The notes below the pieces were generated by a model. It was not told where the DNA came from and did no database searches. It saw nothing but the letters and a program-made list of their open reading frames with translations. 64,000 bases of DNA from an uncultured Nitrosopumilales archaeon (GTDB lineage: Archaea > Thermoproteota > Nitrososphaeria > Nitrososphaerales > UBA213): contig CAYJSN010000008.1 in assembly GCA_964373125.1 (NCBI GenBank), positions 4,244 to 68,243 of the forward strand. The letters are read 5' to 3'. Positions 1-64,000 of the stretch are shown piece by piece. How positions within the stretch are numbered: position 1 is the stretch's first letter; each line of letters opens with the position of its first letter. Made by a program: the position numbers and the translations under genes.

Positions 1-791
1 CCTACAGCGAGATGGCTGCGCTGCAGCACTTCGGCCCCGGCATAGAGCTCGAGCCGTGCAGGACACTCTCCGACGTGTTCGAGGTGGTGGAGGGCGGCAG
101 GGCAGACCATGCCATAGTGCCGATAGAGAACTCGATCGAGGGCAGTGTCAATGAAACCTACGACCTGCTTCTGAAGACCAAGCTGATGGTGAGCAGCGAG
201 GTCTACCTACGGGTGGTGCACTGCCTGATCGGCATGAGCGATAGCAGGGCTGAGGAGATAAAGATCGTCTACTCGCACCCGCAGGCCCTCGGCCAGTGCA
301 GGGAGTTCATCAGGTCGCGCGGGCTCGAGGCGATCCCGTTCTACGACACGGCCGGCGGCGTGAAGATGCTGAAGCAGCTGGAGCTGAAGGAAGCAGCGGC
401 GATAGCGGGCGAACGGGCGGCAGAGACCTACGGCATGAAGATACTCGCAAGGGGCATAGAGGACAGCAAGAACAACTACACGAGGTTCCTAGTCCTAGGC
501 TGGAATGATGCAGAACCTTCTGGAAAAGACAAGACTCTGGTGATATTCACCACCAAGCATGTGCCGGCCGCGCTCTACAAAGCGATAGGAGAGTTCGCCG
601 AGAGGAACATCAGCCTGACGATGATAATGTCCAGGCCGACGAAGGAGAAGCCCTGGGAGTACAACTTTTACGTTGACTTTGAGGGGCACAGGTCAGATGC
701 AAATGTGAGAGAATGCTTGGAGCGCCTGAGGGCGAGGACGACGTTCCTGAAGGTGATCGGATCCTATCCCAGGTTCGAAGGCAAAAAGTAA
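1..791 (+). CDS. pheA: Prephenate dehydratase, 5' end cut by window edge
   Basis: Frame is open to nt 3. PDT-domain strings HAIVPIENSIEGSV and NNYTRFLVLG, then an ACT-type C-terminus (LTMIMSRP...WEYNFYVDFEGH). First residues align to the interior of full-length PheA. Confidence 0.85.
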   Translation, partial: YSEMAALQHFGPGIELEPCRTLSDVFEVVEGGRADHAIVPIENSIEGSVNETYDLLLKTKLMVSSEVYLRVVHCLIGMSDSRAEEIKIVYSHPQALGQCREFIRSRGLEAIPFYDTAGGVKMLKQLELKEAAAIAGERAAETYGMKILARGIEDSKNNYTRFLVLGWNDAEPSGKDKTLVIFTTKHVPAALYKAIGEFAERNISLTMIMSRPTKEKPWEYNFYVDFEGHRSDANVRECLERLRARTTFLKVIGSYPRFEGKK

Positions 792-803
792 TCCGTTGAC
801 TTG

Positions 804-2237
804 CTACATCACGTCAACGTCGTGCGGCATGCTCTCCATGTAGCCAGCCGTGGTCATCCTGATGAAGGTGGCGTTCTTCTGCATCTCGGGTATCGTGCTC
901 GCGCCGCAGTAGCTCAGCCCGGAACGCAGGCCGCCCGCCAGCTGGCGTATGATATCGACGACGCTCCCCTTGTACTCCACCATCGCCTCGACTCCCTCTG
1001 GAACATAATCATTGAGGTCCCCCTCGATCGGGAGCCCGCCCTCCTCGCGCATCTTCCTGCCCAGCGATGCATAGAACGACGCCATGCCGCGGTAGATCTT
1101 GAACCGCTTGCCGTTCTTTGTCAGGTACGCCCCGGGGCTCTCGTCGGTTCCCGCAAGCAAACTGCCGGCCATCACGGTCGACGCGCCAGCAGCAAGAGCT
1201 TTGGTGACGTCACCCGGGTTCCTTATGCCGCCGTCGGCTATCACCGGTATATCATACTCCTTTGCGACCTTTGCGCAGTCCATTATCGCCGTGAGCTGCG
1301 GCACGCCGGAGCCGGTTATGATCCTAGTTATGCAGATCGAGCCCGAGCCTACACCGCACTTGACGGCATCGATGCCAATGTCGATGAGGTCCTTGGCGCC
1401 ATCCTCCGTAGCCACGTTTCCTGCTATTAGTTCACAGTCGGGGAACGCCTTCTTTATCAGCCTGCAGGCGTTGAGCGCGTTCTCGCTGTGGCCGTGCGCT
1501 ATGTCCACCACGATCGTGTCTGCGCCGGCCTCCAAGAGTGCCTCCGCCCGCTCCATAAAGTCACCCTTCACGCCAACTGCTGCACCGACGAGCAACCGGC
1601 CCTTCTTGTCCTTGGACGCCAGCGGGTACTGCTCCATCTTGGTTATGTCCTTGCCGGTTATCAGGCCCCTGACGCGCCTCTCGCCGTCGACCAGCGGCAG
1701 CTTCTCGATCCTGTGCTTGCGCAGTATCTCCTTCGCGTCCTCGATCGGGATGCCGTACTCGGCCGTCACGACGTTCCTCGTCATCACGTCCGATACCTTG
1801 CGCTGCAGGTTGGTCTCTAACTGCACGTCCTTCCTAGTCACGATCCCGACCAGTTTGTTCCCGTCCTCGACCACCAGCAGCCCGGAAATGCCGTGATGCT
1901 GCATCGTCTCCCTAGTCTCCTTTATCGTCCTGTCCGGCCCGATGGTGTAGGGCTGCTCGATGATTATGCTCTCGGAGCGCTTCACCTTCCGGACCTCCTC
2001 GACCTGCTGCTCAACGGTCAGGAACCGGTGGATTACGCCGATCCCGCCCTCCCTTGCGAGCGCTATGGCCATGTTTGCCTCTGTTACCGTGTCCATGTTG
2101 GCGCTCACGATCGGAAGGTTGAGACTGATCCTTCTCGACAGCCTCGTCTTCAGGTTGGTGTGCGCCCTAGAAACAACGGCGGAGCGCTTTGGGACTAGCA
2201 GCACGTCGTCGAACGTTAGGCCTTCTCTTATTTCCAC
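804..2237 (-). CDS. guaB: IMP dehydrogenase
   Basis: 477 aa. N-terminus MEIREGLTFDDVLLVPKRS, inserted CBS pair, catalytic loop GVGSGSICITR. Confidence 0.95.
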   Translation of the reverse strand: MEIREGLTFDDVLLVPKRSAVVSRAHTNLKTRLSRRISLNLPIVSANMDTVTEANMAIALAREGGIGVIHRFLTVEQQVEEVRKVKRSESIIIEQPYTIGPDRTIKETRETMQHHGISGLLVVEDGNKLVGIVTRKDVQLETNLQRKVSDVMTRNVVTAEYGIPIEDAKEILRKHRIEKLPLVDGERRVRGLITGKDITKMEQYPLASKDKKGRLLVGAAVGVKGDFMERAEALLEAGADTIVVDIAHGHSENALNACRLIKKAFPDCELIAGNVATEDGAKDLIDIGIDAVKCGVGSGSICITRIITGSGVPQLTAIMDCAKVAKEYDIPVIADGGIRNPGDVTKALAAGASTVMAGSLLAGTDESPGAYLTKNGKRFKIYRGMASFYASLGRKMREEGGLPIEGDLNDYVPEGVEAMVEYKGSVVDIIRQLAGGLRSGLSYCGASTIPEMQKNATFIRMTTAGYMESMPHDVDVM

Positions 2238-2294
2238 CTAATCCCTCGCTAGTAATTTAGGTATGCCATTATAAGCGTTACCTCGGCTTATTTT

Positions 2295-2660
2295 CTATAC
2301 CGAGTTGTGTCTGAAGTGGCAGTGTTCCTCCATGCAGCTCCTGGAACAGAACAAAGCTTCGCAACTCTCTTCCCTGCAGGGAATCGGCTCCCTGTCGTTG
2401 AAGACTGCATTGCAGTAAACACAGAACGATTCAAGCTCTGGATAATTTTTATTCAGGTGATCCCCGCAGTTGCGCTTCTCCCTGAACCAGACGACCTCGA
2501 TCCTCCGCTTCTCGGCATAGGTCAGGACCGTATCGTAGGCCTCGTAGTAGCCCTCCGCCATGAACTGGCGTATGAAGGACTTGCCGTTCTTCCTGAAGCA
2601 GGCTAGCCACTTCTCCGGCAGGATGAGCTCGTCCTCGTTCTGCGCTATCTTCTTGCTCAA
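2295..2660 (-). CDS. Hypothetical Cys/His-rich zinc-binding protein (MYND/HIT-like spacing)
   Basis: 121-aa ORF in a GC3-rich frame. C-terminus CVYC-x11-C-x4-C-x4-C-x3-C-x3-HCH-x2-H. Confidence 0.6.
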   Translation of the reverse strand: MSKKIAQNEDELILPEKWLACFRKNGKSFIRQFMAEGYYEAYDTVLTYAEKRRIEVVWFREKRNCGDHLNKNYPELESFCVYCNAVFNDREPIPCREESCEALFCSRSCMEEHCHFRHNSV

Positions 2661-2712
2661 GGCGAAGAAGATCTGCAGAACACCTAGATTTAGCTTTTGG
2701 ATTTCTACTTAT

Positions 2713-3558
2713 TCATCCTCTGAGCACGGCCTCGGCCATCCTCACTGCCTGGATTGTGGCTGCAACGTTGTGGGTTCGTATCAGATGCGCGCCGTTGAGC
2801 ACGCAGATGGCCTCTGCCGCGATCGAGCCGAGGAGTCGCTCCTCCGGCTCTTCGATCCCGAGTACCCTGCCGATGAATGATTTCCTTGATACGGATACGC
2901 AGACCGGCTTCCGCAGGGCGTGCAGCCTCGAAAGGTTCCTCAGCAATAGAAGGTCCCTCTCCAGCCAGGTCGTGCTCTTCATCCTAGTGAAGAAGGGATG
3001 GTTGCCCTTACTCCTGAAGAAGCCTATCGCCGGATCCACCGCTATGCTGTCTGATCTTATCCCTGCCTCTCTGGCCAGCCTGATGCTTGCCTTCAGCGAG
3101 TTTATCGTCGTCCTGACGGGGTCGCCAGATACCGTGCGCTTCTCATACGCAGATACGATGAGGGAGGCACCGTGATCCGCAACGACCCTTCCCATATCCG
3201 GGTCGTACTTCAGGCCGGTCACGTCGTTCACAACCTCGGCCCCGAGGTTCAGTGCCGCGTCCGCAACCCTCGCCCTCGGCGTATCTACCGAGACCGGCAG
3301 GCCGCAGGCATCCCTCACAGCCTTGATTGCATGTCTCAGCCTGGCCGCCTCCTCCTCCGGCGGGATCACGGTCTTCAGGTAGGGCGCGGTTGACATCGCG
3401 CCGATATCTAACAGATCGGCGCCCTGCTCCGCCATCTCTCTTGCGGTTCTGGCTATCTCCCTCGCCGAGGTCTTTATCGATTGTTTGTAGAAGGACTCGG
3501 GGCTGACGTTGATCACGCCCATTACCCTGATCCTGCCCAACGAGCCGCTTATACGCAT
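2713..3558 (-). CDS. folP: Dihydropteroate synthase
   Basis: 281 aa. Pterin-binding domain strings VMGVINVSPESFY, DLLDIGAMSTAP, VNDVTG. Confidence 0.85.
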   Translation of the reverse strand: MRISGSLGRIRVMGVINVSPESFYKQSIKTSAREIARTAREMAEQGADLLDIGAMSTAPYLKTVIPPEEEAARLRHAIKAVRDACGLPVSVDTPRARVADAALNLGAEVVNDVTGLKYDPDMGRVVADHGASLIVSAYEKRTVSGDPVRTTINSLKASIRLAREAGIRSDSIAVDPAIGFFRSKGNHPFFTRMKSTTWLERDLLLLRNLSRLHALRKPVCVSVSRKSFIGRVLGIEEPEERLLGSIAAEAICVLNGAHLIRTHNVAATIQAVRMAEAVLRG

Positions 3559-3652
3559 ATGCTATAATTTCCTTCCCCATGGACATATTACTCCACCGAT
3601 CGGCGGATCAAATTGTTGATATGTGCGTCCGCCCATCCGGTGATCGAACAGT

Positions 3653-4405
3653 ATGAACTTGGAGGAGTGGCTGAAGCGCTACGACGGCATAAGGACGAAG
3701 TTCGGCTACAGCATAGTGGAGGACCAGAACGCTGCGATATTTCTGGGCGAGCTGCTGGAGGGCAGGGCGCTGGAGCCCAAGGTTCTGGCCGACATCATAT
3801 CTGACCGGGATGTTGTTGTGGTGGGGGCTGGCCCGTCGCTGGAGGACGCGCTTCAGAAATTGTCAGAGATCGGAGGTTTCAGGATGATAGCGGCCGATGG
3901 CGCAACACAGGCGCTCCTTGAGAACGGGATCAGGCCCGATGTCGTGGTAACCGATCTCGACGGAAGTCACGAACATCTGCTGCAGGCCGACAGGAAGAAC
4001 TCGGTAATGGTCGTGCACGCTCATGGTGACAATGTCAACCTGATGCGCAACCTCGTGCCGAAGATGCATAACTGTATAGGAAGCACGCAGGTCAAGCCGA
4101 TCAGGAACGTCTACAACTTTGGGGGCTTCACCGACGGAGATCGGGCCGTCTTCCTCGCGAGCGAGTTCAGGGCAAGGACGATCGTGCTGGCGGGCATGGA
4201 CTTTGGGGAAAAGATCGGCAGGTACTCCAAGACCGGGGTAAAAAATGAAAAGCTCAAGGTCGAGAAGATGGCCGTGGGCAAGGAATTATTGGAACGGCTC
4301 TCCACCTTCTCGGGCTCGGAGCTTTACAATACCTCGCCAAGCGTGATAAGAGGTTTCAGGAACATCTCCCTAGAGGAAGTTCGCTCGCTGATCCGCCGAG
4401 CATGA
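3653..4405 (+). CDS. mptE: MptE-like 6-hydroxymethyl-dihydropterin pyrophosphokinase (DUF115 family)
   Basis: 250 aa. VVVVGAGPSLED, IAADGATQALLENGIRPDVVVTDLDG, VVHAHGDN. Transcribed divergently from folP. Confidence 0.7.
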   Translation: MNLEEWLKRYDGIRTKFGYSIVEDQNAAIFLGELLEGRALEPKVLADIISDRDVVVVGAGPSLEDALQKLSEIGGFRMIAADGATQALLENGIRPDVVVTDLDGSHEHLLQADRKNSVMVVHAHGDNVNLMRNLVPKMHNCIGSTQVKPIRNVYNFGGFTDGDRAVFLASEFRARTIVLAGMDFGEKIGRYSKTGVKNEKLKVEKMAVGKELLERLSTFSGSELYNTSPSVIRGFRNISLEEVRSLIRRA

Positions 4406-4477
4406 ATCCTGCGGAAATAATAGTATGATCTTCAAAACACGAAAAGATTTTATGCTCCATGACCTGCGGTTGGAGCC

Positions 4478-4570
4478 ATGCCCAACGTCGGCACGCTTGT
4501 AATGGCCCTGGCACTGGCTATCGCATTTATCCTTATTGCGATTAGCGTATGGCGCGGCAACAGGGACTGA
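4478..4570 (+). CDS. Possible 30-aa hydrophobic micro-protein
   Basis: ATG-to-TGA reads MPNVGTLVMALALAIAFILIAISVWRGNRD (one TM helix plus a basic tail). Below the ORF-track cutoff. A/T-rich stretch about 50 nt upstream. Confidence 0.3.
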   Translation: MPNVGTLVMALALAIAFILIAISVWRGNRD

Positions 4571-4600
4571 TGCCCGGAACCAGCCAACTGTGGCGCCGAT

Positions 4601-4613
4601 TAAATTTATTATA
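4601..4613 (+). promoter_or_regulatory. TATA-like box for the 4637 gene
   Basis: taaatttattata centred about 30 nt upstream of the ATG at 4637, consistent with a leaderless or short-leader archaeal mRNA. Confidence 0.4.
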
Positions 4614-4636
4614 CCAGTGAACATTATCATCCTTAG

Positions 4637-5182
4637 ATGAGTTATTCTGAAGACGAAGTAAAACGGGTCGCGGAACTCAGGGAGTGGTTTGTCAAGCAGC
4701 TGAACGAGAAGGAGGACGAAGTGGCAAGGCTCAAGGCAGCACTAACCCTGATAGACGGAATGCTGAAGCAGGTCAGCTTCAGGCCCGCAGTAACATTAAG
4801 CCAGACGGCTGGCAAGGAGGTCACCGAGCACGGCGAGGCCAGGCCGCTGAAGACAAAGGACAACGTTGTACTTGCAAATGCATATACGTCACCGACCTCG
4901 GTCACGATCGTACCAGCAAGCCAGTTCAAACTTAGCACGAGCACGCCGCCCTTCCAGTCGTTCTTCCTCAGCAGGATACTGGAGGGTATGAAGGGCAAGG
5001 ATACCGAGCGTGTTGAGCTCGGCCAGCTGCGCAGCGATGAGATGATCAGCTACTCGATCGAGGAGGAGGACGGCGTCATCAAGAAGATCGTCGTCAACAA
5101 CTACAGGGAGAGGGAGCGGCTCAACGAGATACTCAACACCGCAACGTGGGTATTCGCCAGGATGCTGGAAAAAACAAGGTAG
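4637..5182 (+). CDS. Hypothetical protein with N-terminal coiled coil
   Basis: 181-aa ORF. TATA-like box 4601-4613 about 30 nt upstream of the ATG. Stop is 6 nt before guaA. No recognisable domain. Confidence 0.6.
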   Translation: MSYSEDEVKRVAELREWFVKQLNEKEDEVARLKAALTLIDGMLKQVSFRPAVTLSQTAGKEVTEHGEARPLKTKDNVVLANAYTSPTSVTIVPASQFKLSTSTPPFQSFFLSRILEGMKGKDTERVELGQLRSDEMISYSIEEEDGVIKKIVVNNYRERERLNEILNTATWVFARMLEKTR

Positions 5183-5188
5183 ATACCG

Positions 5189-6718
5189 ATGGACAAGATC
5201 ATAGTTCTGGACTTTGGCTCCCAGTACGCACACCTGATCTGCAGGAGGATAAGAGAGTGCAAGGTCTACTCCGAGCTCGTCCCGTACGGCATCTCGGCAG
5301 AGGAGTTGAGGAAGATGCAACCGACGGGGCTGATATTCTCGGGCGGTCCGGCGAGCGTCTACGAGCCCGGCGCGCCGAAGTGCGACAACAAGATCTTCGA
5401 TATGGGGTTGCCGATACTCGGCATCTGCTACGGCCATCAACTACTTGTGCACAGCTTCGGCGGCAAGGTGAAGCGTGCCAAGCGCGAGTACGGCTCCGCA
5501 GATCTTATGATCGATGATAAATCCGACCTCTTCAGCAACCTGGACTCCAAGATACGGTGCTGGATGAGCCACGCCGACGCGGCCGAGAACCTTCCCGACG
5601 GCTTCAAAATCCTGGCCCACACCGAGAACTCCTTTGCGGCGGCCATAGGCAACAAGGACAGGAAGGTTTACGGCATCCAGTTCCACCCCGAGGTCGCGCA
5701 CACCGAGCGAGGCTTGGACATACTGAAGAACTTCTCGACCAGGGTCTGCAGCGCCAGGCAGGAGTGGGATATGAAGAACTTTGTGGAGAGCACGGTGGAG
5801 GAGATCAGGAAGCAGGTAGGAAACGAGCCGGTCCTGTGCGCAACGAGCGGCGGTATTGACTCGACCGCAACTGCACTCATCCTGCACAGGGCCATAGGCG
5901 ATAGATTACGCTGCATCTTCGTGAACCACGGCCTGCTGAGGGAGGGCGAGGATGACGAGGTCGTGAGGATGTTCAAGGACAACTTCGGGATCAGGCTCAT
6001 CCACATCGATGCGCAGGAACGGTTCATGCGGCGGCTGAAAGGAATCACCGATCCGGAGCAGAAGCGCATGATAATCGGCGAGGAGTTCGCCAGGGTCTTC
6101 GAGGACGCCGTGAAGGAGCAGGGGCCGTTCCAGTGGCTGGCGCAGGGCACATTATATCCTGATGTGATAGAGAGCGGTGTATCGAAGGGCCCGGCCGCCA
6201 GGATCAAGGCGCACCACAATGTCGCAGGGCTGCCTGACTGGCTGAACCTGAAAGTAATAGAGCCACTGCAGAACCTCTACAAGGACGAGGTTAAGGAAGT
6301 AGCCAAGCTGCTCGGCATGCCCGATCATCTGATAAGGCGGCATCCGTTCCCCGGCCCCGGTTTAGCTGTTAGGATAATCGGCGATGTCACTAGGGAGAAG
6401 GTCGCGATCTGCAAGCATGCCAGCAGGATCGTAGAGGATGAGCTGGTGAAGGCCAACCTGTACGACAAGGTCTGGCAGGCATTTGCGATCGTAGGCGATG
6501 ACAAGGGAGTCGGCGTGCTCGGCGATGAGAGAGTATACGGCCACATCGTCACTGTAAGGATAGTCGAATCATTGGATGCTATGACTGCAGACTGGGCAAG
6601 GATACCCCACGACCTTATGGAGCGCATCAGCAACAGGATAACCAACGAGATCGAGGGCGTTACGTGGGTGACATACGCAATCTCAAGCAAGCCGCCGGCC
6701 ACGATCGAGCCGCAGTAG
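5189..6718 (+). CDS. guaA: GMP synthase (glutamine-hydrolysing), fused GATase + ATP-PPase
   Basis: 509 aa. GATase triad context GICYGHQ and QFHPEV, PP-loop SGGIDST, C-terminal dimerisation domain ending TIEPQ. Confidence 0.95.
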   Translation: MDKIIVLDFGSQYAHLICRRIRECKVYSELVPYGISAEELRKMQPTGLIFSGGPASVYEPGAPKCDNKIFDMGLPILGICYGHQLLVHSFGGKVKRAKREYGSADLMIDDKSDLFSNLDSKIRCWMSHADAAENLPDGFKILAHTENSFAAAIGNKDRKVYGIQFHPEVAHTERGLDILKNFSTRVCSARQEWDMKNFVESTVEEIRKQVGNEPVLCATSGGIDSTATALILHRAIGDRLRCIFVNHGLLREGEDDEVVRMFKDNFGIRLIHIDAQERFMRRLKGITDPEQKRMIIGEEFARVFEDAVKEQGPFQWLAQGTLYPDVIESGVSKGPAARIKAHHNVAGLPDWLNLKVIEPLQNLYKDEVKEVAKLLGMPDHLIRRHPFPGPGLAVRIIGDVTREKVAICKHASRIVEDELVKANLYDKVWQAFAIVGDDKGVGVLGDERVYGHIVTVRIVESLDAMTADWARIPHDLMERISNRITNEIEGVTWVTYAISSKPPATIEPQ

Positions 6719-6723
6719 GCCAG

Positions 6724-7761
6724 CTAGCTCCGCGAAATAAATTTTGTAACATCGGCGAGCCTAGGGGCTTTGATATCGGCACTAGATATGTAGAGGGCCG
6801 CGCAGGCATTTGCGAATAGCAACCTATCGCTCGCATCCATCTTACATAGATAGCCGATGATGTCGGCTGCGTCCCACACATCGCCGGCGCCCGTAGTTGT
6901 TCGCACTTCGACATCGAACGACTGCACAAAGACAGTCTCCCTGCCCGCAGAGCTTGCTACCCCGATCGGCGTGTGAAGATCAACTATCACTGACAGTTTG
7001 TCGGAGAGGCTCCTTGCCGCGTCGCCGACATCCTCGCCAGAGTAGCTTGCAGGCAGCGGCTCCATCCCGAGCGGCTCCATCAGCAGCCTGCACTCGTTCT
7101 CGTTTATGCTAAGCACATCAAGCTTACCGGCGAGCGTTTTCAGGCAGCTTACAAACTCTTCCTTCCTGCTGCCAAAGTCGGCCGGGTCTAGGTAACGCAA
7201 TACGCCCTTCCGTGCGCTCCTGAATGCCTTCAGCGCGAGTTCGGTCCCCCTCAGGTTGCTGGCCCAGTTCATTACCGCAACAGCGCTGGCGCTCCTCATC
7301 GCGGCGAGCTCGCGTCTTCCCAGCCTCTCGGGTCCGAAGTTTGCCGCGTCGCCGACATCGCTGACCATCACGTTGGACTTTCCGCCCCCGCGCGGCAGCT
7401 CGAGCGAGACCGTGTATCCAGGCCTGCCCTTCGCGATGAAGAGTCTGGAGTTTCGCATCGGTGAGAACCCGTTCCTCAGTATAGCCGAGCCGATGTCGTC
7501 CGCCATAGTTATGAGCGATGCTCTTGCGCCCAGCCTCGCGGCAGCGTAGGCAACGTTCACGGCATTCCCGCCCCGCACCTCCGCCTGCTCGATGCCGCGT
7601 ATGCTACCGCCCCCGGCATCCTTCTTGGAACTAATGGTGGAGAATAGGTTATCCAAGTCCTGACCGCCGAGTCGCACGATCCTGTCGATGAAAAAATCGT
7701 GCATCACGACCACCGGCCTGAGCGACCTTATCCTCTTGGCAAGGCTGCGGCTAGCTAGCAC
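6724..7761 (-). CDS. PfkB-family carbohydrate/nucleoside kinase
   Basis: 345 aa. GGNAVNVAYAAARLG near the N-terminus and TTGAGDVWDAA anion-hole motif near the C-terminus. Confidence 0.8.
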   Translation of the reverse strand: MLASRSLAKRIRSLRPVVVMHDFFIDRIVRLGGQDLDNLFSTISSKKDAGGGSIRGIEQAEVRGGNAVNVAYAAARLGARASLITMADDIGSAILRNGFSPMRNSRLFIAKGRPGYTVSLELPRGGGKSNVMVSDVGDAANFGPERLGRRELAAMRSASAVAVMNWASNLRGTELALKAFRSARKGVLRYLDPADFGSRKEEFVSCLKTLAGKLDVLSINENECRLLMEPLGMEPLPASYSGEDVGDAARSLSDKLSVIVDLHTPIGVASSAGRETVFVQSFDVEVRTTTGAGDVWDAADIIGYLCKMDASDRLLFANACAALYISSADIKAPRLADVTKFISRS

Positions 7762-7807
7762 CTGTATGAAAAATAGGGTTGAGTATTTTATCTTATGCCG
7801 TCGTTCT

Positions 7808-9490
7808 TTATCCTTCCATTCCCATGCCGCCCATCCCTTCCATGCCGCCCATGCCGCCTCCTCTAGGCGGTCCGGCAGGCATCTGGGGCTTGGACGCGGC
7901 TATCACATCGTCTATGCGCAGGATCATGTTTGCTGCCTCCGTTGCCGACTTCATTATCTGCGCCTTGACCGCAGCGGGCTCGATGACATCGAGCTTGTAC
8001 ATGTCGGCGACCTTCGTGTTCCTGACGTCCACGCCGATCCACTTGCCTCCCTTGCTCTGCTTCGACCTCAGCTCGGTCATGGTGTCGATCGGGTCCATTC
8101 CTGCGTTTTCTGCCAGCGTTACGGTTATTGTCTCCAGCGCGTCAGCGAACTGCTTCGCGGCAAGCTGCTCCCTTCCCGAGAGCTTGTTTGCCCACTCCCT
8201 CAGCTCGTTGGCTATGTAGCACTCGATGGCGCCGCCGCCGGCCACGATCGCCGGCTTCTCGAGCACGTCCTTGGTCACCATCAGCGCGTCGTGCATCGAC
8301 CTCTCGGCCTCGTCAACCACCCTCTGCAGCCCTCCGCGCACCAGGATGGTGATGGCCTTCGGGTCCTTGCACCCCTCGATGAAGACCCATTTGTCGGTCT
8401 CCACCTTCCGCTCCTCGACCAGCTCAGCGTGGCCGAGGTCCTTTGATGATAGTTCCTCGACATTGTTGATTATCTTCGCGCCGGTGGCCTTTGCGAGCTT
8501 GTACATGTCGCTTTCCTTCACCCGCCTCACCGTAAGTATGCCTGTCTTTGCGAGGTAGTGCTGCGCGATGTCGTCAATGCCCTTCTGGCAGATCAGGACG
8601 CTTGCGCCTGACTGCGCGATCTTGTCCACCATTGCCTTCAGCATCCTGTTCTCCTCGTCCAGGAACATCTTCATCTGCGTCGGGTCGCTGATCCTGATCT
8701 CAGCGCTCATCTCGGTCTTCTCGATCTCTAGCGCCGCGTTCAGGAGCACGATCTTTGCCTTCTCCACCTTCTTCGGCATACCGCCGTGCACGACCTCCTT
8801 GTCGAGCACTATGCCCCTGATCAGCTTGGTTTCCCTGATGGAACCGCCAGCCTTCTTCTCCACCTTGATGTTGTCCATATCGACCTTGTAGGTCTTGTCG
8901 GCCTTCTCGGCCACCTGCATCACAGCGTCCACGACTATCTCGGCCAGCAGCGGGCTTTCCTCGCTGACGAGCTTCGAGCCCATGCTGGTTATGGCTATCT
9001 TGAGGAGCGTCTTCCGGTCCTCGGGATCCACCTTTATGCTCACATCGTCGAGTACCTCCAGTACCTTCTCCAGCGCCGCCCTGTAGCCGTCCACGATTAT
9101 GATCGGGTGCACGTCCTTCCCGATCAGCTCCTCGGCCTTCTCGATCAGCGCCCCGGCCAGCACTACAGATGACGTGGTGCCATCGCCGACCTCGCTGTCC
9201 GTGGTCTTGGCGATCTCGACCATCATCTTTGCCGCGGGGTGCTGGACATCGATCTCCTTCAGTATCGTCGCGCCGTCGTTAGTTATCGTAACATCACCGA
9301 GCGTGTCTACGAGCATCTTGTCCATGCCTCTAGGCCCTAGTGCCGACTTGACGAGCTCGGCCACGAGCTTTGCAGCCATTATGTTGTTCTTCTGCGCCTC
9401 TCTGCCCTTGGTCTCCTTCGCTCCTTCCTTGAGGATGAGAACTGGCATTCCTCCACTGGTAGTAGCCTGTATTGCCGCCAAATTATTCAC
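7808..9490 (-). CDS. ths: Thermosome subunit (group II chaperonin)
   Basis: 560 aa. [31 protein letters not shown]-terminal GGM-type tail [20 protein letters not shown] start. Confidence 0.95.
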
Positions 9491-9588
9491 CCAGAATTAT
9501 TCACACCCCCGGTCTGTAATTTATAATTTTTCATATTCGGGGGCCCTGAGCTGTGGCATCGATGAGGCGCGCCTCTTGGCAGTGTATC

Positions 9589-9598
9589 TTTAAATTAT
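9589..9598 (+). promoter_or_regulatory. TATA-like box for the L44e-S27e operon
   Basis: tttaaattat centred about 27 nt upstream of the ATG at 9620. Confidence 0.45.
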
Positions 9599-9619
9599 GG
9601 TCGCCCCGTCACAACGGCG

Positions 9620-9898
9620 ATGAAGGTTCCGAAGGAGGTAAACACCTACTGCCCGAAGTGCAAGAAGCACACCGTACACACAATCAACCTCTACAAGAAG
9701 GGCAAGGACAGGGCGGCCGCGCTCGGCGCCAGAAGGCACGCCGAGGATAAGAAGGGCTACGGCGGCCAGAAGTTCCCCGAGCTGAAGCGCACGGCCAAGA
9801 CCACAAAGAAGCAGACTCTGCGCTACAAGTGCAAGGAGTGCGGCTACACGATCCAGAGGCACGGCATGAGGCTCAGGAAAATGGAGATCGTGGCATGA
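9620..9898 (+). CDS. rpl44e: Ribosomal protein L44e (eL42)
   Basis: 92 aa. MKVPKEVNTYCPKCKKHTVH...YKCKECG zinc ribbon. Very basic. Confidence 0.9.
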   Translation: MKVPKEVNTYCPKCKKHTVHTINLYKKGKDRAAALGARRHAEDKKGYGGQKFPELKRTAKTTKKQTLRYKCKECGYTIQRHGMRLRKMEIVA

Positions 9899-10101
9899 AG
9901 AAGACGTACACGCTCGTCCCGAAGCCCAGCAGCAGCTTCCTGCTCGCTGCCTGCCCCAAGTGTGGAAAGGAGGCAGTCGTATTCTCGCACACCACCAAGG
10001 ATGTGCACTGCAAGGCGTGCGACGAGCTTATCGCGGAGAAGACCGGCAGTAAAGCCATCCTTCACAGCAAGAACTTCAAGCGGCTGGACCAGGTAGAGTA
10101 G
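9895..10101 (+). CDS. rps27e: Ribosomal protein S27e (eS27)
   Basis: 68 aa from the internal ATG (ATGA overlap with the L44e stop). CPKCGKEAVVFSH...VHCKAC zinc ribbon. Confidence 0.85.
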   Translation: MKKTYTLVPKPSSSFLLAACPKCGKEAVVFSHTTKDVHCKACDELIAEKTGSKAILHSKNFKRLDQVE

Positions 10102-10102
10102 C

Positions 10103-10720
10103 CTAAGAACCTTTCAAAAGTTTCTCAGCCAGCTCAAGCTCGCGAGCGGTGTTAACGTTCAGCGCCAACCCGGGCTCGTCCATCAGCAGCACCTCTTCCT
10201 CCACCGGCCGGGAGCCGGATACATGCGACGTGTCGATCATGCTGACCCCGGTGTAGCAAACGGTCCTGCCGTCGTGCTCGAAACAATATTCTGCCCCGGC
10301 GCCCAGCCTCTTGACAAGGTTCTCGCTCACCACCACCGCCAGCGAGGGTTTGGAGCGCTGCTCGAACCTGCCCGCGATCTTTCTTACTGTTTCAGCATCC
10401 AAGAGGGGCAGGTCGGCCGGCACGATGAAGACGCCCTTCGGCTTGATTGTTTGCAGCAGGTCGCCGAGATCTCTGACATAATCTGTGCCCGAGCTGTCGG
10501 AGATCAGGACACCGCGTTCTGTGAGGTATTGTGCAGTCCGGGGAGTGCTGCTGCTCACCAGCGCCATTATGCGCTCGAAGCACCCCGAGTCCTTCAGGGC
10601 CTCCAGGACGTAGCTGACCACCGGTTTGCCTCCCGCGTTAATCATCGGCTTCTCCTGCCCGGAGCGCATCCTGGTTCCCCTGCCCCCGGCCATTATTACC
10701 GCGATCAACCCTGCCTGCAT
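10103..10720 (-). CDS. cobY: Adenosylcobinamide-phosphate guanylyltransferase (CobY-type NTP transferase)
   Basis: 205 aa. N-terminal IAVIMAGGRGTRM nucleotidyltransferase motif. Last gene of the cobD-cobQ-cbiB-cobS-cobY string. Confidence 0.75.
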   Translation of the reverse strand: MQAGLIAVIMAGGRGTRMRSGQEKPMINAGGKPVVSYVLEALKDSGCFERIMALVSSSTPRTAQYLTERGVLISDSSGTDYVRDLGDLLQTIKPKGVFIVPADLPLLDAETVRKIAGRFEQRSKPSLAVVVSENLVKRLGAGAEYCFEHDGRTVCYTGVSMIDTSHVSGSRPVEEEVLLMDEPGLALNVNTARELELAEKLLKGS

Positions 10721-10724
10721 CCTC

Positions 10725-11465
10725 CTACAGCATCGAGGCCAGAATTATCAGCGATGAGAGCCGCGTTATCTCGTTCGAGGCGCCGAAGACGTCGCCCGAG
10801 ACCCCGCCGAAGCTCCTGTTCGCAACTTTCAGCAGGATGAACGCTATCAGGACGGCGGCTCCCAGAGCGTACAGCCCGGCGGTGCCGGCCAGAAGGTAGG
10901 CCAGCGGCACGGTGATCGCGACCGAGGCCAGGAACTTCGGCCTGCTCTTCATCTGCTCCGTGAAGGGTGACCCTATCCCTTCCCAAGCAGCTATACCCCG
11001 GTGTGCCTGCAACACCATCACGAACTTTGCTATCGCCTCGCTCGCTATCAGGGCGGTGAGCAGGGCGAGCCCGTTCATCATCGAGACCGCGATAACCGAA
11101 CCTGCAAGGTAAAGCACCAGCGACGCAACTCCCGCCGAACCGGCCCTGGGGTCACGCATGGCCTTCCGCTTCGAGTCCTTGGTGCCCTTTGCCATCAGCC
11201 CGTCCGCAAAATCAGACAGCGCGTCGGTGTGGTGCGAGCCGGTAAGGACAAAGAGCGCGGCCGTTGCGATCAGGCCCACAAGCAGGCCGCCCAGGACCAT
11301 CGAGAGCCCGAATGCTAATGAACCAATGATGAGCCCGATTATCGCGCCGGCAGCCGGGAAGAGGAACATGTGGCGCGCGATGTAGTTTACCTCGTAATCC
11401 TTGCCTGTGGGCAGGATCGTCAAAAATGAAAGTAACGCGCGTATCTGGTTCAGGCTCCTCACCAA
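10725..11465 (-). CDS. cobS: Adenosylcobinamide-GDP ribazoletransferase (cobalamin synthase)
   Basis: 246-aa polytopic membrane protein. LSFLTILP N-terminal motif, HHTDALSDFADG motif. Confidence 0.85.
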   Translation of the reverse strand: MVRSLNQIRALLSFLTILPTGKDYEVNYIARHMFLFPAAGAIIGLIIGSLAFGLSMVLGGLLVGLIATAALFVLTGSHHTDALSDFADGLMAKGTKDSKRKAMRDPRAGSAGVASLVLYLAGSVIAVSMMNGLALLTALIASEAIAKFVMVLQAHRGIAAWEGIGSPFTEQMKSRPKFLASVAITVPLAYLLAGTAGLYALGAAVLIAFILLKVANRSFGGVSGDVFGASNEITRLSSLIILASML

Positions 11466-12421
11466 CCAAGAAGCGCGAGCAGGATGATCGCAGGCACGGC
11501 GAATACCAGGCTGAAGAGGATGGTGGTGATCTTCATTATCGTTATCGTCTTCTCGCAGTGCTCCAGTGTAAGGTGTTCATAGCTCTCTCCGAGCGAATAA
11601 TAACCAACCTTCTCGAGCCTGACCCTCAGCGCGCCCGCAACCGTGGAGATGGGCCAGCCGGCGTTGAGGCTGGGCGTCCTCTGCTTGTCCCTCTGGAGTA
11701 TGCGCGCCGAGTTCCTCCAGTCCGCGCCCACCATCCTTGCCGCGATGACCATCAGGAAGGCAGTGATCCTGGCAGGAATGTAGTTTGCAACCGTATCGAG
11801 CCTTGCCGAGAGGAACCCTATGTGTTTGTGGTACTCATCCTTGTAGCCGATCATCGAGTCCAGGGTGTTTATCGCCCGGTAGGCAAAGGCCCCCGGCAGC
11901 CCGAAGAGCGCATAATGGAATATTGGCGCTGTGATACCGTCGACCGTGCTCTCGCTGACGCTCTCGATCGTCGCAGAGAGGATGTGCTGCCCGTCCAAGT
12001 TCGAGGTGTCCCTCCCCACTATCTTCGAGAGGTTCGTCCTTGCGGCATCCATGTCATTCATTGCCAAGGCATTCATAACTGCCCTGGCATGCCGCTCCAT
12101 CGACCTGATCGCGATCGTGCTCTTCAGCATCAGCACGCTCAGCGGTACGAGCACGAATAATCCGAAGAACTCCCCGACGTAATGGAGCAGGTAGTACGCC
12201 GACAGGGCGGCGAGGGCAACTACAGCTACGGCAAAGACCGCACCGTTGACTCGCTCGATCCCCGCAGAGCGGTGCTTCAACTTGGGAGCGACGGAGTCGA
12301 TCAGCCTGCCCAGCCACGCCGTCGGATGCGCTTTGTTCGGAGGGTCGCCCGCGGCAAGGTCCAGCGCCACCGCGGCCGCGAGCACCAGTAGCGAGGCAAG
12401 GAGTTCGATCATTGGAATCAT
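11459..12421 (-). CDS. cbiB: Adenosylcobinamide-phosphate synthase
   Basis: 320-aa membrane protein. GDPPNKAHPTAWLG, NTLDSMIGYK, GWPISTVAGAL motifs. Confidence 0.85.
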   Translation of the reverse strand: MIPMIELLASLLVLAAAVALDLAAGDPPNKAHPTAWLGRLIDSVAPKLKHRSAGIERVNGAVFAVAVVALAALSAYYLLHYVGEFFGLFVLVPLSVLMLKSTIAIRSMERHARAVMNALAMNDMDAARTNLSKIVGRDTSNLDGQHILSATIESVSESTVDGITAPIFHYALFGLPGAFAYRAINTLDSMIGYKDEYHKHIGFLSARLDTVANYIPARITAFLMVIAARMVGADWRNSARILQRDKQRTPSLNAGWPISTVAGALRVRLEKVGYYSLGESYEHLTLEHCEKTITIMKITTILFSLVFAVPAIILLALLGW

Positions 12422-12422
12422 C

Positions 12423-13913
12423 TCAGTGGAGGCCTGCCAGGGCCATCAAGCGCTGCATATCGATGTTAGCCCTCACTATCTCGCTCAGCCTCTGGGTCTG
12501 AATGTCCCAGAACTCCATCGCGCCTAGGTCATGCGCGGAGGCTTTCAAGCCTTTCCTTTGGGCGACGAGCCCCAGAATTGTATTCCGGATTGCGGGGGCG
12601 TCGAAGAGTCCGTAGACGCAGGAGCCCAGTGCGAGCCCGTCCCTGCCCGCCGAGCCCTCCGCGAACTTTTTGCCCCTGCCGTTCAGGCCGGTGACGTCCA
12701 GGAGCGGCGCTGCTCCCCTGCCCCTGACCAGCCTGTAATCCTGCCGCAGGTGGCCCTGTATCACGCCGGCGCCAAGGTGGCTAGCCTTCGATATCTCTGC
12801 TCTTATCCTGCCCGAAAGCCTGTCCGCAGAATGAGCTACCACATCAAGGAGGCCCAAGCCGTCGAGCCGCCGGGAGCCGGTGAATATGCGTTTGCACATC
12901 ATCGCGTACCCGTCGCCGATGCCTATGACCGGGGTGCCTGCTGCATGGAGCGCTCTTATCCTCTCGGCTGTCCCGCTTTCGTGCAGCCACTCCAAGTCCC
13001 GGGCAATGTCCCTGCTCGGCGGCAGCAGTATGATATCAGCCTCGTCGAGCCTGTTCGACGGCGTCACATGGTAGGCATTCGTGGCAGCGGAGGCCTGCAG
13101 CAGCGGGTCAAGGTCGGAGAGGTTGGCTGCGCCCGGGTACCTGATTATGGCCATGTTGATCCTGTCCGGCCTAGCTGCCCCCCTGCCCATGCCGAGCGAG
13201 TCCTCGCTGGGCAGCAGCATCTCATCGATGAAGGGAATTATTCCTAGAACCGGCTTGCCCGTCATCTTCTCAAAGCGGCTCACGGCCGGGTGCAGGATCG
13301 ATTTGTCGCCCCTGAACTTGTTTATCACGAACCCTTTGACCAGGGTCTTGTGCTTACGCTCCAGCAGCTGCAGGGTGCCGACCATGCTCGCGAAGCAACC
13401 GCCCCGCTCGATGTCGGCGACGATAACCACCGGGGCCCTGATCTTCTCTGCGAGCTTCATGTTGGCGAGGTCGTACCTTGCAAGGTTTATCTCGGCCGGG
13501 CTTCCCGCGCCCTCGATCACGATCAGGTCGTAATCCTCGGAGAGCTTCCTGATCGCCTGGGCAACGTACCTTGCGCCGTCCCGCATCACGAACCCGTTGT
13601 AGTAGTCTTTTGCATGCATCTCCCGGTACTCCCTGCCCAAGAGCACGACCTTGCTCACATAGTCGCCCATCGGCTTGAGCAGGATCGGGTTCATGTAGAC
13701 GCTGGGCTCCGTCCTAGCCGCCACCGCCTGGAGGGCCTGGGCCCTCGCCATCTCCAAGCCATCAGCAGTTATGTGGACGTTGGATGACATGTTCTGGGCC
13801 TTCAGCGGGGCTACTCTGTAACCCTTGTCGGAGAATATCCTGCAGAGCGCCGCTGTCAGGGTGCTCTTGCCGGAGTTGGAAGAGGTGCCCTGCACCATCA
13901 GGAACCTGACCAT
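12423..13913 (-). CDS. cobQ: Cobyric acid synthase (glutaminase domain degenerate, see findings)
   Basis: Start taken at MVRFLMVQGTSSNSGKSTL, 4 nt after the cobD stop. Full-length collinearity with CobQ/CbiP (NPILLKP, GLGLL, YGLFD). Confidence 0.85.
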   Translation of the reverse strand: MVRFLMVQGTSSNSGKSTLTAALCRIFSDKGYRVAPLKAQNMSSNVHITADGLEMARAQALQAVAARTEPSVYMNPILLKPMGDYVSKVVLLGREYREMHAKDYYNGFVMRDGARYVAQAIRKLSEDYDLIVIEGAGSPAEINLARYDLANMKLAEKIRAPVVIVADIERGGCFASMVGTLQLLERKHKTLVKGFVINKFRGDKSILHPAVSRFEKMTGKPVLGIIPFIDEMLLPSEDSLGMGRGAARPDRINMAIIRYPGAANLSDLDPLLQASAATNAYHVTPSNRLDEADIILLPPSRDIARDLEWLHESGTAERIRALHAAGTPVIGIGDGYAMMCKRIFTGSRRLDGLGLLDVVAHSADRLSGRIRAEISKASHLGAGVIQGHLRQDYRLVRGRGAAPLLDVTGLNGRGKKFAEGSAGRDGLALGSCVYGLFDAPAIRNTILGLVAQRKGLKASAHDLGAMEFWDIQTQRLSEIVRANIDMQRLMALAGLH

Positions 13914-13917
13914 CGCG

Positions 13918-15048
13918 CTAGACCTCCCCGTCTTCCTGCCCGAGGGCATCTATCAGTATATTATTCTCGCTCCGCCTCTGGACGGAGACTCGGACATGGT
14001 CGGTGCCCATCCCCGTGAAACTGCTGCAGTCCCTCACCAAGACTCTGTGCTTCTTCAGCAACCTAGATTTCAGCGAGACCGAGTCTGTGTTCTTCAGCGT
14101 TACCAGGAAGAAGTTTGTATCAGAGCTGCAGGGGGCGAACCTGTGCATCCTAGATATCGCGCGCAGCAGGTAGGGCTTCTCGCGCTTCACCAGCGTCCTG
14201 GTCTTCCGCAGGTGCTCCCTGTCCTTCAGCGCGGCCACGGCCGCCACCTGTGCGAGGGCGTTGACACCCCAGGGGACCCTCACCTTGTTCAGGAGCCGGG
14301 CCATCTTCGTGCTCGCAACCGCATAGCCGGCCCTCAGCCCGGCAAGGCCGAAGGCCTTTGTAAGCGTCCGCAGGACGAGCAGGTTATCGTACTCCTTCAC
14401 TGCACTGACGAAGGAGTTCCGCTGCGGCTCCTCCACAAACTCCATGAAGCACTCGTCCAGCAGCACCAGCGTGCCGTTGTTGTACGCATGGTCGAGTATC
14501 TTTGCCACGCCCTGCCTTTCGGCCAGCAGCCCCGTCGGGTTGTTGGGGTTGCATACGAATACAGCTTTGGTCTGCTTGTCCATTGCGGCCAGCACCGGTT
14601 CTGGCTCCAGCCGGAAGTCCTCCAGCTCGACGTAGGTTATATTGGCAGAGTTCTTGTCGCAGGCAAACTCGTACTCGAAGAAGGTCGGGACGGGGATCAC
14701 GGCCTTCTCATCCTTCCCCACAAAGACATCAGCAAAGAGGTGGATGAGTTCATTCGCCCCGTTGCCTGCAACGATGCAGTCCTCGTCCCCGATCTGCAGG
14801 TAGTCCATCACCGCCCGCTTGAAGGTTTTTGAATCCGGGTCGGGGTATAATGAGATTAATTCAATATTCTGCCTGATCGCCTGGTGGACCTTCCGCGAGG
14901 CGCCGAGCGGGTTGACGTTCGTGCTGAAATCTATCAGGTCGCCGCCGTCCTTAACATAATGCCTGCCGCCGTGGGTGCGCGGGCTGGCCCTGAGAAAGCC
15001 TTCCTTTGCGAGCCGGTTCAGGTCGAGACGCCCGTGTCTGGTGAGCAC
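13918..15048 (-). CDS. cobD: L-threonine-O-3-phosphate decarboxylase (class-II aminotransferase fold)
   Basis: 376 aa. THGG...DFSTNVNPLG N-terminus, NPNNPTG, PLP-lysine context RTLTKAFGLAGLRAGY. Cobalamin operon context. Confidence 0.8.
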   Translation of the reverse strand: MLTRHGRLDLNRLAKEGFLRASPRTHGGRHYVKDGGDLIDFSTNVNPLGASRKVHQAIRQNIELISLYPDPDSKTFKRAVMDYLQIGDEDCIVAGNGANELIHLFADVFVGKDEKAVIPVPTFFEYEFACDKNSANITYVELEDFRLEPEPVLAAMDKQTKAVFVCNPNNPTGLLAERQGVAKILDHAYNNGTLVLLDECFMEFVEEPQRNSFVSAVKEYDNLLVLRTLTKAFGLAGLRAGYAVASTKMARLLNKVRVPWGVNALAQVAAVAALKDREHLRKTRTLVKREKPYLLRAISRMHRFAPCSSDTNFFLVTLKNTDSVSLKSRLLKKHRVLVRDCSSFTGMGTDHVRVSVQRRSENNILIDALGQEDGEV

Positions 15049-15156
15049 AGGATAGATTCATTGCTCCATTATTTTAGTATGCATTTCCTCGCGGAGAAGA
15101 TCATCCAACCGCACCGGCAAAAACGATTATTAAATACAGAGACGAAGTGTCTGCAT

Positions 15157-16236
15157 ATGCTCCGCGTAGCGGTGATAGGCGCAACAGGCGTGGTCGGCCA
15201 AGAGTTCATGGTGGCGCTCAACAACCACCCCTGGTTCGAGATCAAGCGTATAGCAGCCTCCGAGCGCTCGGCAGGCAAGAAGTACGCCGATGCCATACGC
15301 GACAGTAGCACCGGCGTGATGAAGTGGCACCAGCACGAGCCCGTGCCCGACTATGCAAAGAATATGACGGTCGAGAACGTCAACGATATCAAACCGTCGG
15401 AGGTCGACCTGGTCTTCACGGCTATCGAGGCCGACGATGCCAAGGTCATAGAGCCCAGGTTTGCCCAGCACGTGCCGGTGATAAGCACGGCCGCTGCCTT
15501 CAGGTACGAGAGCGACGTTCCGATTCTCATACCCGGCATAAACGACCAGCAGGCAGAGCTCATCCACGTCCAGCGCAAGAACAGGGGGTGGAAGGGCTTC
15601 ATAGCGCCCCTGCCGAACTGCACCACGACCGGACTTGCGATAACGCTCAAGCCGATACTGGACGAGTTTGGCATTGAGAAGGTCTTCATGACCTCGATGC
15701 AGGCGGTCTCCGGCGCCGGCAGGACGCCCGGGGTTGCCGCACTTGACATCTTCGATAACATCATACCCTATATCCCGAAGGAGGAGGAGAAGGTCCAGTC
15801 GGAGACGCTGAAGATACTGGGTAGGCTGAACGGCTCCGCGCTCGACAACGCCAAGATGAAGGTCAGCTGCACCTGCACAAGAGCAGCAGTGCTAGACGGC
15901 CACACCGAATCGGTCTTCGTGGAGACAACAAAACAATGCGAGCCTGCAAATGTGAAAGATGCCATGCTGAAATACTCTGCAAACGTGAGCATCAAGGGAC
16001 TGCCCTCCGCGCCGCCCGAGTACATATTCGTGCACGACGACCCGGCGCGGCCCCAGCCCAGGCTTGACAGGGAGATGAACGACGGTATGACAACCGTTGT
16101 AGGGAGGCTCAGGAGGGATGCCGTCTTCGAGCGGGGCGTGAAGTATATGCTGCTATCACACAACGAGAAGATGGGCTCAGCAAAGGGCGCGGTGTTGCTT
16201 GCGGAGCTGCTGAAGCGGCAGAACTTGATCGGCTAA
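15157..16236 (+). CDS. asd: Aspartate-semialdehyde dehydrogenase (archaeal type; malonyl-CoA-reductase-like paralogy not excluded)
   Basis: 359 aa from [17 protein letters not shown]. Active-site PNCTTTG and [10 protein letters not shown]. Confidence 0.85.
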
Positions 16237-16403
16237 GTTTTGCTGTCATACGACCTCAGTCTTCGTGCCTAACAACCTTATCGACCGAAACCAAGATCTT
16301 TTCTGAAAAATGACGCTGCGCTGTGAAAAATTCTACGGCGCGCCGTTTATGCCTACAGCCGTGTATTATTGCACCAAAGTGGCTTCAAATTTGCAAAAAC
16401 AAG

Positions 16404-16414
16404 TTTATTAATTA
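16404..16414 (+). promoter_or_regulatory. TATA-like box upstream of the Lrp/AsnC gene
   Basis: tttattaatta in an A/T-rich spacer, about 35 nt upstream of the ATG at 16444. Confidence 0.4.
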
Positions 16415-16443
16415 CTTTTTACAGAATAAATTGGGCTAAAAGC

Positions 16444-16920
16444 ATGGGCAGAATCGATGATTTAGATATACGAATTCTTGCAGAACTCTCAAGGGATGCC
16501 AGCATCTCGGTTCCCCGGCTCAGCAAGAAGATCAACGTCAACGCGTCGGTGGTCTACAGCAGGATAAAGCGGCTCGTGAAGCGCGGGCTGATCAAGAAGT
16601 TCACGGTGATAATCAACGAGGAGGCCTTGGGCATGAACGTGAAGGCGATCACCGGCATAAACATGGACTCGAAGCTGCGCGACAACGTCCTTGCAGAGCT
16701 GCTCAAGATCCAGGAGGTCAGGGAGGTTTCAGAAGTAACCGGCAGGTTCGACATCCTTGTCACGGTAACGACCAAGGCGCTAGACGAGATGCACCAGCTG
16801 ATATCGGAGCGGATAGGCAGGATCGAGGGCGTGCAGAAGACCGAGACATTCATAGAGATGCGCCGGACTGTGAAGGAACCAGAATTCACAACCGCAACCG
16901 TGCCCGCTATTGCAAAATAA
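16444..16920 (+). CDS. Lrp/AsnC-family transcriptional regulator
   Basis: 158 aa from MGRIDDLDIRILAELSRDASISVPRLSKKINVNASVVYSRIKRL (HTH), followed by a RAM/ACT-like ligand domain. Confidence 0.85.
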   Translation: MGRIDDLDIRILAELSRDASISVPRLSKKINVNASVVYSRIKRLVKRGLIKKFTVIINEEALGMNVKAITGINMDSKLRDNVLAELLKIQEVREVSEVTGRFDILVTVTTKALDEMHQLISERIGRIEGVQKTETFIEMRRTVKEPEFTTATVPAIAK

Positions 16921-17389
16921 AATTAGGAAGGCCCTCCGCAAGTTTCTTTGTGGATGCCTTTGCTACGTTGCTCAGCCTGTACTTGGCCGTCCCCTTCTCG
17001 TCCTTCTCCTCGACCAGCAGCCTGCTGCGCTTCATCAGGTCGCGCTTGAAGTTGCTCCCGTTCCACCAGCCCTCGTCGATGCCCAAGTCCCTGGTGCGCT
17101 CCCTTACCTCCTCCTTGGTCAGGGGCCTGCCTGCGAAGTAGAGCAGTGCCTGGATCTTCTCCTTGTTCGTCAGCTTGGACACGCCCTCCAGCAGACGGTC
17201 GGGGATGCTTCCCGGCGCGGCCCTTTTGGGCCTCCTAGTGACCTCCGGGGGAAGCACCGCGGCTAGGGAGTGTTGCTCGATCAGCTTTGAGAGTATGACC
17301 TTAAACGCCTCGAGTTTATATGGTTCCGGCTCGTCCTGAACGGCCTCGCGCGCCTGCCTGATCCACCGCCTCATCTCAGAAGTTTCCAT
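16907..17389 (-). CDS. Hypothetical protein, possible C-terminal winged-helix
   Basis: 160 aa from METSEMRR. No recognised motif. GC3-rich frame. Confidence 0.5.
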   Translation of the reverse strand: METSEMRRWIRQAREAVQDEPEPYKLEAFKVILSKLIEQHSLAAVLPPEVTRRPKRAAPGSIPDRLLEGVSKLTNKEKIQALLYFAGRPLTKEEVRERTRDLGIDEGWWNGSNFKRDLMKRSRLLVEEKDEKGTAKYRLSNVAKASTKKLAEGLPNFILQ

Positions 17390-17478
17390 ACCTAGGAGTA
17401 AAAAGCCAAGGTAATTGAAAAGATTTGCTGATCGGTCTTTGAACCTATAAATAACAACCAAAACGAAGATCAGGCGGA

Positions 17479-18363
17479 TTGCTAAAGGCGGGGGTGGGGA
17501 CGGGCATAAGGGTTCACTGGGAGGTCACCAAGCCAAGGATCTGGTACCTCCTAGTCTTCACGGCCGGGATGGCCGCGCTCACCGCATCGAACGTGCACGA
17601 TATTGCCGTATCACCGGTTACCTGGGGGCTCCTGCTGGCCTCGGTCACCGCTGGCTCGGCCGGCGCCAACACCCTGACCAACTACATAGACCGGGATATC
17701 GACGCGAAGATGGACAGGACCCGGACTAGGCCGATCCCCAGCGGCAGGATGACGGCCGAGAACGCGCTTTACTACGGGCTGACGCTTGCGGGCATATCGC
17801 TCGTGCTGTCCTACATGATAAACATCTATGCCGTTGCCCTGATGGCATTCGGCCTCTTTGACAATGTAATTGTGTACAGCAAGTGGCTGAAGCGGAGGAA
17901 TGTCTCCAACATAATACTTGGCGGCTTTTCGGGCGGGGCCCCGGCCCTGATCGGTTATGTAGCGGTTACCACGGCCACCATAGAGCTCGGCTTGGTGATG
18001 GCGGGCCTGGTCTTCCTCTGGATCCCGACCCACATATGGAGCCTCGCGCTGCATATCAGGGAAGACTACGCAAAGGCAAAGGTGCCCATGCTGCCGGTGG
18101 TGAAGGGCGAGGGCCTCTCGATACGGGTGATAGCTGGAACCACGCTCCTGATGGTACTCTTCAGCATCCTCCCCGTGTACTGGGGGATGTTCGGGATGAT
18201 CTACCTCCTCATGGCGGGCATCTTGGGGGCGATAATAACCGCGATGAGCATAAACCTCCTGGCCAGACCCACCGAGAGCAAGTCCTGGACGCTCTTCAAG
18301 TTCTCGAGCCCCTACCTTGCGCTGCTCTTCATAGGCATGGTAGTGGATTCCTTCGTCTTCTAG
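17479..18363 (+). CDS. ctaB: Protoheme IX farnesyltransferase (heme O synthase), UbiA family
   Basis: 294-aa polytopic protein. NYIDRDIDAKMDRTRTRPIPSG motif. TTG start. Confidence 0.85.
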   Translation: MLKAGVGTGIRVHWEVTKPRIWYLLVFTAGMAALTASNVHDIAVSPVTWGLLLASVTAGSAGANTLTNYIDRDIDAKMDRTRTRPIPSGRMTAENALYYGLTLAGISLVLSYMINIYAVALMAFGLFDNVIVYSKWLKRRNVSNIILGGFSGGAPALIGYVAVTTATIELGLVMAGLVFLWIPTHIWSLALHIREDYAKAKVPMLPVVKGEGLSIRVIAGTTLLMVLFSILPVYWGMFGMIYLLMAGILGAIITAMSINLLARPTESKSWTLFKFSSPYLALLFIGMVVDSFVF

Positions 18364-18418
18364 GCAGCCATCGTGGATCAGCCGCCGATCCATAATTATT
18401 TAATACCAAGATCGGGGA

Positions 18419-18745
18419 GTGAAGAGCATGGGCCTGTACGGAATATACGGAAGCCATACGACCGAGTCGTGCCCGCTGAACAACGCCGCGAACAGGAAGA
18501 TAGTCTTGGGGGCGCCGGCCGACCTGGAGTCCTTCGCAAGGAAGTACAAAATCAACAGGATCCTGGGACAGTATCACTCTGCGCTAGAGCACGAATTCCT
18601 GTGGGTGGTGGACGCCGAAGACCCCCACCTGGTGGAGCGGTTCTGCATCGAGGGAGGCGTGGCAAAGTTCAATGCGGTCAAGATAGTGCCGCTGATAACC
18701 TTCAAGGACGTAGTCGAAATCTGCAGGGCGATCGGCCCCGGCTGA
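18419..18745 (+). CDS. Hypothetical small protein
   Basis: 108-aa ORF (alternative start MGLYGIYG at 18428). No recognised domain. Confidence 0.5.
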   Translation: MKSMGLYGIYGSHTTESCPLNNAANRKIVLGAPADLESFARKYKINRILGQYHSALEHEFLWVVDAEDPHLVERFCIEGGVAKFNAVKIVPLITFKDVVEICRAIGPG

Positions 18746-18764
18746 TCCCTTTTTGGGTGAGACC

Positions 18765-19085
18765 ATGCGCCGGGACGCTCTGGTAAACAAGATAAAGCGG
18801 CTGCGGGGGGTGAGCGGGAGGCCGATGTTCGGCTACGAGTGTTACTCGGTCAACGGCAAGTTCTTCGTGGGCTTCAGCAAGAAGCAGGGGCACGAGGTGA
18901 TACTCCGGCTCTCAAAGGGCGAGTCGCAGAAGGCAGTCAAAAGCAGGGGCATCAAGCCTTTCAGCCATGGAGCAAAGGCAGGCTGGATAGAGATCGATAC
19001 CAGGTCCGCGGCATCAGGTGAGGTTCTGGCATGGATGCGGAAGGCCTACGCCCACGCCGGCCGCCTCGCAGGCAGCAAGAAATGA
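18765..19085 (+). CDS. TfoX N-terminal-domain-like protein
   Basis: 106 aa from the ATG. RPMFGYECYSVNGKFFVGFSK resembles the TfoX_N core. Confidence 0.5.
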   Translation: MRRDALVNKIKRLRGVSGRPMFGYECYSVNGKFFVGFSKKQGHEVILRLSKGESQKAVKSRGIKPFSHGAKAGWIEIDTRSAASGEVLAWMRKAYAHAGRLAGSKK

Positions 19086-19086
19086 T

Positions 19087-20409
19087 TCAGAGATAATCGT
19101 CTAGATTGATTTTGTCGTCGCCCGGAATCTTCGCGATCTCGAACTTGTCCTTCGGCTTCAGAACCGATATCGTGGCGTCAATGCCCACCTTCGTGGTCAG
19201 GAGGTTCTCTTGGTCGCTGGACGGATCCAGGCTGGAGCCCTTCGCGTTGGGTATTACGATCAGGTTCTTGTCGGCCTGGAACCGCGTGGCCAGGGCATAT
19301 TCAACAGCCTTCGGGTCGGTCGGGTCGATATCATCGTCGACTACTATGGCCATCTTCAGCGACGGGTGCGCCGCGAATGCCGCCAGCAATGCATTTTTGG
19401 ATTCGCCCTCCAGCCGCTTCTTTATCTGTATGACGGCGTGGAGCCAGTTGCACCCGCCGTCGGTGAAGTATACCTGTTTTGTGGTTGGTACGACATTCTT
19501 CACTGCCTGCAAAACTTTCGCTTCCACCGGCATCGACATCAGCAGCCTGTGCTCGGCATAGCCGGGCAGGATGTCGTGGTAGATCGCGCCGTTCCTGAAC
19601 CTTATCGCCTCGAGCTCGAAGACCGGCTGCTTCCGCCTGTGGTCGTAGGTTCGGAGCATCTCCACCATCCACTCCTCTTGGAAGCGGTCCTTCAGCAGCC
19701 TGCCGTCGAGCACGATCTCCGAATGGGACGGAATGTAAAGGCCAGTGTATTCGCTCTTGCTGAGTGCAAAATCGTTGTCCAAGAGAGAGTTGGCCATCTC
19801 CATCTCGTCCGAGCCGTACGCGGCCTGGTAGGCGGCGGCTATCATCACAGCCGGGTGCACGCCCACCACGGCGGCAACCCTGAGGTCCTCGCCGTGCTCC
19901 CTCGCGTATGTGTAGCACTTGTGCAGGTGCCTCCCCTCCACCATCCTGACGGCCATGTGCTTCCCGTCCATGTAGAGGAACCTGTGCACGGAGGCGTTCT
20001 GCGTGCCGGTCTCCTGCTCCCTGGCATAGACGATGGAGGATGTTATGAATGGCCCGGCATCTTTCTCGAAGTGGGTAACTATCGGCAGGATTGATAGATC
20101 CTTGGAAACATTCTCCATGAACTTGCCGTCCTCGACCTTTGGCTTGCTCGGCCGGGACATCGCCTCGAATACCCTGCTGTGCAGGCTCTCGGGCTTTGCG
20201 TTGATCGCCATGCCGAACCTCCTCTTAGTGCCGCACACGTTGGCAGCGAGCTTCATCTTGCTCTCCTTGATGTTATCGAAGAGCACGGCCTGCCTGCCGT
20301 CGAGCTTCCTGGTAAGGGAGGCGATCTCGAACTTTGTGGAGACCGGTCTCCCGACGGTGACCAGCTCGTCCTCCTTCTTCAGCCTGTCAAGGTAATCACG
20401 AAGATCCAT
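19087..20409 (-). CDS. UbiD-family decarboxylase (candidate anhydromevalonate-phosphate decarboxylase)
   Basis: 440 aa from MDLRDYLDRLKKEDELVTV. UbiD-length and collinear. AcnX pair lies 8 kb away. Confidence 0.85.
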   Translation of the reverse strand: MDLRDYLDRLKKEDELVTVGRPVSTKFEIASLTRKLDGRQAVLFDNIKESKMKLAANVCGTKRRFGMAINAKPESLHSRVFEAMSRPSKPKVEDGKFMENVSKDLSILPIVTHFEKDAGPFITSSIVYAREQETGTQNASVHRFLYMDGKHMAVRMVEGRHLHKCYTYAREHGEDLRVAAVVGVHPAVMIAAAYQAAYGSDEMEMANSLLDNDFALSKSEYTGLYIPSHSEIVLDGRLLKDRFQEEWMVEMLRTYDHRRKQPVFELEAIRFRNGAIYHDILPGYAEHRLLMSMPVEAKVLQAVKNVVPTTKQVYFTDGGCNWLHAVIQIKKRLEGESKNALLAAFAAHPSLKMAIVVDDDIDPTDPKAVEYALATRFQADKNLIVIPNAKGSSLDPSSDQENLLTTKVGIDATISVLKPKDKFEIAKIPGDDKINLDDYL

Positions 20410-20749
20410 GCAAACCACCCATGGCGCTCGTGACGCTGTCCATCAGGGACTTCATCGTTTTTAAATCGAGCGTGTTTACGGTGTGGAGCGATGCCACGCA
20501 GACGCCTTTTATCATCGAGGCCATCCGCTCGGAGAGCACGCTGAGGAACAGGGCGTCCTGCTTGCTGGGTATGACCTTGGCCGTGGTGACTCCCCCGGCG
20601 CCTGGCAGCGATACGTTTAGCGCACCGATCCTGTGCGCGCTGCCTTCTGAAATAGAAACAAAACCGCCGTTGGCAAAAAGAATGATGCGTATGGCGAACT
20701 CCCTGCCGTTTACCTTTACATTCCGCTCTAGGTATCTATCGGCGGACAT
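20396..20749 (-). CDS. LpdD-like small partner of the UbiD enzyme (putative)
   Basis: 117 aa. 14-nt overlap with the UbiD start. NGGFVSISEGSAHRIGALNVSLP and VCVASLHTV resemble the LpdD-type family as I remember it. Confidence 0.5.
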   Translation of the reverse strand: MSADRYLERNVKVNGREFAIRIILFANGGFVSISEGSAHRIGALNVSLPGAGGVTTAKVIPSKQDALFLSVLSERMASMIKGVCVASLHTVNTLDLKTMKSLMDSVTSAMGGLHGSS

Positions 20750-20774
20750 TGAAAGGCTAAGGCGCTAACCGACT

Positions 20775-21011
20775 TTATGTGCTTATTGCTATGGGCTGGA
20801 TTACCTGAACCTTCTTCCTCGCCCGCAGTTTTGCCTTGTACTTGAGGTTTCTGGGCTTCGTTCTCAGCCTGTAACCACAGCACGGGCACCACAGTCCATC
20901 CCACTTGATGAATATCTCGCATATCTGGCAGCGCTTCTGTCCTGAGGCATACCTGCCTGAACCGACTGGCTTCTGTGCCTTGTATCTTGAGCAAATTCCT
21001 TTGCACGTCAT
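20775..21011 (-). CDS. Zinc-ribbon protein with basic tail
   Basis: 78 aa. C-x3-C ... CQIC-x12-CPCCG. C-terminus RLRTKPRNLKYKAKLRARKK. Confidence 0.6.
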   Translation of the reverse strand: MTCKGICSRYKAQKPVGSGRYASGQKRCQICEIFIKWDGLWCPCCGYRLRTKPRNLKYKAKLRARKKVQVIQPIAIST

Positions 21012-21045
21012 GGTTTTTACCTGCAGAAATCGGATTCTGCGATCT

Positions 21046-21101
21046 ATTATCGTAAAGTAAGTATATAAAGATTATCCAATATTTCCTAGAAATTATCGTA
21101 A
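21046..21101. repeat. 10-nt direct repeat attatcgtaa x2 in an A/T-rich spacer
   Basis: Identical decamers at 21046-21055 and 21092-21101, upstream of the minus-strand Zn-ribbon gene. Confidence 0.4.
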
Positions 21102-21280
21102 TTTTTTTAAAATTTTATTCATTTACCAACGGATGGGTGCATGCAAAAGTTTGATAAAAACTGCTCATAGTATATATATTCCTTGCTATTTCGCCTCATA
21201 GGCCCTTCCGGACGAGACGTTCCTCTCGTGGGGGACCCTGCCGCTTGCCTTTCAAGCAAACGATTTCATCGGGCCGAGGG

Positions 21281-21955
21281 TCAGCCACGAGGCCGGGCGA
21301 ACGGCCTGAAGATCCTGCCGTGCCTCATCGCGATCGCCCTTGCTGAGGCCCTGTCGCGCACGCCCCGCCTGTTGGAATCCACCGACCGCACCAAGGATGT
21401 GCCGTGCTCGTCAACCAGCTCGATCACGACCTGGTTTCCGAAGCCTGCGTGCAGCATATTCGCGATGCTCCTTGCCATCGCGGGATCGCCGTAGCCTATC
21501 CGTATGATCTTTTTTCTGGAAGTGGTGCCATTCAGCAGCACGCTCACTAGGTCGACGGCCTCCTTGACGGATGTTACCACCTTGCTCTCGATCTCCTTCT
21601 GCAGGTAGAACACGGCCAAGCCTATCCTTCTGCCGGGGTCTATGCCAATTATCAGCTGGTCGTCCTGGTATCTCCCCATAATACTGCGGAGGATCTTTGC
21701 TTTGATCAGCGCAGGCTCCTCGTCGAGCTCACTGTCCAGAAGGATCTTCCCGTGTGGGATCTTTGCCCGCTCCTCCTTGGTGGTTATCACAAGGTTGGGG
21801 CCGAGCCTCGCGGCCTCCTCCGGAGAAACAGAGTCAAACTGAAGGCCCAGCGATTTCAGGGCGCTGATGATCTTGTAGTACGGCTTTCCGTGCACGGTCG
21901 CTACAAGTACACGCGCGGGAATGAGGTCACTCCTCAGGGGCGCTTCATCGGGCAT
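21281..21955 (-). CDS. RNase H-fold nuclease, YqgF/RuvX-like C-terminal half with N-terminal extension
   Basis: 224 aa. IIGIDPGRRIGLAVF, VIELVDEHGTS and VRDRASARAIA align to the GxDxGxxxIGxA, DE(R)xT and DxxSAxxIL blocks of YqgF. Confidence 0.6.
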   Translation of the reverse strand: MPDEAPLRSDLIPARVLVATVHGKPYYKIISALKSLGLQFDSVSPEEAARLGPNLVITTKEERAKIPHGKILLDSELDEEPALIKAKILRSIMGRYQDDQLIIGIDPGRRIGLAVFYLQKEIESKVVTSVKEAVDLVSVLLNGTTSRKKIIRIGYGDPAMARSIANMLHAGFGNQVVIELVDEHGTSLVRSVDSNRRGVRDRASARAIAMRHGRIFRPFARPRG

Positions 21956-22025
21956 ACTTCATGCGGAGCACTATTAAACGTTGTGTGAATTATTCGCATG
22001 ATGAGTAGTAATTGCGAAAGATCGC

Positions 22026-22379
22026 CTAGGCGAAAAGAACTTTTTCCACGATCAGATCGACCGCCTTGTCGAAGGAGCGGTCGATGTTCTTCTTGATGTT
22101 CTGGACCGACTTTTCGCCGTCTGCGGTTATCTTGGACGACTCCTCCTCGGCCGCCTTCCTTGCCTCTTCCACTATTCTCCTGGCCTCCCCATTCGCTATC
22201 TCCTTGAGCTTCTCCTTCAGCTTCTCGACCTCCTCGTCCGAGTAGGCGTTCAGCCTCCTCCTGATGTCGTCGAGCGAGGCGTTGATCGTATCGATGTCCT
22301 TCTCCAGCTCTGACAATGAGGATAGAATCTTTTCAACGGGCGATGAGGAGACGACCTGGCTCTCGGCCTTGGATTCCAA
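22026..22379 (-). CDS. Hypothetical Glu/Lys-rich coiled-coil protein
   Basis: 117 aa, heptad-like charged sequence. Co-directional with the NAC and PUA genes. Confidence 0.55.
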   Translation of the reverse strand: MESKAESQVVSSSPVEKILSSLSELEKDIDTINASLDDIRRRLNAYSDEEVEKLKEKLKEIANGEARRIVEEARKAAEEESSKITADGEKSVQNIKKNIDRSFDKAVDLIVEKVLFA

Positions 22380-22424
22380 CGGTAGCAGTGCCCGCGCGGA
22401 GTTATTAAATCCTTACCTCGATGC

Positions 22425-22763
22425 TCACTTTGTGGTCAGGCTCAGGATAGCTTTGGCAAGGTCGCCCTGGGCATCTTCGAGCGCCTTGATGGCAACCTCC
22501 TTCGAGACGCCGGCCTGCTGGGAGACCAGCATGACGTCTTCGTCGCTGAACTTGGGGACCTCCCTGTGTATCTCCTCGATGTCGTCGCCCACGACCTGGT
22601 AGATGGTGGAGTCCTGGCTCTTCAGCTCGGCCACGGTGGGCGATTTTATCCTGAGCTCCTTCTCCTTCGTCCTGATGACTACCTCCTCCACGTTGCTCAG
22701 CTCGCTCATGTTGAGCCCCATCTTGTCCAGCATGCGCCTTAGCTGCCGGTTGCCGCGCATCAT
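22425..22763 (-). CDS. nac: Nascent polypeptide-associated complex protein
   Basis: 112 aa. NAC domain (VEEVVIRTKEKELRIKSPTVAELK) plus C-terminal UBA (EDVMLVSQQAGVSKEVAIKALEDAQGDLAKAI). Confidence 0.9.
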   Translation of the reverse strand: MMRGNRQLRRMLDKMGLNMSELSNVEEVVIRTKEKELRIKSPTVAELKSQDSTIYQVVGDDIEEIHREVPKFSDEDVMLVSQQAGVSKEVAIKALEDAQGDLAKAILSLTTK

Positions 22764-22765
22764 TT

Positions 22766-23257
22766 CTAATCTAGATTTTGGGTTCCTGCTTTTAAACCCT
22801 CGCGCACCTTCACGGCAACCCCCCGCTTGAACTCTCTCATCATCCTGGCAGGGAGCAGAGAGCGCCCAACGGCGATGATGTTTTTATCCTCGTCGAGGAC
22901 CGCGACATCGCTTCCCACCCTGACGTTGCTGCCGCAACCCACCACGTGTTTGCAGAAGACCGATTTTCCTGCGGCGATGAACTCTGCTACATCGTTGCTT
23001 ACCGTGACGCAGTTCTCCCTGAAGTTCGGGCTCTGCATAAGCAGCTTGGCGCCGAAGATCGTGAGGGCCAGCCCGCCGTCCGTCCGGAGCGTTACGACCA
23101 GGTTGCTGTCAAGCAGTACGCTCCTTATCCTGCCCGTCCGCCTCGAAAAAACGAACTCGAGCCTCTCGATGGGGACGGACGATGATACGCTGCTGCCGAA
23201 CACGGCGTCGATGTTGGCAGCTATCTTCTCTCTGGGATCGATCAGGAGCTCGAGCAT
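22766..23257 (-). CDS. PUA-domain RNA-binding protein
   Basis: 163 aa from MLELLIDP. C-terminal PUA strings VRVGSDVAVLDEDKNIIAVGRSLL...GVAVKVREG. Stop is 2 nt before the NAC start. Confidence 0.7.
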   Translation of the reverse strand: MLELLIDPREKIAANIDAVFGSSVSSSVPIERLEFVFSRRTGRIRSVLLDSNLVVTLRTDGGLALTIFGAKLLMQSPNFRENCVTVSNDVAEFIAAGKSVFCKHVVGCGSNVRVGSDVAVLDEDKNIIAVGRSLLPARMMREFKRGVAVKVREGLKAGTQNLD

Positions 23258-23373
23258 CGACGCAATTCTCTGCTGGCTGCAATAATAAGATTGGCACAGC
23301 CAGATCATGTGCGGCCAGCCTGCAAAAGCGGCCTATATAGTTCCTATATACAATATAGAATATGCATATATGC

Positions 23374-23392
23374 GCCGACAATCATTGTCGGC
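23374..23392. promoter_or_regulatory. Perfect 19-nt palindrome upstream of the phosphate-transport operon
   Basis: gccgacaat-c-attgtcggc (9-bp arms). Lies between a TATA-rich stretch (23344-23372) and the ATG at 23443. Confidence 0.5.
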
Positions 23393-23442
23393 ATGTGAGC
23401 TGGCTTTCTTGGATAAAACCAACCGATAAGGAGATCCTGAGC

Positions 23443-24024
23443 ATGCTAGAGACCCAGGCGGCCAACCTGCTCAGGGCGTCCGAACTCTTGGTCGATCTGA
23501 TCAACAACTACGAAAATGTAAGCACGAAGGAAAACAGCATAAAGGATCTTGAGCACAACGGCGACATCATAGCCCACAACATCTTTAACACGCTGGACAA
23601 GACGTTCGTCACGCCCCTCGACAGGGAAGATATATCGCGCCTTACCGCATCGATAGACAACGTACTGGATTCTGCAGACGGCGCAGCAGATCGCTTCGTG
23701 CTCTTCAAGATCAAGAAACCCACGCCGTACATGGCCGAACTCGCCAATTATATCAAGCTTGCGGCGACCGAAATCCACGGCTTGGTATCAAAGCTATGGA
23801 ATCTGAAGGATGCCAAAGACATCATAAACCACTGCAGGAACATCGGCAGGCACGAGCATGATGCCGACCAGGTCTACAGGAAGGCTGTTGCCGAGCTCTT
23901 CGAGACCCACGACCCGGTCGAGATAATCAAGATGAAGGAGGTCTACGATGCTCTGGAGCAGGCCACGGACAGGTGCGTGGATGTGGCCGACGTTATCGAG
24001 GATATCGTCCTAAAGTACAGGTAA
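23443..24024 (+). CDS. DUF47/PhoU-like phosphate transport accessory protein
   Basis: 193 aa from MLETQAANLL. Helical PhoU-like repeats. Immediately precedes the PiT transporter. Confidence 0.8.
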   Translation: MLETQAANLLRASELLVDLINNYENVSTKENSIKDLEHNGDIIAHNIFNTLDKTFVTPLDREDISRLTASIDNVLDSADGAADRFVLFKIKKPTPYMAELANYIKLAATEIHGLVSKLWNLKDAKDIINHCRNIGRHEHDADQVYRKAVAELFETHDPVEIIKMKEVYDALEQATDRCVDVADVIEDIVLKYR

Positions 24025-24029
24025 GCAAT

Positions 24030-25022
24030 ATGTATGAACTCGTAATAGTGGCCGTGATAGCCGCCCTGTTTTTCGACTTTATCAACGGCTTTCATGATGC
24101 GGCCAATGCCATAGCCACGGTGGTGGGCACGAGAGTGCTCAAGCCGCTGCAGGCGGTCACGCTGGCGGCCATAGCCAATTTCGCTGGGCCCTTCATCTTT
24201 GGCGTTGCCGTGGCCACAACTGTGGGCAAAGGGATCGTTGACCCCAGCTCCGTAACCGTGTATGTGATCATTGCTGGGCTTATCGGCGGGATCGTCTGGG
24301 ACATCATAACCTGGCTCTACGGCCTACCCACATCAAGCAGCCATGCGCTGATCGGCGGGCTGATCGGCGCCGGGGTTGCCTCTGGCGGCATCCAAGCAAT
24401 ACTTTTCGAGGGAGTGAACAAGATTTTAACATTCATGATCGTATCCCCGGTGGTCGGGCTGACCATAGCTTTCGGCATCACGCTCACGCTTTTACATGTA
24501 TTCAAACACCGCAGCCCGTATACGGTGAACAGAGTCTTCGGAAGACTGCAGATCGCGTCGTCTGCGTTTTTTTCACTCACGCACGGTGCGAACGACGGGC
24601 AGAAGACGATGGGAGTAATAGTGGCGTTGCTGCTTGCGGAGGGCATAATCGATCACTTCTACGTGCCCTTCTACGTTATCGTCATGGCAGCGGCCGCGAT
24701 AAGCCTCGGCACATTCTTTGGGGGGTGGAGGATCGTGAAGACGATGGCATTCAAAATAACCAACCTCCGGCCGTACCAGGGCTTCAGCGCTGAGACCGGA
24801 GGGGGCGTGGTGCTGACGTTCATGGCACAGTTCGGAATACCTGTGAGCACGACCCACGCGATAGCCGGGGCCATAATGGGTGCCGGGGCAACGAAGCGGC
24901 TCTCGGCCGTCCGGTGGGGCGTTGGCAAGAAGATCATCTGGGCATGGATAATCACGATACCGGCAAGCGCCAGCGTGGGGTTCGTCTCCTACAAGATAAT
25001 TGAGATGGTCGGTGTTATATAG
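24030..25022 (+). CDS. Inorganic phosphate transporter, PiT family
   Basis: 330 aa. FFDFINGFHDAANAIATVV and LTHGANDGQKTMG signature repeats. Polytopic. Confidence 0.9.
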   Translation: MYELVIVAVIAALFFDFINGFHDAANAIATVVGTRVLKPLQAVTLAAIANFAGPFIFGVAVATTVGKGIVDPSSVTVYVIIAGLIGGIVWDIITWLYGLPTSSSHALIGGLIGAGVASGGIQAILFEGVNKILTFMIVSPVVGLTIAFGITLTLLHVFKHRSPYTVNRVFGRLQIASSAFFSLTHGANDGQKTMGVIVALLLAEGIIDHFYVPFYVIVMAAAAISLGTFFGGWRIVKTMAFKITNLRPYQGFSAETGGGVVLTFMAQFGIPVSTTHAIAGAIMGAGATKRLSAVRWGVGKKIIWAWIITIPASASVGFVSYKIIEMVGVI

Positions 25023-25051
25023 AGAAAATCCTTTGATATATAATTCTGCAA

Positions 25052-25063
25052 AAACTATATAGA
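25052..25063 (+). promoter_or_regulatory. TATA-like box upstream of the AbrB-PhoU regulator gene
   Basis: aaactatataga about 25-30 nt upstream of the ATG at 25086. Confidence 0.35.
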
Positions 25064-25085
25064 TAGTATATCCGTAGTGTGCCGC

Positions 25086-26135
25086 ATGGAACAGTCGCAG
25101 GAAGAGACCCGGAAGATCCAGTTCACGGGCAAGTCGTCATACATAGTCTCGCTGCCAAAGAAGTGGGTCGAGGATATCGGGCTTAAACCCAGAGACGAAG
25201 TGACGGTAACCAGGCAGGGCAACTCCATGCTCCAGATAGCTCCCGCAAAGAAGCGGACGGCAACCAAGACAGCAAAGGAGGCGACGATCGAGGTCGCCGA
25301 GCACGAGGACCCCAGCAAGACGATCAGGAGGCTCATCGCGCTTTACCTGCTAGGCTTCAATGCCGTGAATATACGCGCGAAGGACGGCAGGCTGGGCCTA
25401 GAGCAGAGGGAGGCGATAAAGGACACGGTAAGGAGGTTGCTGATGGGAACCGAGATCACGGCCGACTCGACCGACGGCATCACCATACAGGTCCTGATAA
25501 GCCTAGTCGAGCTCTCCGTCGACGGCGCCCTGAAGCGGATGCTGCTGATAACCAAGTCCATGCTCAAGGACGCGATACTGGCGCTGCAGGAGTCCAACAT
25601 CGACCTCGCCAAGGAGGTTATAAAGAGCGACGACGAGGTGGACAGGTTCAGCTTCTACATAATCAGGCAGCTGAAGATCGCTATCCAGAACGAGCACCTG
25701 CTCGCGGAGATGGGGCTGGTGAGCCCGAGGGACTGCTTGGGCTACAGGCAGGTGGTGAAGAGCATAGAGAGGGTTGCGGATCACGCTGCCAACATAGCCG
25801 GGGACTTGGTGGAGATGAAGGAATCGATAGACAGGCAGGTTCTGGCAAGGATAGGCGAGATGGCCGTCTTTGCCACGGGGGTGCTTGACGATGCCTGCCT
25901 CTCGCTCTTCAAGCGTGATTATAGCACGGCCGAGCACGCCATCGAGAGGGCCAAGACGATAGAGGCGCTCGAGAATGCTGTTATTAAGGCTTCGCAGGGC
26001 TGGAAGAAGGCCGGCGAGCCCTACAGGGTAAAGCTGATAACCGAAAACCTCAGGCGCATCGCGGAGTATGCGAGCGACATCGCGGAGATCGTGCTCAATA
26101 TGACCGTGGAGCAGACGCTGAAGCAGGCAAAGTAA
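25086..26135 (+). CDS. Phosphate uptake regulator: AbrB/SpoVT DNA-binding domain fused to PhoU repeats
   Basis: 349 aa from MEQSQ. KIQFTGKSSYIVSLPKKWVEDIGLKPRDEVTV (AbrB swapped hairpin), then two PhoU-like helical repeats (DDEVDRF..., RVADHAANIA, RIAEYASDIAE). Confidence 0.8.
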   Translation: MEQSQEETRKIQFTGKSSYIVSLPKKWVEDIGLKPRDEVTVTRQGNSMLQIAPAKKRTATKTAKEATIEVAEHEDPSKTIRRLIALYLLGFNAVNIRAKDGRLGLEQREAIKDTVRRLLMGTEITADSTDGITIQVLISLVELSVDGALKRMLLITKSMLKDAILALQESNIDLAKEVIKSDDEVDRFSFYIIRQLKIAIQNEHLLAEMGLVSPRDCLGYRQVVKSIERVADHAANIAGDLVEMKESIDRQVLARIGEMAVFATGVLDDACLSLFKRDYSTAEHAIERAKTIEALENAVIKASQGWKKAGEPYRVKLITENLRRIAEYASDIAEIVLNMTVEQTLKQAK

Positions 26136-26167
26136 AGGCTAAATTTAGAGTGTGTGCTCGATAGCCC

Positions 26168-26560
26168 ATGTCATACTGTGAGCTTTGCGGGTCCCAGATA
26201 ACGGGGAGACCGATCCCGATAGTTGTAGAGAACGATGTCGTGATGCAGGTCTGCGGCCAGTGTTCTAGGCACGGCAAGCAGCATCCCTCGAAGAAGATCG
26301 AGAAGAGGTGGGAGAGGCGGCAGCCCAGGCAGGCATTCACCATCAAGCTCATGTCCGTCAGGAAGGATTACAGCAAGCTGATCAAGGAAGCAAGGCAGCG
26401 GCTCGGCATGACCGAGGACGAGCTCGGGGAGAAGATGGGCGAGCTCGGCCCGGTGGTGAAGCTCATGGAGGTGGGCAAGTTCAAACCCGACGAAGCACTC
26501 GCAAGGAGGCTGGAGGGAGTGCTGGGGGTAACCCTGCTAGAAGAGGAAGTTCATGAATAG
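26168..26560 (+). CDS. mbf1: Archaeal multiprotein bridging factor 1 (Zn ribbon + cro-like HTH)
   Basis: 130 aa. MSYCELCG...CGQC ribbon. HTH region LIKEARQRLGMTEDELGEKMG. Confidence 0.8.
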   Translation: MSYCELCGSQITGRPIPIVVENDVVMQVCGQCSRHGKQHPSKKIEKRWERRQPRQAFTIKLMSVRKDYSKLIKEARQRLGMTEDELGEKMGELGPVVKLMEVGKFKPDEALARRLEGVLGVTLLEEEVHE

Positions 26561-27758
26561 CAGGACCAAGACAATACTGGTCACCTACCCGCAGGAAGAC
26601 TCGATGAAGGAGGCGCTAGCGCTAGCAGACGCTGCTGGCTATGAAGTAGTTGCAACCATCACCCAGCGATACCTGACCAAGTCAAGGTACGGCCTCGGCA
26701 GGGGGAAGGCCGAGGAGCTCAAGCAGATGGTCGAGGACATAGGGCGATGCGTGATAATATTCGACGAAGTGATGAAGTCTACCCAGGCCTACAACCTGGC
26801 GACAATGGTACAGACCGAGATAATCGACCGCGAGAGGCTGATACTCGAGATATTCGAGAAGAGGGCGAGCAGCGCCGAATCGAGCATCCAGGTGAAGCTC
26901 GCGCAGCTCAGGTACGAGATGACAAGGGCCAGGGAGAAGGTCAGGCTCGCGAAGAAGGGCGAGCAGCCCGGCTTCTTCGGTCTTGGAAGGTACGAGGTCG
27001 ACGACTACTACCGCGACATAAAGCGCAGGGTATCCACGCTGAAGCAAAAATTAGCTGATGTGGCGAAGCGGAGGGAGCTCTACAGGCAGCAGCGGACGAA
27101 GCAGGGCTTCCCGGCGGTATCGCTCGCGGGCTATACATCAGCTGGCAAGACGACACTGCTCAACACCCTCGTGGGCGAGCGACACGACACCGGGAAGGGA
27201 ATGTTCACCACCCTAGCCACCTATGCAAGAGGACTTGAGTTAAGGAAGGGCAGGGTGTTGCTCTCCGACACCGTCGGGTTCATCAGCAAGCTCCCGGCCT
27301 ACATGATCGAGGCCTTCAAGTCCACGCTTGACGAGCTGGTCTTCGCCAAGCTGGTGCTGCTGGTGATCGATGCCAGCGAGCCGCTCGCCGAGGTGACCAG
27401 GAAGTACAACAGCTGCGTCGAGATACTCAACGAGCTGCAGGTGCCGCAGACCAAGATACTCTATGTATTGAACAAGATGGACCTTGTCGGGGAGGAGGAC
27501 GCGCTGGCAAAGGCCGAGAAGCTGGGCCTGCTGGAGAGCAGGTGGTATATGGCGGTATCGGCAAAGACAGGGCAGAATATTGAGCGCCTGAAGGAACTGA
27601 TCGGCGAGATCGTCTTCGAGACAGTGGCCGAGAAGCCCAAACCTGCGGTGCCAGCAGAGATTATGGGATTACAGTTCGACGAGGCTGCACAGGTCCTTGA
27701 CGCTCAAGAACCGGTAGGGTCCCTCGAAGTGGTTCGCGATGAGAGTGACAATACTTAG
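26553..27758 (+). CDS. hflX: GTPase HflX
   Basis: 401 aa. HflX N-domain (QLRYEMTRAREKV). G1 GYTSAGKTTLLN, G3 DTVGF, G4 NKMD. Confidence 0.9.
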   Translation: MNSRTKTILVTYPQEDSMKEALALADAAGYEVVATITQRYLTKSRYGLGRGKAEELKQMVEDIGRCVIIFDEVMKSTQAYNLATMVQTEIIDRERLILEIFEKRASSAESSIQVKLAQLRYEMTRAREKVRLAKKGEQPGFFGLGRYEVDDYYRDIKRRVSTLKQKLADVAKRRELYRQQRTKQGFPAVSLAGYTSAGKTTLLNTLVGERHDTGKGMFTTLATYARGLELRKGRVLLSDTVGFISKLPAYMIEAFKSTLDELVFAKLVLLVIDASEPLAEVTRKYNSCVEILNELQVPQTKILYVLNKMDLVGEEDALAKAEKLGLLESRWYMAVSAKTGQNIERLKELIGEIVFETVAEKPKPAVPAEIMGLQFDEAAQVLDAQEPVGSLEVVRDESDNT

Positions 27759-28278
27759 GATCGGTCACAGGTACGTGCGGGACTATCGAGTTACGACGCA
27801 CGTAGCCCTGGTGGCAAGGGCGTTTGGCGCTGAAAGGATGTTTGTTACGGATGCCGAGGACGAGATCGGGAAGACGGTAGCCGAGGTGAACGAGCGGTGG
27901 GGCGGCGAGTTCGTGGTTGAGCAGGTATCTAACTGGAAGGACGTAGTAAGAGACTGGAAAAAGCACGGCAGGGTCGTGCACCTTACGATGTACGGGGTCA
28001 ACGTTGACGATGCAATGCCGCGCATCAGGGAGGAGAAGCAGGATTTGTTGGTGGTGATCGGCGCCGAGAAGGTTCCACGGGAGGTTTACGATATGAGCGA
28101 CTACAACGTCTCCATAGGCAACCAGCCCCACTCGGAGATAGCCGCGCTTGCGATCTTCCTCGACAGGCTCTTTGAGGGCAGGGAGCTGAAGCGAAACTAT
28201 GATGGAAAGATCAGGATCGTGCCGAGTGCCAAGGGAAAGGACATCAGGGCGTCCGGCGAAGAAACCCCGGACGAATGA
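27739..28278 (+). CDS. trm56: tRNA (cytidine56-2'-O)-methyltransferase aTrm56 (SPOUT)
   Basis: 179 aa. [69 protein letters not shown]. Confidence 0.9.
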   Translation: [179 protein letters not shown]

Positions 28279-28281
28279 TCC

Positions 28282-28348
28282 GGTGCACGGACTTTTATCG
28301 TCATCCCCCTCAAAAGGGTCGGTTCGCCCATCGAAAGTGCCGTGCACC
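28282..28348. other. Long-range inverted repeat / hairpin between convergent genes
   Basis: ggtgcacggacttt (28282-28295) pairs with aaagt-g-ccgtgcacc (28334-28348): 14 bp with a 1-nt bulge and a 38-nt interior. Confidence 0.4.
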
Positions 28349-28397
28349 AGACCAAGATAACTTGGGCAATTTCAGATTAAAAGTATGCGGATCGGGT

Positions 28398-28793
28398 TTA
28401 CGAATCCACGACCTCGATCGTACTCTTCCCCGCGTCGACCCTTACCCTAGAGCCGGCTCTTACCGAGAATATCTCTCCCTCGGCCTTGTCAACCAGTGGG
28501 ATGCACGCTATCGCGCACCCCGATGCGGTGGTTATGTCTGCCCTGCCGCAGATCACGGCCCGCGGCGCCACGCCGTTGATCCTCAATGCATAGATAGAAT
28601 ATGCGCCGACACTGCTCCCGATCGCGTTCGGAAAAATTAGAATCTTATCGGCGATCTTCCTGCCGTGGAGCTCGTGGCTTTCATCGGTAACATCGCCGCT
28701 CGTAGGGTCTATCATGGCGAGGAAGTTTATCGGCTGCCTTGTGACCAGGGCCTCGCCCTCGCCGGTGCCCCCAACTATTGCCCGGCACTTCAT
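28398..28793 (-). CDS. Aconitase X swivel-domain protein (AcnX small subunit; phosphomevalonate dehydratase small subunit candidate)
   Basis: 131 aa from MKCRAIVGGTGEGEALV...INFL. Start overlaps the large-subunit stop by 1 nt (TGATG). Confidence 0.8.
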   Translation of the reverse strand: MKCRAIVGGTGEGEALVTRQPINFLAMIDPTSGDVTDESHELHGRKIADKILIFPNAIGSSVGAYSIYALRINGVAPRAVICGRADITTASGCAIACIPLVDKAEGEIFSVRAGSRVRVDAGKSTIEVVDS

Positions 28794-29947
28794 CACTCGC
28801 ATTCTTCGCTCACTATCTCCTTCAGGCTCTTCAGGCAGACGCCCACCCTGTTCCAGCTCTTCAGGTAGTAGGCACCCTTGATGCTGTTCGTTATTACTGC
28901 ATCGACGTCCCTGCGGTCTATCAGCGGTGTCAAGCATGTACAACAGTCGCACAGCATCTCCGCCCCAGCCCGCTCGATCCTGTCTGTATGACCCAACTTC
29001 TTGGCGCTTTCGTAGGCCGTCCTTGCGCAGAAGATCAGGCACCGCTTCTTGAACCTTCTTCCTTCAAGCATATCGGCAAGAACCGAGAGGTCATCCACTC
29101 CAAGCTGGGGGCTGCCGAGCGCGATGATGTCTCCGCGGTCGCTGGTGTACAGCTCGTCCCTTGTCCTTCTGGCCTCCTCCCTCCCGTACTCGATCTTCTC
29201 CATGTTAGGAGCTTCCTCCGTTGTGAACATGCCGCAGGAGCCCGAGGTGCCGAGCGCGGCCGAGAGCGCCTTTGCGTTCCTCTTGCTAAGGGAGCCTATC
29301 CCTGATAACGCGATCGAGGCGTCCGACGCCTTGCCGGCAAAGTATCCCAGCAGGCCGTAGTCGAGCTCGCTCTCAAGGTTGAGCCCGGCCCTGACGCACT
29401 TCTTCGGGTGCCTGAACTCCTCCAGCCTCAGCTCGGAACAGGGAGCCTTGCCGGTGAGCGAGCTGGCGAGCGCGCTCAGGCCGCTCTCCTTGTTCGTCCG
29501 CAGCCCCATCACCGAATTCGCATAAACAGCCGCATTGCTCTCGGCGAAGCTCACGTCCGCACCCCTGCCCGGGAGGTCGAAGACCTCGTAGGGGATGCAG
29601 GTCAGCGACTTGGCTAAGCCCATCCGCTCGTAGGCGCCCACGATCCTGTTTTGCCTCTCCACGAACCTGCCTCCCGGCATCGGATCTTTCTTAAGCGGGT
29701 CGAAGCCCATCGGGTTGATCGTGCTCTTCACAGCCGTCCTGCCGTCCCTGCTAAGCTTCTCCAGCAGCTCGAGCCCGGCGTCTCCGATCGTGTTGTAGTT
29801 CACGCCCGATACGTGGGCCCACCTGATCGGCACCATCTTTTCAGCGTCTGTGGCCTCGCCGATCGCGAGCAATATCCTGTAAGCGGTGGCCAGAGCTTCC
29901 CCGTGCTCGCCCTTCAGCGCCTTCTCCTCGTCACTGGTCAGTTGCAA
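28793..29947 (-). CDS. Aconitase X catalytic-domain protein (AcnX large subunit; phosphomevalonate dehydratase large subunit candidate)
   Basis: 384 aa. MQLTSDEEKALKGEHGEA...IRWAHVSGV. Aconitase-X (DUF521) length and layout. Confidence 0.8.
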   Translation of the reverse strand: MQLTSDEEKALKGEHGEALATAYRILLAIGEATDAEKMVPIRWAHVSGVNYNTIGDAGLELLEKLSRDGRTAVKSTINPMGFDPLKKDPMPGGRFVERQNRIVGAYERMGLAKSLTCIPYEVFDLPGRGADVSFAESNAAVYANSVMGLRTNKESGLSALASSLTGKAPCSELRLEEFRHPKKCVRAGLNLESELDYGLLGYFAGKASDASIALSGIGSLSKRNAKALSAALGTSGSCGMFTTEEAPNMEKIEYGREEARRTRDELYTSDRGDIIALGSPQLGVDDLSVLADMLEGRRFKKRCLIFCARTAYESAKKLGHTDRIERAGAEMLCDCCTCLTPLIDRRDVDAVITNSIKGAYYLKSWNRVGVCLKSLKEIVSEECE

Positions 29948-30037
29948 CAGCCACGCTTGGTCCGTTCATCATAATAATCTTTCACCGGCACGAAGAAAAG
30001 ATAAGATAATAACGAACGCTGAGCCTCTTCAAACGGC

Positions 30038-30700
30038 ATGGAGATACCGCGCGTGCTGGACCTGATGACGGAGACCCTGAAGCGGACCAGACCCCCCAGG
30101 CTGACCGCGCTGAAGGAGCTGCAGGAAGAGGAGGAGGGCGATCCTCTAAAGATACTGATCGGGACCATACTCTCTGCCCGCACTAGGGACGAGAACTCCA
30201 AGGTCGCTGTGAATAACCTCTTCCGGAGGTACAGCACCGTCGAGGAATTGGCAGATTCCGACCCGAAGGAGGTCGAGAAGCTCATCAAGCCCGCCGGGTT
30301 CTACCGCGTCAAGTCAAGAAGGATCAGGGAGGTTGCAAGAACACTGCTGGAGGAGTTCGGCGGGAAGGTTCCCGAGAAGATCGAGGACCTGCTGAGGCTT
30401 CCCGGCGTTGGTAGGAAGACCGCCAACTGCGTCCTCGTCTATGCCTTCGAGAAGCCGGCCATCCCGGTTGACACGCATGTCCACAGGATCGCGAACCGCC
30501 TCGGGCTGGTGGAGACAAAGACGCCCGAGCAGACCGAGGCCGAGCTGGCGACGAAGGTGGAGAAGCGGTACTGGACCAGGATCAACGATACATTCGTGAT
30601 GTTCGGGCAGAACATCTGCAGGCCCGTGGGCCCGCTCTGCGGTCAGTGCCTGCTCAGGCGAGGCTGCAGGTACTACCGGGAGATCAGGTCCGCCTCTTGA
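30038..30700 (+). CDS. nth: Endonuclease III
   Basis: 220 aa. HhH-GPD LPGVGRKTANCVL, PVDTHVHRI. FeS loop C-x6-C-x2-C-x5-C (CRPVGPLCGQCLLRRGC). Confidence 0.9.
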   Translation: MEIPRVLDLMTETLKRTRPPRLTALKELQEEEEGDPLKILIGTILSARTRDENSKVAVNNLFRRYSTVEELADSDPKEVEKLIKPAGFYRVKSRRIREVARTLLEEFGGKVPEKIEDLLRLPGVGRKTANCVLVYAFEKPAIPVDTHVHRIANRLGLVETKTPEQTEAELATKVEKRYWTRINDTFVMFGQNICRPVGPLCGQCLLRRGCRYYREIRSAS

Positions 30701-31355
30701 TCTTCAGCAGCGTCAGGATCACACCGGCCACGGCCACGAGGAGGATGATGGGCGTCAGCATTACCGGGTTTTCCATCGGGTTCCCGGAGACGATGTCAAA
30801 CACGATCTCCCCGGCTACAGCGTTAGCAGGGTCCTCGACCAGATCCCTGCCGTAGACCTCGACGGTGCCAAGGGCCAAGGGACCTATCCTGAACTTGTCC
30901 AGCACGATCCTCTGCCCGTTGGCAACGCTCAGCCTCTCGTTCGCTATGTACGACAAACTGACCTCCCTGCCCTCGAACCAGCCCTGCTCGCTCCCGAAGA
31001 GCTGCGCTTGGCCGGACTCCTCGCTGGCAAACGTGGCCACGAAGGTCCGCGTAGGATCGCCGAACATCGCGAGCTCGATGTACCTCTCGCTCGCAGGATC
31101 CTCCTTCAGGCGCATCACGACCTTGGCATCGGGGTTCTCGGGGTCGTATGTGAGTTCGTTGATTATGGTCAGGATCCAGTCTCCTATGTGCTTGGACTCG
31201 AAGAGGTACTGCTCGGGGTTCTTCCGGTCGGCATTTGCCGCTGTATACGGAATCGTGATTCGCTCGATCTTCATGCTGCCCTCCTGGGCCTCGGCTATGC
31301 CAACAAGGAACCCGGCGATTAGCAGGCCGGCTATGAAGAAAGAAATTATCTTCAC
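30684..31355 (-). CDS. Exported protein with signal peptide and C-terminal TM anchor + basic tail
   Basis: 223 aa. N-terminus MKIISFFIAGLLIAGFLVGIAEAQ. C-terminus PIILLVAVAGVILTLLKIKRRT. Confidence 0.55.
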   Translation of the reverse strand: MKIISFFIAGLLIAGFLVGIAEAQEGSMKIERITIPYTAANADRKNPEQYLFESKHIGDWILTIINELTYDPENPDAKVVMRLKEDPASERYIELAMFGDPTRTFVATFASEESGQAQLFGSEQGWFEGREVSLSYIANERLSVANGQRIVLDKFRIGPLALGTVEVYGRDLVEDPANAVAGEIVFDIVSGNPMENPVMLTPIILLVAVAGVILTLLKIKRRT

Positions 31356-31433
31356 AGGTGGCAGTAAAAATATCCAGTAATAAAAACTAAATTATGACTT
31401 ACAGTTTATTATTCCCGGCCGGTAATAGGATCT

Positions 31434-31934
31434 GTGGGAAGGAATAAGAAGTTAGGGATAGCCGGCATCTTTCTGGGGATCATCCTGATAACCTCGCTCG
31501 TGGCGCTCACCGGCTCCCAGCCAGCTGCAAGCACGATAAAGGAGCTGGAGGTGAAGCGTGAGCAGAAGCTGGATGTCATCGACACAGCGTCGGTCTACTG
31601 GCAGCAGGGCCTGATCGGATCCGACGAGTTCATCGAGGTCATCAACCAGTCGATAACGGACACTGACGCCCTGCGCGCGGAGTACCTCGCGCTCAGCGTC
31701 TCCCCGAGGTACGACGAGTACAGGAACCTGTCGCTAAATTCGCTGGACAGGCAGAAGGAGGCCTTTGTAAAGTTGAGGGAGTATGTGGAGACCGGCGACC
31801 AAGAGCAGAGGCCGGCCGTCCGCGAGGAGTTCGACAGGCTTATACTCTTGTCCTTCGAGTACCGGAGGGACGCCCTGAGGGAGCTGAACCTGATCGAGCT
31901 GGAGAAGATAGGAACCGTGAACGCGCTGCCCTGA
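31434..31934 (+). CDS. N-terminally anchored helical protein (paralog of 55547-56053)
   Basis: 166 aa, GTG start. TM GIAGIFLGIILITSLVAL, then a charged helical ectodomain. Confidence 0.5.
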   Translation: MGRNKKLGIAGIFLGIILITSLVALTGSQPAASTIKELEVKREQKLDVIDTASVYWQQGLIGSDEFIEVINQSITDTDALRAEYLALSVSPRYDEYRNLSLNSLDRQKEAFVKLREYVETGDQEQRPAVREEFDRLILLSFEYRRDALRELNLIELEKIGTVNALP

Positions 31935-31942
31935 TTCGATGA

Positions 31943-33121
31943 TTATTCAACGAACGGGTCCTTCCAGCCCAAGATGAGGTCCGCGATCTCGGGCCGCATC
32001 AGGAGCTCCGGCGGCCTCTCACCGCTCGTCACCATCTGCCTCAGCTTCGTGCCGCTGAGCTCGAGCCTGTGCTGGGGATCGTGCGGGCATGTCTTTTCGC
32101 TCACAGTGCCCATGCAGACCTTGCAGTAAAAGAAGGCCGGGAAGAAGACCGGCTTTATCTCCAGGTCGGGGTAGTCCTTGAAGATCTCTTGGGCAGCGAA
32201 GGGGGGATAGTAAGAGCCAACGCCCGCGTGATCCCGCCCGACTATGAAGTGCGAGCAGCCGAAGTTCTTCCGCATTATCGCGTGCAGGATGGCCTCCTTC
32301 GGACCGGCGTAGCGCATCTCGGTGTGCAGGGTCACGAACTCGACCTTGTCCTGCGGGAAGTACCTGTCTAGCAGGGTCTCGTAGGCCCTGATGATGACCT
32401 CGTCCTTAAAGTCGCCGGCCTTCTTCCTCCCGATCAGGGGGTTGATGAATAAGCCGTCGAAGAAGTTCAGCACGGATTTCTGGAGGGCCTCGTGGGCCAT
32501 GTGGGGTATGTTCCTGGTCTGGAAGCCGACGACGGTCCTCCAGCCGTTCCTTCTAAATGCGTCCCTTGTCAGCGGGGGTGTCAGCCTGTGCGTCCGCAGG
32601 TCGCCGCCCTGTTGCCTGTCGATGAGATCGACCCTGCCACCGGCGAGCATCTCCCTCATGCTCATCGTCTTGGCCACGCCCGGGTGCGCCGTATCCTCGG
32701 TCTGGTAAACAGACTTGGCCATCTCCCGCCTGTCGAACCTGTAAACATCTTCGACATGCATGATCGCAAATATCCTGCCGGCCTCGTCCTTTATCGCAAC
32801 GTCGCGCGAGTCCTTCATCCCGGCCGCCGTGCGCTCGTCTACGTCCAGCACTATCGGCACCGTCCAGGCGATGCCATTTGCAAGCCTGCCCCGCCGGATC
32901 ACTTCCGCAAAGTCATGCTCGGGCAGGAACCCCTCGAGGGGGCTGAAGATGCCGTCGGCTATGTTCTCGATATCGTTGACCAGGTCACTGTCCACGGTTA
33001 TGCTCATCAGTTCCTTCGAGTCGTTCTGCGCCCGCTCCAAGGCCCTCCCTGAGAGGACCCGGTTCACAAGCACGCCGCCGTGGGGGGAAGGTATCCCACC
33101 GCTTTCGCTCAAAACTATCAC
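31943..33121 (-). CDS. sat: Sulfate adenylyltransferase (ATP sulfurylase)
   Basis: 392 aa from GTG (GTGA overlap with the cysH stop). PHGG, GFQTRNIPHMAHE, VGRDHAGVG, LSGTKLRQM. Confidence 0.9.
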   Translation of the reverse strand: MIVLSESGGIPSPHGGVLVNRVLSGRALERAQNDSKELMSITVDSDLVNDIENIADGIFSPLEGFLPEHDFAEVIRRGRLANGIAWTVPIVLDVDERTAAGMKDSRDVAIKDEAGRIFAIMHVEDVYRFDRREMAKSVYQTEDTAHPGVAKTMSMREMLAGGRVDLIDRQQGGDLRTHRLTPPLTRDAFRRNGWRTVVGFQTRNIPHMAHEALQKSVLNFFDGLFINPLIGRKKAGDFKDEVIIRAYETLLDRYFPQDKVEFVTLHTEMRYAGPKEAILHAIMRKNFGCSHFIVGRDHAGVGSYYPPFAAQEIFKDYPDLEIKPVFFPAFFYCKVCMGTVSEKTCPHDPQHRLELSGTKLRQMVTSGERPPELLMRPEIADLILGWKDPFVE

Positions 33122-33849
33122 TTTTTCTTCAGGGGGTTGAAGTGTAGGCCGCACTCCTTGTGGGCGTCCTGCTCCCACCACCACCTTCCCGCCCTGAGGT
33201 CCTCGCCCGGCTTTACCGCCCTGGTGCAGGGCTCGCACCCTATGCTCGGGTATCCTGTGTCGTGCAGCTTGTTGTAGGAAATATCGTTCTTCCTTATGTA
33301 GTCCCAGACCATCTCCCAGGTCCAGTCGGCAATCGGGTTCATCTTCACCATGTTGCCGTGCCCGGCATCGATCTCGATCTTCTTCGTCGTCGCCCTGGTG
33401 GCGACCTGATCCCGCCGCAGGCCGGTTATCCATGCGTCTAACTTACTCAGCGCCCTGTTCAGCGGATGGACCTTCCTTATCTCGCAGCAGAGCTTCCTGT
33501 TATCGACGCTGTGGTAGAAGAGGTTGAGCCCGTGCTGCCTCACCATGTCCTCGACCTCCTTCTGGTCGGGGAAGTAGATCTCGATCGTAATGTCATATTT
33601 GTCGCGTATGGTGTCCATCACATCGTAGGTCTCTTGGTTCAGGCGGCCGGTGTCCAGCGTGAAGATCTTTGCGTCCTTCCTGATCTTCGCGAGCATGTCT
33701 ATCACCACCACATCCTCCGCGCCGAAGCTCGAGGCAAGCGCGACCCTTGGGTGGAAGGTATCCAGTCCCCACCTGAGGACCTCCTGGGCGCTCTTGTCCT
33801 CCATCGCGCCGGAGATCTTCTGGATTTCTTCCGGACTCATCTTAAGCAT
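33118..33849 (-). CDS. cysH: Adenylylsulfate (APS)/PAPS reductase, FeS-type CysH
   Basis: 243 aa from MLKMSPEE. SFGAEDVVV PP-motif. Cys pair RKLCCEIRKV plus GCEPCT (FeS-type signature). C-terminal ECGLH. Confidence 0.9.
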   Translation of the reverse strand: MLKMSPEEIQKISGAMEDKSAQEVLRWGLDTFHPRVALASSFGAEDVVVIDMLAKIRKDAKIFTLDTGRLNQETYDVMDTIRDKYDITIEIYFPDQKEVEDMVRQHGLNLFYHSVDNRKLCCEIRKVHPLNRALSKLDAWITGLRRDQVATRATTKKIEIDAGHGNMVKMNPIADWTWEMVWDYIRKNDISYNKLHDTGYPSIGCEPCTRAVKPGEDLRAGRWWWEQDAHKECGLHFNPLKKK

Positions 33850-33945
33850 GGCTCCCCCAACCCAAGTATCTCTTATAATTATTGCTCCTCTTGCACTGCG
33901 CTGTACGAAATCCTCTCTGCATTTATCTGAGAGCATGGATGGCGG

Positions 33946-34401
33946 CTAGAGCTGGCTTTCTATGCCGGCAGGTCTGGTCATCCACCAGAGCCCGTGGAAC
34001 CACAGCCCCAGCGCGGCGACCGGCACGAGCAGCTGCTGCATGTCGAGTATGAACAGTATGTTCGAGATCACGGCAAACCAAGAGGCAGACGCGAACACCA
34101 GCACTATTACATCGTAGTACTTGGTCATCTTCCTGAGGTGCCTGTAGAAGACGTAGACCGCCGGGATGCCGGTCAGGAACTTCACGACCACGAAGGCGTC
34201 GAGCCCGTAGAGGTTGTAAACCACGCTGGTCTCCACATAGGCGGGCACCAAACTTAGCGATATCCCGTAGTACGTTATCAGCGTGTCCAGGACTATGAAT
34301 GCCAGGCAGAATGAGAGTATCTTCAGGATGACACTCCTGCTTCCTAAAAGCTCTCCTCTCAGCATTCCGTAACTCGGCAAAGTACATGCTACTATCGTCA
34401 A
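33946..34401 (-). CDS. Hypothetical polytopic membrane protein
   Basis: 151 aa, 4 hydrophobic segments. The competing frame 33923-34387 is Arg/Ala-rich junk. Confidence 0.55.
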   Translation of the reverse strand: MTIVACTLPSYGMLRGELLGSRSVILKILSFCLAFIVLDTLITYYGISLSLVPAYVETSVVYNLYGLDAFVVVKFLTGIPAVYVFYRHLRKMTKYYDVIVLVFASASWFAVISNILFILDMQQLLVPVAALGLWFHGLWWMTRPAGIESQL

Positions 34402-34462
34402 AACGTAATATAATTGAGGGTCGCCGTTATTTTACAAAGAAGGTCGTGCGTTGTTAATGATT

Positions 34463-35749
34463 TCAGGGATAAACCCGCGTAATTGTTCTGGGAAACAACG
34501 ATGTCGCGCGGATATGTTTCAAATTGCATATCCATCTTACGGAGCGTTCCACCCCGATCCCGAAGCCGGCGTGCGGGGGCATCCCGTACCTGCGCAGGTC
34601 GACATACCACTGGAAGGATTCCGCCGGTAGTTCCTGCTTCTTCAGCCGGTCCAGCAGGGCGTTGTGGTCGTTTATCCTCTGCCCTCCCGTGGCGATCTCG
34701 CCGAAGCCCTCCGGCGCTATCAGGTCGGCCGAGAGCGTGTTCCTGTCGTCCTCCGGCTTGGTCATGTGGTAGAAGCTCCTTGCGCTCAGCGGGTAATCGG
34801 TGATGAAGAACGGCTTGTCGAACATCTTTGATATCAGGCGCTCCGCCTCCGTTGGTATGTCCTCGCCCCACTCGAAGCCGATCCCGTTCTTCGCTGCCGT
34901 CTCTCTAGCTTCGTCGTAGGTTATCCTGGGGAAGGGCTTCTCGGGCACGCTGAACTCTCTCCCGAGGATCTCAAGCTCTCTGCTCCGCTTCTCGGCTATC
35001 CGGCTGCAGACGTGGTTGACGAGGTCCTCCTGCAGCTTCATGTTTTCCTGCTGGGTGTTGAAGGCGACCTCGGCCTCGATCATGACAAACTCGGTCAGGT
35101 GCTTGGCCGTCTTCGACTTTTCGGCCCTGAAGGCCGGCTGCACCACGAAGACCCTGCCGAAGGCGCAGATCGCGGCCTCCTCGTACAGCTGCGCGCTCTG
35201 CGTGAGGTAGGCCTTCCTCCCAAAGTAGTCTATGCCGAAGAGGGTGGAGCCGCCCTCGACGGCCGAGCCCACGATCGAGGGCGCGCTTATCAGTACAAAA
35301 TCACGCTCTTCGAAAAAGTCCACGGCCGCAAGGATGAACTCCGACCTTATCTTCATTACCGAGCTGCTCTTCCTCCCTCTTATCGAGAGGTGCCTGTTGT
35401 CGTAGAGAAACGCCGACGACCTGACGGCGCTCTTGGTTATCGGCCACTGCGCTGATGGCGCGATGATCTCGAACTCCCTGATGGTGAGCTCTTTTCCGCC
35501 CGGCGCGCGGGGATCGTCCCTGAGCTCGCCCTTCACGCTGACGGCGGACTCGATCGCAACGTCCTTCATCCTGTCAAGGCAAGGCCCGTCGGTTACGCCC
35601 TTCTTCCCGACTATCTGGATGTATCCCGAGCCGTCGCGCAGGAGGATGAAGAGCAGTGCTCCGACCGTGCTCTTGGTGACGACCCATCCATTCAGCTCGA
35701 CCGTGCTGCCGCCCGCAAGTTTTAGAGAATCGCTGATCGATTGAACCAA
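34463..35749 (-). CDS. aspS: Aspartate--tRNA ligase (archaeal type)
   Basis: 428 aa. OB-fold N-domain, class II motif 2 FRAEKSKTAKHLTEF, motif 3 GFGIGVERSV, C-terminus FPRTITRVYP. Confidence 0.85.
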   Translation of the reverse strand: MVQSISDSLKLAGGSTVELNGWVVTKSTVGALLFILLRDGSGYIQIVGKKGVTDGPCLDRMKDVAIESAVSVKGELRDDPRAPGGKELTIREFEIIAPSAQWPITKSAVRSSAFLYDNRHLSIRGRKSSSVMKIRSEFILAAVDFFEERDFVLISAPSIVGSAVEGGSTLFGIDYFGRKAYLTQSAQLYEEAAICAFGRVFVVQPAFRAEKSKTAKHLTEFVMIEAEVAFNTQQENMKLQEDLVNHVCSRIAEKRSRELEILGREFSVPEKPFPRITYDEARETAAKNGIGFEWGEDIPTEAERLISKMFDKPFFITDYPLSARSFYHMTKPEDDRNTLSADLIAPEGFGEIATGGQRINDHNALLDRLKKQELPAESFQWYVDLRRYGMPPHAGFGIGVERSVRWICNLKHIRATSLFPRTITRVYP

Positions 35750-35826
35750 TCGCTTCAGGCTCTTATCTGGCGGTTCCCGTTATAAGGTTAATCGACGCGA
35801 TGGACTTTCGGAAAAGCAGAGATTTG

Positions 35827-36993
35827 TCAGAGGTAGGATCGTACCTTCTGGATCAGGTTCTCGGTCCCATCCATCTTTTCTGTCATCTCCATCAGCATCC
35901 GTGCCTTACTAGCATACCGCGAGTCATTGAGCACCTGCTGCACCGAGCTGGCGATATCCTGCGGTGTTAGATCCTTCTGGTTCAGCATCAGGCCGAGGCC
36001 CATCTTCTCGGCTTTCCTGGCATTGCCCAGCTGCTCGCCGTGGTTCTCGATCGGGATGCTCACCACCGGCTTGCCGAACTGCATCGCCTGCGCGAGAACG
36101 GAGTGGCCGCCCCTCATTATCAGCAGGTCGCTCATAGCGAACACCTCGTCCTTCACCGGGCACCACTCGAAGTACCAGCTGTTCCTTATCCTTCTCGGCA
36201 CGGTGTCTCCCTTCGGCCTTCCCTCGGAGACAACGAACTGGACGTCTTCCATGCCCTGCAGCGCCTCCACCACCTTCTTCAGTGCCACGATCTTTGTGGC
36301 CGCGGGGCCGCTTATGTGCCCGAAGACTATCGGCTTGCTGCGATCGAAGCCCAGCAGCTTTGCAACCTTGTCGACGTACTCCTCCTGAATTGTAGGCTTC
36401 GGCGCCATGAACCCGATGTATTCTAGCTTGTTGGAAACGCTTTTGATCCCCCAGATGTTCTGCTCAGAGAGTGTATAGGGCGGAGGAAGGTCGGGTATCA
36501 ATAGCGAATCGCTCCTAGCCCATCTCTTACCTAATGATTCGGCCAGATGATGTTCGAAGCTGCGTGCGATACTTAGCTCCCGGATTCCCGTAGAGAGTAG
36601 CAGTTTTATCTGATTGATGATTGTAATGACAGGAAGCTTCAACTGTTTCGCAGCAACAAGCGATGATAGCCTCGTATCAGACACGACCACATCAGGATTG
36701 AATCCTGATATGTTCCTACGCTCCTTCCGCCGCTGGGACATGTAATTTATGAAATTTTTCGGAAGCTTCTTTATACTCGTCGTTAACGTGAATCCCCGAT
36801 CCGGGCTCCAGCCGAACTCGACGGGCGGCACATCGAAGCACCGGTAGCCGTGCATCTCCACATACTTCACGGCATCGCCGAATGTTGAGAACCTGACCTC
36901 GGTGCCTTGCTTTGCGAGGCCGTTCGCAACTGGAAGCATCCTGCTAGCGTGGCCTAGTCCAACGCCGTAGAGGGAGATGTAGACCCTGCTCAT
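35827..36993 (-). CDS. GT-B glycosyltransferase (MurG/GT28-GT1-like)
   Basis: 388 aa. N-terminal YGVGLGHASRMLPVANGL. C-terminal donor-binding block MRGGHSVLAQAMQFGKPVVSIP...EQ. Confidence 0.75.
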   Translation of the reverse strand: MSRVYISLYGVGLGHASRMLPVANGLAKQGTEVRFSTFGDAVKYVEMHGYRCFDVPPVEFGWSPDRGFTLTTSIKKLPKNFINYMSQRRKERRNISGFNPDVVVSDTRLSSLVAAKQLKLPVITIINQIKLLLSTGIRELSIARSFEHHLAESLGKRWARSDSLLIPDLPPPYTLSEQNIWGIKSVSNKLEYIGFMAPKPTIQEEYVDKVAKLLGFDRSKPIVFGHISGPAATKIVALKKVVEALQGMEDVQFVVSEGRPKGDTVPRRIRNSWYFEWCPVKDEVFAMSDLLIMRGGHSVLAQAMQFGKPVVSIPIENHGEQLGNARKAEKMGLGLMLNQKDLTPQDIASSVQQVLNDSRYASKARMLMEMTEKMDGTENLIQKVRSYL

Positions 36994-37031
36994 CCGCTCA
37001 CCAACAGATTAGAGACCAACCAAGCCCACCT

Positions 37032-37047
37032 AAATATCATGATATTT
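37032..37047. promoter_or_regulatory. Perfect 16-nt A/T palindrome in the glycosyltransferase promoter
   Basis: aaatatcatgatattt, 39-54 nt upstream of the minus-strand start at 36993. Doubles as a TATA-like element. Confidence 0.4.
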
Positions 37048-37083
37048 ACTTTTTCACCCTGCATGCTTCTGAGCCGCATTCAA

Positions 37084-37704
37084 CTAGCGCCCACTCATGT
37101 CGACCCGGACGATGTCGCCTCCAGGCTTGAGTTCCTTGAAGACTATCGCGCCGAATCTGTAAATCTTTGCATCCCTCTGTAGCCAGGCATCGGGCATCGC
37201 GCCGGCCTTCATGCAGGTCTCGCACAGGAACTGCTCGGCATCCCATCCATATTCTACAGGCACCTGTGGAAGCAGGAGCCCGGAGCCGTATGCCCAGCGC
37301 ACGATCAGGCCGTCCATTCCGATCCTTATCCTGTCCTTGTACTGCTTTGGGTTCTCCACCACGATGAGCTCCGGCTGCGTCAGCACGCTGAGCTCGATCG
37401 CGATCCTGTCGAGCTCGTCCTTGGTGAGCGGCTTGAACCTAGGATCGGCGGTTGCCGATGCTATCGCGGCCTCGATCACGGCCTCGCAGAGCATCTTTTC
37501 TGGCATCGGGAAGCCTATGCAGCCACGGAGTTCCTCCGCATCGCCGCGGAGCACGTTCAGCGTCACAAAGACGCCGGCCTTCTCCCTGTACCTTTCGGCT
37601 ATGCCGTCTGGCGCGTCGATTCTCGCATTATTCGCAAGGTAGGCCTCGATCGCGCTCCTTGAGAGCTTCACCAGCTGTAGACCGTCCTCATCGCTCAGGT
37701 TCAA
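37084..37704 (-). CDS. AMMECR1-domain protein
   Basis: 206 aa from a TTG that overlaps the upstream stop (TTGA). AGVFVTL...LRGCIGFP core motif. Confidence 0.85.
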   Translation of the reverse strand: MNLSDEDGLQLVKLSRSAIEAYLANNARIDAPDGIAERYREKAGVFVTLNVLRGDAEELRGCIGFPMPEKMLCEAVIEAAIASATADPRFKPLTKDELDRIAIELSVLTQPELIVVENPKQYKDRIRIGMDGLIVRWAYGSGLLLPQVPVEYGWDAEQFLCETCMKAGAMPDAWLQRDAKIYRFGAIVFKELKPGGDIVRVDMSGR

Positions 37705-38198
37705 CCTGACCTGCCCAACCTCCTGTTCACATTCCGTCCGAACTCTATAATTTTCTTTGCGTGGCTCCCCTCCCAATAGACCTTGCTGCAGCCGCCGCAG
37801 AGGTAGAATTTCGAGTGCTTCTCCAGAACTCCTGACGGCACCGCCGCTCCCACCGAGTCTTTGCCCCGCTCCTCAAGCAGGCCGTTGCAGAGCGGGCACC
37901 TTGACCGCGACGGCAGAAACTCTACGCCTTCGATGCCCATTCCGGTAAGAACCTTCATGATATCGTCAAGATCGCCCGCACCCGTCAGCAGTAGGCTCTT
38001 AGCCCCTGCCTTGATTGTTCGTTGATACAGTGTCCGGTCGCTGGTCAGAAGCACCCTCCCTTCTCCGAGGGCAAGGTCGATGAGCTTGTCGTCCTCGGCA
38101 TCGTTGTAGTACAGGGTGTCGAAACCGAACATCCTCAGCTTTCTGGCCAGGCTGCCGTGCATACCATCCACAACAAAGATCGGGTGCGTCAGGTTCAT
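37701..38198 (-). CDS. Mut7-C (DUF82) PIN-like ribonuclease with Zn ribbon
   Basis: 165 aa from MNLTHPIFVVDGMHGSLARKLRMFGFD. LLTSDRTL. CPLCNG...CGGCSKVYWEGSH. Confidence 0.8.
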   Translation of the reverse strand: MNLTHPIFVVDGMHGSLARKLRMFGFDTLYYNDAEDDKLIDLALGEGRVLLTSDRTLYQRTIKAGAKSLLLTGAGDLDDIMKVLTGMGIEGVEFLPSRSRCPLCNGLLEERGKDSVGAAVPSGVLEKHSKFYLCGGCSKVYWEGSHAKKIIEFGRNVNRRLGRSG

Positions 38199-38764
38199 CT
38201 GGACTCTGTAGAAATCTCGGCCGGGCGGCCCTCGCCCCTGCACTCCTCGCAGAGGAACTTCCCGTCTGTGTACTGCAGATAGTCAGACCACTCGTTGCAC
38301 TCGTCACAGTAGCCCGATATCAGTGTCGGGCCCCTGCCCCTCTCTCCGCGCATCATGCTCGCCTTCTCGGAGACGATGTCCACGAGCTCCGGCATGACCG
38401 CGATCACGTCGGAAGTTGATACGATGCCGACGAGCCTCTCCTTGTAGGTTACCCCCAGCCGCTTTATGTTGTGCTTCCTGAGGAGCCTCGCTGCCTGCGT
38501 TACGCCCTCCTCGCTCTCTATGGTAACGAGAGACTGCATAAGATCCTTGGCAAGTATCCTGCTGGGGAGCTCGTCCCTGACGGCCGCCCGCGAGACGATG
38601 TCCCAGTCGCTTACTATGCCAACCGGCTTGCCGTTATCCATTATAACCACGGAGCCGATCTTTGCCGCCGTCATCTTGTTCGCAAGCTCCTTCACGCTTG
38701 CATTGGGCGCCGCAGTTATCACTGGGCTGTTCATCACGTCCTTCACCATTACCCTTGTAGTCAT
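38195..38764 (-). CDS. CBS-pair protein with C-terminal Zn ribbon
   Basis: 189 aa from MTTRVMVKDVM. Two CBS motifs. CDEC-x15-CEEC. ATGA overlap with the Mut7-C start. Confidence 0.8.
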   Translation of the reverse strand: MTTRVMVKDVMNSPVITAAPNASVKELANKMTAAKIGSVVIMDNGKPVGIVSDWDIVSRAAVRDELPSRILAKDLMQSLVTIESEEGVTQAARLLRKHNIKRLGVTYKERLVGIVSTSDVIAVMPELVDIVSEKASMMRGERGRGPTLISGYCDECNEWSDYLQYTDGKFLCEECRGEGRPAEISTESR

Positions 38765-38949
38765 GTGTGGATCTGTTTCTTCCCTGCGCCCCAACGGCTA
38801 TGCTTCAACTTACCCTCTCTTAATCATTTTGCTGGGCGCAACGCTTGTACAGAGCTCATCTTGGGAGATTTGGTCGATATGCCGCAACCACCCTGCCAGC
38901 CGCGGCAAACCAAAAGACATTAAACCCCGTCAATTGGAGAGAAGAAAGA

Positions 38950-39243
38950 TTGGGACCGATCGACAAGATCTTCTGGATAAGGGTTGGGTTTGCTGTTCTG
39001 GCAGGCGTACTTGCAGGCGCCCTGGGCTACGTCAGCCTGAACCCGATGGCCTTCCGCGGGATCGGAATCGGCTTCCTGATCTACTTCATCTCCTACATCG
39101 CGGTGAGGGTCGCCTTCACGAAGCAGCTTCCGCCGTCCGACTACAAGAAGCTGATCACCACCGGCATGCTGGCCTACGTGTTCATGTTTCTCTTCGTATG
39201 GGTGCTTTACAACACCTTCACCTACGGGCAGCAGACAGAATAA
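38950..39243 (+). CDS. Small 2-3 TM membrane protein (start uncertain)
   Basis: 97 aa from TTG preceded by ggagagaag. IFWIRVGFAVLAGVLAGALGY... The longer 38845 start adds a non-hydrophobic, Ala/Arg-rich leader. Confidence 0.45.
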   Translation: MGPIDKIFWIRVGFAVLAGVLAGALGYVSLNPMAFRGIGIGFLIYFISYIAVRVAFTKQLPPSDYKKLITTGMLAYVFMFLFVWVLYNTFTYGQQTE

Positions 39244-39273
39244 ATAAAAGAACGGAAGGTTTCTGGAACCTAG

Positions 39274-39864
39274 TTGTGGCCATATCGAACTGCAGGCATC
39301 CCTGACGAGATGTTCGAGAGAAACGAGCGCGTCCCGATAACGAAGGAGGAGGTCCGGGTTGTGGCGCTCAGCAAGGCAAGGCTCAGGGATGGCGCGGTTA
39401 TAATTGACATCGGCTGCGGGAGCGGGAGCATAAGCGTCGAGGCCGCCATCCAGGCCGGGGCCTCCGGCAGGGTCTATGCCGTTGACCAGGACGAGGAGGC
39501 CGTCAGGCTCACCGGGATCAACGCTAGGAAGTTCGGCATCTCCAACATCGAGGTGATACACTCCAAAGCCCAAGACGCTCTGGACAGGATGCCGGCGGCC
39601 GATGCCATCTTCATAGGCGGCACCGGCGGCGACACCTACGACATAATCAAGCTGGCATCCGGAAAGCTGAAGAGCAAAGGCAGGATCGTGTCGACGACGA
39701 TCCTGATCGAGACCATGTACCGCTCCCTGAAGGCCGTAGAGGAGGTCGGGCTGGAGGACATCGACATAACGCAGATAACCGCGGCCAAGAGCAGGAAGGT
39801 GAGCACAGGCACGATGATGCTGGCGCGCAACCCGGTGCTGATAATATCCGCGCAGAAACCCTGA
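39274..39864 (+). CDS. cbiT: Cobalt-precorrin-6B C15-methyltransferase (decarboxylating)
   Basis: 196 aa. GIPDEMFERNERVPITKEEVR N-terminus. SAM motif IDIGCGSGSISVEAA. Confidence 0.85.
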   Translation: MWPYRTAGIPDEMFERNERVPITKEEVRVVALSKARLRDGAVIIDIGCGSGSISVEAAIQAGASGRVYAVDQDEEAVRLTGINARKFGISNIEVIHSKAQDALDRMPAADAIFIGGTGGDTYDIIKLASGKLKSKGRIVSTTILIETMYRSLKAVEEVGLEDIDITQITAAKSRKVSTGTMMLARNPVLIISAQKP

Positions 39865-39905
39865 ATCTGCGTTTAAATATAGTGGGAATAATATCTGATG
39901 AAGAT

Positions 39906-40640
39906 ATGACCGGAAAACTTTTCTGCATCGGCTGCGGGCCGGGAGACCCGGAGCTGCTCACGCTCAGGGCGGCCGATATCCTGAGCTCATGCGATGTGAT
40001 CTTCTGCCCGACATCACGCCAAGGAAGAGAGAGCATGGCACTATCCATAGTCAGACCGATCCTGGAGAAGAGGGAGAAGCAGCCCGAGACTGTCGATCTC
40101 ATCTTTCCGATGGTGAAGGACAAGGCAACGCTCAGCGAAACCTGGCACAGGAATGCTGACGAGATCGCAAGGAGGTGCGCCGAGGGCAAGAAAACCGCCT
40201 ACCTGTGCGTGGGGGACCCGGCGCTCTACAGCACCTTCGCCTACATACACAAGGAGCTAAAAAGTCGATACCCCGAGATCGGGGTGGAGATAGTTCCCGG
40301 CGTTGCTTCATTATTCTCGTTTGCGTCGCAGGCCAAGATCAGCCTGGTCGAGGGAGACCAGACACTGGCCATCGTGCCGGCGTGTTACGACCTTGAGCGG
40401 GTAAAATCTGCGGCCAGCTCCTGCGATACCGTGATCTTCCTAAAGGACGGCAGGTACTTCGGCAGCGTGATCGAGATCCTGAAGCAGGCCGGCTTCCCGG
40501 ACGACTCGCTCATCGCGATCGCGCAGGACGTCTCTGCCGAGGGCGAGGTGGTCAGAGTCGCCAAGCTTGGGGAGGTCGGGAGCAGCAACCCGGCGGAGAA
40601 GTACTTCTCGATAATGGTGGTAAAGCGTGGGCGCGGCTAA
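39906..40640 (+). CDS. cbiL: Cobalt-precorrin-2 C20-methyltransferase
   Basis: 244 aa from MTGKLFCIGCGPGDPELLTLRAADIL. Tetrapyrrole methylase fold (CVGDPALYSTF). Confidence 0.8.
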   Translation: MTGKLFCIGCGPGDPELLTLRAADILSSCDVIFCPTSRQGRESMALSIVRPILEKREKQPETVDLIFPMVKDKATLSETWHRNADEIARRCAEGKKTAYLCVGDPALYSTFAYIHKELKSRYPEIGVEIVPGVASLFSFASQAKISLVEGDQTLAIVPACYDLERVKSAASSCDTVIFLKDGRYFGSVIEILKQAGFPDDSLIAIAQDVSAEGEVVRVAKLGEVGSSNPAEKYFSIMVVKRGRG

Positions 40641-41406
40641 GCCAAAGGTATGCTTCGTGGGCGCAGGGCCGGGCGATCCGGAGCTGATCACCCTGAAGGC
40701 GAAGAAGCTGATCGGAGCAGCAGATACGATCGTGTACTCCGGCTCGCTACTGCACCCCAAGCTGCTCAAGTACGCAAAGAAAGGCGCTGATCTTTACGAC
40801 GCCGCAGAGCTGGACAGGGAGAAGATATCCGAGATACTCATTGCCGCAGCGAAGAAGGGCAAGTTTGCGATCAGGCTGCACGACGGGGACCCTGCGCTCT
40901 TCAGCGCGATTCGGGAGCAGATCGACAGGCTGGAAAAGCAGGGCATAGAGTGCCAAGTTGTACCCGGCATAAGCGCGCTCTTCGCCGCCGCCGCAAGGCT
41001 GAACCTCGAGCTTACGCTGCCGGGCATAACGCAGAGCGTGATAATAACCAGGGCGGAGCTGAGGACGCCCGTGCCTGACCGGGAGCGGATATCGGAACTA
41101 GCGAGGCACAGGAGCACGATGGCCTTCTACCTGAGCGTGCACCTGACCGACCGCCTTGTCAGGGAGCTGGTCGCCGGGGGATATCCTCCAGAGACGCCCG
41201 CTGCTGTTGTATACAGGGCAACCTGGGAGGATGAAATTGTACTAACAGGCACGCTGGCGGACATCGCATCGAAGGTAAAGGCAGCGAGGATAACCAAGAC
41301 TGCCGTCGTGATAGTCGGGGATGTGCTCAGGCCGAAAAGCTACGAATTCTCCAAGGTCTACGACCCGGCGTTTACGCACACGTACAGGAAAGCAAGAAAA
41401 AGCTAG
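40627..41406 (+). CDS. cbiF: Cobalt-precorrin-4 C11-methyltransferase
   Basis: 259 aa, GTG start. VCFVGAGPGDPELITLKA, IVYSGSLL, LHDGDPALFSAIREQ. Confidence 0.85.
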   Translation: MGAAKPKVCFVGAGPGDPELITLKAKKLIGAADTIVYSGSLLHPKLLKYAKKGADLYDAAELDREKISEILIAAAKKGKFAIRLHDGDPALFSAIREQIDRLEKQGIECQVVPGISALFAAAARLNLELTLPGITQSVIITRAELRTPVPDRERISELARHRSTMAFYLSVHLTDRLVRELVAGGYPPETPAAVVYRATWEDEIVLTGTLADIASKVKAARITKTAVVIVGDVLRPKSYEFSKVYDPAFTHTYRKARKS

Positions 41407-41525
41407 TGGAACAGGATAGCTCGTCTGGTGGATCGGCCGTCCCGAGCTCGCGGTGCAGGCCTGCATATAGCAAACCCTGCACGGGTCTCGTTATCCACTG
41501 CTCACTATCCTGGACTTTGTTTCTT

Positions 41526-42158
41526 CTAGGTGAATCTTGGCAGCTCTTCTGCGGCTGGTACTGAGGGGAGCCTGCTATCCACGTTCTTCTCTGCCACTGC
41601 GGAGGCTTCTGCCAGTATCTTCTCTACCTCCTCGTTGGAGGCGTCGCTCACGAAGCTGAAGCTTCCTCCGGAGAGCGTGTCAACCATCAGGTTGCCTAGC
41701 GTGCTCGTCATCTCTCCTATCTCGTTCTCCGCCTCGGGCATGAACTTCACCAACCCAGCCTTCACGCTCTTCATTGCGCCCACCGCAGGCATCAGTGCCA
41801 CCACAGCATCGCCCACATCGTGGACTGTGCTGAGTCTGAGATTCACCTGCTCGAGAGCCAACCTCGCGTGGCTGAGAGTCTTGGTTACCTTCCGCACCTC
41901 GGCCAGCTCGTTTGAGAGAACTCTTCCCGCATCCGCGTCGTGTTTCTGCATCGCGTCTACGATCCTCTTGAAGAGTGCCGAGTCCTTCTCGCGCATCTTC
42001 GCAAGCATCGTGTCCATCCTCTGTATCTGTGCTTGCAGTCTGTTCATTGCTCCGTCAATCCTCGGCCTCAGGGGTCCCTGTGGCTTGACGGTGTCCCTCA
42101 CCTTCTCTGCTACTCCTCTGTTGTCCGGTCTAGTCCAGTTCTTACCGAAGTTACTCAT
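41526..42158 (-). CDS. cdvB: ESCRT-III/Snf7-family protein (CdvB-like)
   Basis: 210 aa. Basic N-terminal helical hairpin, acidic C-terminus. Snf7-like heptad pattern (RLQAQIQRMDTMLAKMREKD...). Confidence 0.7.
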   Translation of the reverse strand: MSNFGKNWTRPDNRGVAEKVRDTVKPQGPLRPRIDGAMNRLQAQIQRMDTMLAKMREKDSALFKRIVDAMQKHDADAGRVLSNELAEVRKVTKTLSHARLALEQVNLRLSTVHDVGDAVVALMPAVGAMKSVKAGLVKFMPEAENEIGEMTSTLGNLMVDTLSGGSFSFVSDASNEEVEKILAEASAVAEKNVDSRLPSVPAAEELPRFT

Positions 42159-42324
42159 GGGCGATCCTCCTACGTTTTGTTATTAATTCTAGGTGTGTAT
42201 TATTATTGATAACAAAGACAAACGCCAAGTTTACACTCTTCCTCATGCACAGAGATATCTCACTGCGGCTCCTGCTTCTCACTCCTGCACAAAGCAATTA
42301 TTACAAGTCCGCGTTTACCAGTGC

Positions 42325-43137
42325 ATGGCAGACGACCGACCGATAGCTGTTTTTGACTCTGGAATGGGCTCGCTCTCCGTGGTCAGCGCCCTTAGGGAGG
42401 AGCTGCCGGGCGAATCGATCATCTATCTTGCAGACAGGGCCCACTATCCCTACGGAAACAAGAGCAAGGAGCAGCTCCGGTCGATAATCGTGCAGACGAT
42501 CAAGTTCCTGGAAAAATACGACACGAAGTCCATCATCGTTGCGTCGATCACGCCGTCTATGCTAGTGCTGAAGGAAGCCAGGCTTTACACCAACGTGCCG
42601 GTCTTCGGTGTCTATCCGGCAATGGCCGGTGCGCTGGCAGTGTCAAAGACAAAGCACATAGCATTCTTGGCAACGCAGGCAACCATCGAAAGCGTTGAGC
42701 TGGACGAATACACAAAACCGTACATATCCACCGCAAGGATAGTCAGGATAAATGCGTCGCCGATCATCGACATAGTTGAATCGGGGCAGTTTCTGGAAGA
42801 CGGCAACGTCGCAGAAACGCTGGCCAGGGTAACGCGTGGGATCAAGTCGGACCCAAAGATCGATGTCATAATGCTGGGCAGCACGCACCTGACGCTGGTG
42901 AAGGATCGTCTGGCGGAGCTCTTCCCGAAGATGCAGTTCGTGAATCCCGCGCTCGACACCGTGAAGCAGGTGAAGAACTACCTGCAGCGGCAGGACATGG
43001 CTGCCAAAGGCAAGGGCGGCCTGAAGATCCTTGTGTCAAAGAAGAAAGAACAGTTCGAAAAGATCATAAGAAAACTGAGGATGAAGGAGAGCGTGGAGGA
43101 GGTCGCGCTCGACTTTAGGCTCGACCTCTTCACCTAG
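42325..43137 (+). CDS. Glutamate-racemase-family protein with non-canonical (Ser/Ser) catalytic positions
   Basis: 270 aa from MADDRPIAVFDSGMGSLSV. YPYGNKS. Collinear with MurI, but ACNTAS reads ASITPS and LGCTH reads LGSTH. Confidence 0.8.
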   Translation: MADDRPIAVFDSGMGSLSVVSALREELPGESIIYLADRAHYPYGNKSKEQLRSIIVQTIKFLEKYDTKSIIVASITPSMLVLKEARLYTNVPVFGVYPAMAGALAVSKTKHIAFLATQATIESVELDEYTKPYISTARIVRINASPIIDIVESGQFLEDGNVAETLARVTRGIKSDPKIDVIMLGSTHLTLVKDRLAELFPKMQFVNPALDTVKQVKNYLQRQDMAAKGKGGLKILVSKKKEQFEKIIRKLRMKESVEEVALDFRLDLFT

Positions 43138-43803
43138 CTATTGATCACTGCTGATCAGCTTCCTGATCCTCCTGAAGACGCCTATCCACTGCCGCCAAGT
43201 CAGCCTCCCGGTCTGGGTATTCTGCCTGCTGGGGTGGTATGAGGCGATGAGAACCTTCCCATCCACATCGTATGAGAGGTTGTGCCCGAACCTGAGGCCT
43301 CTCACGCCATGCAGGGACGTGTAGGCCCTGAAGGCTATCGAGCCGAGGGCCAGCACAACCTTCACGTCTTTCAGTAACCCCACCTCCTCGGCCAGGTAGC
43401 AGGAACAGTTCCCGATCTCCTTCCCGGTGGGCTTGTTCCCGGGCGGGGCGCACCTGACCACCGCGGTGATGTAGGTTGATTTGAGCTTTAATCCATCGTC
43501 CTTCCTCTGGCTGGTCGGCTGGTTGGCGAAGCCGGTCTCGTGGAGCGCCCTTACGAGCCAGTCGCCCGACATGTCGCCCGTGAACATCCTCCCGGTTCTG
43601 TTGCCGCCGTGGGCTGCAGGAGCCAGGCCTATTATCAGCAGCTTGGCATCGGGATCGCCGAACCCGGGCAGGGGCCTGCCCCAGTACTCCCAGCCGCCGT
43701 AACGTCTTACCTTCGTCCTTGCGACTGCCGCTATATACTTCGCAAGCCTCGGGCACTTGCTGCATCTTATTATCCGGTCATTTAGAAAGTCGAGCTCGCG
43801 CAT
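43138..43803 (-). CDS. Uracil-DNA glycosylase, family 5 (UDGb-like), FeS
   Basis: 221 aa. CSKCPRL, GLAPAAHGGNRTGRMFTGD (family-5 type motif A), SYHPSRQN motif B. Confidence 0.85.
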   Translation of the reverse strand: MRELDFLNDRIIRCSKCPRLAKYIAAVARTKVRRYGGWEYWGRPLPGFGDPDAKLLIIGLAPAAHGGNRTGRMFTGDMSGDWLVRALHETGFANQPTSQRKDDGLKLKSTYITAVVRCAPPGNKPTGKEIGNCSCYLAEEVGLLKDVKVVLALGSIAFRAYTSLHGVRGLRFGHNLSYDVDGKVLIASYHPSRQNTQTGRLTWRQWIGVFRRIRKLISSDQ

Positions 43804-43869
43804 ATGCTGGATGAAGAAGTGGTGTTATTTGTATGCTCTTGATCAGATCATCCTGAAGCAGGCAACAAC

Positions 43870-45327
43870 CTAGGGTATCCTGCTGTGGTCGCTAAGATGC
43901 TTGGTCAGCTCGGACGATTTCAGCCGGACCTGCTCCATGCTGTCCCTTTCTCTTACTGTCACAGTGTCGTCCTCGAGCGTCTGCCTGTCCACCGTCACCG
44001 CAAAGGGAACGCCGGATTCGTCAAGCCTCCTGTACCTGCGCCCGATCGAGCCCGACTCGTCGTATATTGCGTCCATATTCGTCTTCAGATCCTCGAAGAT
44101 CTGCGCTGCTTTTTCCGCCAAGCCGTCCTTCGTAACCAGCGGAAAGACGCCCACCTGTATCGGCGCAAGGTAGGGCCTGAGCTTCAGCAATAACCTTTCA
44201 TTCTGCTTGTCATCGACCAGCGAATGCTCGAGTATGCAGTAGAGGCTCCTGTCGATTCCCATCGAGAGCTCAAAGATGTGCGGTAGGACCTTGCCATCGA
44301 TGTCTAACACTTCCATATTCTCCTTGCTGACCTTCATGTGCCCGCCCAGGTCGTAGTCCGACCTGTAGTTGCAGGCGACTAGCTCAAGCCAGCCGATCGC
44401 GGTCTCGACCTCGAAATCAAACGCAGCAGTTGCGTAGAACGCCTTTTCGTCGTCGCCGAGCCTCCTGAACCTTGAGCGCCGCATGTCTATGCCGGTCTTC
44501 GCGTAGAACTCTGCAAGCAGTGCCAGATAGTATGCGATGAGCTTGTTCGGCATTATTCCCCTGCTGACGGCCTGCTCGCACGTAAATTCCTGCGTCGAAC
44601 TGCCGTCAAAGATCCTCAGTGCTATGTCCTTCACTTTGTCGAACTTCGGCAGGTCGTTCAGTCTGCGCGGGTTGCAGAAGACCTCGACCTCGGCCTGGTA
44701 GAACTCCCGCAGCCTGAGGAGGCTCTGCCGCGGGGCTATCTCGTTCCTGAAGCTCTTCCCCACCTGCGCCATGCCCAGCGGGAGCTTGCCGCGCATGACC
44801 TTGAATATCCTGGGAAAGTCAACGAAGATCGTCTGGCACGTCTCCGGCCTCAGGTAGGCCTCCTCCCCGCCGGGGCCGATCCCTACCCTGAACATCATGT
44901 TGAACTTGCTCACCTTTCCAAGCTCGCCCTTGCAGTTCGGACACTTCAGACCGTGGCTGGCGATGAGCGCGTCGATCTCGGGATCGCTCATCCTCTCGGG
45001 CACGTTCTCGCCTATCCTCTCCGCAACGAACCTGTCGGCCCGCAGGAACGAGCCGCACTTTGTGCACTTTACAACAGGATCGTTGAAGCTCTGCAGGTGC
45101 CCCGATGCCACGAAGACGCTCTTGCTCATTATCTGGGCGCCGTCGATCTCCAGCATGTTGTCCCTGCGGACGAGCTCACGCCTCCAGAGCTCGATGTACT
45201 TGTTCTTCAGGCTAACGCCGAGAGGGCCGTACTCCCAGAAGCCGGCCTGCGCGTCCGGGTAGATCTCGCAGCTCGGAAAGTAGAAGCCCCGCTCGAGGGC
45301 CAGCTTCATAACGTCGTCGTAATTCAT
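43870..45327 (-). CDS. glyS: Glycine--tRNA ligase (archaeal/eukaryal dimeric type)
   Basis: 485 aa from MNYDDVMKLALERGFYFPSCEIY...FWEYGPLG. Class II motifs. C-terminal anticodon-binding domain. Confidence 0.9.
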   Translation of the reverse strand: MNYDDVMKLALERGFYFPSCEIYPDAQAGFWEYGPLGVSLKNKYIELWRRELVRRDNMLEIDGAQIMSKSVFVASGHLQSFNDPVVKCTKCGSFLRADRFVAERIGENVPERMSDPEIDALIASHGLKCPNCKGELGKVSKFNMMFRVGIGPGGEEAYLRPETCQTIFVDFPRIFKVMRGKLPLGMAQVGKSFRNEIAPRQSLLRLREFYQAEVEVFCNPRRLNDLPKFDKVKDIALRIFDGSSTQEFTCEQAVSRGIMPNKLIAYYLALLAEFYAKTGIDMRRSRFRRLGDDEKAFYATAAFDFEVETAIGWLELVACNYRSDYDLGGHMKVSKENMEVLDIDGKVLPHIFELSMGIDRSLYCILEHSLVDDKQNERLLLKLRPYLAPIQVGVFPLVTKDGLAEKAAQIFEDLKTNMDAIYDESGSIGRRYRRLDESGVPFAVTVDRQTLEDDTVTVRERDSMEQVRLKSSELTKHLSDHSRIP

Positions 45328-45460
45328 GGTAGCCACCAATTGCTGTAGGGGTTCTTAAATTCATTTGGCAGGCGGGCGCGTTTGGCGCACCGGCTTCTTA
45401 ACAAATTGCAACAAATCCGTTACTTTGATAGTATTTGGATGGCAGCTGCGAAATTCAGAC

Positions 45461-45481
45461 AGGATTTTGACAAAAAATCCT
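45461..45481. promoter_or_regulatory. Inverted repeat abutting the TATA-like box of the HMGL-like gene
   Basis: aggatttt-gacaa-aaaatcct (8-bp arms), followed by ttaaacttatta. Start codon at 45528. Confidence 0.45.
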
Positions 45482-45527
45482 AATAGTTAAACTTATTAGT
45501 GTTACGATTAGAGAGCCACACATTACT

Positions 45528-46949
45528 TTGACAAGCCTGGATTTTGAGGAACGCAAGAAATTCCTCGAGTTTGTGAAGAAGGAAGCAATCGACCTGCCCG
45601 ATTACGAGGTTGTTGACGTCAAGGAGCCCAAGCTCTACAAGAACATCTTCCCCTTCAAGAGCGCGCCCAGGGCTGTATTCGATGGCGTGGTCATCAACAC
45701 AAACATCCCCGAAAAGCTCTGGATCTCCGACACGACCTTCAGGGACGGGCAGCAGTCAAGGGAGCCCTACTCGGTGGAGCAGATAACCAGCATCTTCAAG
45801 CTCCTGCACGATCTGGGCGGAAAGCAGGGCAAGATAAGCTACACCGAGTTCTTCCCATATACAGAGAAAGACAGGGAGGCGATCAGAAAGTGCGCCGAGT
45901 TTGGCTACGAGTTTCCGCGCGTGACGGGCTGGATAAGGGCCACAAAGTCCGACCTGCAGCACGTGAAGGAACTGAAGCTCAAGGAGACGGGGCTGCTCAC
46001 GTCGGTCAGCGACTACCACATATTTTACAAGTTCCCCGGGAAGAGCAGGTCGCAGGTCATCCAGATGTACCTGGACGTTACGGAGGAGGCGCTGAAGAGC
46101 GATATAACGGTGAGGCTTCACATCGAGGACGTCACCAGGGCCGATATCTTTGGCGTGGTCGTGCCGCTGGTGAAGAAGGCGATGAAGCTAGCAGAGAAGT
46201 ACAGTCTACCTGTTAAGATCAGGTGCCCAGATACACTTGGGGTGGGCCTGCCGTTCCCCGAGGCCGCCCTGCCGCGCGGTATACCAAAGCTGTTCTGGCT
46301 CCTGAACAAGGCCCTCGGCGTGCCATCGGAGTGGCTCGAGTTCCACGGGCAGAACGACTTCCACCTCGGAGTCTCAAATGCTACCGCGGCGTGGCTCTAC
46401 GGCGCGGCGCTCAACAACTGCACGCTGCTAGGCATAGGCGAGCGGGCCGGGAACATCCCGCTGGAGGCGATGATCTTCGTTTACGCGATGATCAAGGGGA
46501 CGTTCGATGGCATGAACACCAAGGTGGTAAAGTACATCACCAAGTATTACGAGAAGGAGCTCAACTACAAGCTGCCGGAATATTATCCGATAATAGGCGG
46601 GAACTTCAATGTGACCAGGGCTGGCATCCATGCAGATGGACTGCTGAAGAACATCGAGATGTACCTGCCCTTCGACACAGAAGAGTTGCTGGACTCGCCG
46701 CCGAGGGTCATGGTCTCGGAGCACTCCGGGCTGGCGGGTATTGCTTTTTGGATAAACAGCTTCTTCAGGCTGAAGGACACGGAGAAGGTCGGCAAGGACG
46801 AGCCGGCGCTGAAGAAGATCCAGGACGAGGTCATCAAGCAGTACCAGGAGGGCAGGGTTACGGCGATGACCGACGAGGAGGTGCTAACATTGGTGAAGCG
46901 CTACGTGCCCAAGCTCTGGGAGAAGTACAAGGACCGGACGTCGGCCTGA
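45528..46949 (+). CDS. DRE-TIM (HMGL-like) metallolyase, isopropylmalate/homocitrate/Re-citrate-synthase-like
   Basis: 473 aa, TTG start. ISDTTFRDGQQS, EFHGQNDFHLGVSNATAAWLYGA, GIGERAGN. Confidence 0.8.
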   Translation: MTSLDFEERKKFLEFVKKEAIDLPDYEVVDVKEPKLYKNIFPFKSAPRAVFDGVVINTNIPEKLWISDTTFRDGQQSREPYSVEQITSIFKLLHDLGGKQGKISYTEFFPYTEKDREAIRKCAEFGYEFPRVTGWIRATKSDLQHVKELKLKETGLLTSVSDYHIFYKFPGKSRSQVIQMYLDVTEEALKSDITVRLHIEDVTRADIFGVVVPLVKKAMKLAEKYSLPVKIRCPDTLGVGLPFPEAALPRGIPKLFWLLNKALGVPSEWLEFHGQNDFHLGVSNATAAWLYGAALNNCTLLGIGERAGNIPLEAMIFVYAMIKGTFDGMNTKVVKYITKYYEKELNYKLPEYYPIIGGNFNVTRAGIHADGLLKNIEMYLPFDTEELLDSPPRVMVSEHSGLAGIAFWINSFFRLKDTEKVGKDEPALKKIQDEVIKQYQEGRVTAMTDEEVLTLVKRYVPKLWEKYKDRTSA

Positions 46950-46957
46950 CCTGCTAG

Positions 46958-47809
46958 TTATTTAACGCCTGCGAGTTCCTTCACCTTAGCCATATTTCCA
47001 ACATCATCACGCCGCTCGTCTATCGGCGTCTCCATTATCAGCGGGAGCTGCCTGAACTCCTTCTGCGCCAATATAGCCTTGAAGCCCTTCTCGCCGATGT
47101 AGCCCATCCCTATGTGCTCGTGCCTGTCGCGGTTGCAGCCGAGGTCGCCCTTCGAATCGTTGAGGTGCGCCAGGCGGAGGTTCTTCATGCCGACATATTT
47201 GTCGAACTCGGCGATGGCGTTCTGCACTTTGTCAGCGCTCCTCAGGTCGTAGCCCGCCGCAAAGGCGTGGCAGGTATCGAAGCAGACGCCGAACCTCTTC
47301 CTGTCGTCCAGCAGGTCCATTATCTGCCGCAGCTCCTCGAACTTGGAGCCGATGCTGTTCTTCTGCCCCGCCATATTCTCGAGGAGTATGACCACATCGC
47401 TCTTCACCTTCCCGGCCGCGGCGTTGCAGGCACCTGCGAGGTTCTTTATGCCCGACTCGGTCCCACTACCCAGATGGCTGCCAAGATGTGTGACTAGGTA
47501 GGGTATGCCCAGAAGCGCGCACCGCCTGACCTCGTTCACAAACATGTCGAGCGATTTCCCGTAGATGTCCTTCTTGGGCGAGGCGAGGTTCGGAAGGTAG
47601 GGCATGTGTGCGCAGGTGGCCCCGCGCTTTATCTTGCTATCAGCAAGCTTGGCCTTGAAGAGATCCGCCTCCTCCTTCTGGAGCGGTTTTGAGGCCCAGC
47701 CCCTCGGGTTTCTGGTGAAGATCTGGAAGGCTGTACAGTTCAGAGCGGTGGCGTTGTCGACCGCCCTGTCGATCGAGCCCGAGATCGATACATGGAACCC
47801 TATCCGCAC
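46958..47809 (-). CDS. nfo: Endonuclease IV
   Basis: 283 aa. MRIGFHVS, FQIFTRNPRGW, VTHLGSH, LENMAG, CFDTCHAFAAGYD, HLNDS. Confidence 0.9.
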   Translation of the reverse strand: MRIGFHVSISGSIDRAVDNATALNCTAFQIFTRNPRGWASKPLQKEEADLFKAKLADSKIKRGATCAHMPYLPNLASPKKDIYGKSLDMFVNEVRRCALLGIPYLVTHLGSHLGSGTESGIKNLAGACNAAAGKVKSDVVILLENMAGQKNSIGSKFEELRQIMDLLDDRKRFGVCFDTCHAFAAGYDLRSADKVQNAIAEFDKYVGMKNLRLAHLNDSKGDLGCNRDRHEHIGMGYIGEKGFKAILAQKEFRQLPLIMETPIDERRDDVGNMAKVKELAGVK

Positions 47810-47895
47810 GTCCTACTCTCTGCGGGGCACGGATTTAATCTTAGCCGGGCAGTTCAAGCAAACTTTTATTGTGAGGTATTCGTTCTCTAACCCAT

Positions 47896-48948
47896 TTGAG
47901 CACGGTTCAATTCGGCAAGGGCGACCTTGCAAAGTATCCCTTCCTGAGCGAGGCGGGGACGTACCTGAGGCAGCTCGATTACAGCCTGGACGAGTTTGAC
48001 GACTCCTCCAAGAAGCGCATAATCGAGAGGGCTATGGAACGCGTAGTAACCCCGCTCGATGGTCATGTATTCGAGCGGCTGGAAGACCCAGACACCGAGG
48101 TAGTATCCTTTCTGATAGCATTGATAATCGTGCGCGCTCTGGGCATGAGGAACGTGAGCAGGAAGTACGCCCTGGGCGAGGCCAGGAGGACCGAGATGTT
48201 CCTGGAGAAAGATCTGCGGCGGGAGAGCAACGAGCAGGTAAGGAATGCTATCCTGAAGCGGATCTTCGGGGACCTCTTCGGGCTGGAGGTCGTGCAGGAG
48301 GACGGCAAGTTCAGGGTCAAGGTCTCCGATTACCTGAAGCGCGCCTCGTACTTTCACGACGGCCACTGGAAGCTTGTCAACAGGATCGTGAAGAAGGGAC
48401 ATGTCTACCTGGAGCCGCACGAAACAGTGCGGCTCATCCGGGATGAATTGAGCCTCTTCATCTACGAGCGGATAAACAGGATGGAGGTCAGGCAGCTCCC
48501 GGAGCAGATCAAGCAGCAGGTGGCCGAGCTCAGGGGCAAGGCCGCCAAGAAATGGGAATTCAGGCGGTACGAAGTGAGCAAGTACCCGCCCTGCATCGAA
48601 CATATATTACAATCATTATCGAAGGGAGAGAACCCGCCGCACACAGCCAGGTTCCTTCTTGCAACCTACATGCTCTCTATAGGCAGGAGCACCGACGAGG
48701 TCTGCGCGCTCTTCGAGTCGGCGCCGGACTACAACGAGCGGATCACCAGGTACCAGGTGGAACACCTCGCGGGCGTCAGGGGCGGCAGGACCAGGTACAG
48801 GTGTCCGTCCTGCGAGAAGGCCGCGAGCGAGAACCTCTGCTACAGGACTAACGAGTGCAGCGGGATAATCACTCCGATCCAGTTCGGCAGGAAGAGGGTG
48901 GATGAGCGTGATCTGAAAGATGAAGCAGGAAAGCCTGAACCTTCTTAA
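47896..48948 (+). CDS. priL: DNA primase large subunit
   Basis: 350 aa, TTG start. YPPCIEHIL...PHTARFLLATYMLSIG...YNERITRYQVEHLAG...YRCPSCEK (FeS domain). Confidence 0.85.
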   Translation: MSTVQFGKGDLAKYPFLSEAGTYLRQLDYSLDEFDDSSKKRIIERAMERVVTPLDGHVFERLEDPDTEVVSFLIALIIVRALGMRNVSRKYALGEARRTEMFLEKDLRRESNEQVRNAILKRIFGDLFGLEVVQEDGKFRVKVSDYLKRASYFHDGHWKLVNRIVKKGHVYLEPHETVRLIRDELSLFIYERINRMEVRQLPEQIKQQVAELRGKAAKKWEFRRYEVSKYPPCIEHILQSLSKGENPPHTARFLLATYMLSIGRSTDEVCALFESAPDYNERITRYQVEHLAGVRGGRTRYRCPSCEKAASENLCYRTNECSGIITPIQFGRKRVDERDLKDEAGKPEPS

Positions 48949-50056
48949 GCAAACCTTCCGGGAGTTCTACTTCAAGAGCGACGGGTACATCGAGTTCCCG
49001 GCCAGGATGGAGGAGCGGGAGTTCGGTTACATGCAGTTCGGCAGCGGCATGGTACGACATCTAGCGTTCAAAAACAAGAACGAGCTGCTGGCACTCCTGC
49101 TGAAGGAAGTCCCGTCGGATGTTTACTGCTCCTCCGCATACTATGCAAGTCCCGCAACCTCGCCAATGGAGGAGAAGGGCTTCAGGGGATCGGACCTGAT
49201 ATTCGATATCGATGTGAAGGAGCTCGAACTGAAGTGCGTCAACGATCACTCGGTCTGGCTCTGCAGGGATTGCGGCAACGCCATGCTCGAAAGACAGAAC
49301 TGCGGCAGGTGCGGCAGCATGAAGCTGGAACATGTATCCCTCCCGTGCGGGAACTGCGTCGATTCAGGGAAGAAGGAGGTGAAGAAGCTGCTGGACGTCC
49401 TGAGCGAGGACCTGGGCATCGCCGAGAAGGAATACAGGACGTACTTCTCCGGGAACAACGGTTTTCACATACATGTTTACAGCAAGGAGTTCGAGCCCCT
49501 GGACTCGCCCGCGAGGGGAGAGATCGCCAACTACGTCATGGGCAACAACCTGGCGCCGGAGGCCTTCGGCATAAGGAGCGGCAAGAACTCGCTGACCAGC
49601 GTGATGAAGAAGTTTCCGGGGGTGGACGCCCCGGGCTGGAGGGGCAGGGTTGCGAGGAGGCTGATTGACAACAACGAGGCCAAGCTCAAGACCGTCAGGA
49701 CGATACTCAGGGGAGGATACACCAAGTTCAGGGATGAACTGGTTAGTGTTGCAGGGGAGCTCGGCGCCCAAGGGCTGGATCCGAAGGTCACGAGCGACAT
49801 ACACAGGATCTTCAGACTGCAGGGAACGCTCAACAGCAAGAGCGGGCTATCAAAGGCACCGTGCAACGACCTGGAAAACTTTGATCCGTTCACCAGTGCC
49901 TGCCTGTTGAGGGAGGAGGAGCGCACAGTGCATGTGGCATATTCACCGAGGTTCCGGCTCAGGGAGAACTCCTTCGGGCCGTATAAGGACGAGAGCGTTA
50001 AACTGCCAGCATACGCTGCTGTTTACCTCATCTGCAAGGGTTTAGCTGAGGCCTGA
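48920..50056 (+). CDS. priS: DNA primase small (catalytic) subunit
   Basis: 378 aa. SDLIFDIDVKE catalytic Asp pair, FSGNNGFHIHV, Cys-rich Zn module, RIFRLQGTLNSKSG. Confidence 0.85.
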   Translation: MKQESLNLLKQTFREFYFKSDGYIEFPARMEEREFGYMQFGSGMVRHLAFKNKNELLALLLKEVPSDVYCSSAYYASPATSPMEEKGFRGSDLIFDIDVKELELKCVNDHSVWLCRDCGNAMLERQNCGRCGSMKLEHVSLPCGNCVDSGKKEVKKLLDVLSEDLGIAEKEYRTYFSGNNGFHIHVYSKEFEPLDSPARGEIANYVMGNNLAPEAFGIRSGKNSLTSVMKKFPGVDAPGWRGRVARRLIDNNEAKLKTVRTILRGGYTKFRDELVSVAGELGAQGLDPKVTSDIHRIFRLQGTLNSKSGLSKAPCNDLENFDPFTSACLLREEERTVHVAYSPRFRLRENSFGPYKDESVKLPAYAAVYLICKGLAEA

Positions 50057-50131
50057 CGGCCATTTTTCTGCGATTTGCGGCAGAAAGCTCCCTAAAATTT
50101 TAATTGAGCATCAATCCAGATAGTACCAGAT

Positions 50132-52969
50132 TTGTGGGACAGCGCTCAATCCAAGCCGAGGCAGGACATAGGCAACTACATAAGGATCGGACTCTTCGCG
50201 CTCATAGCCCTGGTAATTTTTGGCATAGTGAGCAGCCAGTCGGTCGTGATCCTGCTCAACGTTACCGAGTTTCAGGACCTGTTCGTCAAGCCGCTCTACT
50301 ACGCGATACTCTCCGGGCTAATCCTTGCATCGATAGCCCTGATCAGGGTGGACGTACGGCACCGGGAATCCATGGTCTGGTGGATCATCTCCGCCGGCAT
50401 CTCTTTTTTGAGAAGGGAGGCGCCTGAACAAGGCAAGGCTTCTTTCAGGTACCGCGATTTCAAGTTGGGCAGGGGACATTTTGCGCTGTGGCAGGTCACA
50501 AAGGTTCTGCTCCTTGCCCCGATCTTCAGCAACCTGATGTTCGGAATGGCAACCCAGTACGTGCTGGACGGCAAAGAGCTAGGACTTTCATCGCTCTCCC
50601 AGATATTCTACCTGCCGTTCATAACGTCGCCAAACCCTGCCATCGCCGAAGAGCTGGTGCTGCCGATGATCCCGTCGCTCACGCTGCTGATACCCCCGGT
50701 ACTCGGCGCGATCGGGATCAGGCTCGTGCTCTACGTCGGCGTGCGCAACATAGCCCACATAATCTCCGGCTACCTTTCCGATGCGGCGGAGGGCAGGCCA
50801 AGGTTCCTCTTCTACATAGCCGTGCTTGAGATGATAGTAGGCACAGGTCTCTTCTGGTCGTCCTTCAACATGTTCTTCCAGTCGAACATAGACTACAACA
50901 CCAAGTATGCAATAGCCGGCACCGCGCTCCTAGGTGCTGCATTTGTGGCATGGTCGCTGATAGACAGGAGGAAGTCCAAGGTGATACTCATGTTCCCGTC
51001 AAGGAAGAACATCTACCTGCGCCTCCTCACCATAATCTCTATAGCCGTTGTGGTGGGCTCGATAATGGCCGTGAACAACAGCATAGCCGATGCGAGGAAG
51101 ATCGAGTGGCTGGGGCCGTACACTGCCCAGCAGATCGTGGTCAACAGGTACTTTGCGGACCTCGACCAGGTCAAGGAGGTGAACTACGACATCGAGCTCT
51201 TCGCGACCCCGCCAAGCAGCACCAAGGAACCCACGGAAGAAAGTAAGGAGATACTCTCAAAGGTGCGGCTCTGGGACTGGAGCGCGGCCTTTGCCAAGCT
51301 GAAGCCCGAGATCGGGCTCATACCGTATGTTGACTTTTACGACTCGGACATAATCCGGTTCAACGGCACGCTGTACTGGAGCGCCGCGATGCAGCCGATA
51401 CTTCCGTCCAGCGTAACCGCCGAGAACCAGTGGTACTCTGAGCACCTGGTCTACACCCACGTGCCGAACGGGTTCCTGATGCTCGACGCCCACGACGGCG
51501 ACATAGTGAACAGCAATAACTTCTTCGATCAGAGAAGGATATACTACGGGGAGGGCGGGCTGCTCAGCGAGGTCTGGTCCGCCTACCCGGCCGACAGGCA
51601 GACGAGCGACGAGCTTGACGGATACTTTTACAACGGCGATGGCGGGATAACGGTTCCCCCGCCCCTGAGCTGGATGTTCGAGCCCAACTTCCTGCTCTCT
51701 TACCCGGATGAGGCCATACACATAATGCGCTACAAGGACGTGCACGACAGGATGCAGCTGCTATATCCATACTTTGAGTATGACTTTGGGAACAGACGCG
51801 TGGACGTGCTTCCCGTCACCGACGGCCCCAACACATACTGGCTGATGCCGCTCATTGTGCGGCTGGATACCGACCGTGTGCCGTGGAGCGCCGACAACCC
51901 GATGTACAGGCTGGTTGGCTACATACTGATCGACACCTACGACGGAAGCCACCAGATACTGGTAAAAGGCGAGGACTTCTTCACGGAGATTTTCGTTGAT
52001 CAGTACCAAGAGCACGTCACGCGGGAGATCCCGTCCTGGCTTCACAACCAGCTGAGGTACCCCGAGGAGCTGTTCTGGTGGAAGGTAAACATGTACAACT
52101 TCTACCACGTGACCGACACATCAACATTCATAGTCGCAAAGGAGTTCTACGAGATACCCTCCGGGCTGACCCCCTACTACATATTCGCCAAGCCGCAGGG
52201 CTTCGAAAAGATCGAGTACATCTCGCTCCTCTCCCTCGAGCTGAGGGGAGCTGCGGGGAGGAACCTTGCCGGCTACATGGTGGTGCGGAATGACTATCCC
52301 TACGATGGCGATCTGGTATTCTACGAGGTTTCGCTCGAGTCGGAGGTGAAGCTGCTAGGACCCAGCGCCGTCAGGGAGGCGCTCGACAGGGACCCGGATT
52401 TTGCTCAGCTGAAGACCCTGCTGAGGAACCCGAGAATCGGCGATAACATACTCTACAGGATAGGCGACCGCGATGTCTACTTCATACCCGTATACACGGC
52501 CGGGGCCGGTGGCGTGGTAACCCAGCTGGGCACCATCGCGGCCGTGGGCGCGACCTTCACGGGCGAGTATTACGTTGGTCTGGGCGATACCGCTGAGAAG
52601 GCCTTCAACGCCTACCTTGCTAAGCGTATCGGCATTAAGGCGCCTCCGGGCCTGCCGACGCTGCTTGACCGTGATGCAAAGGTACGCAGTCTCATGCAGC
52701 TGTTAGAGGAGAGAGGGGTCGATGTTGCGAGGCCTGCGTCGATATCGGTCCCGCTGACATTCTTGGAGGGAGAGCTGGAGTACGGCGACGAATCTGATTT
52801 CGAGGATGTGAAGCTCGGGATCGACGAGTTTATCAACACCTGGGTGAAGGAGGGCGGGGCCAAAAGGATTCTGGCCTGGGAGGAAGAGGAGGCGATCAAC
52901 TTCGGCGTTGCGACTGTTGTAGACGGCATAACCGAACTGCACTACGTGGCGGTCAAGGTAGGCAGATAG
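50132..52969 (+). CDS. UPF0182-family large membrane protein
   Basis: 945 aa, TTG start. About 7 N-terminal TM segments plus a large soluble part with LRYPEELFWWKVNMYNFYHV, RNLAGYMVVRNDYPYDG, GDNILYRIGDRDVYFIPVYT blocks typical of UPF0182 as I recall it. Confidence 0.75.
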   Translation: MWDSAQSKPRQDIGNYIRIGLFALIALVIFGIVSSQSVVILLNVTEFQDLFVKPLYYAILSGLILASIALIRVDVRHRESMVWWIISAGISFLRREAPEQGKASFRYRDFKLGRGHFALWQVTKVLLLAPIFSNLMFGMATQYVLDGKELGLSSLSQIFYLPFITSPNPAIAEELVLPMIPSLTLLIPPVLGAIGIRLVLYVGVRNIAHIISGYLSDAAEGRPRFLFYIAVLEMIVGTGLFWSSFNMFFQSNIDYNTKYAIAGTALLGAAFVAWSLIDRRKSKVILMFPSRKNIYLRLLTIISIAVVVGSIMAVNNSIADARKIEWLGPYTAQQIVVNRYFADLDQVKEVNYDIELFATPPSSTKEPTEESKEILSKVRLWDWSAAFAKLKPEIGLIPYVDFYDSDIIRFNGTLYWSAAMQPILPSSVTAENQWYSEHLVYTHVPNGFLMLDAHDGDIVNSNNFFDQRRIYYGEGGLLSEVWSAYPADRQTSDELDGYFYNGDGGITVPPPLSWMFEPNFLLSYPDEAIHIMRYKDVHDRMQLLYPYFEYDFGNRRVDVLPVTDGPNTYWLMPLIVRLDTDRVPWSADNPMYRLVGYILIDTYDGSHQILVKGEDFFTEIFVDQYQEHVTREIPSWLHNQLRYPEELFWWKVNMYNFYHVTDTSTFIVAKEFYEIPSGLTPYYIFAKPQGFEKIEYISLLSLELRGAAGRNLAGYMVVRNDYPYDGDLVFYEVSLESEVKLLGPSAVREALDRDPDFAQLKTLLRNPRIGDNILYRIGDRDVYFIPVYTAGAGGVVTQLGTIAAVGATFTGEYYVGLGDTAEKAFNAYLAKRIGIKAPPGLPTLLDRDAKVRSLMQLLEERGVDVARPASISVPLTFLEGELEYGDESDFEDVKLGIDEFINTWVKEGGAKRILAWEEEEAINFGVATVVDGITELHYVAVKVGR

Positions 52970-53533
52970 ATGCTTCTGGTTGTCGACAACCTTTCCTCGT
53001 ACCTAGACGATCTTGTCCGCTCACTGGCGGAAACCGGTGCGAGCTGCGAGGTGAAGCGATACGACGCCCTCGGCGGATCCAACCTGAACAACTATGACGG
53101 CATAATAATTTCCGGCAGGATGAAGAACGACGGGTCTGTGAATGTACCGAACATGCGCGTCGTGAAATTCGCACACGAAAACAGCAAACCGCTGCTGGGC
53201 ATCTGCTACGGTGCGGAGATCACCGCGCTTGCGTTAGGCGGTTCCCTCCGCAGGCTGGAGGAAAGAGTGACCGGCGAGCGGGCGGTGGCCATCAGGAGAA
53301 GCAACCCCCTGACCAGCAAGAAGACGGTACGCGTATTCGAGAGCCACGGCTACTACATTGCCCGCCTGCCGCAGGAGTTTTCTGCGCTGGGCGACTCTGA
53401 GAGCTGCAGGTACGAGTTCGTAGGCCTTAACAAAAAACCGATCTTCGGCACGCAATTTCATCCGGAGGTCAGGGTCGGTGGCGGCGACGGGCTGGAGATC
53501 ATCGGCAACTTCGTCAGACTGACCAGACGCTAA
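52970..53533 (+). CDS. Stand-alone class I glutamine amidotransferase
   Basis: 187 aa. ATG directly follows the UPF0182 stop (TAGATG). PLLGICYGAE nucleophile elbow, GTQFHPEV His-Glu. Confidence 0.8.
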   Translation: MLLVVDNLSSYLDDLVRSLAETGASCEVKRYDALGGSNLNNYDGIIISGRMKNDGSVNVPNMRVVKFAHENSKPLLGICYGAEITALALGGSLRRLEERVTGERAVAIRRSNPLTSKKTVRVFESHGYYIARLPQEFSALGDSESCRYEFVGLNKKPIFGTQFHPEVRVGGGDGLEIIGNFVRLTRR

Positions 53534-53708
53534 TTGGCATGGATTTGTTGCGCTGACATGCACTGCCAGCTGCCGCGGGATGAGGCGTAATATTGCGAGG
53601 TCATCCTGCCGGTTCAGCTCTAGAATTATCATGAGATACAACATTGAGATGAATACAGTAATTTCCATGAGATGTGCATCGAACCAGATATTCGGCACAG
53701 ATAGATTT

Positions 53709-53897
53709 ATGAATAGCAACCCGGCTAATTCGACCGTCTTGGGCGAACTTGAAGATAAGGTTGCAACGATGGAGGAAGAGCTCCGGAATCTGAAGCGCGA
53801 GCTTGATGTTGTCAAGAATGCCCTCAGGAACGAAATAGTACGGTTCGAGATAACCGAGGTAAAGAAGGGCAGAGACGTCCGGTCAATCGTTGACTAG
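53709..53897 (+). CDS. Possible 62-aa coiled-coil protein
   Basis: ATG-initiated part of ORF 53580-53897: LGELEDKVATMEEELRNLKRELDVVKNALRNE. Weak support only. Confidence 0.3.
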   Translation: MNSNPANSTVLGELEDKVATMEEELRNLKRELDVVKNALRNEIVRFEITEVKKGRDVRSIVD

Positions 53898-53964
53898 CAA
53901 CTTTCTTTCTACTCTCCAGAAACAGCGTATACAAATCTGCTAAAGCGTTTTGGCGATTAATCGG

Positions 53965-54990
53965 TTATTCTGCCACCAGCAGTATTATCGTCCTTATAGA
54001 CATTGATAACGGTATGGGGTCCTCGAGGCTCTTCCAGACGAATACCTCCGCGAAGTAGATCCCGTTCTCCTCCGGGACCCAAGATATCTTGAACGGCATC
54101 GACATGTTCGGGGTAAGGACGCCGTCCACCCAGTTGATCGTCACAGGCAGGCCGTCAGCGTCCTTTACCTGCACGATGTAGGTGAACTCCTGCTCGATCG
54201 GGAGTTCGTTCCTAAGGTCAGACCTGATCCAGATGCGCTCGTCCGGAGCAAACTTGCCGGTGCCGGCACCATGCTCGTCGGCAGCGGAGAGCCCCCAGAC
54301 GCTCACCTTCGCGCCTGCCTCCGAGGATTTGATGTTCCTGATCTCAAACGGCGACAGCGAGTACTGGTCAGACTCTGCAAAGAGCGTGTAGCTCATTATG
54401 GAGGGAGTCCTTTCATTCATGCTTACCGTGAAGCTAGACTTGCCGCCCGGCTTGATGACGGCGACATCGGCCGGGGCAGAGTCGTATCCGATGACCTTGC
54501 CGCTGCTATCGTAGAAGGTGGCATACACCTTCGTCGAAGTGGCCACGTCCTTTCCGGTGTTCTCGAGCTCGCCCCAGATACTTGCTCCAATCAGGCCGTC
54601 GGAGAGTCCCTCTGAAGAAGTCACATGCAGCGCGGCTGGCTTGGCCTTTGCCTCTGCAAAGTTCACGATCTGCAGCTCGTAGCTCTGGATCCGCGAAGCG
54701 TAGCCCGAGCCGCCGACAAGCATGAAGGGCGCCCTCTGGCCGGGTGGGATGATCTCAGGCGCGGTGCTGGCCATGCCAGAATCGATGACCTTGCCGCTGC
54801 CGTCGATGAAACTGACCTTCACCTCGACCGACCTGACCGGCGAGGAACCGTGGTTTACCACCTCGCCTGCAACGACCGGCGAGCCGCTCGAGTTTATATA
54901 ACTCGCGTAGTTGTCGACCTCGACGTTTATCCCGTAGGCTGGTATGAGTATGAGCGTTCCCAGCAGTAGCGCGGGTGCTATCCTTCTCAC
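53965..54990 (-). CDS. Secreted protein with two FxLYD-like modules and a C-terminal beta domain
   Basis: 341 aa, signal peptide MRRIAPALLLGTLILIPAYG. Repeated GE(V/L)xNxG...V...F(I/Y)D(G/S)SGKVI modules. Confidence 0.6.
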   Translation of the reverse strand: MRRIAPALLLGTLILIPAYGINVEVDNYASYINSSGSPVVAGEVVNHGSSPVRSVEVKVSFIDGSGKVIDSGMASTAPEIIPPGQRAPFMLVGGSGYASRIQSYELQIVNFAEAKAKPAALHVTSSEGLSDGLIGASIWGELENTGKDVATSTKVYATFYDSSGKVIGYDSAPADVAVIKPGGKSSFTVSMNERTPSIMSYTLFAESDQYSLSPFEIRNIKSSEAGAKVSVWGLSAADEHGAGTGKFAPDERIWIRSDLRNELPIEQEFTYIVQVKDADGLPVTINWVDGVLTPNMSMPFKISWVPEENGIYFAEVFVWKSLEDPIPLSMSIRTIILLVAE

Positions 54991-55103
54991 ATATTCGTGA
55001 CGAAGGAATTTGATTAAATATTGGTGAATTAACTTTTGTTAGTTACCTGCTAGAAGCGAATTAACCATCTCAAGAACCGTCTCGCTGTCCGGCAGACCGG
55101 TAT

Positions 55104-55436
55104 CTACAGATCGCTGAACTCCTCGCTCTCGAGCGTCTTTACCCTCGCCTTGGAGCCTGCCTCGTTTAGTTTCGTCCTTAACCAGTCCTCAAATTTCTCG
55201 TAAAAGGTCCAGCCCATGGCATGCATGAAGCTCTCGTACACATCGGCCATCTTTGCTATGAAGGTGACATCCATGGTTACGGTGAAGAAGGTCCAGCCCA
55301 TGTACCTAGAGGGCTCGCCTACCTCCAGGCCGCTCTTGTCGTGCACGCCCCACTCTGCGCGTGCAATTATCTCCACGATCTTCCTCCTGTCGGATTCGTA
55401 ATCGAGGGTGATTATTTCGAAGACCTGGCGCTCCAA
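55104..55436 (-). CDS. Hypothetical protein with duplicated MGWTF motif
   Basis: 110-aa ORF. No recognised domain. Contains a perfect 15-nt internal direct repeat. Confidence 0.5.
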   Translation of the reverse strand: MERQVFEIITLDYESDRRKIVEIIARAEWGVHDKSGLEVGEPSRYMGWTFFTVTMDVTFIAKMADVYESFMHAMGWTFYEKFEDWLRTKLNEAGSKARVKTLESEEFSDL

Positions 55437-55546
55437 CGTGCATGGACGGCCGGTGATCTTACTTAAAGCTTGAACCGAAGCGCCGGCGCCAAAATCCCGG
55501 TGCAGCTATGCTTTTATTGATTGAAAAGAGATACCCCTAGTTCGAG

Positions 55547-56053
55547 TTGGTCACAAAGAAGGGGATCGCGCTCACCGCGGCCATAATTGGAGGGTTCACC
55601 GCCGCCAGTTTTCTGGTATACTTTGTGCCAACATCGCCCGCGAACGAAGTCATGGTCACCTACACCGACCCGGCCACAGAACTAGCCTTTGCCAGGGAGC
55701 GCGGCGAAGCAATACTGAACGAGTTCGACCTGACGTTCGAAATGTGGAAGAGCAACGAACTGGAGCGCGGCGAATTTGACGAGCGCGCAGGCCCGGCGCT
55801 GGAACAGATAGACTCGCTCATCCAAGAGCTGCACAAGAGCAAGCCGCCCGAGGCGTGGGTTCAGAGCTACTTCCTCTACATCCAGGCGCTGGAAAGCTAC
55901 AGGTCCTACTTCGAGCAGGCCGGCGAGTATGTTGCGTATGCGTCCCAGGCTGATGCTGATCCCGAACGAGTCGAAGAGCTGCGGGACTCGATCTCGGAAT
56001 CACTGGCCAAAGCCGATGACCTGCTCAGACAGTCAGAGGACGCGGTGCCCTAG
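55547..56053 (+). CDS. N-terminally anchored helical protein (paralog of 31434-31934)
   Basis: 168 aa, TTG start. TM IALTAAIIGGFTAASFLVYF. Ectodomain alignable to the 31434 protein (W...GEFDE / W...SDEFIE; GEYV / REYV). Confidence 0.5.
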   Translation: MVTKKGIALTAAIIGGFTAASFLVYFVPTSPANEVMVTYTDPATELAFARERGEAILNEFDLTFEMWKSNELERGEFDERAGPALEQIDSLIQELHKSKPPEAWVQSYFLYIQALESYRSYFEQAGEYVAYASQADADPERVEELRDSISESLAKADDLLRQSEDAVP

Positions 56054-56105
56054 GAATATTATAAAAAAAATAAAAAGATGGTGGGGGAAGCAGGCTGCGG
56101 CGGGT

Positions 56106-56131
56106 GGACGCGCCCTGTCATTGGTGCGTCC
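56106..56131 (+). terminator. Hairpin followed by T-run between convergent genes
   Basis: ggacgcgcc-ctgtcatt-ggtgcgtcc (9 bp including one G-U), then tttatt. 52 nt after the stop of 55547-56053. Confidence 0.35.
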
Positions 56132-56132
56132 T

Positions 56133-56756
56133 TTATTCGTAGCCGTCTATTGGAATCTTCATCCCGAACTTCCTGATCGTCTCGTCCTTCAGTCTGGCGA
56201 AATGCTCCACCACGCTCCAGTTTCCCTCAATTACCGCTGCAACGCCCGGGGGAACAAACTTCCTCCAGTCCTCCGGTGCCCTGCCCAGCACTTCTTTGTA
56301 CATCAGCTCCCTCACATAGGTAGCGGAGACGGCCTTCCTCTGCCCGCGCTCCGGGTTCAGGCCGAACTTCTTCAGGAGGAGGTACTCGCTGTAGTTGCCC
56401 GTGTAGGACTTCCTCGGCTCCGGCACCTGCGCTATGATCCTGTCCCTCAGCTCGCGCGCCTTTTCGCTGAATCCTACCGGGATGCCCGCGATGGTCCTGC
56501 CCTCGTAATCCTTGTAGGGCTGGCTGAACGTGTACGTGTCGAGGATGTGGATTCGGTCCCCAAAGACCGAGCGCAGCATCTCCCTCCTGGCCTCGAAGCT
56601 GAAGGGAAGGCTTCTGGTGTTGACTTCAACCCCGTCCTTCCTCCTGAAGATCACGGGGAAGACATAGACACCGCCCTCCAGCATCTTCTCCCTGATTATT
56701 TCCTCGTGGGACCTGGTTACCGGGTTTACGTGCGCAAGCCACATTATCGATACCAT
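56133..56756 (-). CDS. Small HxxH-type nucleotidyltransferase resembling the catalytic core of ATP sulfurylase
   Basis: 207 aa. WLAHVNPVTRSHEE vs Sat GFQTRNIPHMAHEA. VFPVIFRRKDG vs FINPLIGRKKAG. VSATYVRELM vs LSGTKLRQMV. Confidence 0.6.
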   Translation of the reverse strand: MVSIMWLAHVNPVTRSHEEIIREKMLEGGVYVFPVIFRRKDGVEVNTRSLPFSFEARREMLRSVFGDRIHILDTYTFSQPYKDYEGRTIAGIPVGFSEKARELRDRIIAQVPEPRKSYTGNYSEYLLLKKFGLNPERGQRKAVSATYVRELMYKEVLGRAPEDWRKFVPPGVAAVIEGNWSVVEHFARLKDETIRKFGMKIPIDGYE

Positions 56757-56941
56757 GGGGCAGCTCTAGGTCATTCAAATTAATTTAAACCATTTGGGAT
56801 CGGATCCTATGCGACAGCGAAAGAATCTGGAATGAATTTGGACAAACCGATAAATATCCAGCAAGCAAAAGTTGCTTAACTGGCCATGATACTTGCTTTT
56901 GGATCATACAGATTTATATCGACAGAACTCATAGGCGGAGA

Positions 56942-58579
56942 GTGCAAGTGAACGACCGGACTCGCCGCTTCATTGCAGGCCTCGCTGCAGGAAGCATAGC
57001 TCTGGCAATCTCATTATTTCTTCGAACCTTCGCCGGCGGATTGTTCATTCCTGAAATTGCCGCTCAAACGGTCTTCTCCCTGACGCCGGGCGCAGTCGAG
57101 TCTCAAGCGGTGGCCACGCTGGGGTCTCTGGCCAAATACTCCGCATACATTGGTGCGGTCGTGGTTAACCTTCTTATCTATGGAGTTCTCGGCGTCCTCC
57201 TGCATGGAGCGCATAGAAGACTGGCTGGGAAGGGGTACCTTGTTAATGTCTTGCAACTTTCACTCATATCTTATTCGATCCTGTTTGTAGCGGGCCTGAT
57301 CCTGCTGGAGCTCACAGAGGTTCTAACACAGCCGGTTCCAATTCAGCTTGCGGCCATATACCTTCTTCCACCTCACATAGCCTTCGGCTCCGTTCTATGC
57401 TATGTTTTCCGTCGCCAAGTCCCTCCACCGGAGCTCACGCATCAAAATAATCCTCTTCCGGAGCAAAGGACTGACTCCGATAGAAGACGGTTCCTCCGCG
57501 TAGCAGTGGCGGGTGTGATCGCATCGGCGTTCCTGTTTTCCGGATTCGATCTTTTCTTACCCAGGTCCGCACAGCCAGAGCGAAGAGTTTTACAGCCAGC
57601 GCAACCACCAAAATCTGCTTCAACTTCTGAAGACGTGTTTGCTGGCCCGAGGCTTGCCGAGTTTACTGCATCGGAAGTGACGCCCAGCGATCGATTCTAC
57701 ACCGTGGATGTGAACGTCATGACCCCCGTGGTCAACGTGAATGCCTGGAAGCTCAGGGTAAAGGGACTGGTAAACAATACTTTGGAACTAACATACGAGG
57801 AGGTAAGGTCGCTGCCGGCGGTCGAAGAGTATGCCACGCTGGAATGCATCAGCAACAAGGTAGGCGAGGACCTCATCAGCAGCGCACTTTGGAAGGGTGT
57901 TCTTCTGAAAGAGATACTAGAGAAGGCTCAGGTCAAGCCCGAGGCAAAGTACATCGTCTTCAGATGTCATGACGGCTACGATGTGGGAATACCCCTGGAG
58001 CGGGGCCTTGAAGGAACCATACTGGCTTACGAAATGAACGGCGCCGCTCTCCCTCTGGGGCACGGCTTTCCATTAAGAGCGATCGTCCCCGGGCTCTACG
58101 GGATGATGAATGCCAAGTGGATAACCGAGATCGAACTTGCTGACAGCGTCTATGAAGGTTTCTGGCAGAGGGAGGGTTGGAGCAACAACGCCGAGTATCA
58201 GATACATTCTACGGTCGTCCTTCCGGGCGGAGCGCTCAGATCAAGATTCGGTGCCTCTGCGCCGTCGAGGGTCGTCCTCGGCGATAAGGTGCCGGTAGCC
58301 GGCATAGCATTCGCAGGGGACAGGGACGTATCGAAAGTCGAGGTCAGCACGGATGGAGGGAAGAGCTGGGAAGAGGCCATGATCAAAGAGCCGCTTTCGA
58401 AGAATGCGTGGGTTCTGTGGGCTACCGAATGGAACCCGCCAGCGGAAGGCAGGTACAGAATCATGGTCAGAGCAACCGACGGGACGGGAAGAGTCCAGGC
58501 AGCAGAACAGCGACAGGCATTTCCGAGCGGCTCGACTGGCTATCACGCAGTCGAGGTAACTGTGGAAGCACCGGCTTAA
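56942..58579 (+). CDS. Polytopic sulfite-oxidase-family molybdopterin oxidoreductase
   Basis: 545 aa, GTG start. About 4 TM segments, internal SDRRRFLRVAVAGVIASAF, Mo-ligand context YATLECISN, GFPLRAIVPGLYGMMNAKW, C-terminal Ig-like dimerisation domain. Confidence 0.85.
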   Translation: MQVNDRTRRFIAGLAAGSIALAISLFLRTFAGGLFIPEIAAQTVFSLTPGAVESQAVATLGSLAKYSAYIGAVVVNLLIYGVLGVLLHGAHRRLAGKGYLVNVLQLSLISYSILFVAGLILLELTEVLTQPVPIQLAAIYLLPPHIAFGSVLCYVFRRQVPPPELTHQNNPLPEQRTDSDRRRFLRVAVAGVIASAFLFSGFDLFLPRSAQPERRVLQPAQPPKSASTSEDVFAGPRLAEFTASEVTPSDRFYTVDVNVMTPVVNVNAWKLRVKGLVNNTLELTYEEVRSLPAVEEYATLECISNKVGEDLISSALWKGVLLKEILEKAQVKPEAKYIVFRCHDGYDVGIPLERGLEGTILAYEMNGAALPLGHGFPLRAIVPGLYGMMNAKWITEIELADSVYEGFWQREGWSNNAEYQIHSTVVLPGGALRSRFGASAPSRVVLGDKVPVAGIAFAGDRDVSKVEVSTDGGKSWEEAMIKEPLSKNAWVLWATEWNPPAEGRYRIMVRATDGTGRVQAAEQRQAFPSGSTGYHAVEVTVEAPA

Positions 58580-58586
58580 CATGGGA

Positions 58587-58802
58587 CTACCTTGCTATCC
58601 TGCGCTTGATCGAGATGATTATTCCAGCCGCTAGCAAAGCACCGCCCGCGGCAGCGATTACCGTGCCGTTAACCAGCCACTCCGGGTTTCTGTACATGAA
58701 CGAGCTCTCGGGCCCGACAAGAGACTGGCTTTGTGCCGTGAAGATTATGCCGAATACCACGATTATGGAACCGGCCGCGATCAGCGCCTTTGCCAGCATC
58801 AT
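58587..58802 (-). CDS. Small 2-TM membrane protein
   Basis: 71 aa. Two hydrophobic helices and a KRRIAR tail. Stop lies 7 nt from the oxidoreductase stop (convergent). Confidence 0.5.
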   Translation of the reverse strand: MMLAKALIAAGSIIVVFGIIFTAQSQSLVGPESSFMYRNPEWLVNGTVIAAAGGALLAAGIIISIKRRIAR

Positions 58803-58874
58803 GCATCATAAATACACTGTTACAGATATAATCTGTTTGACCTGATGGATGGCTGATAATTCTTAAAAGACTGC

Positions 58875-58886
58875 ACAGTGCACTGT
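58875..58886. promoter_or_regulatory. 12-nt perfect palindrome abutting a start codon
   Basis: acagtgcactgt ends 5 nt before the ATG at 58892. Confidence 0.35.
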
Positions 58887-58891
58887 AGCAT

Positions 58892-59140
58892 ATGATACCA
58901 AAAGATGACGTGAACCAGATAATACAGATGCTCGCGCAGGGTCTGGCCGGTATCAAGGTGCAGGCCGATCAGAAGGATTACGTGCTTCTGGACCTCAGCC
59001 ATGACATACAGGCAGAGGGCAGCAGCGAAAAATACTACACGGTGGGGCCGCTGATAATAAGCAGCAACGCCGAGCAGGCAGTAAAGCTCAGGCAGCAGCT
59101 CAGAGAGATCATCAACAAAGAGCTCGGCCTGCAGAAGTGA
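58892..59140 (+). CDS. Hypothetical small protein
   Basis: 82-aa ORF. No recognised domain. Confidence 0.45.
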   Translation: MIPKDDVNQIIQMLAQGLAGIKVQADQKDYVLLDLSHDIQAEGSSEKYYTVGPLIISSNAEQAVKLRQQLREIINKELGLQK

Positions 59141-59186
59141 TCGCGAACATAAAGATAGCACAGCCCGGTAGATGGTTTGCCCCGAG

Positions 59187-60077
59187 CTACCGCACGGCGT
59201 TGATGAAGAGCTCCAGCGCATCGGTATCAAGCGGGTCCTGAAACGCCAGCAGGAGCTGCTCCACGCCGGCGCCCGCATACTCCTTTATGCGTTCGGCCAC
59301 GCGCTCCGGCGTTCCCACCAAGCTGTGCTGCCGTACCTGGTGAAGTATGTTGGGCCCGCGCTCCATTACGAACAGTTGTTCTTTATGCCTCAGCTCCTCC
59401 TCGGAAGATGCTATTATGACATCGGCCTCGATCGACCTTCTCACGGTCCTTCCCTGCTCCCTTGCCAAGGCATCGAACTCTGCGTTCAGCTCGGCGAAGC
59501 GCTCGGGTGGGAGGTACGATGCCTCCCATACCTCCGCGTGCTTGGCGGCGATCTGCATCATCCGCCTCCGCTTGGCTGCCACCGTTATGGGGATCGGGTT
59601 GCTGGGTTTCTGCATTGTTGCGCCGTTGACCGTGAAGTATTTCCCATTGAGGTGGGCCGCGCCCTTCTCCCAGAGCATCCGCAGGATCTGGAGCCCCTCC
59701 TCCAGCATCGAGACCCGCTCACTGCCATCGGGATAGTCTATCCCGTAGGGATACCACCACTGCGCCGCGTACTGCAGCGTGGCGCCCGCCCCGGTCCTGA
59801 ACTCGAACCTGGCCTTCGAGACCTCCTGCATGGTCGCAGCAGCCTTTGCCAGCAGGGCTATGCCCCTGTAACGGGGCAGCAGGTAGGTTATGACGGGACC
59901 CAGCTTTATGCTGCCGGTCTCCGCAGCCAGGCCCGCAAGCACGGTCCAGCAGTCTAGGTCGAGCTCTGCCAAGGACTCGCCGTAGTAGAACGCGTCGTAG
60001 CCCAGTTCCTCTGCACGCAAGCATGTGTTCTTGATCTTGGTGTAATCTGTTCCCCAGACCTCCAGGCAGAACCGCAC
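59187..60077 (-). CDS. Luciferase-like (LLM-class) flavin/F420-dependent oxidoreductase
   Basis: 296 aa. TIM-barrel LLM pattern (AEELGYDAFYYGESL, LGPVITYLLPRY, GTPERVAERIKEY). Confidence 0.8.
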   Translation of the reverse strand: MRFCLEVWGTDYTKIKNTCLRAEELGYDAFYYGESLAELDLDCWTVLAGLAAETGSIKLGPVITYLLPRYRGIALLAKAAATMQEVSKARFEFRTGAGATLQYAAQWWYPYGIDYPDGSERVSMLEEGLQILRMLWEKGAAHLNGKYFTVNGATMQKPSNPIPITVAAKRRRMMQIAAKHAEVWEASYLPPERFAELNAEFDALAREQGRTVRRSIEADVIIASSEEELRHKEQLFVMERGPNILHQVRQHSLVGTPERVAERIKEYAGAGVEQLLLAFQDPLDTDALELFINAVR

Positions 60078-60188
60078 GGTGCTATCTGCATTGCGTGGCT
60101 AATAACCGTTCGATTACAAACCAGTGGTTGACAAAGATGCCGTTGCTGAAGGAAAAACGATTTAAGCTCTGCCCGGGAAGGCTGTGGC

Positions 60189-60569
60189 ATGCCGGACCTT
60201 GAGGAGCTGACCGCGCTTCTTAGCGAGAAGGCAGAGACCAACAGGGTGCTGCTGGTGGCTAGGAACGACATCAATCTAAACTCGAAGGCCCAGAACACGA
60301 TCTACGTCCTTGAGGTTGAGGAGGGCGGCCGCGCCGCGGGCGGACGAGGCGCGGGGTTCGGCCAGAGGAGATTCGGAAAGATCTACGGGTTCGAGTATAA
60401 GGATGGAACCTGCAGGAAGGTCATTGAGACAACAGAGAATGTCGGCGACCTTGATTCAGGATACGTCGTTAGGCTGCCCGTAACCCTTCCCGACGGGAGG
60501 GAGATCATGGCATCGTGCTCGATCAACCCCCAGCTCGTGCAGGAATACGACCAGAGGTTCAGACGATGA
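60189..60569 (+). CDS. Hypothetical protein with Gly/Arg-rich loop
   Basis: 126-aa ORF. GGRAAGGRGAGFGQRRFG segment. No recognised domain. Confidence 0.5.
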   Translation: MPDLEELTALLSEKAETNRVLLVARNDINLNSKAQNTIYVLEVEEGGRAAGGRGAGFGQRRFGKIYGFEYKDGTCRKVIETTENVGDLDSGYVVRLPVTLPDGREIMASCSINPQLVQEYDQRFRR

Positions 60570-60645
60570 CCGCAGGGTAGGGGCCGCGGATTGCCCCGCT
60601 TGTTATCTAATTTTAATTAAGGACAGCGTCGTATATGCATGCATA

Positions 60646-60804
60646 ATGAACGAGGCCGCCGACAGCGAAATCCAGCAGGAGGTGGAGGGCCTGCTGCGGG
60701 CCGACAGGGTGCTTGACGAGCTCTCGAACATGCGGGTCACATTCAGAAGGACCAAGAGCCGCGAAGAGCTCGAATACGAGCAGGGAGACATCGGCGGAGG
60801 ATGA
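60646..60804 (+). CDS. Possible 52-aa acidic micro-protein
   Basis: MNEAADSEIQQEVEGLLRADRVLDELSNMRVTFRRTKSREELEYEQGDIGGG. GC3-rich frame. The listed minus-strand ORF 60603-60791 is Ser-rich antisense-looking. Confidence 0.3.
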   Translation: MNEAADSEIQQEVEGLLRADRVLDELSNMRVTFRRTKSREELEYEQGDIGGG

Positions 60805-60818
60805 AGTTGGGATAAAGG

Positions 60819-61388
60819 TCAGCGCCGCATGTGGTTGCGTATCACGTGGGTTCGCAATTCCTCGTCGCTTCTGAACTCTATGTTGCAGGTGGAGCATACG
60901 TATGCGATCGGGCCTGCCGGCACTTCCGGCCCGGCCTCTTTCTTCGCGATCTCTTCCTTCGAGGGAGCCGGTTTCTCAAACGCCGGTGCTGCACTGACGC
61001 TCCTTATCGCCAGCGCCCCGCCTATCACGCCCAGCACCACGCCCGGCAGTATCGCTATGTTCAGGAATCCCGCGCCGGCCATGCTCATCAGCGCCAAGAT
61101 TATGATCATGATGCCCCAGCGCCTCGATTCATCGGGCCGCCTGTGCAGCAGGAACGACAGGATGAGGATGGCCGCGCCGGTGCTGAGGCCGGCCACAGCA
61201 TTCCTGATCTGGAACGTCCTGAACCCGGCCTCGCCCATCTCTGCCCTGAGCTGATCCAGTGTCTCGTCGGTCTCGGGCAGGCCGACGAAGATTCCCGCCA
61301 TGAATAGCGTACCCTGCCCCAACAGGATCAGTCCCGATATTGTGGAAAGGACCAGCCCGGGCGAACGCTTCCTTATCACGAATCCCAC
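60819..61388 (-). CDS. Membrane protein with C-terminal C2H2 zinc finger
   Basis: 189 aa. About 4 TM segments, Pro/Ala/Lys linker, then YVCSTCNIEFRSDEELRTHVIRNH (C-x2-C-x12-H-x4-H). Confidence 0.6.
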   Translation of the reverse strand: MGFVIRKRSPGLVLSTISGLILLGQGTLFMAGIFVGLPETDETLDQLRAEMGEAGFRTFQIRNAVAGLSTGAAILILSFLLHRRPDESRRWGIMIIILALMSMAGAGFLNIAILPGVVLGVIGGALAIRSVSAAPAFEKPAPSKEEIAKKEAGPEVPAGPIAYVCSTCNIEFRSDEELRTHVIRNHMRR

Positions 61389-61630
61389 CAGCGCATTACG
61401 ATATCCTTGCTCAATATAATCGTCTTTCGACGGCTGCCCGCATTCGCAAGATAATGACGCGTGTCGAAATTTTCTCAGAGATGAAAAGCATAATTACATT
61501 TGTTTTCAAACTGTAAATTCATTACGTGCAGCCGTGCGAACGAACCACCGCATTGGTAAAAGTTTTCTATGCTCTGGCGTCAGTTATTTTCTCTCGCACG
61601 TATAAGTACGGCCGCCCCGATTTCTGCAAC

Positions 61631-61834
61631 ATGAAGCGAAGAAATAGCCGGAGACGCGCAAGAAGACATTCCAGAGCCAGGCGACGGTCCAGCGTGGTTC
61701 GAGCGGGAGGATTTTCGATTACAAGGACAAAGAAGGGTCTGAGGATCTCGCTTTCCCTTACGAGGGACACGATCAAGTCTGCCAGTGCGAAACGGAAGGG
61801 CGGCTACACCGGCAAGGTCATGATCGCGGTATAA
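61631..61834 (+). CDS. Possible 67-aa arginine-rich protein
   Basis: MKRRNSRRRARRHSRARRRSS... from an internal ATG of ORF 61526-61834. Competing ORFs on the other strand, so coding status is uncertain. Confidence 0.3.
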   Translation: MKRRNSRRRARRHSRARRRSSVVRAGGFSITRTKKGLRISLSLTRDTIKSASAKRKGGYTGKVMIAV

Positions 61835-61917
61835 ACCCAATTTTTTATTCTATGCCATTGCCAGCAGCAGACGCTGGCACAAGAAACTACATTAGGCACG
61901 TGCAACCAATCAGCTGC

Positions 61918-62169
61918 ATGCAGAAGGAATGCTCGAAGTGCAAGAAGACTTTCGTGTGCGGCTTCGATACCGGTTCCTGCTGGTGCCAAGACCTTGAGAT
62001 TGAGAAGACCGAGCTTGAGAAGCTGAACAACAACTACGAGTCATGCCTCTGCAAGGAATGCCTCTTATCCTATGCAAAGAACTCTATGCCTTCTGTGGAA
62101 GGAGATTTTAGGACGGCCAGAGGGACGGCCGGAAACAAAGCTCAAGGGTCCAAGGCCCCAAAGTCTTAG
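61918..62169 (+). CDS. Cysteine-rich CWC-type small protein
   Basis: 83 aa from MQKECSKCKKTFVCGFDTGSCWCQDL...CLCKECL. Matches the C-x2-C...C...CWC...C-x-C-x2-C pattern. Confidence 0.55.
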   Translation: MQKECSKCKKTFVCGFDTGSCWCQDLEIEKTELEKLNNNYESCLCKECLLSYAKNSMPSVEGDFRTARGTAGNKAQGSKAPKS

Positions 62170-62299
62170 ACTTTGGCTATTTCCCGGTCGCCCTCTGACG
62201 GGTATAGTTACACTGCGCGGCTATTAAATCTCCCCAAAGATTTCATCCCTGATAATCAGCTCTGAAGATCGTGACGAACCATTAAATACGGATACAAGA

Positions 62300-62755
62300 A
62301 TGCTTATCGATTATAACGTATCAAGCCAAAGAGAATTATACTTGGTGCACTCGATATCTGTTATGGCGAACAGTTCGACGGTGGATTTCACCGATCTCCT
62401 GGAGAAGTACGGCGAGCTCATCCTTTCCCTCAAGACCAGGTTCCCTAGGACGGATCTTAGATTTTTATTCGAGCTCATGTCGCACGAATTCCTGAACCCG
62501 GAGCACACGCCTACGCTGCAGCTGGAGATATTCTACAGGCCCGGCACGGACCTGCACACAAAATCCAAGTCGTTGGAGAGCAGGATGGACAGGGTGCCGT
62601 CCATTTTTGCGGCCGAGAACCGGCTGGTCATAGAGCCCAGGGTCACCATGAAAGACCTGGCTGAACTTGCGAAAGATCCCGACATAGAGAGCCTTGCCGG
62701 CGATGTGCTCTGCTGCACCGATGCGCTGCTGAGCCGCAGAAAGCACGAGCTCTAA
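62300..62755 (+). CDS. Hypothetical protein
   Basis: 151-aa ORF (alternative start MANSST at 62363). No recognised domain. Confidence 0.5.
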   Translation: MLIDYNVSSQRELYLVHSISVMANSSTVDFTDLLEKYGELILSLKTRFPRTDLRFLFELMSHEFLNPEHTPTLQLEIFYRPGTDLHTKSKSLESRMDRVPSIFAAENRLVIEPRVTMKDLAELAKDPDIESLAGDVLCCTDALLSRRKHEL

Positions 62756-62786
62756 CATAATTTTGCAATCAACAACGGATCATCTG

Positions 62787-63248
62787 CTAGCGAACGACAA
62801 CGGTATCCTGCCACACCATCTGGTTGTGGATATCGTTGTAGCGTATCGTGAGCGATTTGCCCTTGAGAGTGGCCCCGGCATCGTCGGTGGTGGGTATCTT
62901 GATCACCGCTTGGAAGACTCCCGTGTGCGGCCCGGTCTCCCTGAACGAGGTCCTGAAGAGCTTATCCACAAAGACACTCGACGCCTTCTTCTTGTTCACT
63001 TCGAGTGAGACAAACCCCTGCACCGGCTTGTAGGAGTCGATCGCATCGTGGCGCTTGTCCAGGTTCTTGTCAATTATAGTGACCTTGCCTTTCTGTCCCA
63101 TCGAGTAGAACTGCTTGTCGAAGAAGACATGATCATGCCTGGCCTTCGATTCTTGCGCAGCGGCTGCAGCGTTGCTCACAGATGCTGCGCCTACTGATGC
63201 CGTCAGGATGGCGATGCCCAGAAGCACGGCAAAGAACCTAGACTTCAT
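62787..63248 (-). CDS. Secreted single-module surface-type protein
   Basis: 153 aa. Signal peptide MKSRFFAVLLGIAILTASVGA. VTIIDKNLDKRHDAIDSY...FRETGPHTGVFQAVIKI resembles the ETG-x-x-TG-x-F beta-sandwich module of archaeal surface proteins. Confidence 0.6.
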   Translation of the reverse strand: MKSRFFAVLLGIAILTASVGAASVSNAAAAAQESKARHDHVFFDKQFYSMGQKGKVTIIDKNLDKRHDAIDSYKPVQGFVSLEVNKKKASSVFVDKLFRTSFRETGPHTGVFQAVIKIPTTDDAGATLKGKSLTIRYNDIHNQMVWQDTVVVR

Positions 63249-63337
63249 CTGTTACTTGTCAGGGCGGACTAATTTTATATTTCTTGTCCGGAACAGCCCC
63301 TTTGAGTCGGGGTATCAAGACCGCGCTCGCAACGTAG

Positions 63338-63778
63338 TCATTTCCTTGACATCCTGATGATCTCGTCCCACAATTCATCGGGAACCGGCATGACCGACAG
63401 TCGCGGGATTCTTACGAGCTCGAAGCCCCTGAACTTTGGGTTCGCCTTGATCTCCCCGAGTGTGACGGGCCGCTTCAGCTTCTGCAGGGGAGCTATATCA
63501 ACAACCACCAGCTTCGGATCCTTTTTATCGGGATAAGGCACTGACACGGCTCTGGCTATGCCCACCGCTGCTTTTTCGTCCCCGGTGTGGTAGTAGAGTA
63601 TTCGATCGTTCTCCTTCACGTTGCGCAGGTGCTTGAGCGCAAGGTTGTTCCTGACTCCGTCCCACCTAGTCCTACCGTCCTTCAGAAGATCATCGAAGGC
63701 GTAGTGTTCGGGTTCTTCCTTGAAGAGCCAGCTCGCCACGCCAGTAATTGGTTGAGGGCAGATATCAAACTTTTCCAT
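63338..63778 (-). CDS. EVE (PUA-like) domain protein
   Basis: 146 aa. WLFKEEPEHYAFDDL...TRWDGVRNNLALKHLRNVKENDRILYYHTG. Confidence 0.8.
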   Translation of the reverse strand: MEKFDICPQPITGVASWLFKEEPEHYAFDDLLKDGRTRWDGVRNNLALKHLRNVKENDRILYYHTGDEKAAVGIARAVSVPYPDKKDPKLVVVDIAPLQKLKRPVTLGEIKANPKFRGFELVRIPRLSVMPVPDELWDEIIRMSRK

Positions 63779-63808
63779 GCGGAAACGGCGAGCATAACAA
63801 AGTCTAAT

Positions 63809-64000
63809 TCAATCGCGCCTGACACTATACGAGACATGGCCGAGAGCGAGTCCGATGTCATATCGATAATCTTGTCCTCCCGCTGAGGTCGCATAGTCGG
63901 GCGCGAAGTATCCTATGGGCCTAACATCCTGGTCATAGATGAAGTAGGCGAACTCCTCACGGGCGAGGATCCAGCTCATCATTGGGTTTACTGGGTCCTG
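63809..64000 (-). CDS. 3' end of an unidentified gene running off the window
   Basis: Open GC3-rich frame from the window edge to TGA at 63809-63811: QDPVNPMMSWILAREEFAYFIYDQDVRPIGYF... Not in the ORF track because it has no start in the window. Confidence 0.4.
   Translation of the reverse strand, partial: QDPVNPMMSWILAREEFAYFIYDQDVRPIGYFAPDYATSAGGQDYRYDIGLALGHVSYSVRRD

Follow-up and report, generated by a model that had tools for sequence, protein, structure and literature searches.

A cobyric acid synthase with a relic pseudo-glutaminase domain and the probable use of free ammonia in archaeal B12 synthesis

Ammonia-oxidising archaea are among the main marine producers of cobalamin, and in soil, too, their genes figure prominently. 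Of the six amidations of the corrin ring, four fall to cobyric acid synthase (CobQ or CbiP; EC 6.3.5.10; TIGR00313 and NF001989), which in its canonical form is a two-domain protein that couples a synthetase to a glutaminase. Several amidoligases are known to work with a glutaminase that is defective or missing. Vertebrate carbamoyl-phosphate synthetase I keeps a class-I GATase-like domain without the catalytic Cys and uses free ammonia, although its synthetase is unrelated to that of CobQ and the domain is allosteric or structural, in a eukaryotic enzyme. GatD, the glutaminase subunit of the GatD/MurT lipid II amidotransferase of S. aureus, is the closest solved homologue of the domain considered here; its Cys94 and His189 were established by experiment as the catalytic dyad (PMC5871853), and in the C94G mutant glutamine-dependent activity is lost, but MurT remains as active with NH3 as before (PMC3266927). 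NadE, finally, is one amidoligase family that occurs with and without a glutaminase, the glutaminase-less, single-domain form using free ammonia in vivo (PMC3376133). Different from CobQ, however, the glutaminase of NadE is nitrilase-like and its single-domain form is considered ancestral, while the loss in CobQ is secondary.

The cobQ gene described in this work lies in a window of 64 kb (the whole stretch of DNA that was analysed) and resembles canonical CobQ/CbiP in HMM score, two-domain architecture, predicted fold, operon position and the possession of an intact synthetase domain (Table 1). Its 496-aa product matches both curated CobQ/CbiP equivalog HMMs over the full length (NF001989 with 473.9 bits, cutoff 273; TIGR00313 with 432.5 bits, cutoff 309.9), and the gene is part of a cobalamin lower-pathway cluster of the order cobD-cobQ-cbiB-cobS-cobY, which in a non-AOA thaumarchaeote is found in identical order with a canonical Cys/His CobQ. 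Long-range synteny comprising MptE, GuaA, thermosome, L44e/S27e, the cob operon, asd, AsnC, UbiA and UbiD is common to the window, N. adriaticus, Nitrosocaldaceae and other Nitrososphaerales. The equivalog-level scores, the kept operon, the long-range synteny and the canonical CobQ in the same operon order of the non-AOA relative together confirm the open reading frame as a true CobQ/CbiP orthologue; a paralogue is ruled out by the synteny kept from Nitrosopumilus to Nitrosocaldaceae.

Table 1. Features of the cob operon in the window and of the domains and key codons of cobQ
Feature	Coordinates	Strand	Details
cobD/cobC-type PLP enzyme (threonine-phosphate decarboxylase or HisC-like)	13918..15048	minus	operon gene 1; Pfam Aminotran_1_2
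cobQ/cbiP CDS	12423..13913	minus	496 aa + stop codon (12423-12425); ORF list, NCBIfam, Pfam CbiA + GATase_3
N-terminal ATP-dependent amidoligase (dethiobiotin-synthetase-like) domain	13179..13913	minus	aa 1-245, intact; Pfam CbiA/AAA_26 aa 5-231
Relic GATase_3 (CobB/CobQ-type glutaminase) domain	12594..13166	minus	aa ~250-440; fold kept, active site rewritten
Gly333 codon	12915..12917	minus	nucleophile Cys position (GatD Cys94)
Tyr434 codon	12612..12614	minus	catalytic His position (GatD His189)
C-terminal helices	12426..12521	minus	aa 465-496; long/short-form alignment
cbiB (adenosylcobinamide-phosphate synthase)	11459..12421	minus	NCBIfam 321 + 280 bits, above cutoffs
cobS (cobalamin synthase)	10725..11465	minus	NCBIfam TIGR00317 175 bits, cutoff 110
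cobY-like nucleotidyltransferase	10103..10720	minus	operon's final gene; Pfam NTP_transf_3; NCBIfam AdoCbiPCobY 80 bits, under cutoff

As the start of cobQ we chose the ATG at 13913, which lies 4 nt past the cobD stop codon, has GGGGAGG ahead of it and agrees with the N-termini of the homologues; the longer alternative starting from the ATG at 13949 would run into cobD. The start of cbiB in turn lies 1 nt past the cobQ stop codon. The position of the cobD-type gene is unchanged in every related locus, and by NCBIfam it scores just under the cutoff for L_thr_O3P_dcar (274 bits, cutoff 290.55) and just over that for hisC (279 bits, cutoff 276.55). The window contains in addition the corrin-ring genes cbiT, cbiL and cbiF, and an Rfam scan of it returned zero RNA families, so that no riboswitch is involved. 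CbiA/CobB was not found in the window, beyond its ends or in six related loci, nor was it found within 10 kb of cobQ in L082, L085, L087 and L088 or within the same distance of cbiF in 80 metagenome loci.

The synthetase half of the protein had been described as canonical in the earlier note and proves to be so, as it contains the P-loop GTSSNSGKST and keeps all of the columns of this domain that are invariant across 117 CobQs. Its AF2 model has a pLDDT above 90, and Foldseek matches it to dethiobiotin synthetase and CTP synthase. Three residues whose conservation in canonical CobQ is 95% or more, L44, S46 and Q88, are altered in every group of the query's clade; these changes may reflect co-evolution with the loss of the glutaminase, and as such we count them in favour of an ammonia-dependent enzyme.

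It is in the glutaminase half that the protein departs from canonical CobQ. The fold of this region appears to be preserved, since Pfam GATase_3 (PF07685) is recognised at aa 254-440 with 77 bits (cutoff 27), the model reaches a pLDDT of 93 and GatD is among its top Foldseek matches. With a canonical GATase-domain HMM, the query scores 112 bits as compared to 219-312 bits for held-out canonical sequences. The same note had placed a Gly at the position of the nucleophile and a Tyr at that of the catalytic His, in motifs which by translation are GIGDGYAMMC (12894-12923) and GSCVYGLFD (12600-12626), and three lines of alignment agree with this placement: in a MAFFT alignment of 120 homologues Gly333 falls in the column of the Cys of GICGGYQMLG and Tyr434 in that of the His of GTYxHGxFD, phmmer against the PDB aligns GIGDG of the query with GICVG of HisH, and a CobQ-family profile brings ICGGYQ into register with Cys94 and GTYLHG with His189 of S. 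aureus GatD. In the 86 listed homologues that have both catalytic residues the motif is near-invariant (G334 98%, Q337 99%, G340 100%), and within the 120-homologue alignment the only exception to the dyad outside the query's clade and the Nitrosocaldaceae is P0118, in which Ser replaces Cys; the substitutions in the query are thus not put down to chance. Further changes in the query are G334 to D, Q337 to A, PGxKxT to PPSRDI and GYEIHMG to GHLRQDY. Sequencing error was considered and rejected, as a separate Logan assembly contig, which may share a sequencing run, codes for the identical protein, and as the nearest relative (P0002, 67% identity) also has Gly333 and Tyr434; an identical 496-aa protein is likewise present in a public collection (P0001).

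Thus, unlike canonical CobQ/CbiP, the query is devoid of the Cys/His dyad and of most glutamine-site motifs, and in none of the features of a glutamine-hydrolysing CobQ, that is, the nucleophile Cys, the catalytic His and the oxyanion and glutamine-site motifs, does it conform. The glutamine-hydrolysing half-reaction of EC 6.3.5.10 is therefore not expected of it, and its glutaminase half is best read as a pseudoenzyme without nucleophile and general base, in which the oxyanion and glutamine-binding motifs have been replaced. The exchange of the nucleophile Cys for Gly is identical to that in GatD C94G. There, however, it was engineered as the only mutation into a two-subunit enzyme whose synthetase is of the Mur-ligase type, whereas here it is a natural change in a fused protein that has in addition lost the His and the binding motifs.

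But is this loss peculiar to a single gene? The question whether both substitutions are fixed in related archaea had been raised before and has a divided answer: Tyr replaces His in all 28 full-length relatives (the Y-type proteins, 54-67% identity), whereas the nucleophile Cys was lost several times, after the change of His to Tyr, and the trait is not special to the query gene. In the 28 Y-type proteins PGxKxT, CGGYQ, GYEIHMG and GTYxHG are all replaced. Some Nitrosocaldaceae have an intermediate CobQ of 442-449 aa, and CobQs of 279-292 aa without the domain are found, with the same synteny, in Nitrososphaera (more than 120 clusters, including N. gargensis Ga9.2), Nitrosopumilus (120 clusters, including N. 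adriaticus and N. ureiphilus) and also Nitrosocaldus schleperae, every Nitrosopumilus CobQ recovered being without the glutaminase domain. When the GTDB species genomes were scanned with the alignment of the clade, most of the matches listed were bacterial, but two loci among them, L033 and L047, first revealed a domain-less cobQ. Each CobQ of 279-292 aa is directly followed by cbiB, leaving no space there for a split gene, and the short form of N. gargensis has a complete predicted fold (pLDDT 89.6).

These domain-less proteins, which are annotated as 'cobyric acid synthase', share with the query a clade in the N-domain tree, the synteny, the changes at L44, S46 and Q88, and the C-terminal helices. 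They differ in that aa ~250-460 are deleted, whereas the domain of the query is full-length, predicted to be folded and under purifying selection. The sole part after the synthetase domain that is kept in them as well is aa 465-496, where helices 465-483 and 486-492 of the query model have their counterparts in 254-281 of the N. gargensis short form (pLDDT 96-98). Read from these alignments, the proteins line up as a decay series, from intact to loss of His, loss of Cys, truncation and deletion, in which the query gene is a full-length relic of a clade-wide loss and not a one-off. The clade-wide loss of motifs, the deletion of the domain and the behaviour of GatD C94G all bear out the prior expectation that a CobQ without the Cys-His pair would not hydrolyse glutamine in the usual way. 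Then again, the relic domain has not drifted freely. Identity within the clade is 76-83% in the N-domain versus 55-67% in the relic, and the replacement residues E334, R301, Y393 and Y434 are conserved. Judged by these conserved replacements and this level of identity the relic domain is clearly under purifying selection, which suggests that it has some function.

The combination of an intact synthetase with a glutaminase whose residues are lost or whose domain is absent is the pattern of ammonia-dependent amidoligases such as carbamoyl-phosphate synthetase I, single-domain NadE and GatD C94G/MurT. The explanation that we favour, and believe to be probably correct, is that the protein is an ammonia-dependent cobyric acid synthase with a relic pseudo-glutaminase. 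As the glutaminase half is without nucleophile, general base and oxyanion and glutamine motifs, free NH3 is the likely donor. Indirect support comes from N. maritimus, which makes B12 and belongs to a genus whose recovered CobQs are domain-less (PMC8281238), and from the precedent of GatD C94G. The synthetase half would still amidate four corrin carboxylates at the expense of ATP, with free NH3 from the cytoplasmic ammonium pool most likely entering at the synthetase site or via a vestigial tunnel, and the enzyme class would become that of a 6.3.1-type ammonia-dependent ligase instead of the glutamine-hydrolysing 6.3.5.10. The loss would have occurred on the stem of the clade that holds the ammonia-oxidising genera, most lineages having later deleted the domain and the query lineage keeping it, presumably because it serves some purpose other than glutamine hydrolysis, such as a structural one. 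The archaea of this clade would then probably amidate B12 with free ammonia and not with glutamine. Gene-tree position and synteny suggest that the organism of the window is itself an ammonia oxidiser; no amo genes are present within the 64-kb window. An objection to ammonia as the donor is that canonical CobQ and CbiA have a millimolar Km for ammonia while the external ammonium of marine ammonia oxidisers is nanomolar, an objection that is softened by the very small flux to B12. It also counts against ammonia that the use of NH3 by GatD/MurT was seen at pH 8.5 in vitro only (PMC3266927).

The earlier note had left the choice between free ammonia and a borrowed glutaminase. Comparative evidence favours the former, from which we infer the use of ammonia itself. 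A glutaminase acting in trans would dock on CobQ and supply ammonia as GatD does for MurT, the candidates being the orphan class-I GATase at 52970-53533, a stand-alone GATase_3 and a CbiA glutaminase. Split glutaminase/synthetase pairs, GatD/MurT for example, are common, and the orphan PF00117 GATase in the window has an intact Cys and His-Pro-Glu and is not needed for GMP synthesis, as a fused GuaA is present; moreover, for the single-domain NAD synthetase it needed experiment to settle the same question of the donor (PMC3376133). We nevertheless consider a partner in trans unlikely. No glutaminase gene is found in the cob operon or within 10 kb to either side of cobQ in five related loci, the dead domain of the query still fills the place where such a partner would dock, and decay in place, of His, then Cys, then by truncation and deletion, is unlike gene fission. 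The orphan GATase, to which the note had pointed in the search for co-evolving partners, has an intact triad but directly abuts a UPF0182 membrane-protein gene and shows no link to the cob genes.

Could the domain itself still hydrolyse glutamine or another amide, by means of Cys432 or Cys340 together with Tyr434, His388 or Asp334? A Cys is present at 431 or 432, beside the former His position, in 27 of the 28 Y-type proteins, Cys432 of the query is on the same strand face as Tyr434 (i/i+2 rule), and the conservation of the replacement residues might be taken as a sign of non-canonical hydrolysis. However, Cys340, which lies in AMMCKR and had been named as a possible alternative nucleophile, as well as Cys432, His361 and His388 each occur in a minority of the clade only, an argument that concerns conservation and not geometry. 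Since oxyanion-hole Gly299, Gln337 and the E-I-H motif are all lost as well, since the deletion of the whole domain in sister lineages implies that glutaminase activity is not needed, and since GatD C94G is inactive with glutamine (PMC3266927), we regard residual hydrolysis as extremely improbable, and the reservation about another catalytic Cys or His finds no backing in conservation. It is also very unlikely that cobQ is an incipient pseudogene or has ceased to make cobyric acid, with corrinoid salvage or another amidating enzyme in its stead. The catalytic residues are gone and the GATase domain has diverged more quickly, as measured against the N-domain, than it has in canonical CobQs (identity ratio of 0.59-0.81 in the clade versus 0.78-0.91), but the gene has an uninterrupted reading frame and is coupled translationally in a complete operon that shares its window with the corrin-ring genes, and the kept synthetase invariants and high N-domain identity in the clade speak for a working enzyme. 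In addition, N. maritimus makes cobalamin in culture (PMC8281238), and as the CobQs recovered from its genus are all domain-less the B12 pathway evidently works with such a protein.

In the searchable literature we found no mention of a thaumarchaeal CobQ that lacks a glutaminase or depends on ammonia, the papers listing cobQ merely as present. If CobQ of these archaea does depend on ammonia, their B12 synthesis would draw on the same substrate that they burn for energy, and the supply of B12 to auxotrophs could track the availability of ammonia. The label EC 6.3.5.10 given by annotation pipelines then probably misstates the reaction throughout the clade, metabolic models of these organisms should not be charged with four glutamines per B12, and the short CobQs would escape screens that demand a GATase_3 domain. 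The decay series is also a clean natural example of a fused glutaminase being shed. A bolder proposal, which we hold to be doubtful, is that in the full-length lineages the relic domain has been re-purposed around newly conserved residues (R301, E334, Y393, Y434 and a co-varying pair, Cys333/Cys431), whether to gate or sense ammonia/ammonium or to receive another nitrogen donor, with corrin amidation running clade-wide on free ammonia and the B12 output of major archaeal producers in ocean and soil tied directly to the intracellular ammonia pool. For asking why such a domain persists, the full-length relic in the window is the most suitable form.

Translation of the window's cobQ gene returns exactly the two motif readings of the earlier note, and its proposal that the glutaminase half of this cobyric acid synthase lacks the catalytic Cys-His pair is borne out by three independent alignments that fix the register. 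An MAFFT alignment with 120 homologues puts Gly333 in the column of the Cys in GICGGYQMLG and Tyr434 in that of the His in GTYxHGxFD, a phmmer comparison with the PDB pairs the GIGDG of the protein with GICVG of HisH, and a profile of 117 CobQs matches ICGGYQ to Cys94 and GTYLHG to His189 in GatD of S. aureus. Mutagenesis has established these two GatD residues as the dyad that carries out catalysis in glutaminases of this class; the dyad is common to CobQ and CobB, and the third residue of a triad is absent from both (PMC5871853). The losses extend beyond the dyad. At positions at least 85% conserved in 86 canonical sequences, i.e. CobQs that keep both Cys and His, the window's protein carries G334->D and Q337->A, its PGxKxT motif reads PPSRDI, which takes out the oxyanion Gly299, D345 is changed, one conserved Glu is deleted and GYEIHMG has become GHLRQDY. 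An HMM built from canonical GATase domains only gives this domain 112 bits as compared to 219-312 bits for held-out canonical domains, and the domain lacks the three sequence features by which the glutamine-hydrolysing activity class is defined.

Are these substitutions fixed in related archaea? For the His this is so, Tyr standing in its place in 28 of 28 full-length proteins with 54-67% identity to the window's CobQ (Tyr-type CobQs; where named, only as 'Nitrososphaerales archaeon'), but the Cys->Gly exchange is shared with P0002 alone, the nucleophile being retained in 24 of these proteins and replaced by Arg in P0013 and Glu in P0040. The 28 proteins have CEG[FY]A for CGGYQ, P[SP]xRx[IL] for PGxKxT and AYLRxDY for GYEIHMG. 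The break is sharp: the listed homologues with 45% identity or less are all canonical, as is the Cys/His pair of a thaumarchaeote outside the clade with identical operon order. In two further Nitrosocaldaceae proteins the nucleophile position is Asn or Asp, and three CobQs of this family are shortened to 442-449 amino acids. The predicted loss of glutaminase activity is hence a clade-wide state, of which the window's gene is a relic.

The gene itself is by family a cobQ. Two NCBIfam cobyric acid synthase equivalog models score 474 and 432 bits (cutoffs 273 and 310), Pfam assigns a CobQ/CobB nucleotide-binding domain to amino acids 5-231 and a CobB/CobQ-type GATase_3 domain to amino acids 254-440 (77 bits), and a public collection holds the identical 496-aa protein (P0001). 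The start at 13913 lies 4 nt past the stop of the preceding gene with GGGGAGG just upstream and yields an N-terminus that agrees with those of homologues; on these grounds an upstream ATG at 13949 is disfavoured. The cob operon is tightly packed from the cobD-type to the cobY-like gene. A second cobalamin cluster (38466-42186) contains cbiT, cbiL and cbiF, and the genome therefore has corrin-ring genes beyond those of salvage alone. Its flanking plus-strand ORFs (38466-39305, 279 aa; 41530-42186, 218 aa) had no match among Pfam and NCBIfam models; they may represent cbi genes that have diverged. At Rfam gathering scores no family was detected over the whole 64 kb, neither tRNA nor rRNA, and neither cob cluster is preceded by a cobalamin riboswitch.

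Coordinates of the features discussed (window positions)
Feature	Position	Strand	Remarks
cobQ/cbiP	12423-13913	minus	ORF, 496 aa
CobQ residues 44, 46, 88	13782-13784, 13776-13778, 13650-13652		synthetase half
CobQ residues 333 and 431/432	12915-12917 and 12618-12623		relic domain
cobD-type PLP enzyme	13918-15048		same operon, precedes cobQ
cbiB	11459-12421		same operon, after cobQ
cobS	10725-11465		same operon
cobY-like gene	10103-10720		same operon
cbiT	39274-39864	+	second cobalamin cluster
cbiL	39882-40640	+	second cobalamin cluster
cbiF	40627-41406	+	second cobalamin cluster
Orphan class-I GATase (PF00117)	52970-53533	+	187 aa, GICYG Cys and HPE intact

The synthetase half is intact, as it retains all columns invariant across the 117 CobQs. 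An AlphaFold2 model of the protein shows two domains (pLDDT 93.3, pTM 0.90). Its best PDB match along the whole chain is CTP synthase, and the C-domain and N-domain are best matched by GatD and dethiobiotin synthetase, respectively. The GATase_3 domain is thus predicted to be folded yet catalytically stripped. In its way of working the protein may resemble vertebrate CPS I, which carries a dead glutaminase-like domain. The ratio of GATase to N-domain identity is 0.59-0.81 in the Tyr-type clade versus 0.78-0.91 in canonical CobQs, which indicates that the relic domain evolves faster relative to the N-domain but is not freely decaying: it is 55-67% identical where the N-domain is 76-83% identical. 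The replacement residues are kept as well (R301 28/28, E334 26/28, Y393 25/28, Y434 28/28), and Cys333 and Cys431 are both present in 24 and both absent in 4 of the full-length Tyr-type CobQs, with Cys432 in place of Cys431 in the subclade of the window's protein. The two cysteines may form a functional pair, as judged from about two independent events only. Conservation of identity, replacement residues and Cys pairing suggests that the domain has some function where retained, which could be structural, regulatory or that of a new binding site.

Other lineages of the clade live without the domain. A genome scan located short cobQ genes between the same cobD and cbiB in a Nitrososphaera MAG (285 aa, locus L047) and in Ca. 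Nitrosocaldus schleperae (292 aa, locus L033), which encode the synthetase domain, a brief linker and terminal helices; since cbiB begins right at the cobQ stop, these loci have no room for a glutaminase. The best 120 clusters near the Nitrososphaera short form, among them Ca. Nitrososphaera gargensis Ga9.2 (2.83-Mb genome), are all 275-285 aa long without a GATase_3 match, and the best 120 near the Nitrosopumilus short form, including N. adriaticus, N. ureiphilus and strain b3, are all 278-281 aa long. Short length is the rule across the clusters searched, which rules out an assembly artefact. The AlphaFold2 model of the N. gargensis short form (pLDDT 89.6) reproduces the secondary structure of the long-form N-domain, with terminal helices at pLDDT 96-98 and disorder only in the linker (240-250).

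The gene order UbiD/UbiA, AsnC, asd, cobD, cobQ, cbiB, cobS, cobY, S27e/L44e, thermosome, GuaA, MptE is shared by the window, N. adriaticus, a 2.49-Mb genome (284-aa CobQ), a 2.63-Mb genome (493-aa Tyr-type CobQ) and Nitrosocaldaceae, and long, truncated and domain-less CobQs are thus orthologous. Window positions 1-20500 and N. adriaticus CP011070.1 246852-267691 (locus L087) keep this long-range order from the MptE-like gene through UbiD; the window's genome, of 57% GC, retains the gene order of Nitrosopumilus. In an N-domain tree, which as a neighbour-joining tree without bootstrap is indicative only, the whole group is monophyletic beside canonical Nitrososphaerota sequences, and the Nitrosocaldus short forms adjoin the truncated Nitrosocaldaceae proteins and lie away from the short forms of Nitrosopumilus and Nitrososphaera. 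This placement and the differing deletion boundaries suggest that the domain was deleted independently at least twice. Three synthetase residues found in 95% or more of canonical CobQs, L44, S46 and Q88, have given way to others in each group (long Tyr-type, Nitrosocaldaceae, Nitrososphaera, Nitrosopumilus), be the protein long, truncated or domain-less. Their replacement in every group of the clade indicates that the synthetase domain co-evolved with the loss of the glutaminase, and these residues may line the exit of the tunnel or the interface between the domains.

But where would the nitrogen come from? ATP activation of the b, d, e and g carboxylates is the established function of CobQ/CbiP (PMC7242693), and the synthetase half would still perform it, glutamine hydrolysis in cis being excluded as nitrogen source if the domain is indeed dead. 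Pseudogenisation of cobQ is unlikely, since the operon is intact and coupled and the synthetase domain conserved. Equally, non-canonical catalysis by the domain is unlikely, as no alternative catalytic Cys or His is conserved. The main rival is a glutaminase that supplies CobQ in trans, for which the orphan class-I GATase, with its Cys and His-Pro-Glu intact and surplus to the fused GuaA (5189-6718), would be a candidate. This protein scores below all NCBIfam equivalog cutoffs. However, its ATG immediately follows the stop of a UPF0182 gene (945 aa, 50132-52969), the loci examined contain no glutaminase gene near cobQ, and decay of the domain in place is unlike gene fission.

The source favoured here, for three reasons, is free ammonia, on which CobQ would most likely draw. 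Sister lineages do without the domain: N. maritimus makes cobalamin in pure culture (PMC8281238, a paper that also sums up Heal et al. 2017), and all sequences recovered from its genus are of the 279-aa form. In GatD, the closest solved homologue, C94G, the very same substitution as in the window's CobQ, abolishes glutamine-dependent lipid II amidation and leaves the NH3-dependent activity of MurT unaffected (PMC3266927), a working mode that the window's protein may share. A comparable dilemma, hidden glutaminase versus free ammonia, was resolved for ammonia in the single-domain NAD synthetases (PMC3376133), and CobQ may likewise resemble NadE in its ammonia-dependent mode. Even a poor Km for ammonia may suffice, given that the B12 need per cell is tiny.

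From gene-tree position and synteny the organism is presumably an ammonia oxidiser; the 64-kb window contains no amo genes. Its cobQ matters mainly as a full-length intermediate in a loss series across ammonia-oxidising archaea. Databases already list the short proteins simply as 'cobyric acid synthase', and the searchable literature, of incomplete coverage, holds gene-presence statements only, with no mention of a lost glutaminase or ammonia dependence of these CobQs. Glutaminase loss may occur outside archaea too. A Bacillota MAG (62.9-kb contig) encodes a 296-aa domain-less CobQ (P0346), a CobQ of canonical length has Ser for the nucleophile Cys (P0118), and a 327-aa protein has an internal deletion and keeps GTYLHG (P0353). 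Finally, many proteins of 840-980 aa (for example P0271, P0276, P0293, P0296, P0328), in which the CobQ synthetase domain begins at about residue 360-430, would be CobQs with another module fused N-terminally.

Follow-up and report, generated by a model that had tools for sequence, protein, structure and literature searches.

The gene of interest lies at 42325-43137 on the plus strand of the window, by which we mean the whole 64-kb stretch of DNA that was analysed. Its reading frame has no internal stops and translates to a product of 270 residues followed by a stop codon; the motifs IAVFDSGMGSLSV, YPYGNKS, IIVASITPS, PVFGVYPA, and IMLGSTHLT all occur in this translation. A longer reading frame from GTG 42193 is unsupported, and the N-termini of orthologs, of the form M-[AP]-D-D-R-P, fit the ATG at 42325. 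An AT-rich intergenic region of 166 bp (42159-42324), where promoters are presumed to lie, separates the gene from a divergent neighbor of the ESCRT-III/Snf7 (CdvB-like) type, at 41526-42158 on the minus strand, whose match to Pfam Snf7 (E 5e-6) falls slightly under the gathering score. Cobalamin methylases, UDG, GlyRS, and an HMGL-like gene complete the neighbors noted within about 7 kb; over that distance no mur gene was found. The host clade is archaeal, and no physiological tie to murein, such as D-glutamate supply for MurD, was found in this neighborhood. The gene at 35827-36993, previously described as MurG-like, does encode a GT-B fold, but it is a generic GT-B/GT28-type glycosyltransferase with no evidence for murein-like chemistry.

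The first-pass annotation had described the protein at 42325-43137 as collinear with MurI, and comparisons with family models and structures bear this out. It belongs to the Asp/Glu/hydantoin racemase superfamily in Pfam (PF01177), with 51.7 bits over residues 19-210 against a cutoff of 31. Against TIGR00067, the NCBIfam equivalog model for glutamate racemase, it scores 148.5 bits, just above the cutoff of 146.65; against TIGR00035 (asp_race) it scores 22.9 bits, where membership in the Asp-racemase subfamily starts at 93.1. A PDB search returned 23 MurI matches, the best with an E-value of 8e-29. All PDB matches are named glutamate racemase and share no more than about 30% identity with the query, the catalytic residues having been inspected in four of the alignments; a solved structure for a protein with the active site described below was not found. 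The AlphaFold (AF2) model has a pLDDT of 92.3 and a pTM of 0.90, and Foldseek superimposes it on MurI crystal structures with TM scores of 0.85-0.89. No domain fusions hinting at function were found.

HMMER alignment to solved MurI structures (2GZM, 3OUT, 2JFU) sets Ser74-Ile75-Thr76 onto the C-N-T motif and Ser186-Thr187-His188 onto C-T-H, and no alternative alignment shifts the catalytic positions elsewhere. Serine occupies both catalytic cysteine positions, as had been claimed: Ser74 (codon TCG, 42544-42546, plus strand, as are all codons given here) at the first, Cys74 in B. subtilis numbering, and Ser186 (codon AGC, 42880-42882) at the second, Cys185. The Asn of C-N-T is lost as well, its place being taken by Ile75 (codon ATC, 42547-42549). 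In the AF2 model each serine comes after a beta-strand and just before a helix begins (strand 69-72 and helix 75-80; strand 181-184 and helix 187-199), so that both are predicted to sit where this enzyme class has its catalytic thiols. Artefact or decay, whether by sequencing error, strain-specific lesion, or pseudogene formation, has nothing in its favor beyond the odd residues themselves, and we give it practically no weight. It is refuted by an intact reading frame, by two independently changed codons, by a protein identical to this one in independent assemblies, and by hundreds of orthologs that carry the same serines under purifying selection; a single sequencing error, already discounted by the first-pass annotation on account of the two codons, is excluded.

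Serine at both positions (hereafter Ser/Ser) occurs in 94 of the 94 nearest matches, which range from 100% to about 36% identity and include three truncated sequences that cover the first site only. It recurs across 80 loci in genomes of GTDB species, two of them imperfect (one with a broken second motif, the other truncated at its 5' end), and in all 121 homologs of a Nitrosopumilus-type query. The relatives in genome contigs were found by an alignment-based query, whereas a single-protein query matched none. Among more than 300 orthologs in the branch, cysteine appears at neither site, which answers the question of fixation; Thr, Ala, and Gly are likewise never seen at either. A wider set of 151 aligned sequences, the window protein together with the 150 best-ranked representatives at 50% identity, breaks down into 51 with Ser/Ser, 86 with Cys/Cys, and 4 with Cys/Ser, the other 10 being truncated or misaligned at one of these columns. 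The canonical homologs have Cys in both columns without exception (86/86), and the Ser/Ser pattern of the branch is far beyond chance. Ser74 is always encoded by TCN, with all four synonymous codons represented, and Ser186 by AGY at 75 loci and by TCN at three bacterial ones; TCN and AGY are each one nucleotide away from TGY.

In a neighbor-joining tree built with both catalytic columns masked, 47 Ser/Ser tips, the window protein among them, form a single clade with no Cys-bearing tip inside it. The ammonia-oxidizing archaea (AOA) represented are Nitrososphaeraceae, Nitrosocosmicus, Nitrosocaldus, Nitrosopumilus-type organisms, and the clade of the window itself; bacterial members are scattered and include Rhizobiales, Taylorella, Nocardia, Mammaliicoccus, and Fusobacterium. 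Ser/Ser thus marks a whole monophyletic family found in several AOA lineages and various bacteria, and is not a peculiarity of this organism. Its signature reads D-[SA]-G-x-G-S-[LYF]-[SA], A-S-x-[TA]-P-[ST], and [SG]-S-T-H-L, and the window protein matches it with GSLS, SITPS, and STHL. AOA proteins clear the TIGR00067 cutoff by only 2-18 bits, and bacterial members of the branch, at 87-100 bits, fall below it. No curated model or paper that sets the branch apart was found. The window gene is very probably an intact member of this monophyletic MurI-family branch, with serine for both thiol acid/base residues. Avoidance of thiols in aerobic, copper- and NO-rich AOA, considered as a cause of the replacement, loses force with the presence of family members in Fusobacterium vincentii, an anaerobe, and in numerous heterotrophic bacteria.

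The rest of the active site divides into positions that are held and positions that are relaxed. Ser74 and Ser186 are invariant in the branch. Asp11, in the DSG motif (Asp11-Ser12, 42355-42360), is present in 100% of both the Ser/Ser and the Cys/Cys groups; Glu152 (42778-42780), the partner of His188, in 100% and 99%, respectively; and in the S-T-H motif (Thr187-His188, 42883-42888), His188 reaches 100% and Thr187 98% in both. The Pro42-Tyr43-Gly44 loop (42448-42456), the substrate-binding PYG motif of MurI, is conserved in canonical MurI, and in the branch Pro42 and Tyr43 never vary and Gly44 hardly does. In MurI, Asp11 acts as general-base partner to residue 74, and His188 is the partner of residue 186. 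Asp10, Glu153, and His187 (B. subtilis numbering) are the auxiliary catalytic residues known from MurI mutagenesis; their equivalents in the window protein are Asp11, Glu152, and His188. Both serines, Asp11, Glu152, His188, Thr187, and the PYG loop are under strict purifying selection. An invariant serine, apart from acting in proton transfer, could also serve in hydrogen bonding to a ligand or in nucleophilic catalysis.

The glutamate contacts of MurI, reported for 1ZUW and 2GZM as Ser11, PYG, Asn75, Thr76, Thr118, Thr121, and Thr186, are largely found in the window protein (Ser12, PYG, Thr76, Thr117, Thr120, Thr187), but residue 75 is Ile. Across the branch these contacts are looser, with Thr117 at 59%, Thr120 at 24%, Thr76 at 65%, and Ser12 at 74%, compared to 90-100% in true MurI. 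Asn75, nearly invariant in true MurI, is relaxed too, within the clade of the window, and the archaeal branch shows I, N, T, S, M, or V at this position. As a set, Glu30, Lys68, Thr117, and Thr120 drop from 90-99% in the Cys/Cys group to 24-59% in the Ser/Ser group. Hydroxyls have also been added: 98% of members carry G16S and 90% carry G185S.

Because the catalytic Cys pair is replaced, the textbook two-thiol mechanism cannot work for the AOA "glutamate racemase". The first-pass annotation had judged a two-base Cys/Cys mechanism impossible for the one protein, and that judgment extends to the whole branch, which has no thiol at either site. An ordinary glutamate racemase in which the Cys-to-Ser changes are of little consequence is what the annotation and the proposal of D-glutamate catabolism in the literature imply. 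The TIGR00067 equivalog cutoff is passed, most glutamate-contacting residues of the window protein are retained, and the gene has been reported in many AOA with D-glutamate use proposed (PMC12363236). Yet the defining catalytic pair is missing, Asn75 is not conserved, Thr117 and Thr120 are relaxed, bacterial members score under the family cutoff, and the double Cys-to-Ser mutant of a family member, OpaE, is essentially inactive (PMC12661438). The uniform Ser/Ser of the Nitrosopumilus-type homologs also conflicts with the statement that the catalytic sites are present (PMC12363236). At least one bacterial member, moreover, coexists with a true MurI: a single replicon of Fusobacterium vincentii has a Ser/Ser copy at 733 kb and a Cys/Cys MurI copy at 1435 kb, and the function of the Ser/Ser branch is therefore separate. 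We regard the ordinary racemase as highly improbable; the branch probably has a job other than that of MurI. The three possibilities named by the first-pass annotation (other chemistry, another substrate, a non-catalytic binder) are all still candidates.

That job might involve no catalysis. As a pseudoenzyme, the MurI scaffold would bind or sense glutamate or a related small molecule, or regulate through protein-protein interaction, and the serines would do no more than hydrogen-bond the ligand. Loss of both thiols kills this enzyme class, several MurI-invariant positions are relaxed, and inhibition of DNA gyrase is a second function of some MurI proteins that does not depend on catalysis. 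Gene context offers two further hints, the position of the gene right after a regulatory chvI-chvG-hprK-EIIA-HPr cluster in one Rhizobiales-type contig, and its divergent pairing with a cdvB-like gene in AOA. What speaks against a pseudoenzyme is that catalytic and auxiliary residues usually drift once catalysis is lost, whereas here archaea and bacteria, at about 33% overall identity, agree without exception on Ser74, Ser186, Asp11, Glu152, and His188. Ser186 survives switches between codon classes, and neither serine is ever exchanged for Thr, Ala, Gly, or Cys. We consider a pseudoenzyme somewhat unlikely.

Both pseudo-symmetric halves of the site, Ser74 with Asp11 and Ser186 with the His188-Glu152 pair, are equally invariant, which makes a two-sided, cofactor-independent 1,1-proton transfer the most economical explanation. 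The pocket would then have been retained for chemistry and not merely for the fold, and the reaction would be of the racemase/epimerase type, without a cofactor. The serine hydroxyls would either be the acid/base groups themselves or relay protons to Asp11 and the His188-Glu152 pair. As substrate we envisage a small carboxylate resembling glutamate, probably not free glutamate, or one with a more acidic C-alpha proton, or one that is turned over slowly, and the role would be independent of murein. Our best guess from the conservation pattern, with a probability of about 0.4, is a proton-transfer enzyme in which Ser-OH/Asp and Ser-OH/His-Glu units act on such a substrate. The more specific proposal of an active racemase/epimerase, in which two serine hydroxyls activated by Asp11 and His188-Glu152 carry out C-alpha proton transfer, we hold to be unlikely; if true, AOA could form or consume a D-amino acid, or a related stereocenter, without any thiol. 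To our knowledge, a two-serine catalytic solution has not been described for amino-acid racemases.

Work on related enzymes suggests, by analogy, a case against proton transfer by two serines. The normal base pair is Cys, and a 2021 review lists only Cys/Thr exceptions (PMC8142540, section 7); Ser and Thr have a higher pKa than Cys and are harder to desolvate (PMC8142540). OpaE, a member of the same superfamily, retains 4.8% of its activity as C90S and is almost dead as C199S or C90S/C199S (PMC12661438). Cys-to-Ser substitution is in fact a routine way to slow cofactor-independent racemases for crystallography (PMC11602996).

A change of reaction type is a further alternative. Ser186-His188-Glu152 might form a nucleophilic triad that attacks a Glu- or Asp-derived compound, making the protein an amidase, an esterase, or a lactam/ureide hydrolase, or the serines might do no more than protonate an enolate from one face, as decarboxylases or tautomerases similar to arylmalonate decarboxylase do. 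The Cys-His-Glu of MurI has become Ser-His-Glu with all three residues invariant, the pocket has gained hydroxyls at positions 16 and 185, and the superfamily already includes a decarboxylase and an isomerase. In 20 Nitrososphaeraceae loci the next gene downstream is of the Hydantoinase_A/oxoprolinase family, and pyrimidine/nucleotide genes recur close by in unrelated lineages. But a one-sided or single-nucleophile scheme leaves the equal invariance of Ser74 and Asp11 unexplained, only one family shows the hydantoinase adjacency, and there the two loci checked have gaps of about 100 bp, the 64-kb window has no Hydantoinase_A homolog, and these neighborhood signals are weak and could be chance. 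We think a changed reaction type distinctly unlikely.

Gene neighborhoods as a whole point to no single pathway. The divergent cdvB-like/MurI-like pair recurs at four loci and at two Nitrosopumilus-type loci, the latter at 56-60% identity. The pairing is kept across AOA lineages; the cdvB-like gene is context, not a proven functional partner. At least four lineage-specific arrangements surround the gene in AOA: one with cdvB-like, cobalamin methylase, and UDG genes; one with UppS; one with DtxR and Hydantoinase_A, PRPP synthase, and RNase Z; and one with PyrK-like and transglutaminase-like genes and dCMP deaminase. Bacterial neighbors are mixed (PTS-Ntr cluster, MerR, YebC, LysE, Maf, a PALP enzyme, pyr genes), and no consistent partner or pathway emerged from the AOA and bacterial neighborhoods. 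A role in the cobalamin pathway, for example in lactone opening, was prompted by the recurrent cbi adjacency in AOA and is unlikely, because the bacterial loci examined lack cobalamin genes as immediate neighbors and the MurI pocket is small.

AOA are among the most abundant microbes of soil and ocean, and conclusions about their D-glutamate cycling rest on the label "glutamate racemase". Since the catalytic pair is missing in all AOA examined, those conclusions need experimental backing; since AOA proteins pass TIGR00067 by so few bits, the misleading name will go on spreading. The Ser/Ser family, large and under strong purifying selection, represents either a novel means of carrying out this chemistry or a clean natural case in which the scaffold of a racemase has taken on a different function. 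The gene is carried by cultured AOA and by tractable bacteria (Fusobacterium, Mammaliicoccus, Rhizobiales), so the question is directly testable.

One close known system is MurI/RacE (EC 5.1.1.3; B. anthracis 2GZM, L. monocytogenes 3ISV, B. subtilis 1ZUW), with which the window protein shares the two-domain fold at the TM scores given above, a collinear sequence of similar length at 22-28% identity, and the DSG, PYG, x-T-H, and Glu152 motifs. It differs in that both Cys are Ser, Gly16 is Ser, Ala77 is Pro, Tyr189 is Leu, and, in the window protein, Asn75 is Ile; the branch no longer conserves Glu30, Lys68, Thr117, and Thr120, and the host has no murein. MurI C73S and C184S mutants were reportedly described by Glavas and Tanner in 1999. 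Engineered OpaE C90S/C199S and HisR C67S and C209S offer a matching serine pair in a similar active site, and these mutants are crippled or dead. The natural branch is not simply a dead mutant of this kind, because it combines co-evolved second-shell changes (G16S, A77P, G185S, Y189L) with purifying selection.

The "unbalanced" Cys/Thr Asp/Glu racemases, E. coli EcL-DER/YgeA and M. maripaludis MMP0739 (PMC8142540, section 7; PMC12661438), are natural members of the same superfamily with a hydroxyl residue for one catalytic Cys. They keep one thiol and are quasi-unidirectional, whereas the Ser/Ser branch keeps none and belongs with MurI, not with the Asp-racemase subfamily. Alpha-methylacyl-CoA racemase (AMACR/MCR) uses Asp and His/Glu bases on activated C-alpha protons (PMC8142540, section 7). 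It is a mechanistic analogy only, a cofactor-independent two-base racemase whose residue types resemble the retained Asp11 and His188-Glu152; its fold is unrelated and its substrate a thioester, and there is no evidence that the window protein uses acyl-CoA.

The "GLUR" of a Mariana Trench D-amino-acid study (mSystems 2025, PMC12363236) is almost certainly the same orthologous family as the window gene. It was found to be prevalent in AOA and absent from non-AOA Nitrososphaeria, with bacterial affinity and a structural match to 2GZM; the necessary catalytic residues were said to be present, and D-glutamate utilization was deduced (PMC12363236). Every AOA sequence examined here, a set that does not include N. 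maritimus SCM1 A9A551, instead has Ser at both sites, and the statement on catalytic residues appears to be an oversight. The first-pass annotation called a MurI-like gene unexpected in an archaeon without murein; such a gene had already been reported in AOA in 2025 (PMC12363236), without notice of Ser/Ser.

The MurI-like gene at 42325-43137 on the forward strand is an unbroken reading frame of 270 codons, translated to a protein of 270 aa. Mechanically, a longer frame is possible from GTG 42193; that start was ruled out in favor of ATG 42325 because orthologues open with M-[AP]-D-D-R-P. With 51.7 bits the protein clears the PF01177 (Asp/Glu/hydantoin racemase) cutoff of 31, and it scores 148.5 bits, barely over the cutoff of 146.65, on the glutamate-racemase equivalog model TIGR00067. 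Searching PDB returned 23 distinct sequences, every one named glutamate racemase, with 2GZM the best (E 8e-29). HMMER alignment to the PDB MurI sequences places S74-I75-T76 on C-N-T and S186-T187-H188 on C-T-H; the three substituted residues are encoded by TCG (Ser74), ATC (Ile75) and AGC (Ser186). An AlphaFold2 model computed from a 23-sequence alignment (pLDDT 92.3, pTM 0.90) gives TM values of 0.85-0.89 when aligned with crystal structures of MurI. Each serine in the model sits between a beta-strand and a helix N-terminus, and the prediction places both where the enzyme class has its catalytic thiols. The PDB matches and the searches made included no solved structure of a member with both serines. 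The first-pass annotation had described a MurI homolog with serine at both catalytic cysteine sites and with the Asn of CNT lost to Ile. Its observation is fully confirmed, from the homology and all quoted motifs (reading frame, PF01177, TIGR00067, PDB alignments and fold) to the codons, and its interpretation is sound: neither thiol is present, and the canonical thiolate/thiol mechanism is impossible in this protein.

Whether serine at both sites (Ser/Ser) is fixed in orthologues had been left as a question; it is, in the archaeal and bacterial orthologues examined, wherever both sites can be read. A search of 5.8 billion proteins listed 120 matches. The 94 closest of these, from 100% to about 36% identity, have Ser wherever both sites are covered (three are truncated sequences with the first site only), and those with named taxa belong to Nitrososphaerales, Nitrosomirales or Nitrosocosmicus; from the 95th onward all listed matches have both cysteines (Cys/Cys). 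When each GTDB species was represented by one genome, a scan turned up at least 580 relatives, and the best 80 loci have Ser at each readable site, the second motif being disrupted in locus L061 and the 5' end missing from L062. A Nitrosopumilus-seeded search gave Ser/Ser in 121 of 121 homologs, some of them (several) encoded on genome-sized contigs. The top 150 sequences from a profile search of 1.84 billion 50%-identity representatives, aligned with the window protein, comprise 51 Ser/Ser, 86 Cys/Cys and 4 Cys/Ser sequences, the remaining 10 of the 151 being truncated or misaligned at one catalytic column. An artefact, the reading under which the substitution would not be real, has virtually no probability beside these counts.

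Codon usage fits a single ancient change at each site followed by purifying selection. Ser74 is always encoded by TCN, with all four synonymous codons in use; for Ser186, 75 loci use AGY and three bacterial lineages use TCN. Both classes are one nucleotide away from Cys TGY, and the pattern fits selection strong enough to hold Ser186 through a switch between disjoint Ser codon sets. In a neighbor-joining tree built after removal of both catalytic columns, all 47 full-length Ser/Ser representatives form one clade with no Cys-bearing sequence within; internal branches are short, and the tree gives no direction for archaea-bacteria transfer. The window protein is not decaying. The four Cys/Ser sequences (representatives P0221, P0237, P0275 and P0276, e.g. 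ACNTA ... LGSTHYP) represent otherwise canonical (GGL-type) MurI clusters; they fall outside the Ser/Ser clade and are thus independent, natural, half-substituted variants.

Position-wise comparison of the 51 Ser/Ser with the 86 Cys/Cys representatives shows D11, G13, G15, D37, P42, Y43, G44, E152, T187 and H188 kept at 96-100% in both groups, with K46 (94% vs 80%), D180 (92% vs 95%) and N75 (88% each) kept at lower levels. Position 75 is N, I, T, S, M or V in the archaeal part. Fixed differences are C74 to S and C186 to S at the catalytic columns, A77 to P, Y189 to L, G16 to S (S in 98% of Ser/Ser, G in 100% of Cys/Cys) and G185 to S (90% of Ser/Ser; the window protein retains G). A36, P99, F156 and P208 are newly conserved. 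Conservation is lost, from Cys/Cys to Ser/Ser, at E30 (99% to 33%), K68 (99% to 31%), P92 (90% to 35%), T117 (95% to 59%), T120 (90% to 24%), S12 (100% to 74%) and T76 (94% to 65%). In the light of MurI mutagenesis, position 74 has Asp11 as its general-base partner, and position 186 has His188 together with Glu152. These three residues are as invariant as the two serines themselves, while the substrate-contact shell is partly relaxed; we read the site as maintained for catalysis, with a ligand that resembles free glutamate but is probably a different compound.

The Ser74/Asp11 half and the Ser186/His188-Glu152 half of the pseudo-symmetric site are equally and absolutely conserved, and for this reason we favor, at a probability of roughly 0.4, an enzyme of racemase or epimerase type with two-sided proton transfer. 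The Ser hydroxyls would either do the acid/base work themselves or relay protons to Asp and to His-Glu. The proposed substrate is a carboxylate resembling glutamate, with specificity altered or with the C-alpha proton more acidic. Against two-sided transfer, the near-complete loss of activity in Ser/Ser mutants of related enzymes weighs most heavily. A pseudoenzyme that only binds its ligand is a somewhat unlikely alternative, against which the complete invariance of catalytic and auxiliary residues across domains speaks most strongly. Use of a serine as a nucleophile, or protonation from one side, is a further alternative; given the even conservation of both halves, we consider it doubtful.

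Archaeal carriers are Nitrososphaeraceae, Nitrosocosmicus, Nitrosocaldus, ammonia-oxidizing archaea (AOA) of the Nitrosopumilus type and the clade to which the window belongs; among named taxa, the window's nearest relatives are Nitrososphaerales and "Ca. Nitrosomirales" MAGs at 66-69% identity. A bacterial group, with motifs VFDAGIGSYA / ASNAPS / LSSTHLPW, includes Phyllobacterium, Brucella, Ochrobactrum, Bartonella, Bradyrhizobium, Bosea, Cupriavidus, Taylorella, Salinicola, Vreelandella, Celeribacter, Nocardia, Mammaliicoccus sciuri and Fusobacterium vincentii. TIGR00067 scores straddle the cutoff, so that one family bears two public names: AOA members, at 148-164 bits (2-18 over), are auto-named "glutamate racemase", and bacterial members, at 87-100 bits (47-60 under), are named "aspartate/glutamate racemase family protein" by NCBI. 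Many Ser/Ser members score under the PF01177 gathering threshold. An ordinary glutamate racemase, as the AOA name has it, is improbable. F. vincentii SB055 encodes the Ser/Ser protein at 733 kb and a normal MurI (IVACNTAS ... LGCTHYP) at 1,435 kb of the same replicon. The former is therefore a paralog kept for a role of its own; the Ser/Ser protein differs in function from the MurI that supplies D-Glu for murein. Some source labels look doubtful: L064, labelled Bacillus subtilis SK6B4, matches L067 (Pseudochrobactrum kiredjianiae) in gene order and Ser/Ser gene type, so contamination or mislabelling of that assembly is probable. L031 resembles Nitrosocosmicus despite its Nitrosopumilus label, and L053 and L055, filed as "Patescibacteria" and "bacterium", have AOA-type genes.

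Upstream of the window gene, on the same strand, lie two overlapping tetrapyrrole (corrin) methylase genes (39882-40640 and 40627-41406). A Snf7/ESCRT-III (CdvB-like) gene (41526-42158, reverse strand) diverges from it across an AT-rich spacer of 166 bp (42159-42324). A family-4-type uracil-DNA glycosylase gene (43138-43803) converges on it with zero gap, and beyond are genes for glycyl-tRNA synthetase, an HMGL-like synthase and an AP-endonuclease-2-fold protein. Members of the window's clade share the divergent cdvB-like/MurI-like pair, which is also present in L001, L002, L037, L063 (Nitrosocaldus) and Nitrosopumilus-type loci, with the cdvB-like neighbor 56-60% identical and cobalamin methylases close by in all; the pairing may reflect old synteny or common regulation. 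A CbiT-like methyltransferase lies farther upstream in relatives, and across several lineages of AOA cobalamin genes adjoin the MurI-like gene, in varying orientation, converging with a 12-17 nt overlap in the Nitrosopumilus-type L086-L088. The gene at 35827-36993 (reverse strand), called MurG-like in the first-pass annotation, is a generic GT-B glycosyltransferase (Glyco_trans_1_3, Glyco_tran_28_C), with no link to murein. L086 has a Glyco_tran_28_C gene about 8 kb from its MurI-like gene.

Elsewhere, UppS is downstream of the Ser/Ser gene in Nitrososphaera. In Nitrosocosmicus and relatives (20 Nitrososphaeraceae loci) DtxR is upstream, with Hydantoinase_A, PRPP synthase and RNase Z downstream. 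The Hydantoinase_A/oxoprolinase-family gene (705 aa; e.g. L041 3037-5154) follows directly on the same strand in L004, L014, L028, L038-L044, L056 and others, about 100 bp away in two loci checked; the 64-kb window has no homolog. In another Nitrososphaeraceae group the Ser/Ser gene is preceded by a PyrK-like gene and followed by one for dCMP deaminase. Nucleotide/pyrimidine genes recur (L090 8964-12045, L010, L021, L024, L027, L049-L055, L089 3982-4956, L077 7136-7777), including pyrE-pyrF-pyrD-pyrK in Fusobacterium, the PyrK-like and dCMP deaminase genes of one AOA group, PRPP synthase in Phyllobacterium and in a different AOA group, Maf in Bartonella and the glycosylase in the window. This recurrence across unrelated lineages is a weak signal that may be coincidence; with the hydantoinase-family gene it offers a weak lead. 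In L081 (4153-8816, a Rhizobiales-type metagenomic contig) the Ser/Ser gene directly follows a chvI-chvG-hprK-EIIA(Man)-HPr cluster and precedes an S-adenosylhomocysteinase gene. No common pathway is readable from these neighborhoods; AOA arrangements differ by lineage, and bacterial ones are heterogeneous.

A MurI homolog in AOA was already known. A 2025 study in mSystems (PMC12363236) reported that 31% of Nitrososphaeria MAGs carry K01776 "GLUR", a gene widespread in AOA and all but missing from their non-AOA relatives, and stated that the protein of N. maritimus (A9A551 in strain SCM1) is equipped with the catalytic residues it needs. The Ser/Ser replacement went unnoticed there; our comparison covered 121 homologs of a Nitrosopumilus-type query, and all are Ser/Ser. 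The finding also corrects a published functional inference for globally important archaea and makes Ser/Ser a family-wide, hitherto overlooked variant of a well-known enzyme. For 1,1-proton-transfer racemases, section 7 of a 2021 review (PMC8142540) gives Cys/Cys as the rule, on grounds of lower pKa and easier desolvation than Ser or Thr, and lists as sole exceptions the Cys/Thr enzymes EcL-DER and MMP0739 and one Cys-to-Thr dehydratase; it also describes AMACR (alpha-methylacyl-CoA racemase), in which Asp and a His/Glu pair act on activated C-alpha protons. Cys-to-Ser replacement is a standard trick to slow cofactor-independent racemases for crystallography (PMC11602996). In OpaE, of the same superfamily, 4.8% of activity survives the C90S change, and next to none is left in C199S or in the double Ser mutant (PMC12661438).

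Follow-up and report, generated by a model that had tools for sequence, protein, structure and literature searches.

The window, by which we mean the whole stretch of 64,000 nucleotides analysed from an uncultured Nitrosopumilales archaeon, carries a gene for a soluble, NadM-like nucleotidyltransferase of 207 aa and, divergently from it, a gene for a membrane-anchored SUOX-family molybdoenzyme. A bona fide ATP sulfurylase (Sat) gene, which adjoins that of a PAPS reductase, lies elsewhere in the same DNA. The coordinates of these genes, and of the elements recognised in and around the nucleotidyltransferase gene, are given in Table 1. Scans of the whole window for tRNAs and Rfam families were empty.

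Table 1. Features of the nucleotidyltransferase locus and of the window's ATP sulfurylase gene (window coordinates).
Feature	Position	Strand	Basis or remark
Nucleotidyltransferase gene, 207 aa, soluble, NadM-like (HIGH superfamily)	56133..56756	-	ORF, codon pattern, homologues, fold
TATA-box-like element TTTAAATTA, candidate promoter	56781..56789	-	centred ~29 nt 5' of ATG; read from sequence
T-rich run TTTTTATTTTTTTTAT, probable terminator	56061..56076	-	57-72 nt past stop codon, between convergent genes
Signature A8-H9-V-N11-P12-V-T14-R-S-H17	56706..56732	-	corresponds to NadM G-R-F-Q-P-F-H-x-G-H
R140-K-A-V-S-A-T146-Y-V148-R149, ISxT-type	56310..56339	-	corresponds to NadM R-x-x-Y-S-G-T-E-I-R
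C-terminal extension, residues ~181-207, with hairpin T-I-[KR]-x-F-G-M-K-I-P-x-D-G-Y	56136..56216	-	family-specific
Bona fide Sat	~31943-33100	-	PUA_2 + ATP-sulfurylase, E 1.5e-86; adjoins PAPS reductase
SUOX-family molybdoenzyme, membrane-anchored, divergent	56942..58579	+	Oxidored_molyb E 1.2e-45 + Mo-co_dimer
TATA-like TTTATAT, SUOX-family gene's own	56913-56919		read from sequence

The 207-aa frame was present as described in the first-pass annotation of this DNA, and its start codon agreed with that of its orthologues, whose N-terminus reads M-x-S-I-M-W-L-A-H. Comparison with seven orthologues gave 97-136 differences at third codon positions and 28-45 at positions 1 and 2. Because the differences pile up at third positions, the frame is under purifying selection, and the minus-strand ORF is a genuine gene. 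A longer antisense ORF of 284 aa (55929..56783, plus strand) was rejected as a shadow ORF, as the codon-position pattern and the homologues favour the minus frame. The spacing of the upstream TATA-box-like element fits the usual archaeal promoter geometry, and this element is thus probably the gene's own promoter, with an mRNA that would be leaderless or near-leaderless. The T-rich run beyond the stop codon is, judging from its sequence, a probable archaeal terminator.

The neighbouring gene had been described as encoding a membrane-bound enzyme of the SUOX family, separated from the 207-aa frame by a spacer of 185 nt, and this description held in each respect: both Pfam domains were found, the N-terminal ~207 residues contain 4-5 hydrophobic segments, and the spacer extends from 56757 to 56941. 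SorA and SoxC models also matched the neighbour, below their cut-offs. The spacer itself holds separate TATA-like elements, one for each gene. The functional linkage that had been proposed for the pair did not survive a neighbourhood check across relatives: tblastn with the SUOX protein gave 0/46 related loci, a set in which the contigs of a fifth ~70%-identical relative (P0005) are counted, and seven further contigs, from the four other ~70%-identical relatives, showed other neighbours and no SUOX gene. Only one further copy stands beside a SUOX gene; the protein it encodes is identical, so that it is presumably from the same organism. The adjacency is thus a one-off accident of gene order, and the two genes form no functional unit.

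The 207-aa protein belongs to the HIGH/ISxT (cytidylyltransferase-like Rossmann) nucleotidyltransferase superfamily, and its initial description as a small nucleotidyltransferase with HxxH-type and ISxT-type motifs was right. An AlphaFold2 model (pLDDT 90.9, pTM 0.87) and the alignments place T14-x-x-H17 after strand 1 of a Rossmann-like core and S144-A-T146-x-V-R149 towards the C-terminus. By profile and fold comparisons alike, its closest known family is the archaeal NadM-type NMN adenylyltransferase (NMNAT), over the full length. When the family profile was compared by hhalign with 20 canonical archaeal NMNATs, the probability was 99.35% (E 5.4e-21, 151 columns) and the match spanned template positions 1-159 of 171; the close clade on its own gave 97.9% (E 3.8e-13), and one single Nitrosotenuis NMNAT as the target 97.3% (E 1.8e-11). 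Against PDB sequences, the profile matched the MJ0541 NMNAT (1f9a) at E 2.7e-8, covering residues 5-166 of its 168, and a bifunctional NadM (2qjt) at E 2e-5, while neither Sat nor PPAT was among the matches. The next family was TagD, which reached only E 0.19, and a RibL-like or TagD-like identity was rejected on this ground. Foldseek searches of the PDB with the model placed archaeal NMNAT at ranks 1-13 (E 2.5e-7 to 1.2e-6, target TM 0.71-0.74), followed by NadM-Nudix, PPAT and NadD. A search of 5.8 billion proteins returned only two matches outside the family: one was a cytidyltransferase-family protein (E 3e-7), the other a protein of Altiarchaeota that carries an NMNAT annotation (E 5e-6).

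The correspondence extends to individual motifs. The first signature was paired by hhalign with G9..H18 of NMNAT, and the ISxT-type motif was aligned to NMNAT SGTEIR by both HMMER and hhalign; P51-F-S-x-E-x-R corresponds to NMNAT N-P-F-[ST]-x-x-E-R, and W164-x-x-x-V-P to W-x-x-L-V-P. Throughout the family H17, R57, T119 and R140 are invariant, V148 is nearly so and position 149 is Arg or Lys, while T14 is invariant within the close clade; a distant member (P0056) keeps GHFQPFHKGH, that is, a full HxGH. Two parts are the family's own. An insertion of ~20 residues at residues ~85-101 is absent from NadM, and the C-terminal extension is without an NMNAT counterpart, the hhalign match stopping at residue ~180. 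In the model, the hairpin of this extension is formed by strands 193-196 and 199-202, and its K200 and P202 are invariant even among 28%-identical members.

In spite of this affinity, the window protein scored 14.1 bits against the NCBIfam model for NadM (NF002243), which has a cut-off of 127 bits, and did not match Pfam PF01467 (cut-off 21 bits) even at E<=1, a level at which 8/19 family members matched that model (best E 3.5e-8). A canonical 164-aa PF01467 protein, annotated as NMNAT, was found in a Nitrosotenuis MAG. As canonical NadM thus exists in at least one MAG of an ammonia-oxidising archaeon (AOA), the 207-aa family looks like a NadM paralogue, an argument behind which this protein is the only named AOA NadM, and the two probably coexist in AOA. 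A tblastn search for canonical NMNAT in 788 kb of related DNA, a tiny sample, found the 207-aa family alone, and the literature on NadM or NMNAT in Thaumarchaeota, Nitrosopumilus and Nitrososphaera yielded nothing usable.

All 36 family loci recovered in a genome scan (36/36) were from Nitrososphaeria, with members in Nitrososphaera, Nitrosocosmicus, Nitrosopumilaceae and Nitrosopelagicus; the scan was built on another alignment of the family (A1), the broad one (A2) being too diverse, and its patterns may under-sample the range of the family. Every one of the 34 close homologues is labelled 'hypothetical protein', and the 207-aa protein represents a conserved, unnamed, Nitrososphaeria-specific family of nucleotide-transferring enzyme. 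At ~38/45 loci, in Nitrososphaeraceae and Nitrosopumilaceae, the family gene (X) lies 20-74 bp upstream of a co-directional array, in the order (Alba)-X-ilvE-oxidoreductase-(Trm112)-acetyltransferase. The array encodes an ilvE-like aminotransferase, which passes the branched-chain transaminase equivalog cut-off (406.8 bits vs 279), a GFO/IDH/MocA oxidoreductase, in some cases Trm112, and a hexapeptide acetyltransferase. The best model for the oxidoreductase is the archaeal UDP-GlcNAc 3-dehydrogenase, and that for the acetyltransferase the NeuD/PglB/VioB sugar acetyltransferases, each below cut-off. Beyond the array there follows DUF354 in Nitrososphaeraceae and, by eye, an MraY/WecA-like membrane protein in Nitrosopumilaceae. 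In the window's clade the family gene stands alone, without the array and among variable neighbours. When metagenomes were scanned with four distant members, only two short contigs came up, and their neighbours were uninformative. At one related locus (L012), the orthologue and a Sat gene are 7.5 kb apart.

Taken together, we consider it likely that the 207-aa protein is a divergent nucleotidyltransferase derived from NadM, a paralogue whose acceptor is probably not bound like NMN and which has nothing specifically to do with Sat or the SUOX-family enzyme. On this reading it is a soluble nucleotidyltransferase of ~23 kDa, made from a monocistronic message, which diverged as a NadM paralogue within or before Nitrososphaeria. 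It has kept the NadM half that bears the two nucleotide-binding signatures, lost NMNAT-invariant positions that line the NMN pocket, and gained the insertion and the conserved C-terminal hairpin. The predicted reaction would convert an NTP, most likely ATP, and a phosphate-bearing acceptor to NMP-acceptor and PPi through an in-line attack at the alpha-phosphate. H17 would act as the second His, the one that survives from HxGH, T14 would take the role of the Thr in PPAT TxGH, and the phosphates would be held by two arginines of the ISxT-type motif, R140 and R149. The homology, the fold, the state of the motifs, the distribution and the lack of a SUOX linkage are shown directly by the analysis; that the enzyme is catalytically competent, that ATP is its donor and that its acceptor is not NMN is what we infer from them. 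With the first His and Arg10 replaced, catalysis could be reduced or lost.

The argument about the acceptor turns on G37-S38-S39, D76 and W83 (P0090 numbering), invariant in NMNAT, which pair with K40-D41-G42, Y81 and L103 in a register that is uncertain near the insertion. D76 and W83 are presumably the equivalents of D80 and W87 of M. thermautotrophicus NMNAT, which we take to contact NMN. Because these pocket positions are replaced, the acceptor probably binds in another way than NMN does in NadM, in so far as the hhalign register and the D80/W87 contacts hold; NaMN is one candidate, and some other ribonucleotide-like or phosphorylated metabolite would be a further one. More tentatively, and with somewhat less than even confidence, we propose that a Nitrososphaeria-wide, re-tooled NadM paralogue, with its TxxH signature, rebuilt pocket and Lys-bearing hairpin, adenylylates, or otherwise nucleotidylates, a non-NMN acceptor and so makes an unrecognised AOA cofactor or activated intermediate, possibly in connection with the ilvE / 3-dehydrogenase / acetyltransferase array that it heads in AOA.

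The first-pass annotation had read the protein as a miniaturised, Sat-derived adenylyltransferase for sulfate, sulfite or a related oxyanion, partnered with the SUOX-family molybdoenzyme. The window does contain a genuine Sat, which carries the quoted GFQTRN, FINPLIGRKK, GRDHAG and LSGTKLRQ, and the 207-aa protein, as claimed, has neither a PUA domain nor the GRDHAG loop. The resemblance in motifs is also real, with N-x-x-[HT]-x-x-H-E followed collinearly by P-[VL]-I-x-R-K-K-x-G, but it is that of the generic HxxH/ISxT signature common to the whole superfamily: the two proteins share the broad HUP-type nucleotidyltransferase class, an HxxH whose second His follows Ala or Ser, and [IL]-S-x-T, and the RKK match is confined to the window's clade and not kept family-wide. 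BLASTP against the window's Sat gave a 14-residue match (E 0.18), and hhalign with the family profile aligned 30-33 columns, comprising the HxxH motif and the next strand, at a probability of 0.3-0.7%; the Sat side of this comparison was a single sequence, as was the Nitrosotenuis NMNAT matched under the same conditions. Pfam ATP-sulfurylase (PF01747, cut-off 24.3 bits) did not match the window protein at E<=1, while four close relatives matched below threshold (12.6-18 bits, best E 0.002) over residues 10-43 only. Sat was absent from the Foldseek top 50. The Q-x-R-N sulfate-site motif, present in the window's Sat, is missing from the 207-aa protein, where A-H-V-N-P shares the Asn alone, and the catalytic domain of Sat with its PUA domain is about twice the size of the whole 207-aa protein. 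Sat near the orthologue at one locus might be counted in favour of this reading, but with a well-characterised non-Sat family heading the profile and fold matches over the full length and with SUOX absent from all 46 related loci and the seven further contigs, the two outcomes that the first-pass annotation had itself named as refuting it, and with what look like separate promoters in the spacer, descent from Sat and partnership with SUOX are largely refuted, and we give them next to no credence. The fallback that had been offered, a generic cytidylyltransferase-fold enzyme with a coincidental linkage, was essentially correct.

Three further readings accept the fold and differ in function. In some lineages, the window's included, the protein could still be the working NMNAT, since the contig from which the sole named AOA NadM is known is a 5.3-kb piece of a MAG. 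In that case the 207-aa protein would represent NadM itself, as an orthologue that evolves fast, or else a NadD-like isozyme specific for NaMN and serving de novo NAD synthesis. NadM being by far the closest family, the retained second His, ISxT-type motif with Arg/Lys and PF-x-x-E-R, the housekeeping-like spread through Nitrososphaeria and solitary position in the window's clade, and the small tblastn sample in which canonical NMNAT did not appear all point this way, but the canonical NadM of the Nitrosotenuis MAG, the replaced GSS, D76 and W83, the wide shortfall from the NadM cut-off, and an insertion and invariant K-x-P hairpin foreign to NadM make it unlikely. The array suggests instead that the enzyme may serve the cell-envelope glycan pathway of its AOA neighbours by activating a precursor, be it a sugar phosphate, a polyol phosphate or an amino sugar. 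TagD and the HldE adenylyltransferase domain, which have the same fold, act on sugar or polyol phosphates, and the best models for the array's oxidoreductase and acetyltransferase, like the DUF354 or MraY/WecA-like gene that follows, would suit such a pathway. However, those matches fall under their cut-offs, and the array may mix unrelated genes, because its aminotransferase scores as a housekeeping branched-chain transaminase. Gaps of 20-74 bp also leave room for separate leaderless promoters, the window's clade retains the gene without the array, and the affinity is to NadM rather than TagD, so that we hold this reading to be rather improbable. Finally, with T14 standing where HxGH has its first His and H9 where NadM has Arg10, the protein could be a catalytically dead, NMNAT-like nucleotide-binding protein serving as sensor, regulator or chaperone. 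Yet TxGH works in PPAT, H17, R57, R140 and Arg/Lys149 are under strong constraint, and one distant member has the full HxGH, and this reading is very unlikely.

The divergent NadM paralogue that we favour is deflationary for the first reading of this DNA, as the locus holds neither a miniature sulfurylase nor a sulfur-oxyanion module. What it does hold is a conserved gene of ammonia-oxidising archaea, which play an important part in the global nitrogen cycle, and of their relatives, one that is everywhere annotated as hypothetical and whose product is clearly a NadM-derived nucleotidyltransferase with altered catalytic and acceptor-site residues. Its substrate, once defined, could either close a gap in what these archaea do to make NAD or cofactors or bring a new activated metabolite to light, and a family missed by current Pfam and NCBIfam models could then be named, which would be useful for annotation. 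The interest is moderate and specialist, with no surprise in kind.

Among known systems, CoaD (phosphopantetheine adenylyltransferase, PPAT) shares the superfamily fold (Foldseek E 3e-6 to 1e-4), and its working TxGH signature has Thr for the first His, as does the signature of the 207-aa protein. A PPAT identity was nevertheless rejected, as no PDB PPAT was matched by the profile and the C-terminal motifs are NadM-specific: W-x-x-L-V-P and Y-S-G-N are present in the 207-aa protein and are not PPAT features. The N-terminal NMNAT domain of the bifunctional NadM-Nudix enzymes of Synechocystis and Francisella (2qjo, 2qjt) matches too, with a Foldseek E of 2.4e-6 beside the profile match given above, while their Nudix domain has no equivalent in the 207-aa protein and the motif differences are as for NadM. 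With NadM itself (MJ0541, 1f9a; M. thermautotrophicus, 1ej2/1hyb), identity in the Foldseek alignments is 16-20%, and G-R-F-Q-P-F-H-x-G-H, invariant in the 20 canonical sequences, has become A-H-V-N-P-V-T-R-S-H, which preserves the Pro and the last His alone, HxGH being T-x-[A/S]-H and Arg10 being His; the insertion and the hairpin extension of ~27 residues are further differences. Both are nonetheless small, single-domain soluble proteins of the same fold with collinear homology across the whole NadM core, and they have in common Q/N-P-x-[HT]-x-x-H, P-F-[ST]-x-x-E-R, Y-[ST]-G-N, R-K-x-x-S-G-T-x-[IV]-R and W-x-x-L-V-P.

Naive longest-ORF gene calling selects, in place of the 207-aa target gene, an antisense ORF, longer than the target, which spans the whole of it. 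Against seven orthologues, however, the minus-strand frame showed 97-136 differences at third codon positions and 28-45 at positions 1 and 2, and a protein search with its product returned 34 homologues of equal length. The target is therefore a real gene in the minus-strand frame, and the antisense ORF was rejected as a shadow ORF on these codon-position statistics and homologues. Reading the sequence, we located a TATA-like element, TTTAAATTA, ~29 nt 5' of the ATG and a T-run 3' of the stop codon, while the divergent sulfite-oxidase-family (SUOX) gene has its own TATA-like element 23-29 nt before its start. Given these separate elements, the 185-nt spacer seems to hold an independent archaeal promoter for each gene. 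The gene, its coordinates and its divergent arrangement had been described correctly in the first-pass annotation. Two small ORFs beside the target matched no Pfam family and had homologues in 0/46 related loci; no tRNA genes or Rfam families at gathering threshold were found in the 64-kb window (1-64000).

Coordinates of the target gene and of other features in the window
Feature	Position	Strand	Remarks
Target gene	56133..56756	-	207 aa
Antisense ORF	55929..56783	+	284 aa
SUOX-family gene	56942..58579	+	Oxidored_molyb (E 1.2e-45), Mo-co_dimer; GTG start
Sat with PAPS reductase	31943-33936 (31.9-33.9 kb)	-	True Sat (PUA_2 + ATP-sulfurylase); ~23 kb from target
Small ORF beside target	55547..56053	+	168 aa; N-terminal hydrophobic segment
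Small ORF beside target	55104..55436	-	110 aa
UPF0182 membrane protein, then class I glutamine amidotransferase	50132-53533	+	945 aa and 187 aa, no gap

The target had been proposed to be a miniature derivative of the ATP sulfurylase (Sat) encoded in the same window, and this Sat does contain the motifs on which the proposal was based. BLASTP of the two proteins gave only a 14-residue match (E 0.18), and hhalign of the family profile against Sat aligned 30-33 columns, covering the HxxH motif and the next strand, at a probability of 0.3-0.7%. Pfam ATP-sulfurylase did not match the target, and four close relatives scored 12.6-18 bits (cut-off 24.3) over residues 10-43 only. The R-K-K-x-G match was confined to the target's clade and the window's Sat, the family-wide loop being [FY]-P-V-[IR]-F-x-K-x-G-x-E. 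Both Sat hallmarks, Q-x-R-N and GRDHAG, are missing from the target, in line with the earlier remark that it lacks Sat domains. The resemblance is thus present but generic, a shared superfamily signature only. The listed Sat ORF (496 aa), directly downstream of the PAPS-reductase gene, overlaps the cysH-like ORF of the latter, and the true start of Sat is therefore probably near 33100. On L012, a related MAG contig, a 77% identical Sat (1374-2525) lies 7.5 kb from the family gene, as against 23 kb in the window.

No Pfam family matched the target, and its sole NCBIfam match was a weak one to archaeal NMN adenylyltransferase (NMNAT, or NadM; E 0.027, 14 bits against a 127-bit cut-off). A 19-member family profile, searched against PDB sequences, matched the MJ0541 NMNAT (1f9a) over its full length at E 2.7e-8 and bifunctional NadM (2qjt) at E 2e-5, the next family being TagD (E 0.19), with no Sat or PPAT match. 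By hhalign the profile aligned with 20 canonical NMNATs at 99.35% (E 5.4e-21) over 151 columns, spanning positions 1-159 of the 171-position template, and with one NMNAT at 97.3% (E 1.8e-11), whereas Sat under the same conditions gave 0.7%. Foldseek of the target's AF2 model (pLDDT 90.9, pTM 0.87) against PDB placed archaeal NMNAT at ranks 1-13 (E ~3e-7, target TM 0.71-0.74), followed by NadM-Nudix, PPAT and NadD, with no Sat in the top 50. Sensitive profile and predicted-fold methods thus agree on NMNAT as the family. The target is quite probably a nucleotidyltransferase derived from NadM, with no relation to Sat or to SUOX function; of the original proposal, the nucleotidyltransferase stands and the descent from Sat does not.

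The neighbour was indeed of the SUOX family, as first annotated, and its N-terminus is hydrophobic, with 4-5 hydrophobic segments in the initial ~207 residues, which precede the molybdopterin domain. It also carries two twin-arginine-like motifs, T-R-R-F-I-A (residues ~7-12) and R-R-R-F-L-R (~181-186), and scored far under the SorA, SoxC, SorT and MsrP equivalog cut-offs. The functional tie drawn between the two genes was not upheld. A tblastn search with the SUOX protein found homologues in 0/46 related loci; five ~70%-identical relatives had differing contig neighbours (tRNA synthetase and QueC; methyltransferase and radical SAM; peptidase M3; an ECR1_N protein); and the only other SUOX-adjacent copy of the target gene encodes an identical protein in another assembly. 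The adjacency is therefore private to the window's genome. Full-length top hits to a well-characterised non-Sat family and an unconserved linkage to the oxidoreductase were the outcomes that the first-pass annotation had itself named as refuting its proposal, and both were observed.

HMMER, run exhaustively over 1.84 billion representatives, returned only 54 clusters of the family, many of them fragments, and all 36 loci of a genome scan were from Nitrososphaeria (Nitrososphaera, Nitrosocosmicus, Nitrosopumilaceae, Nitrosopelagicus). In ~38/45 loci the family gene (X) comes first in a conserved co-directional array of ammonia-oxidising archaea (AOA), (Alba)-X-ilvE-GFO/IDH/MocA oxidoreductase-(Trm112)-hexapeptide acetyltransferase, with X-ilvE gaps of 20-74 bp in all but three. 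The array spans Nitrososphaeraceae and Nitrosopumilaceae (locus L004, 7615-11282, and equivalents in ~38 loci, L004-L046). Its class IV aminotransferase scored above the branched-chain transaminase equivalog cut-off, while the oxidoreductase (archaeal UDP-GlcNAc 3-dehydrogenase-like) and the acetyltransferase (NeuD/PglB-type sugar acetyltransferase-like) fell below theirs. The array is often followed by DUF354 and by a Rossmann-like protein of 388 aa. No array was found near the family gene in the window's clade, which has lost the arrangement; elsewhere it may reflect function or merely old synteny.

The presumed reaction is a nucleotidyl transfer: an NTP, probably ATP, would be the donor, the acceptor would carry a phosphate, and PPi would be released. 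H17 would act with the help of T14, on the model of TxGH, the PPAT motif with Thr, and R140 and R149 would act from the ISxT-type motif. Since the NMN-site positions of NadM are replaced and new conserved elements added, NMN held as in NadM is probably not the acceptor. We tentatively favour an acceptor other than NMN. NMN or NaMN, which the NadM ancestry would suit, is unlikely given those replacements. A sugar or polyol phosphate tied to the AOA array, whose two sugar-enzyme-like members fell below cut-off, is more doubtful still. That the target, with the residues named, is non-catalytic seems very improbable, and a sulfur oxyanion, as the first-pass annotation had suggested, is the least probable acceptor.

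Several things say that the target is not an ordinary NadM; it is probably an unnamed, lineage-specific NadM paralogue. It falls below both curated thresholds for NadM membership. A Nitrosotenuis MAG encodes a canonical 164-aa PF01467 protein annotated NMNAT, and AOA therefore probably carry an ordinary NadM besides this family. The family adds an insertion (~residues 85-101) and, at the C-terminus, a hairpin formed by strands 193-196 and 199-202, in which K200 and P202 are invariant in members down to 28% identity. The distant members P0056, P0041, P0068, P0084 and L056 133-708 (28-35% identity) keep C-terminal F-G-[FL]-K-[IVF]-P. One of them, P0056 (194 aa, from a metagenomic 922-bp contig), also retains GHFQPFHKGH, which ties NadM and the target family together; by its motifs it looks like an intermediate between the two. 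Of the NMNAT-invariant G-R-F-Q-P-F-H-x-G-H the target has lost all but the Pro and the last His; Arg10 is replaced by His9, His15 by Thr14, and Gly by Ser or Ala in the family. NMNAT-invariant G37-S38-S39, D76 and W83 align with K40-D41-G42, Y81 and L103, D76 and W83 being the counterparts of D80 and W87, which contact NMN in the enzyme of M. thermautotrophicus. The elements in common are spread over the whole protein: Q-P-F-H-x-G-H, N-P-F-[ST]-x-x-E-R, Y-S-G-N, R-K-E-Y-S-G-T-E-I-R and W-E-x-L-V-P of NMNAT correspond to N-P-x-T-x-x-H, P-F-S-F-E-x-R, Y-T-G-N, R-K-x-[IV]-[SA]-[GA]-T-x-V-R and W-R-x-x-V-P of the target family.
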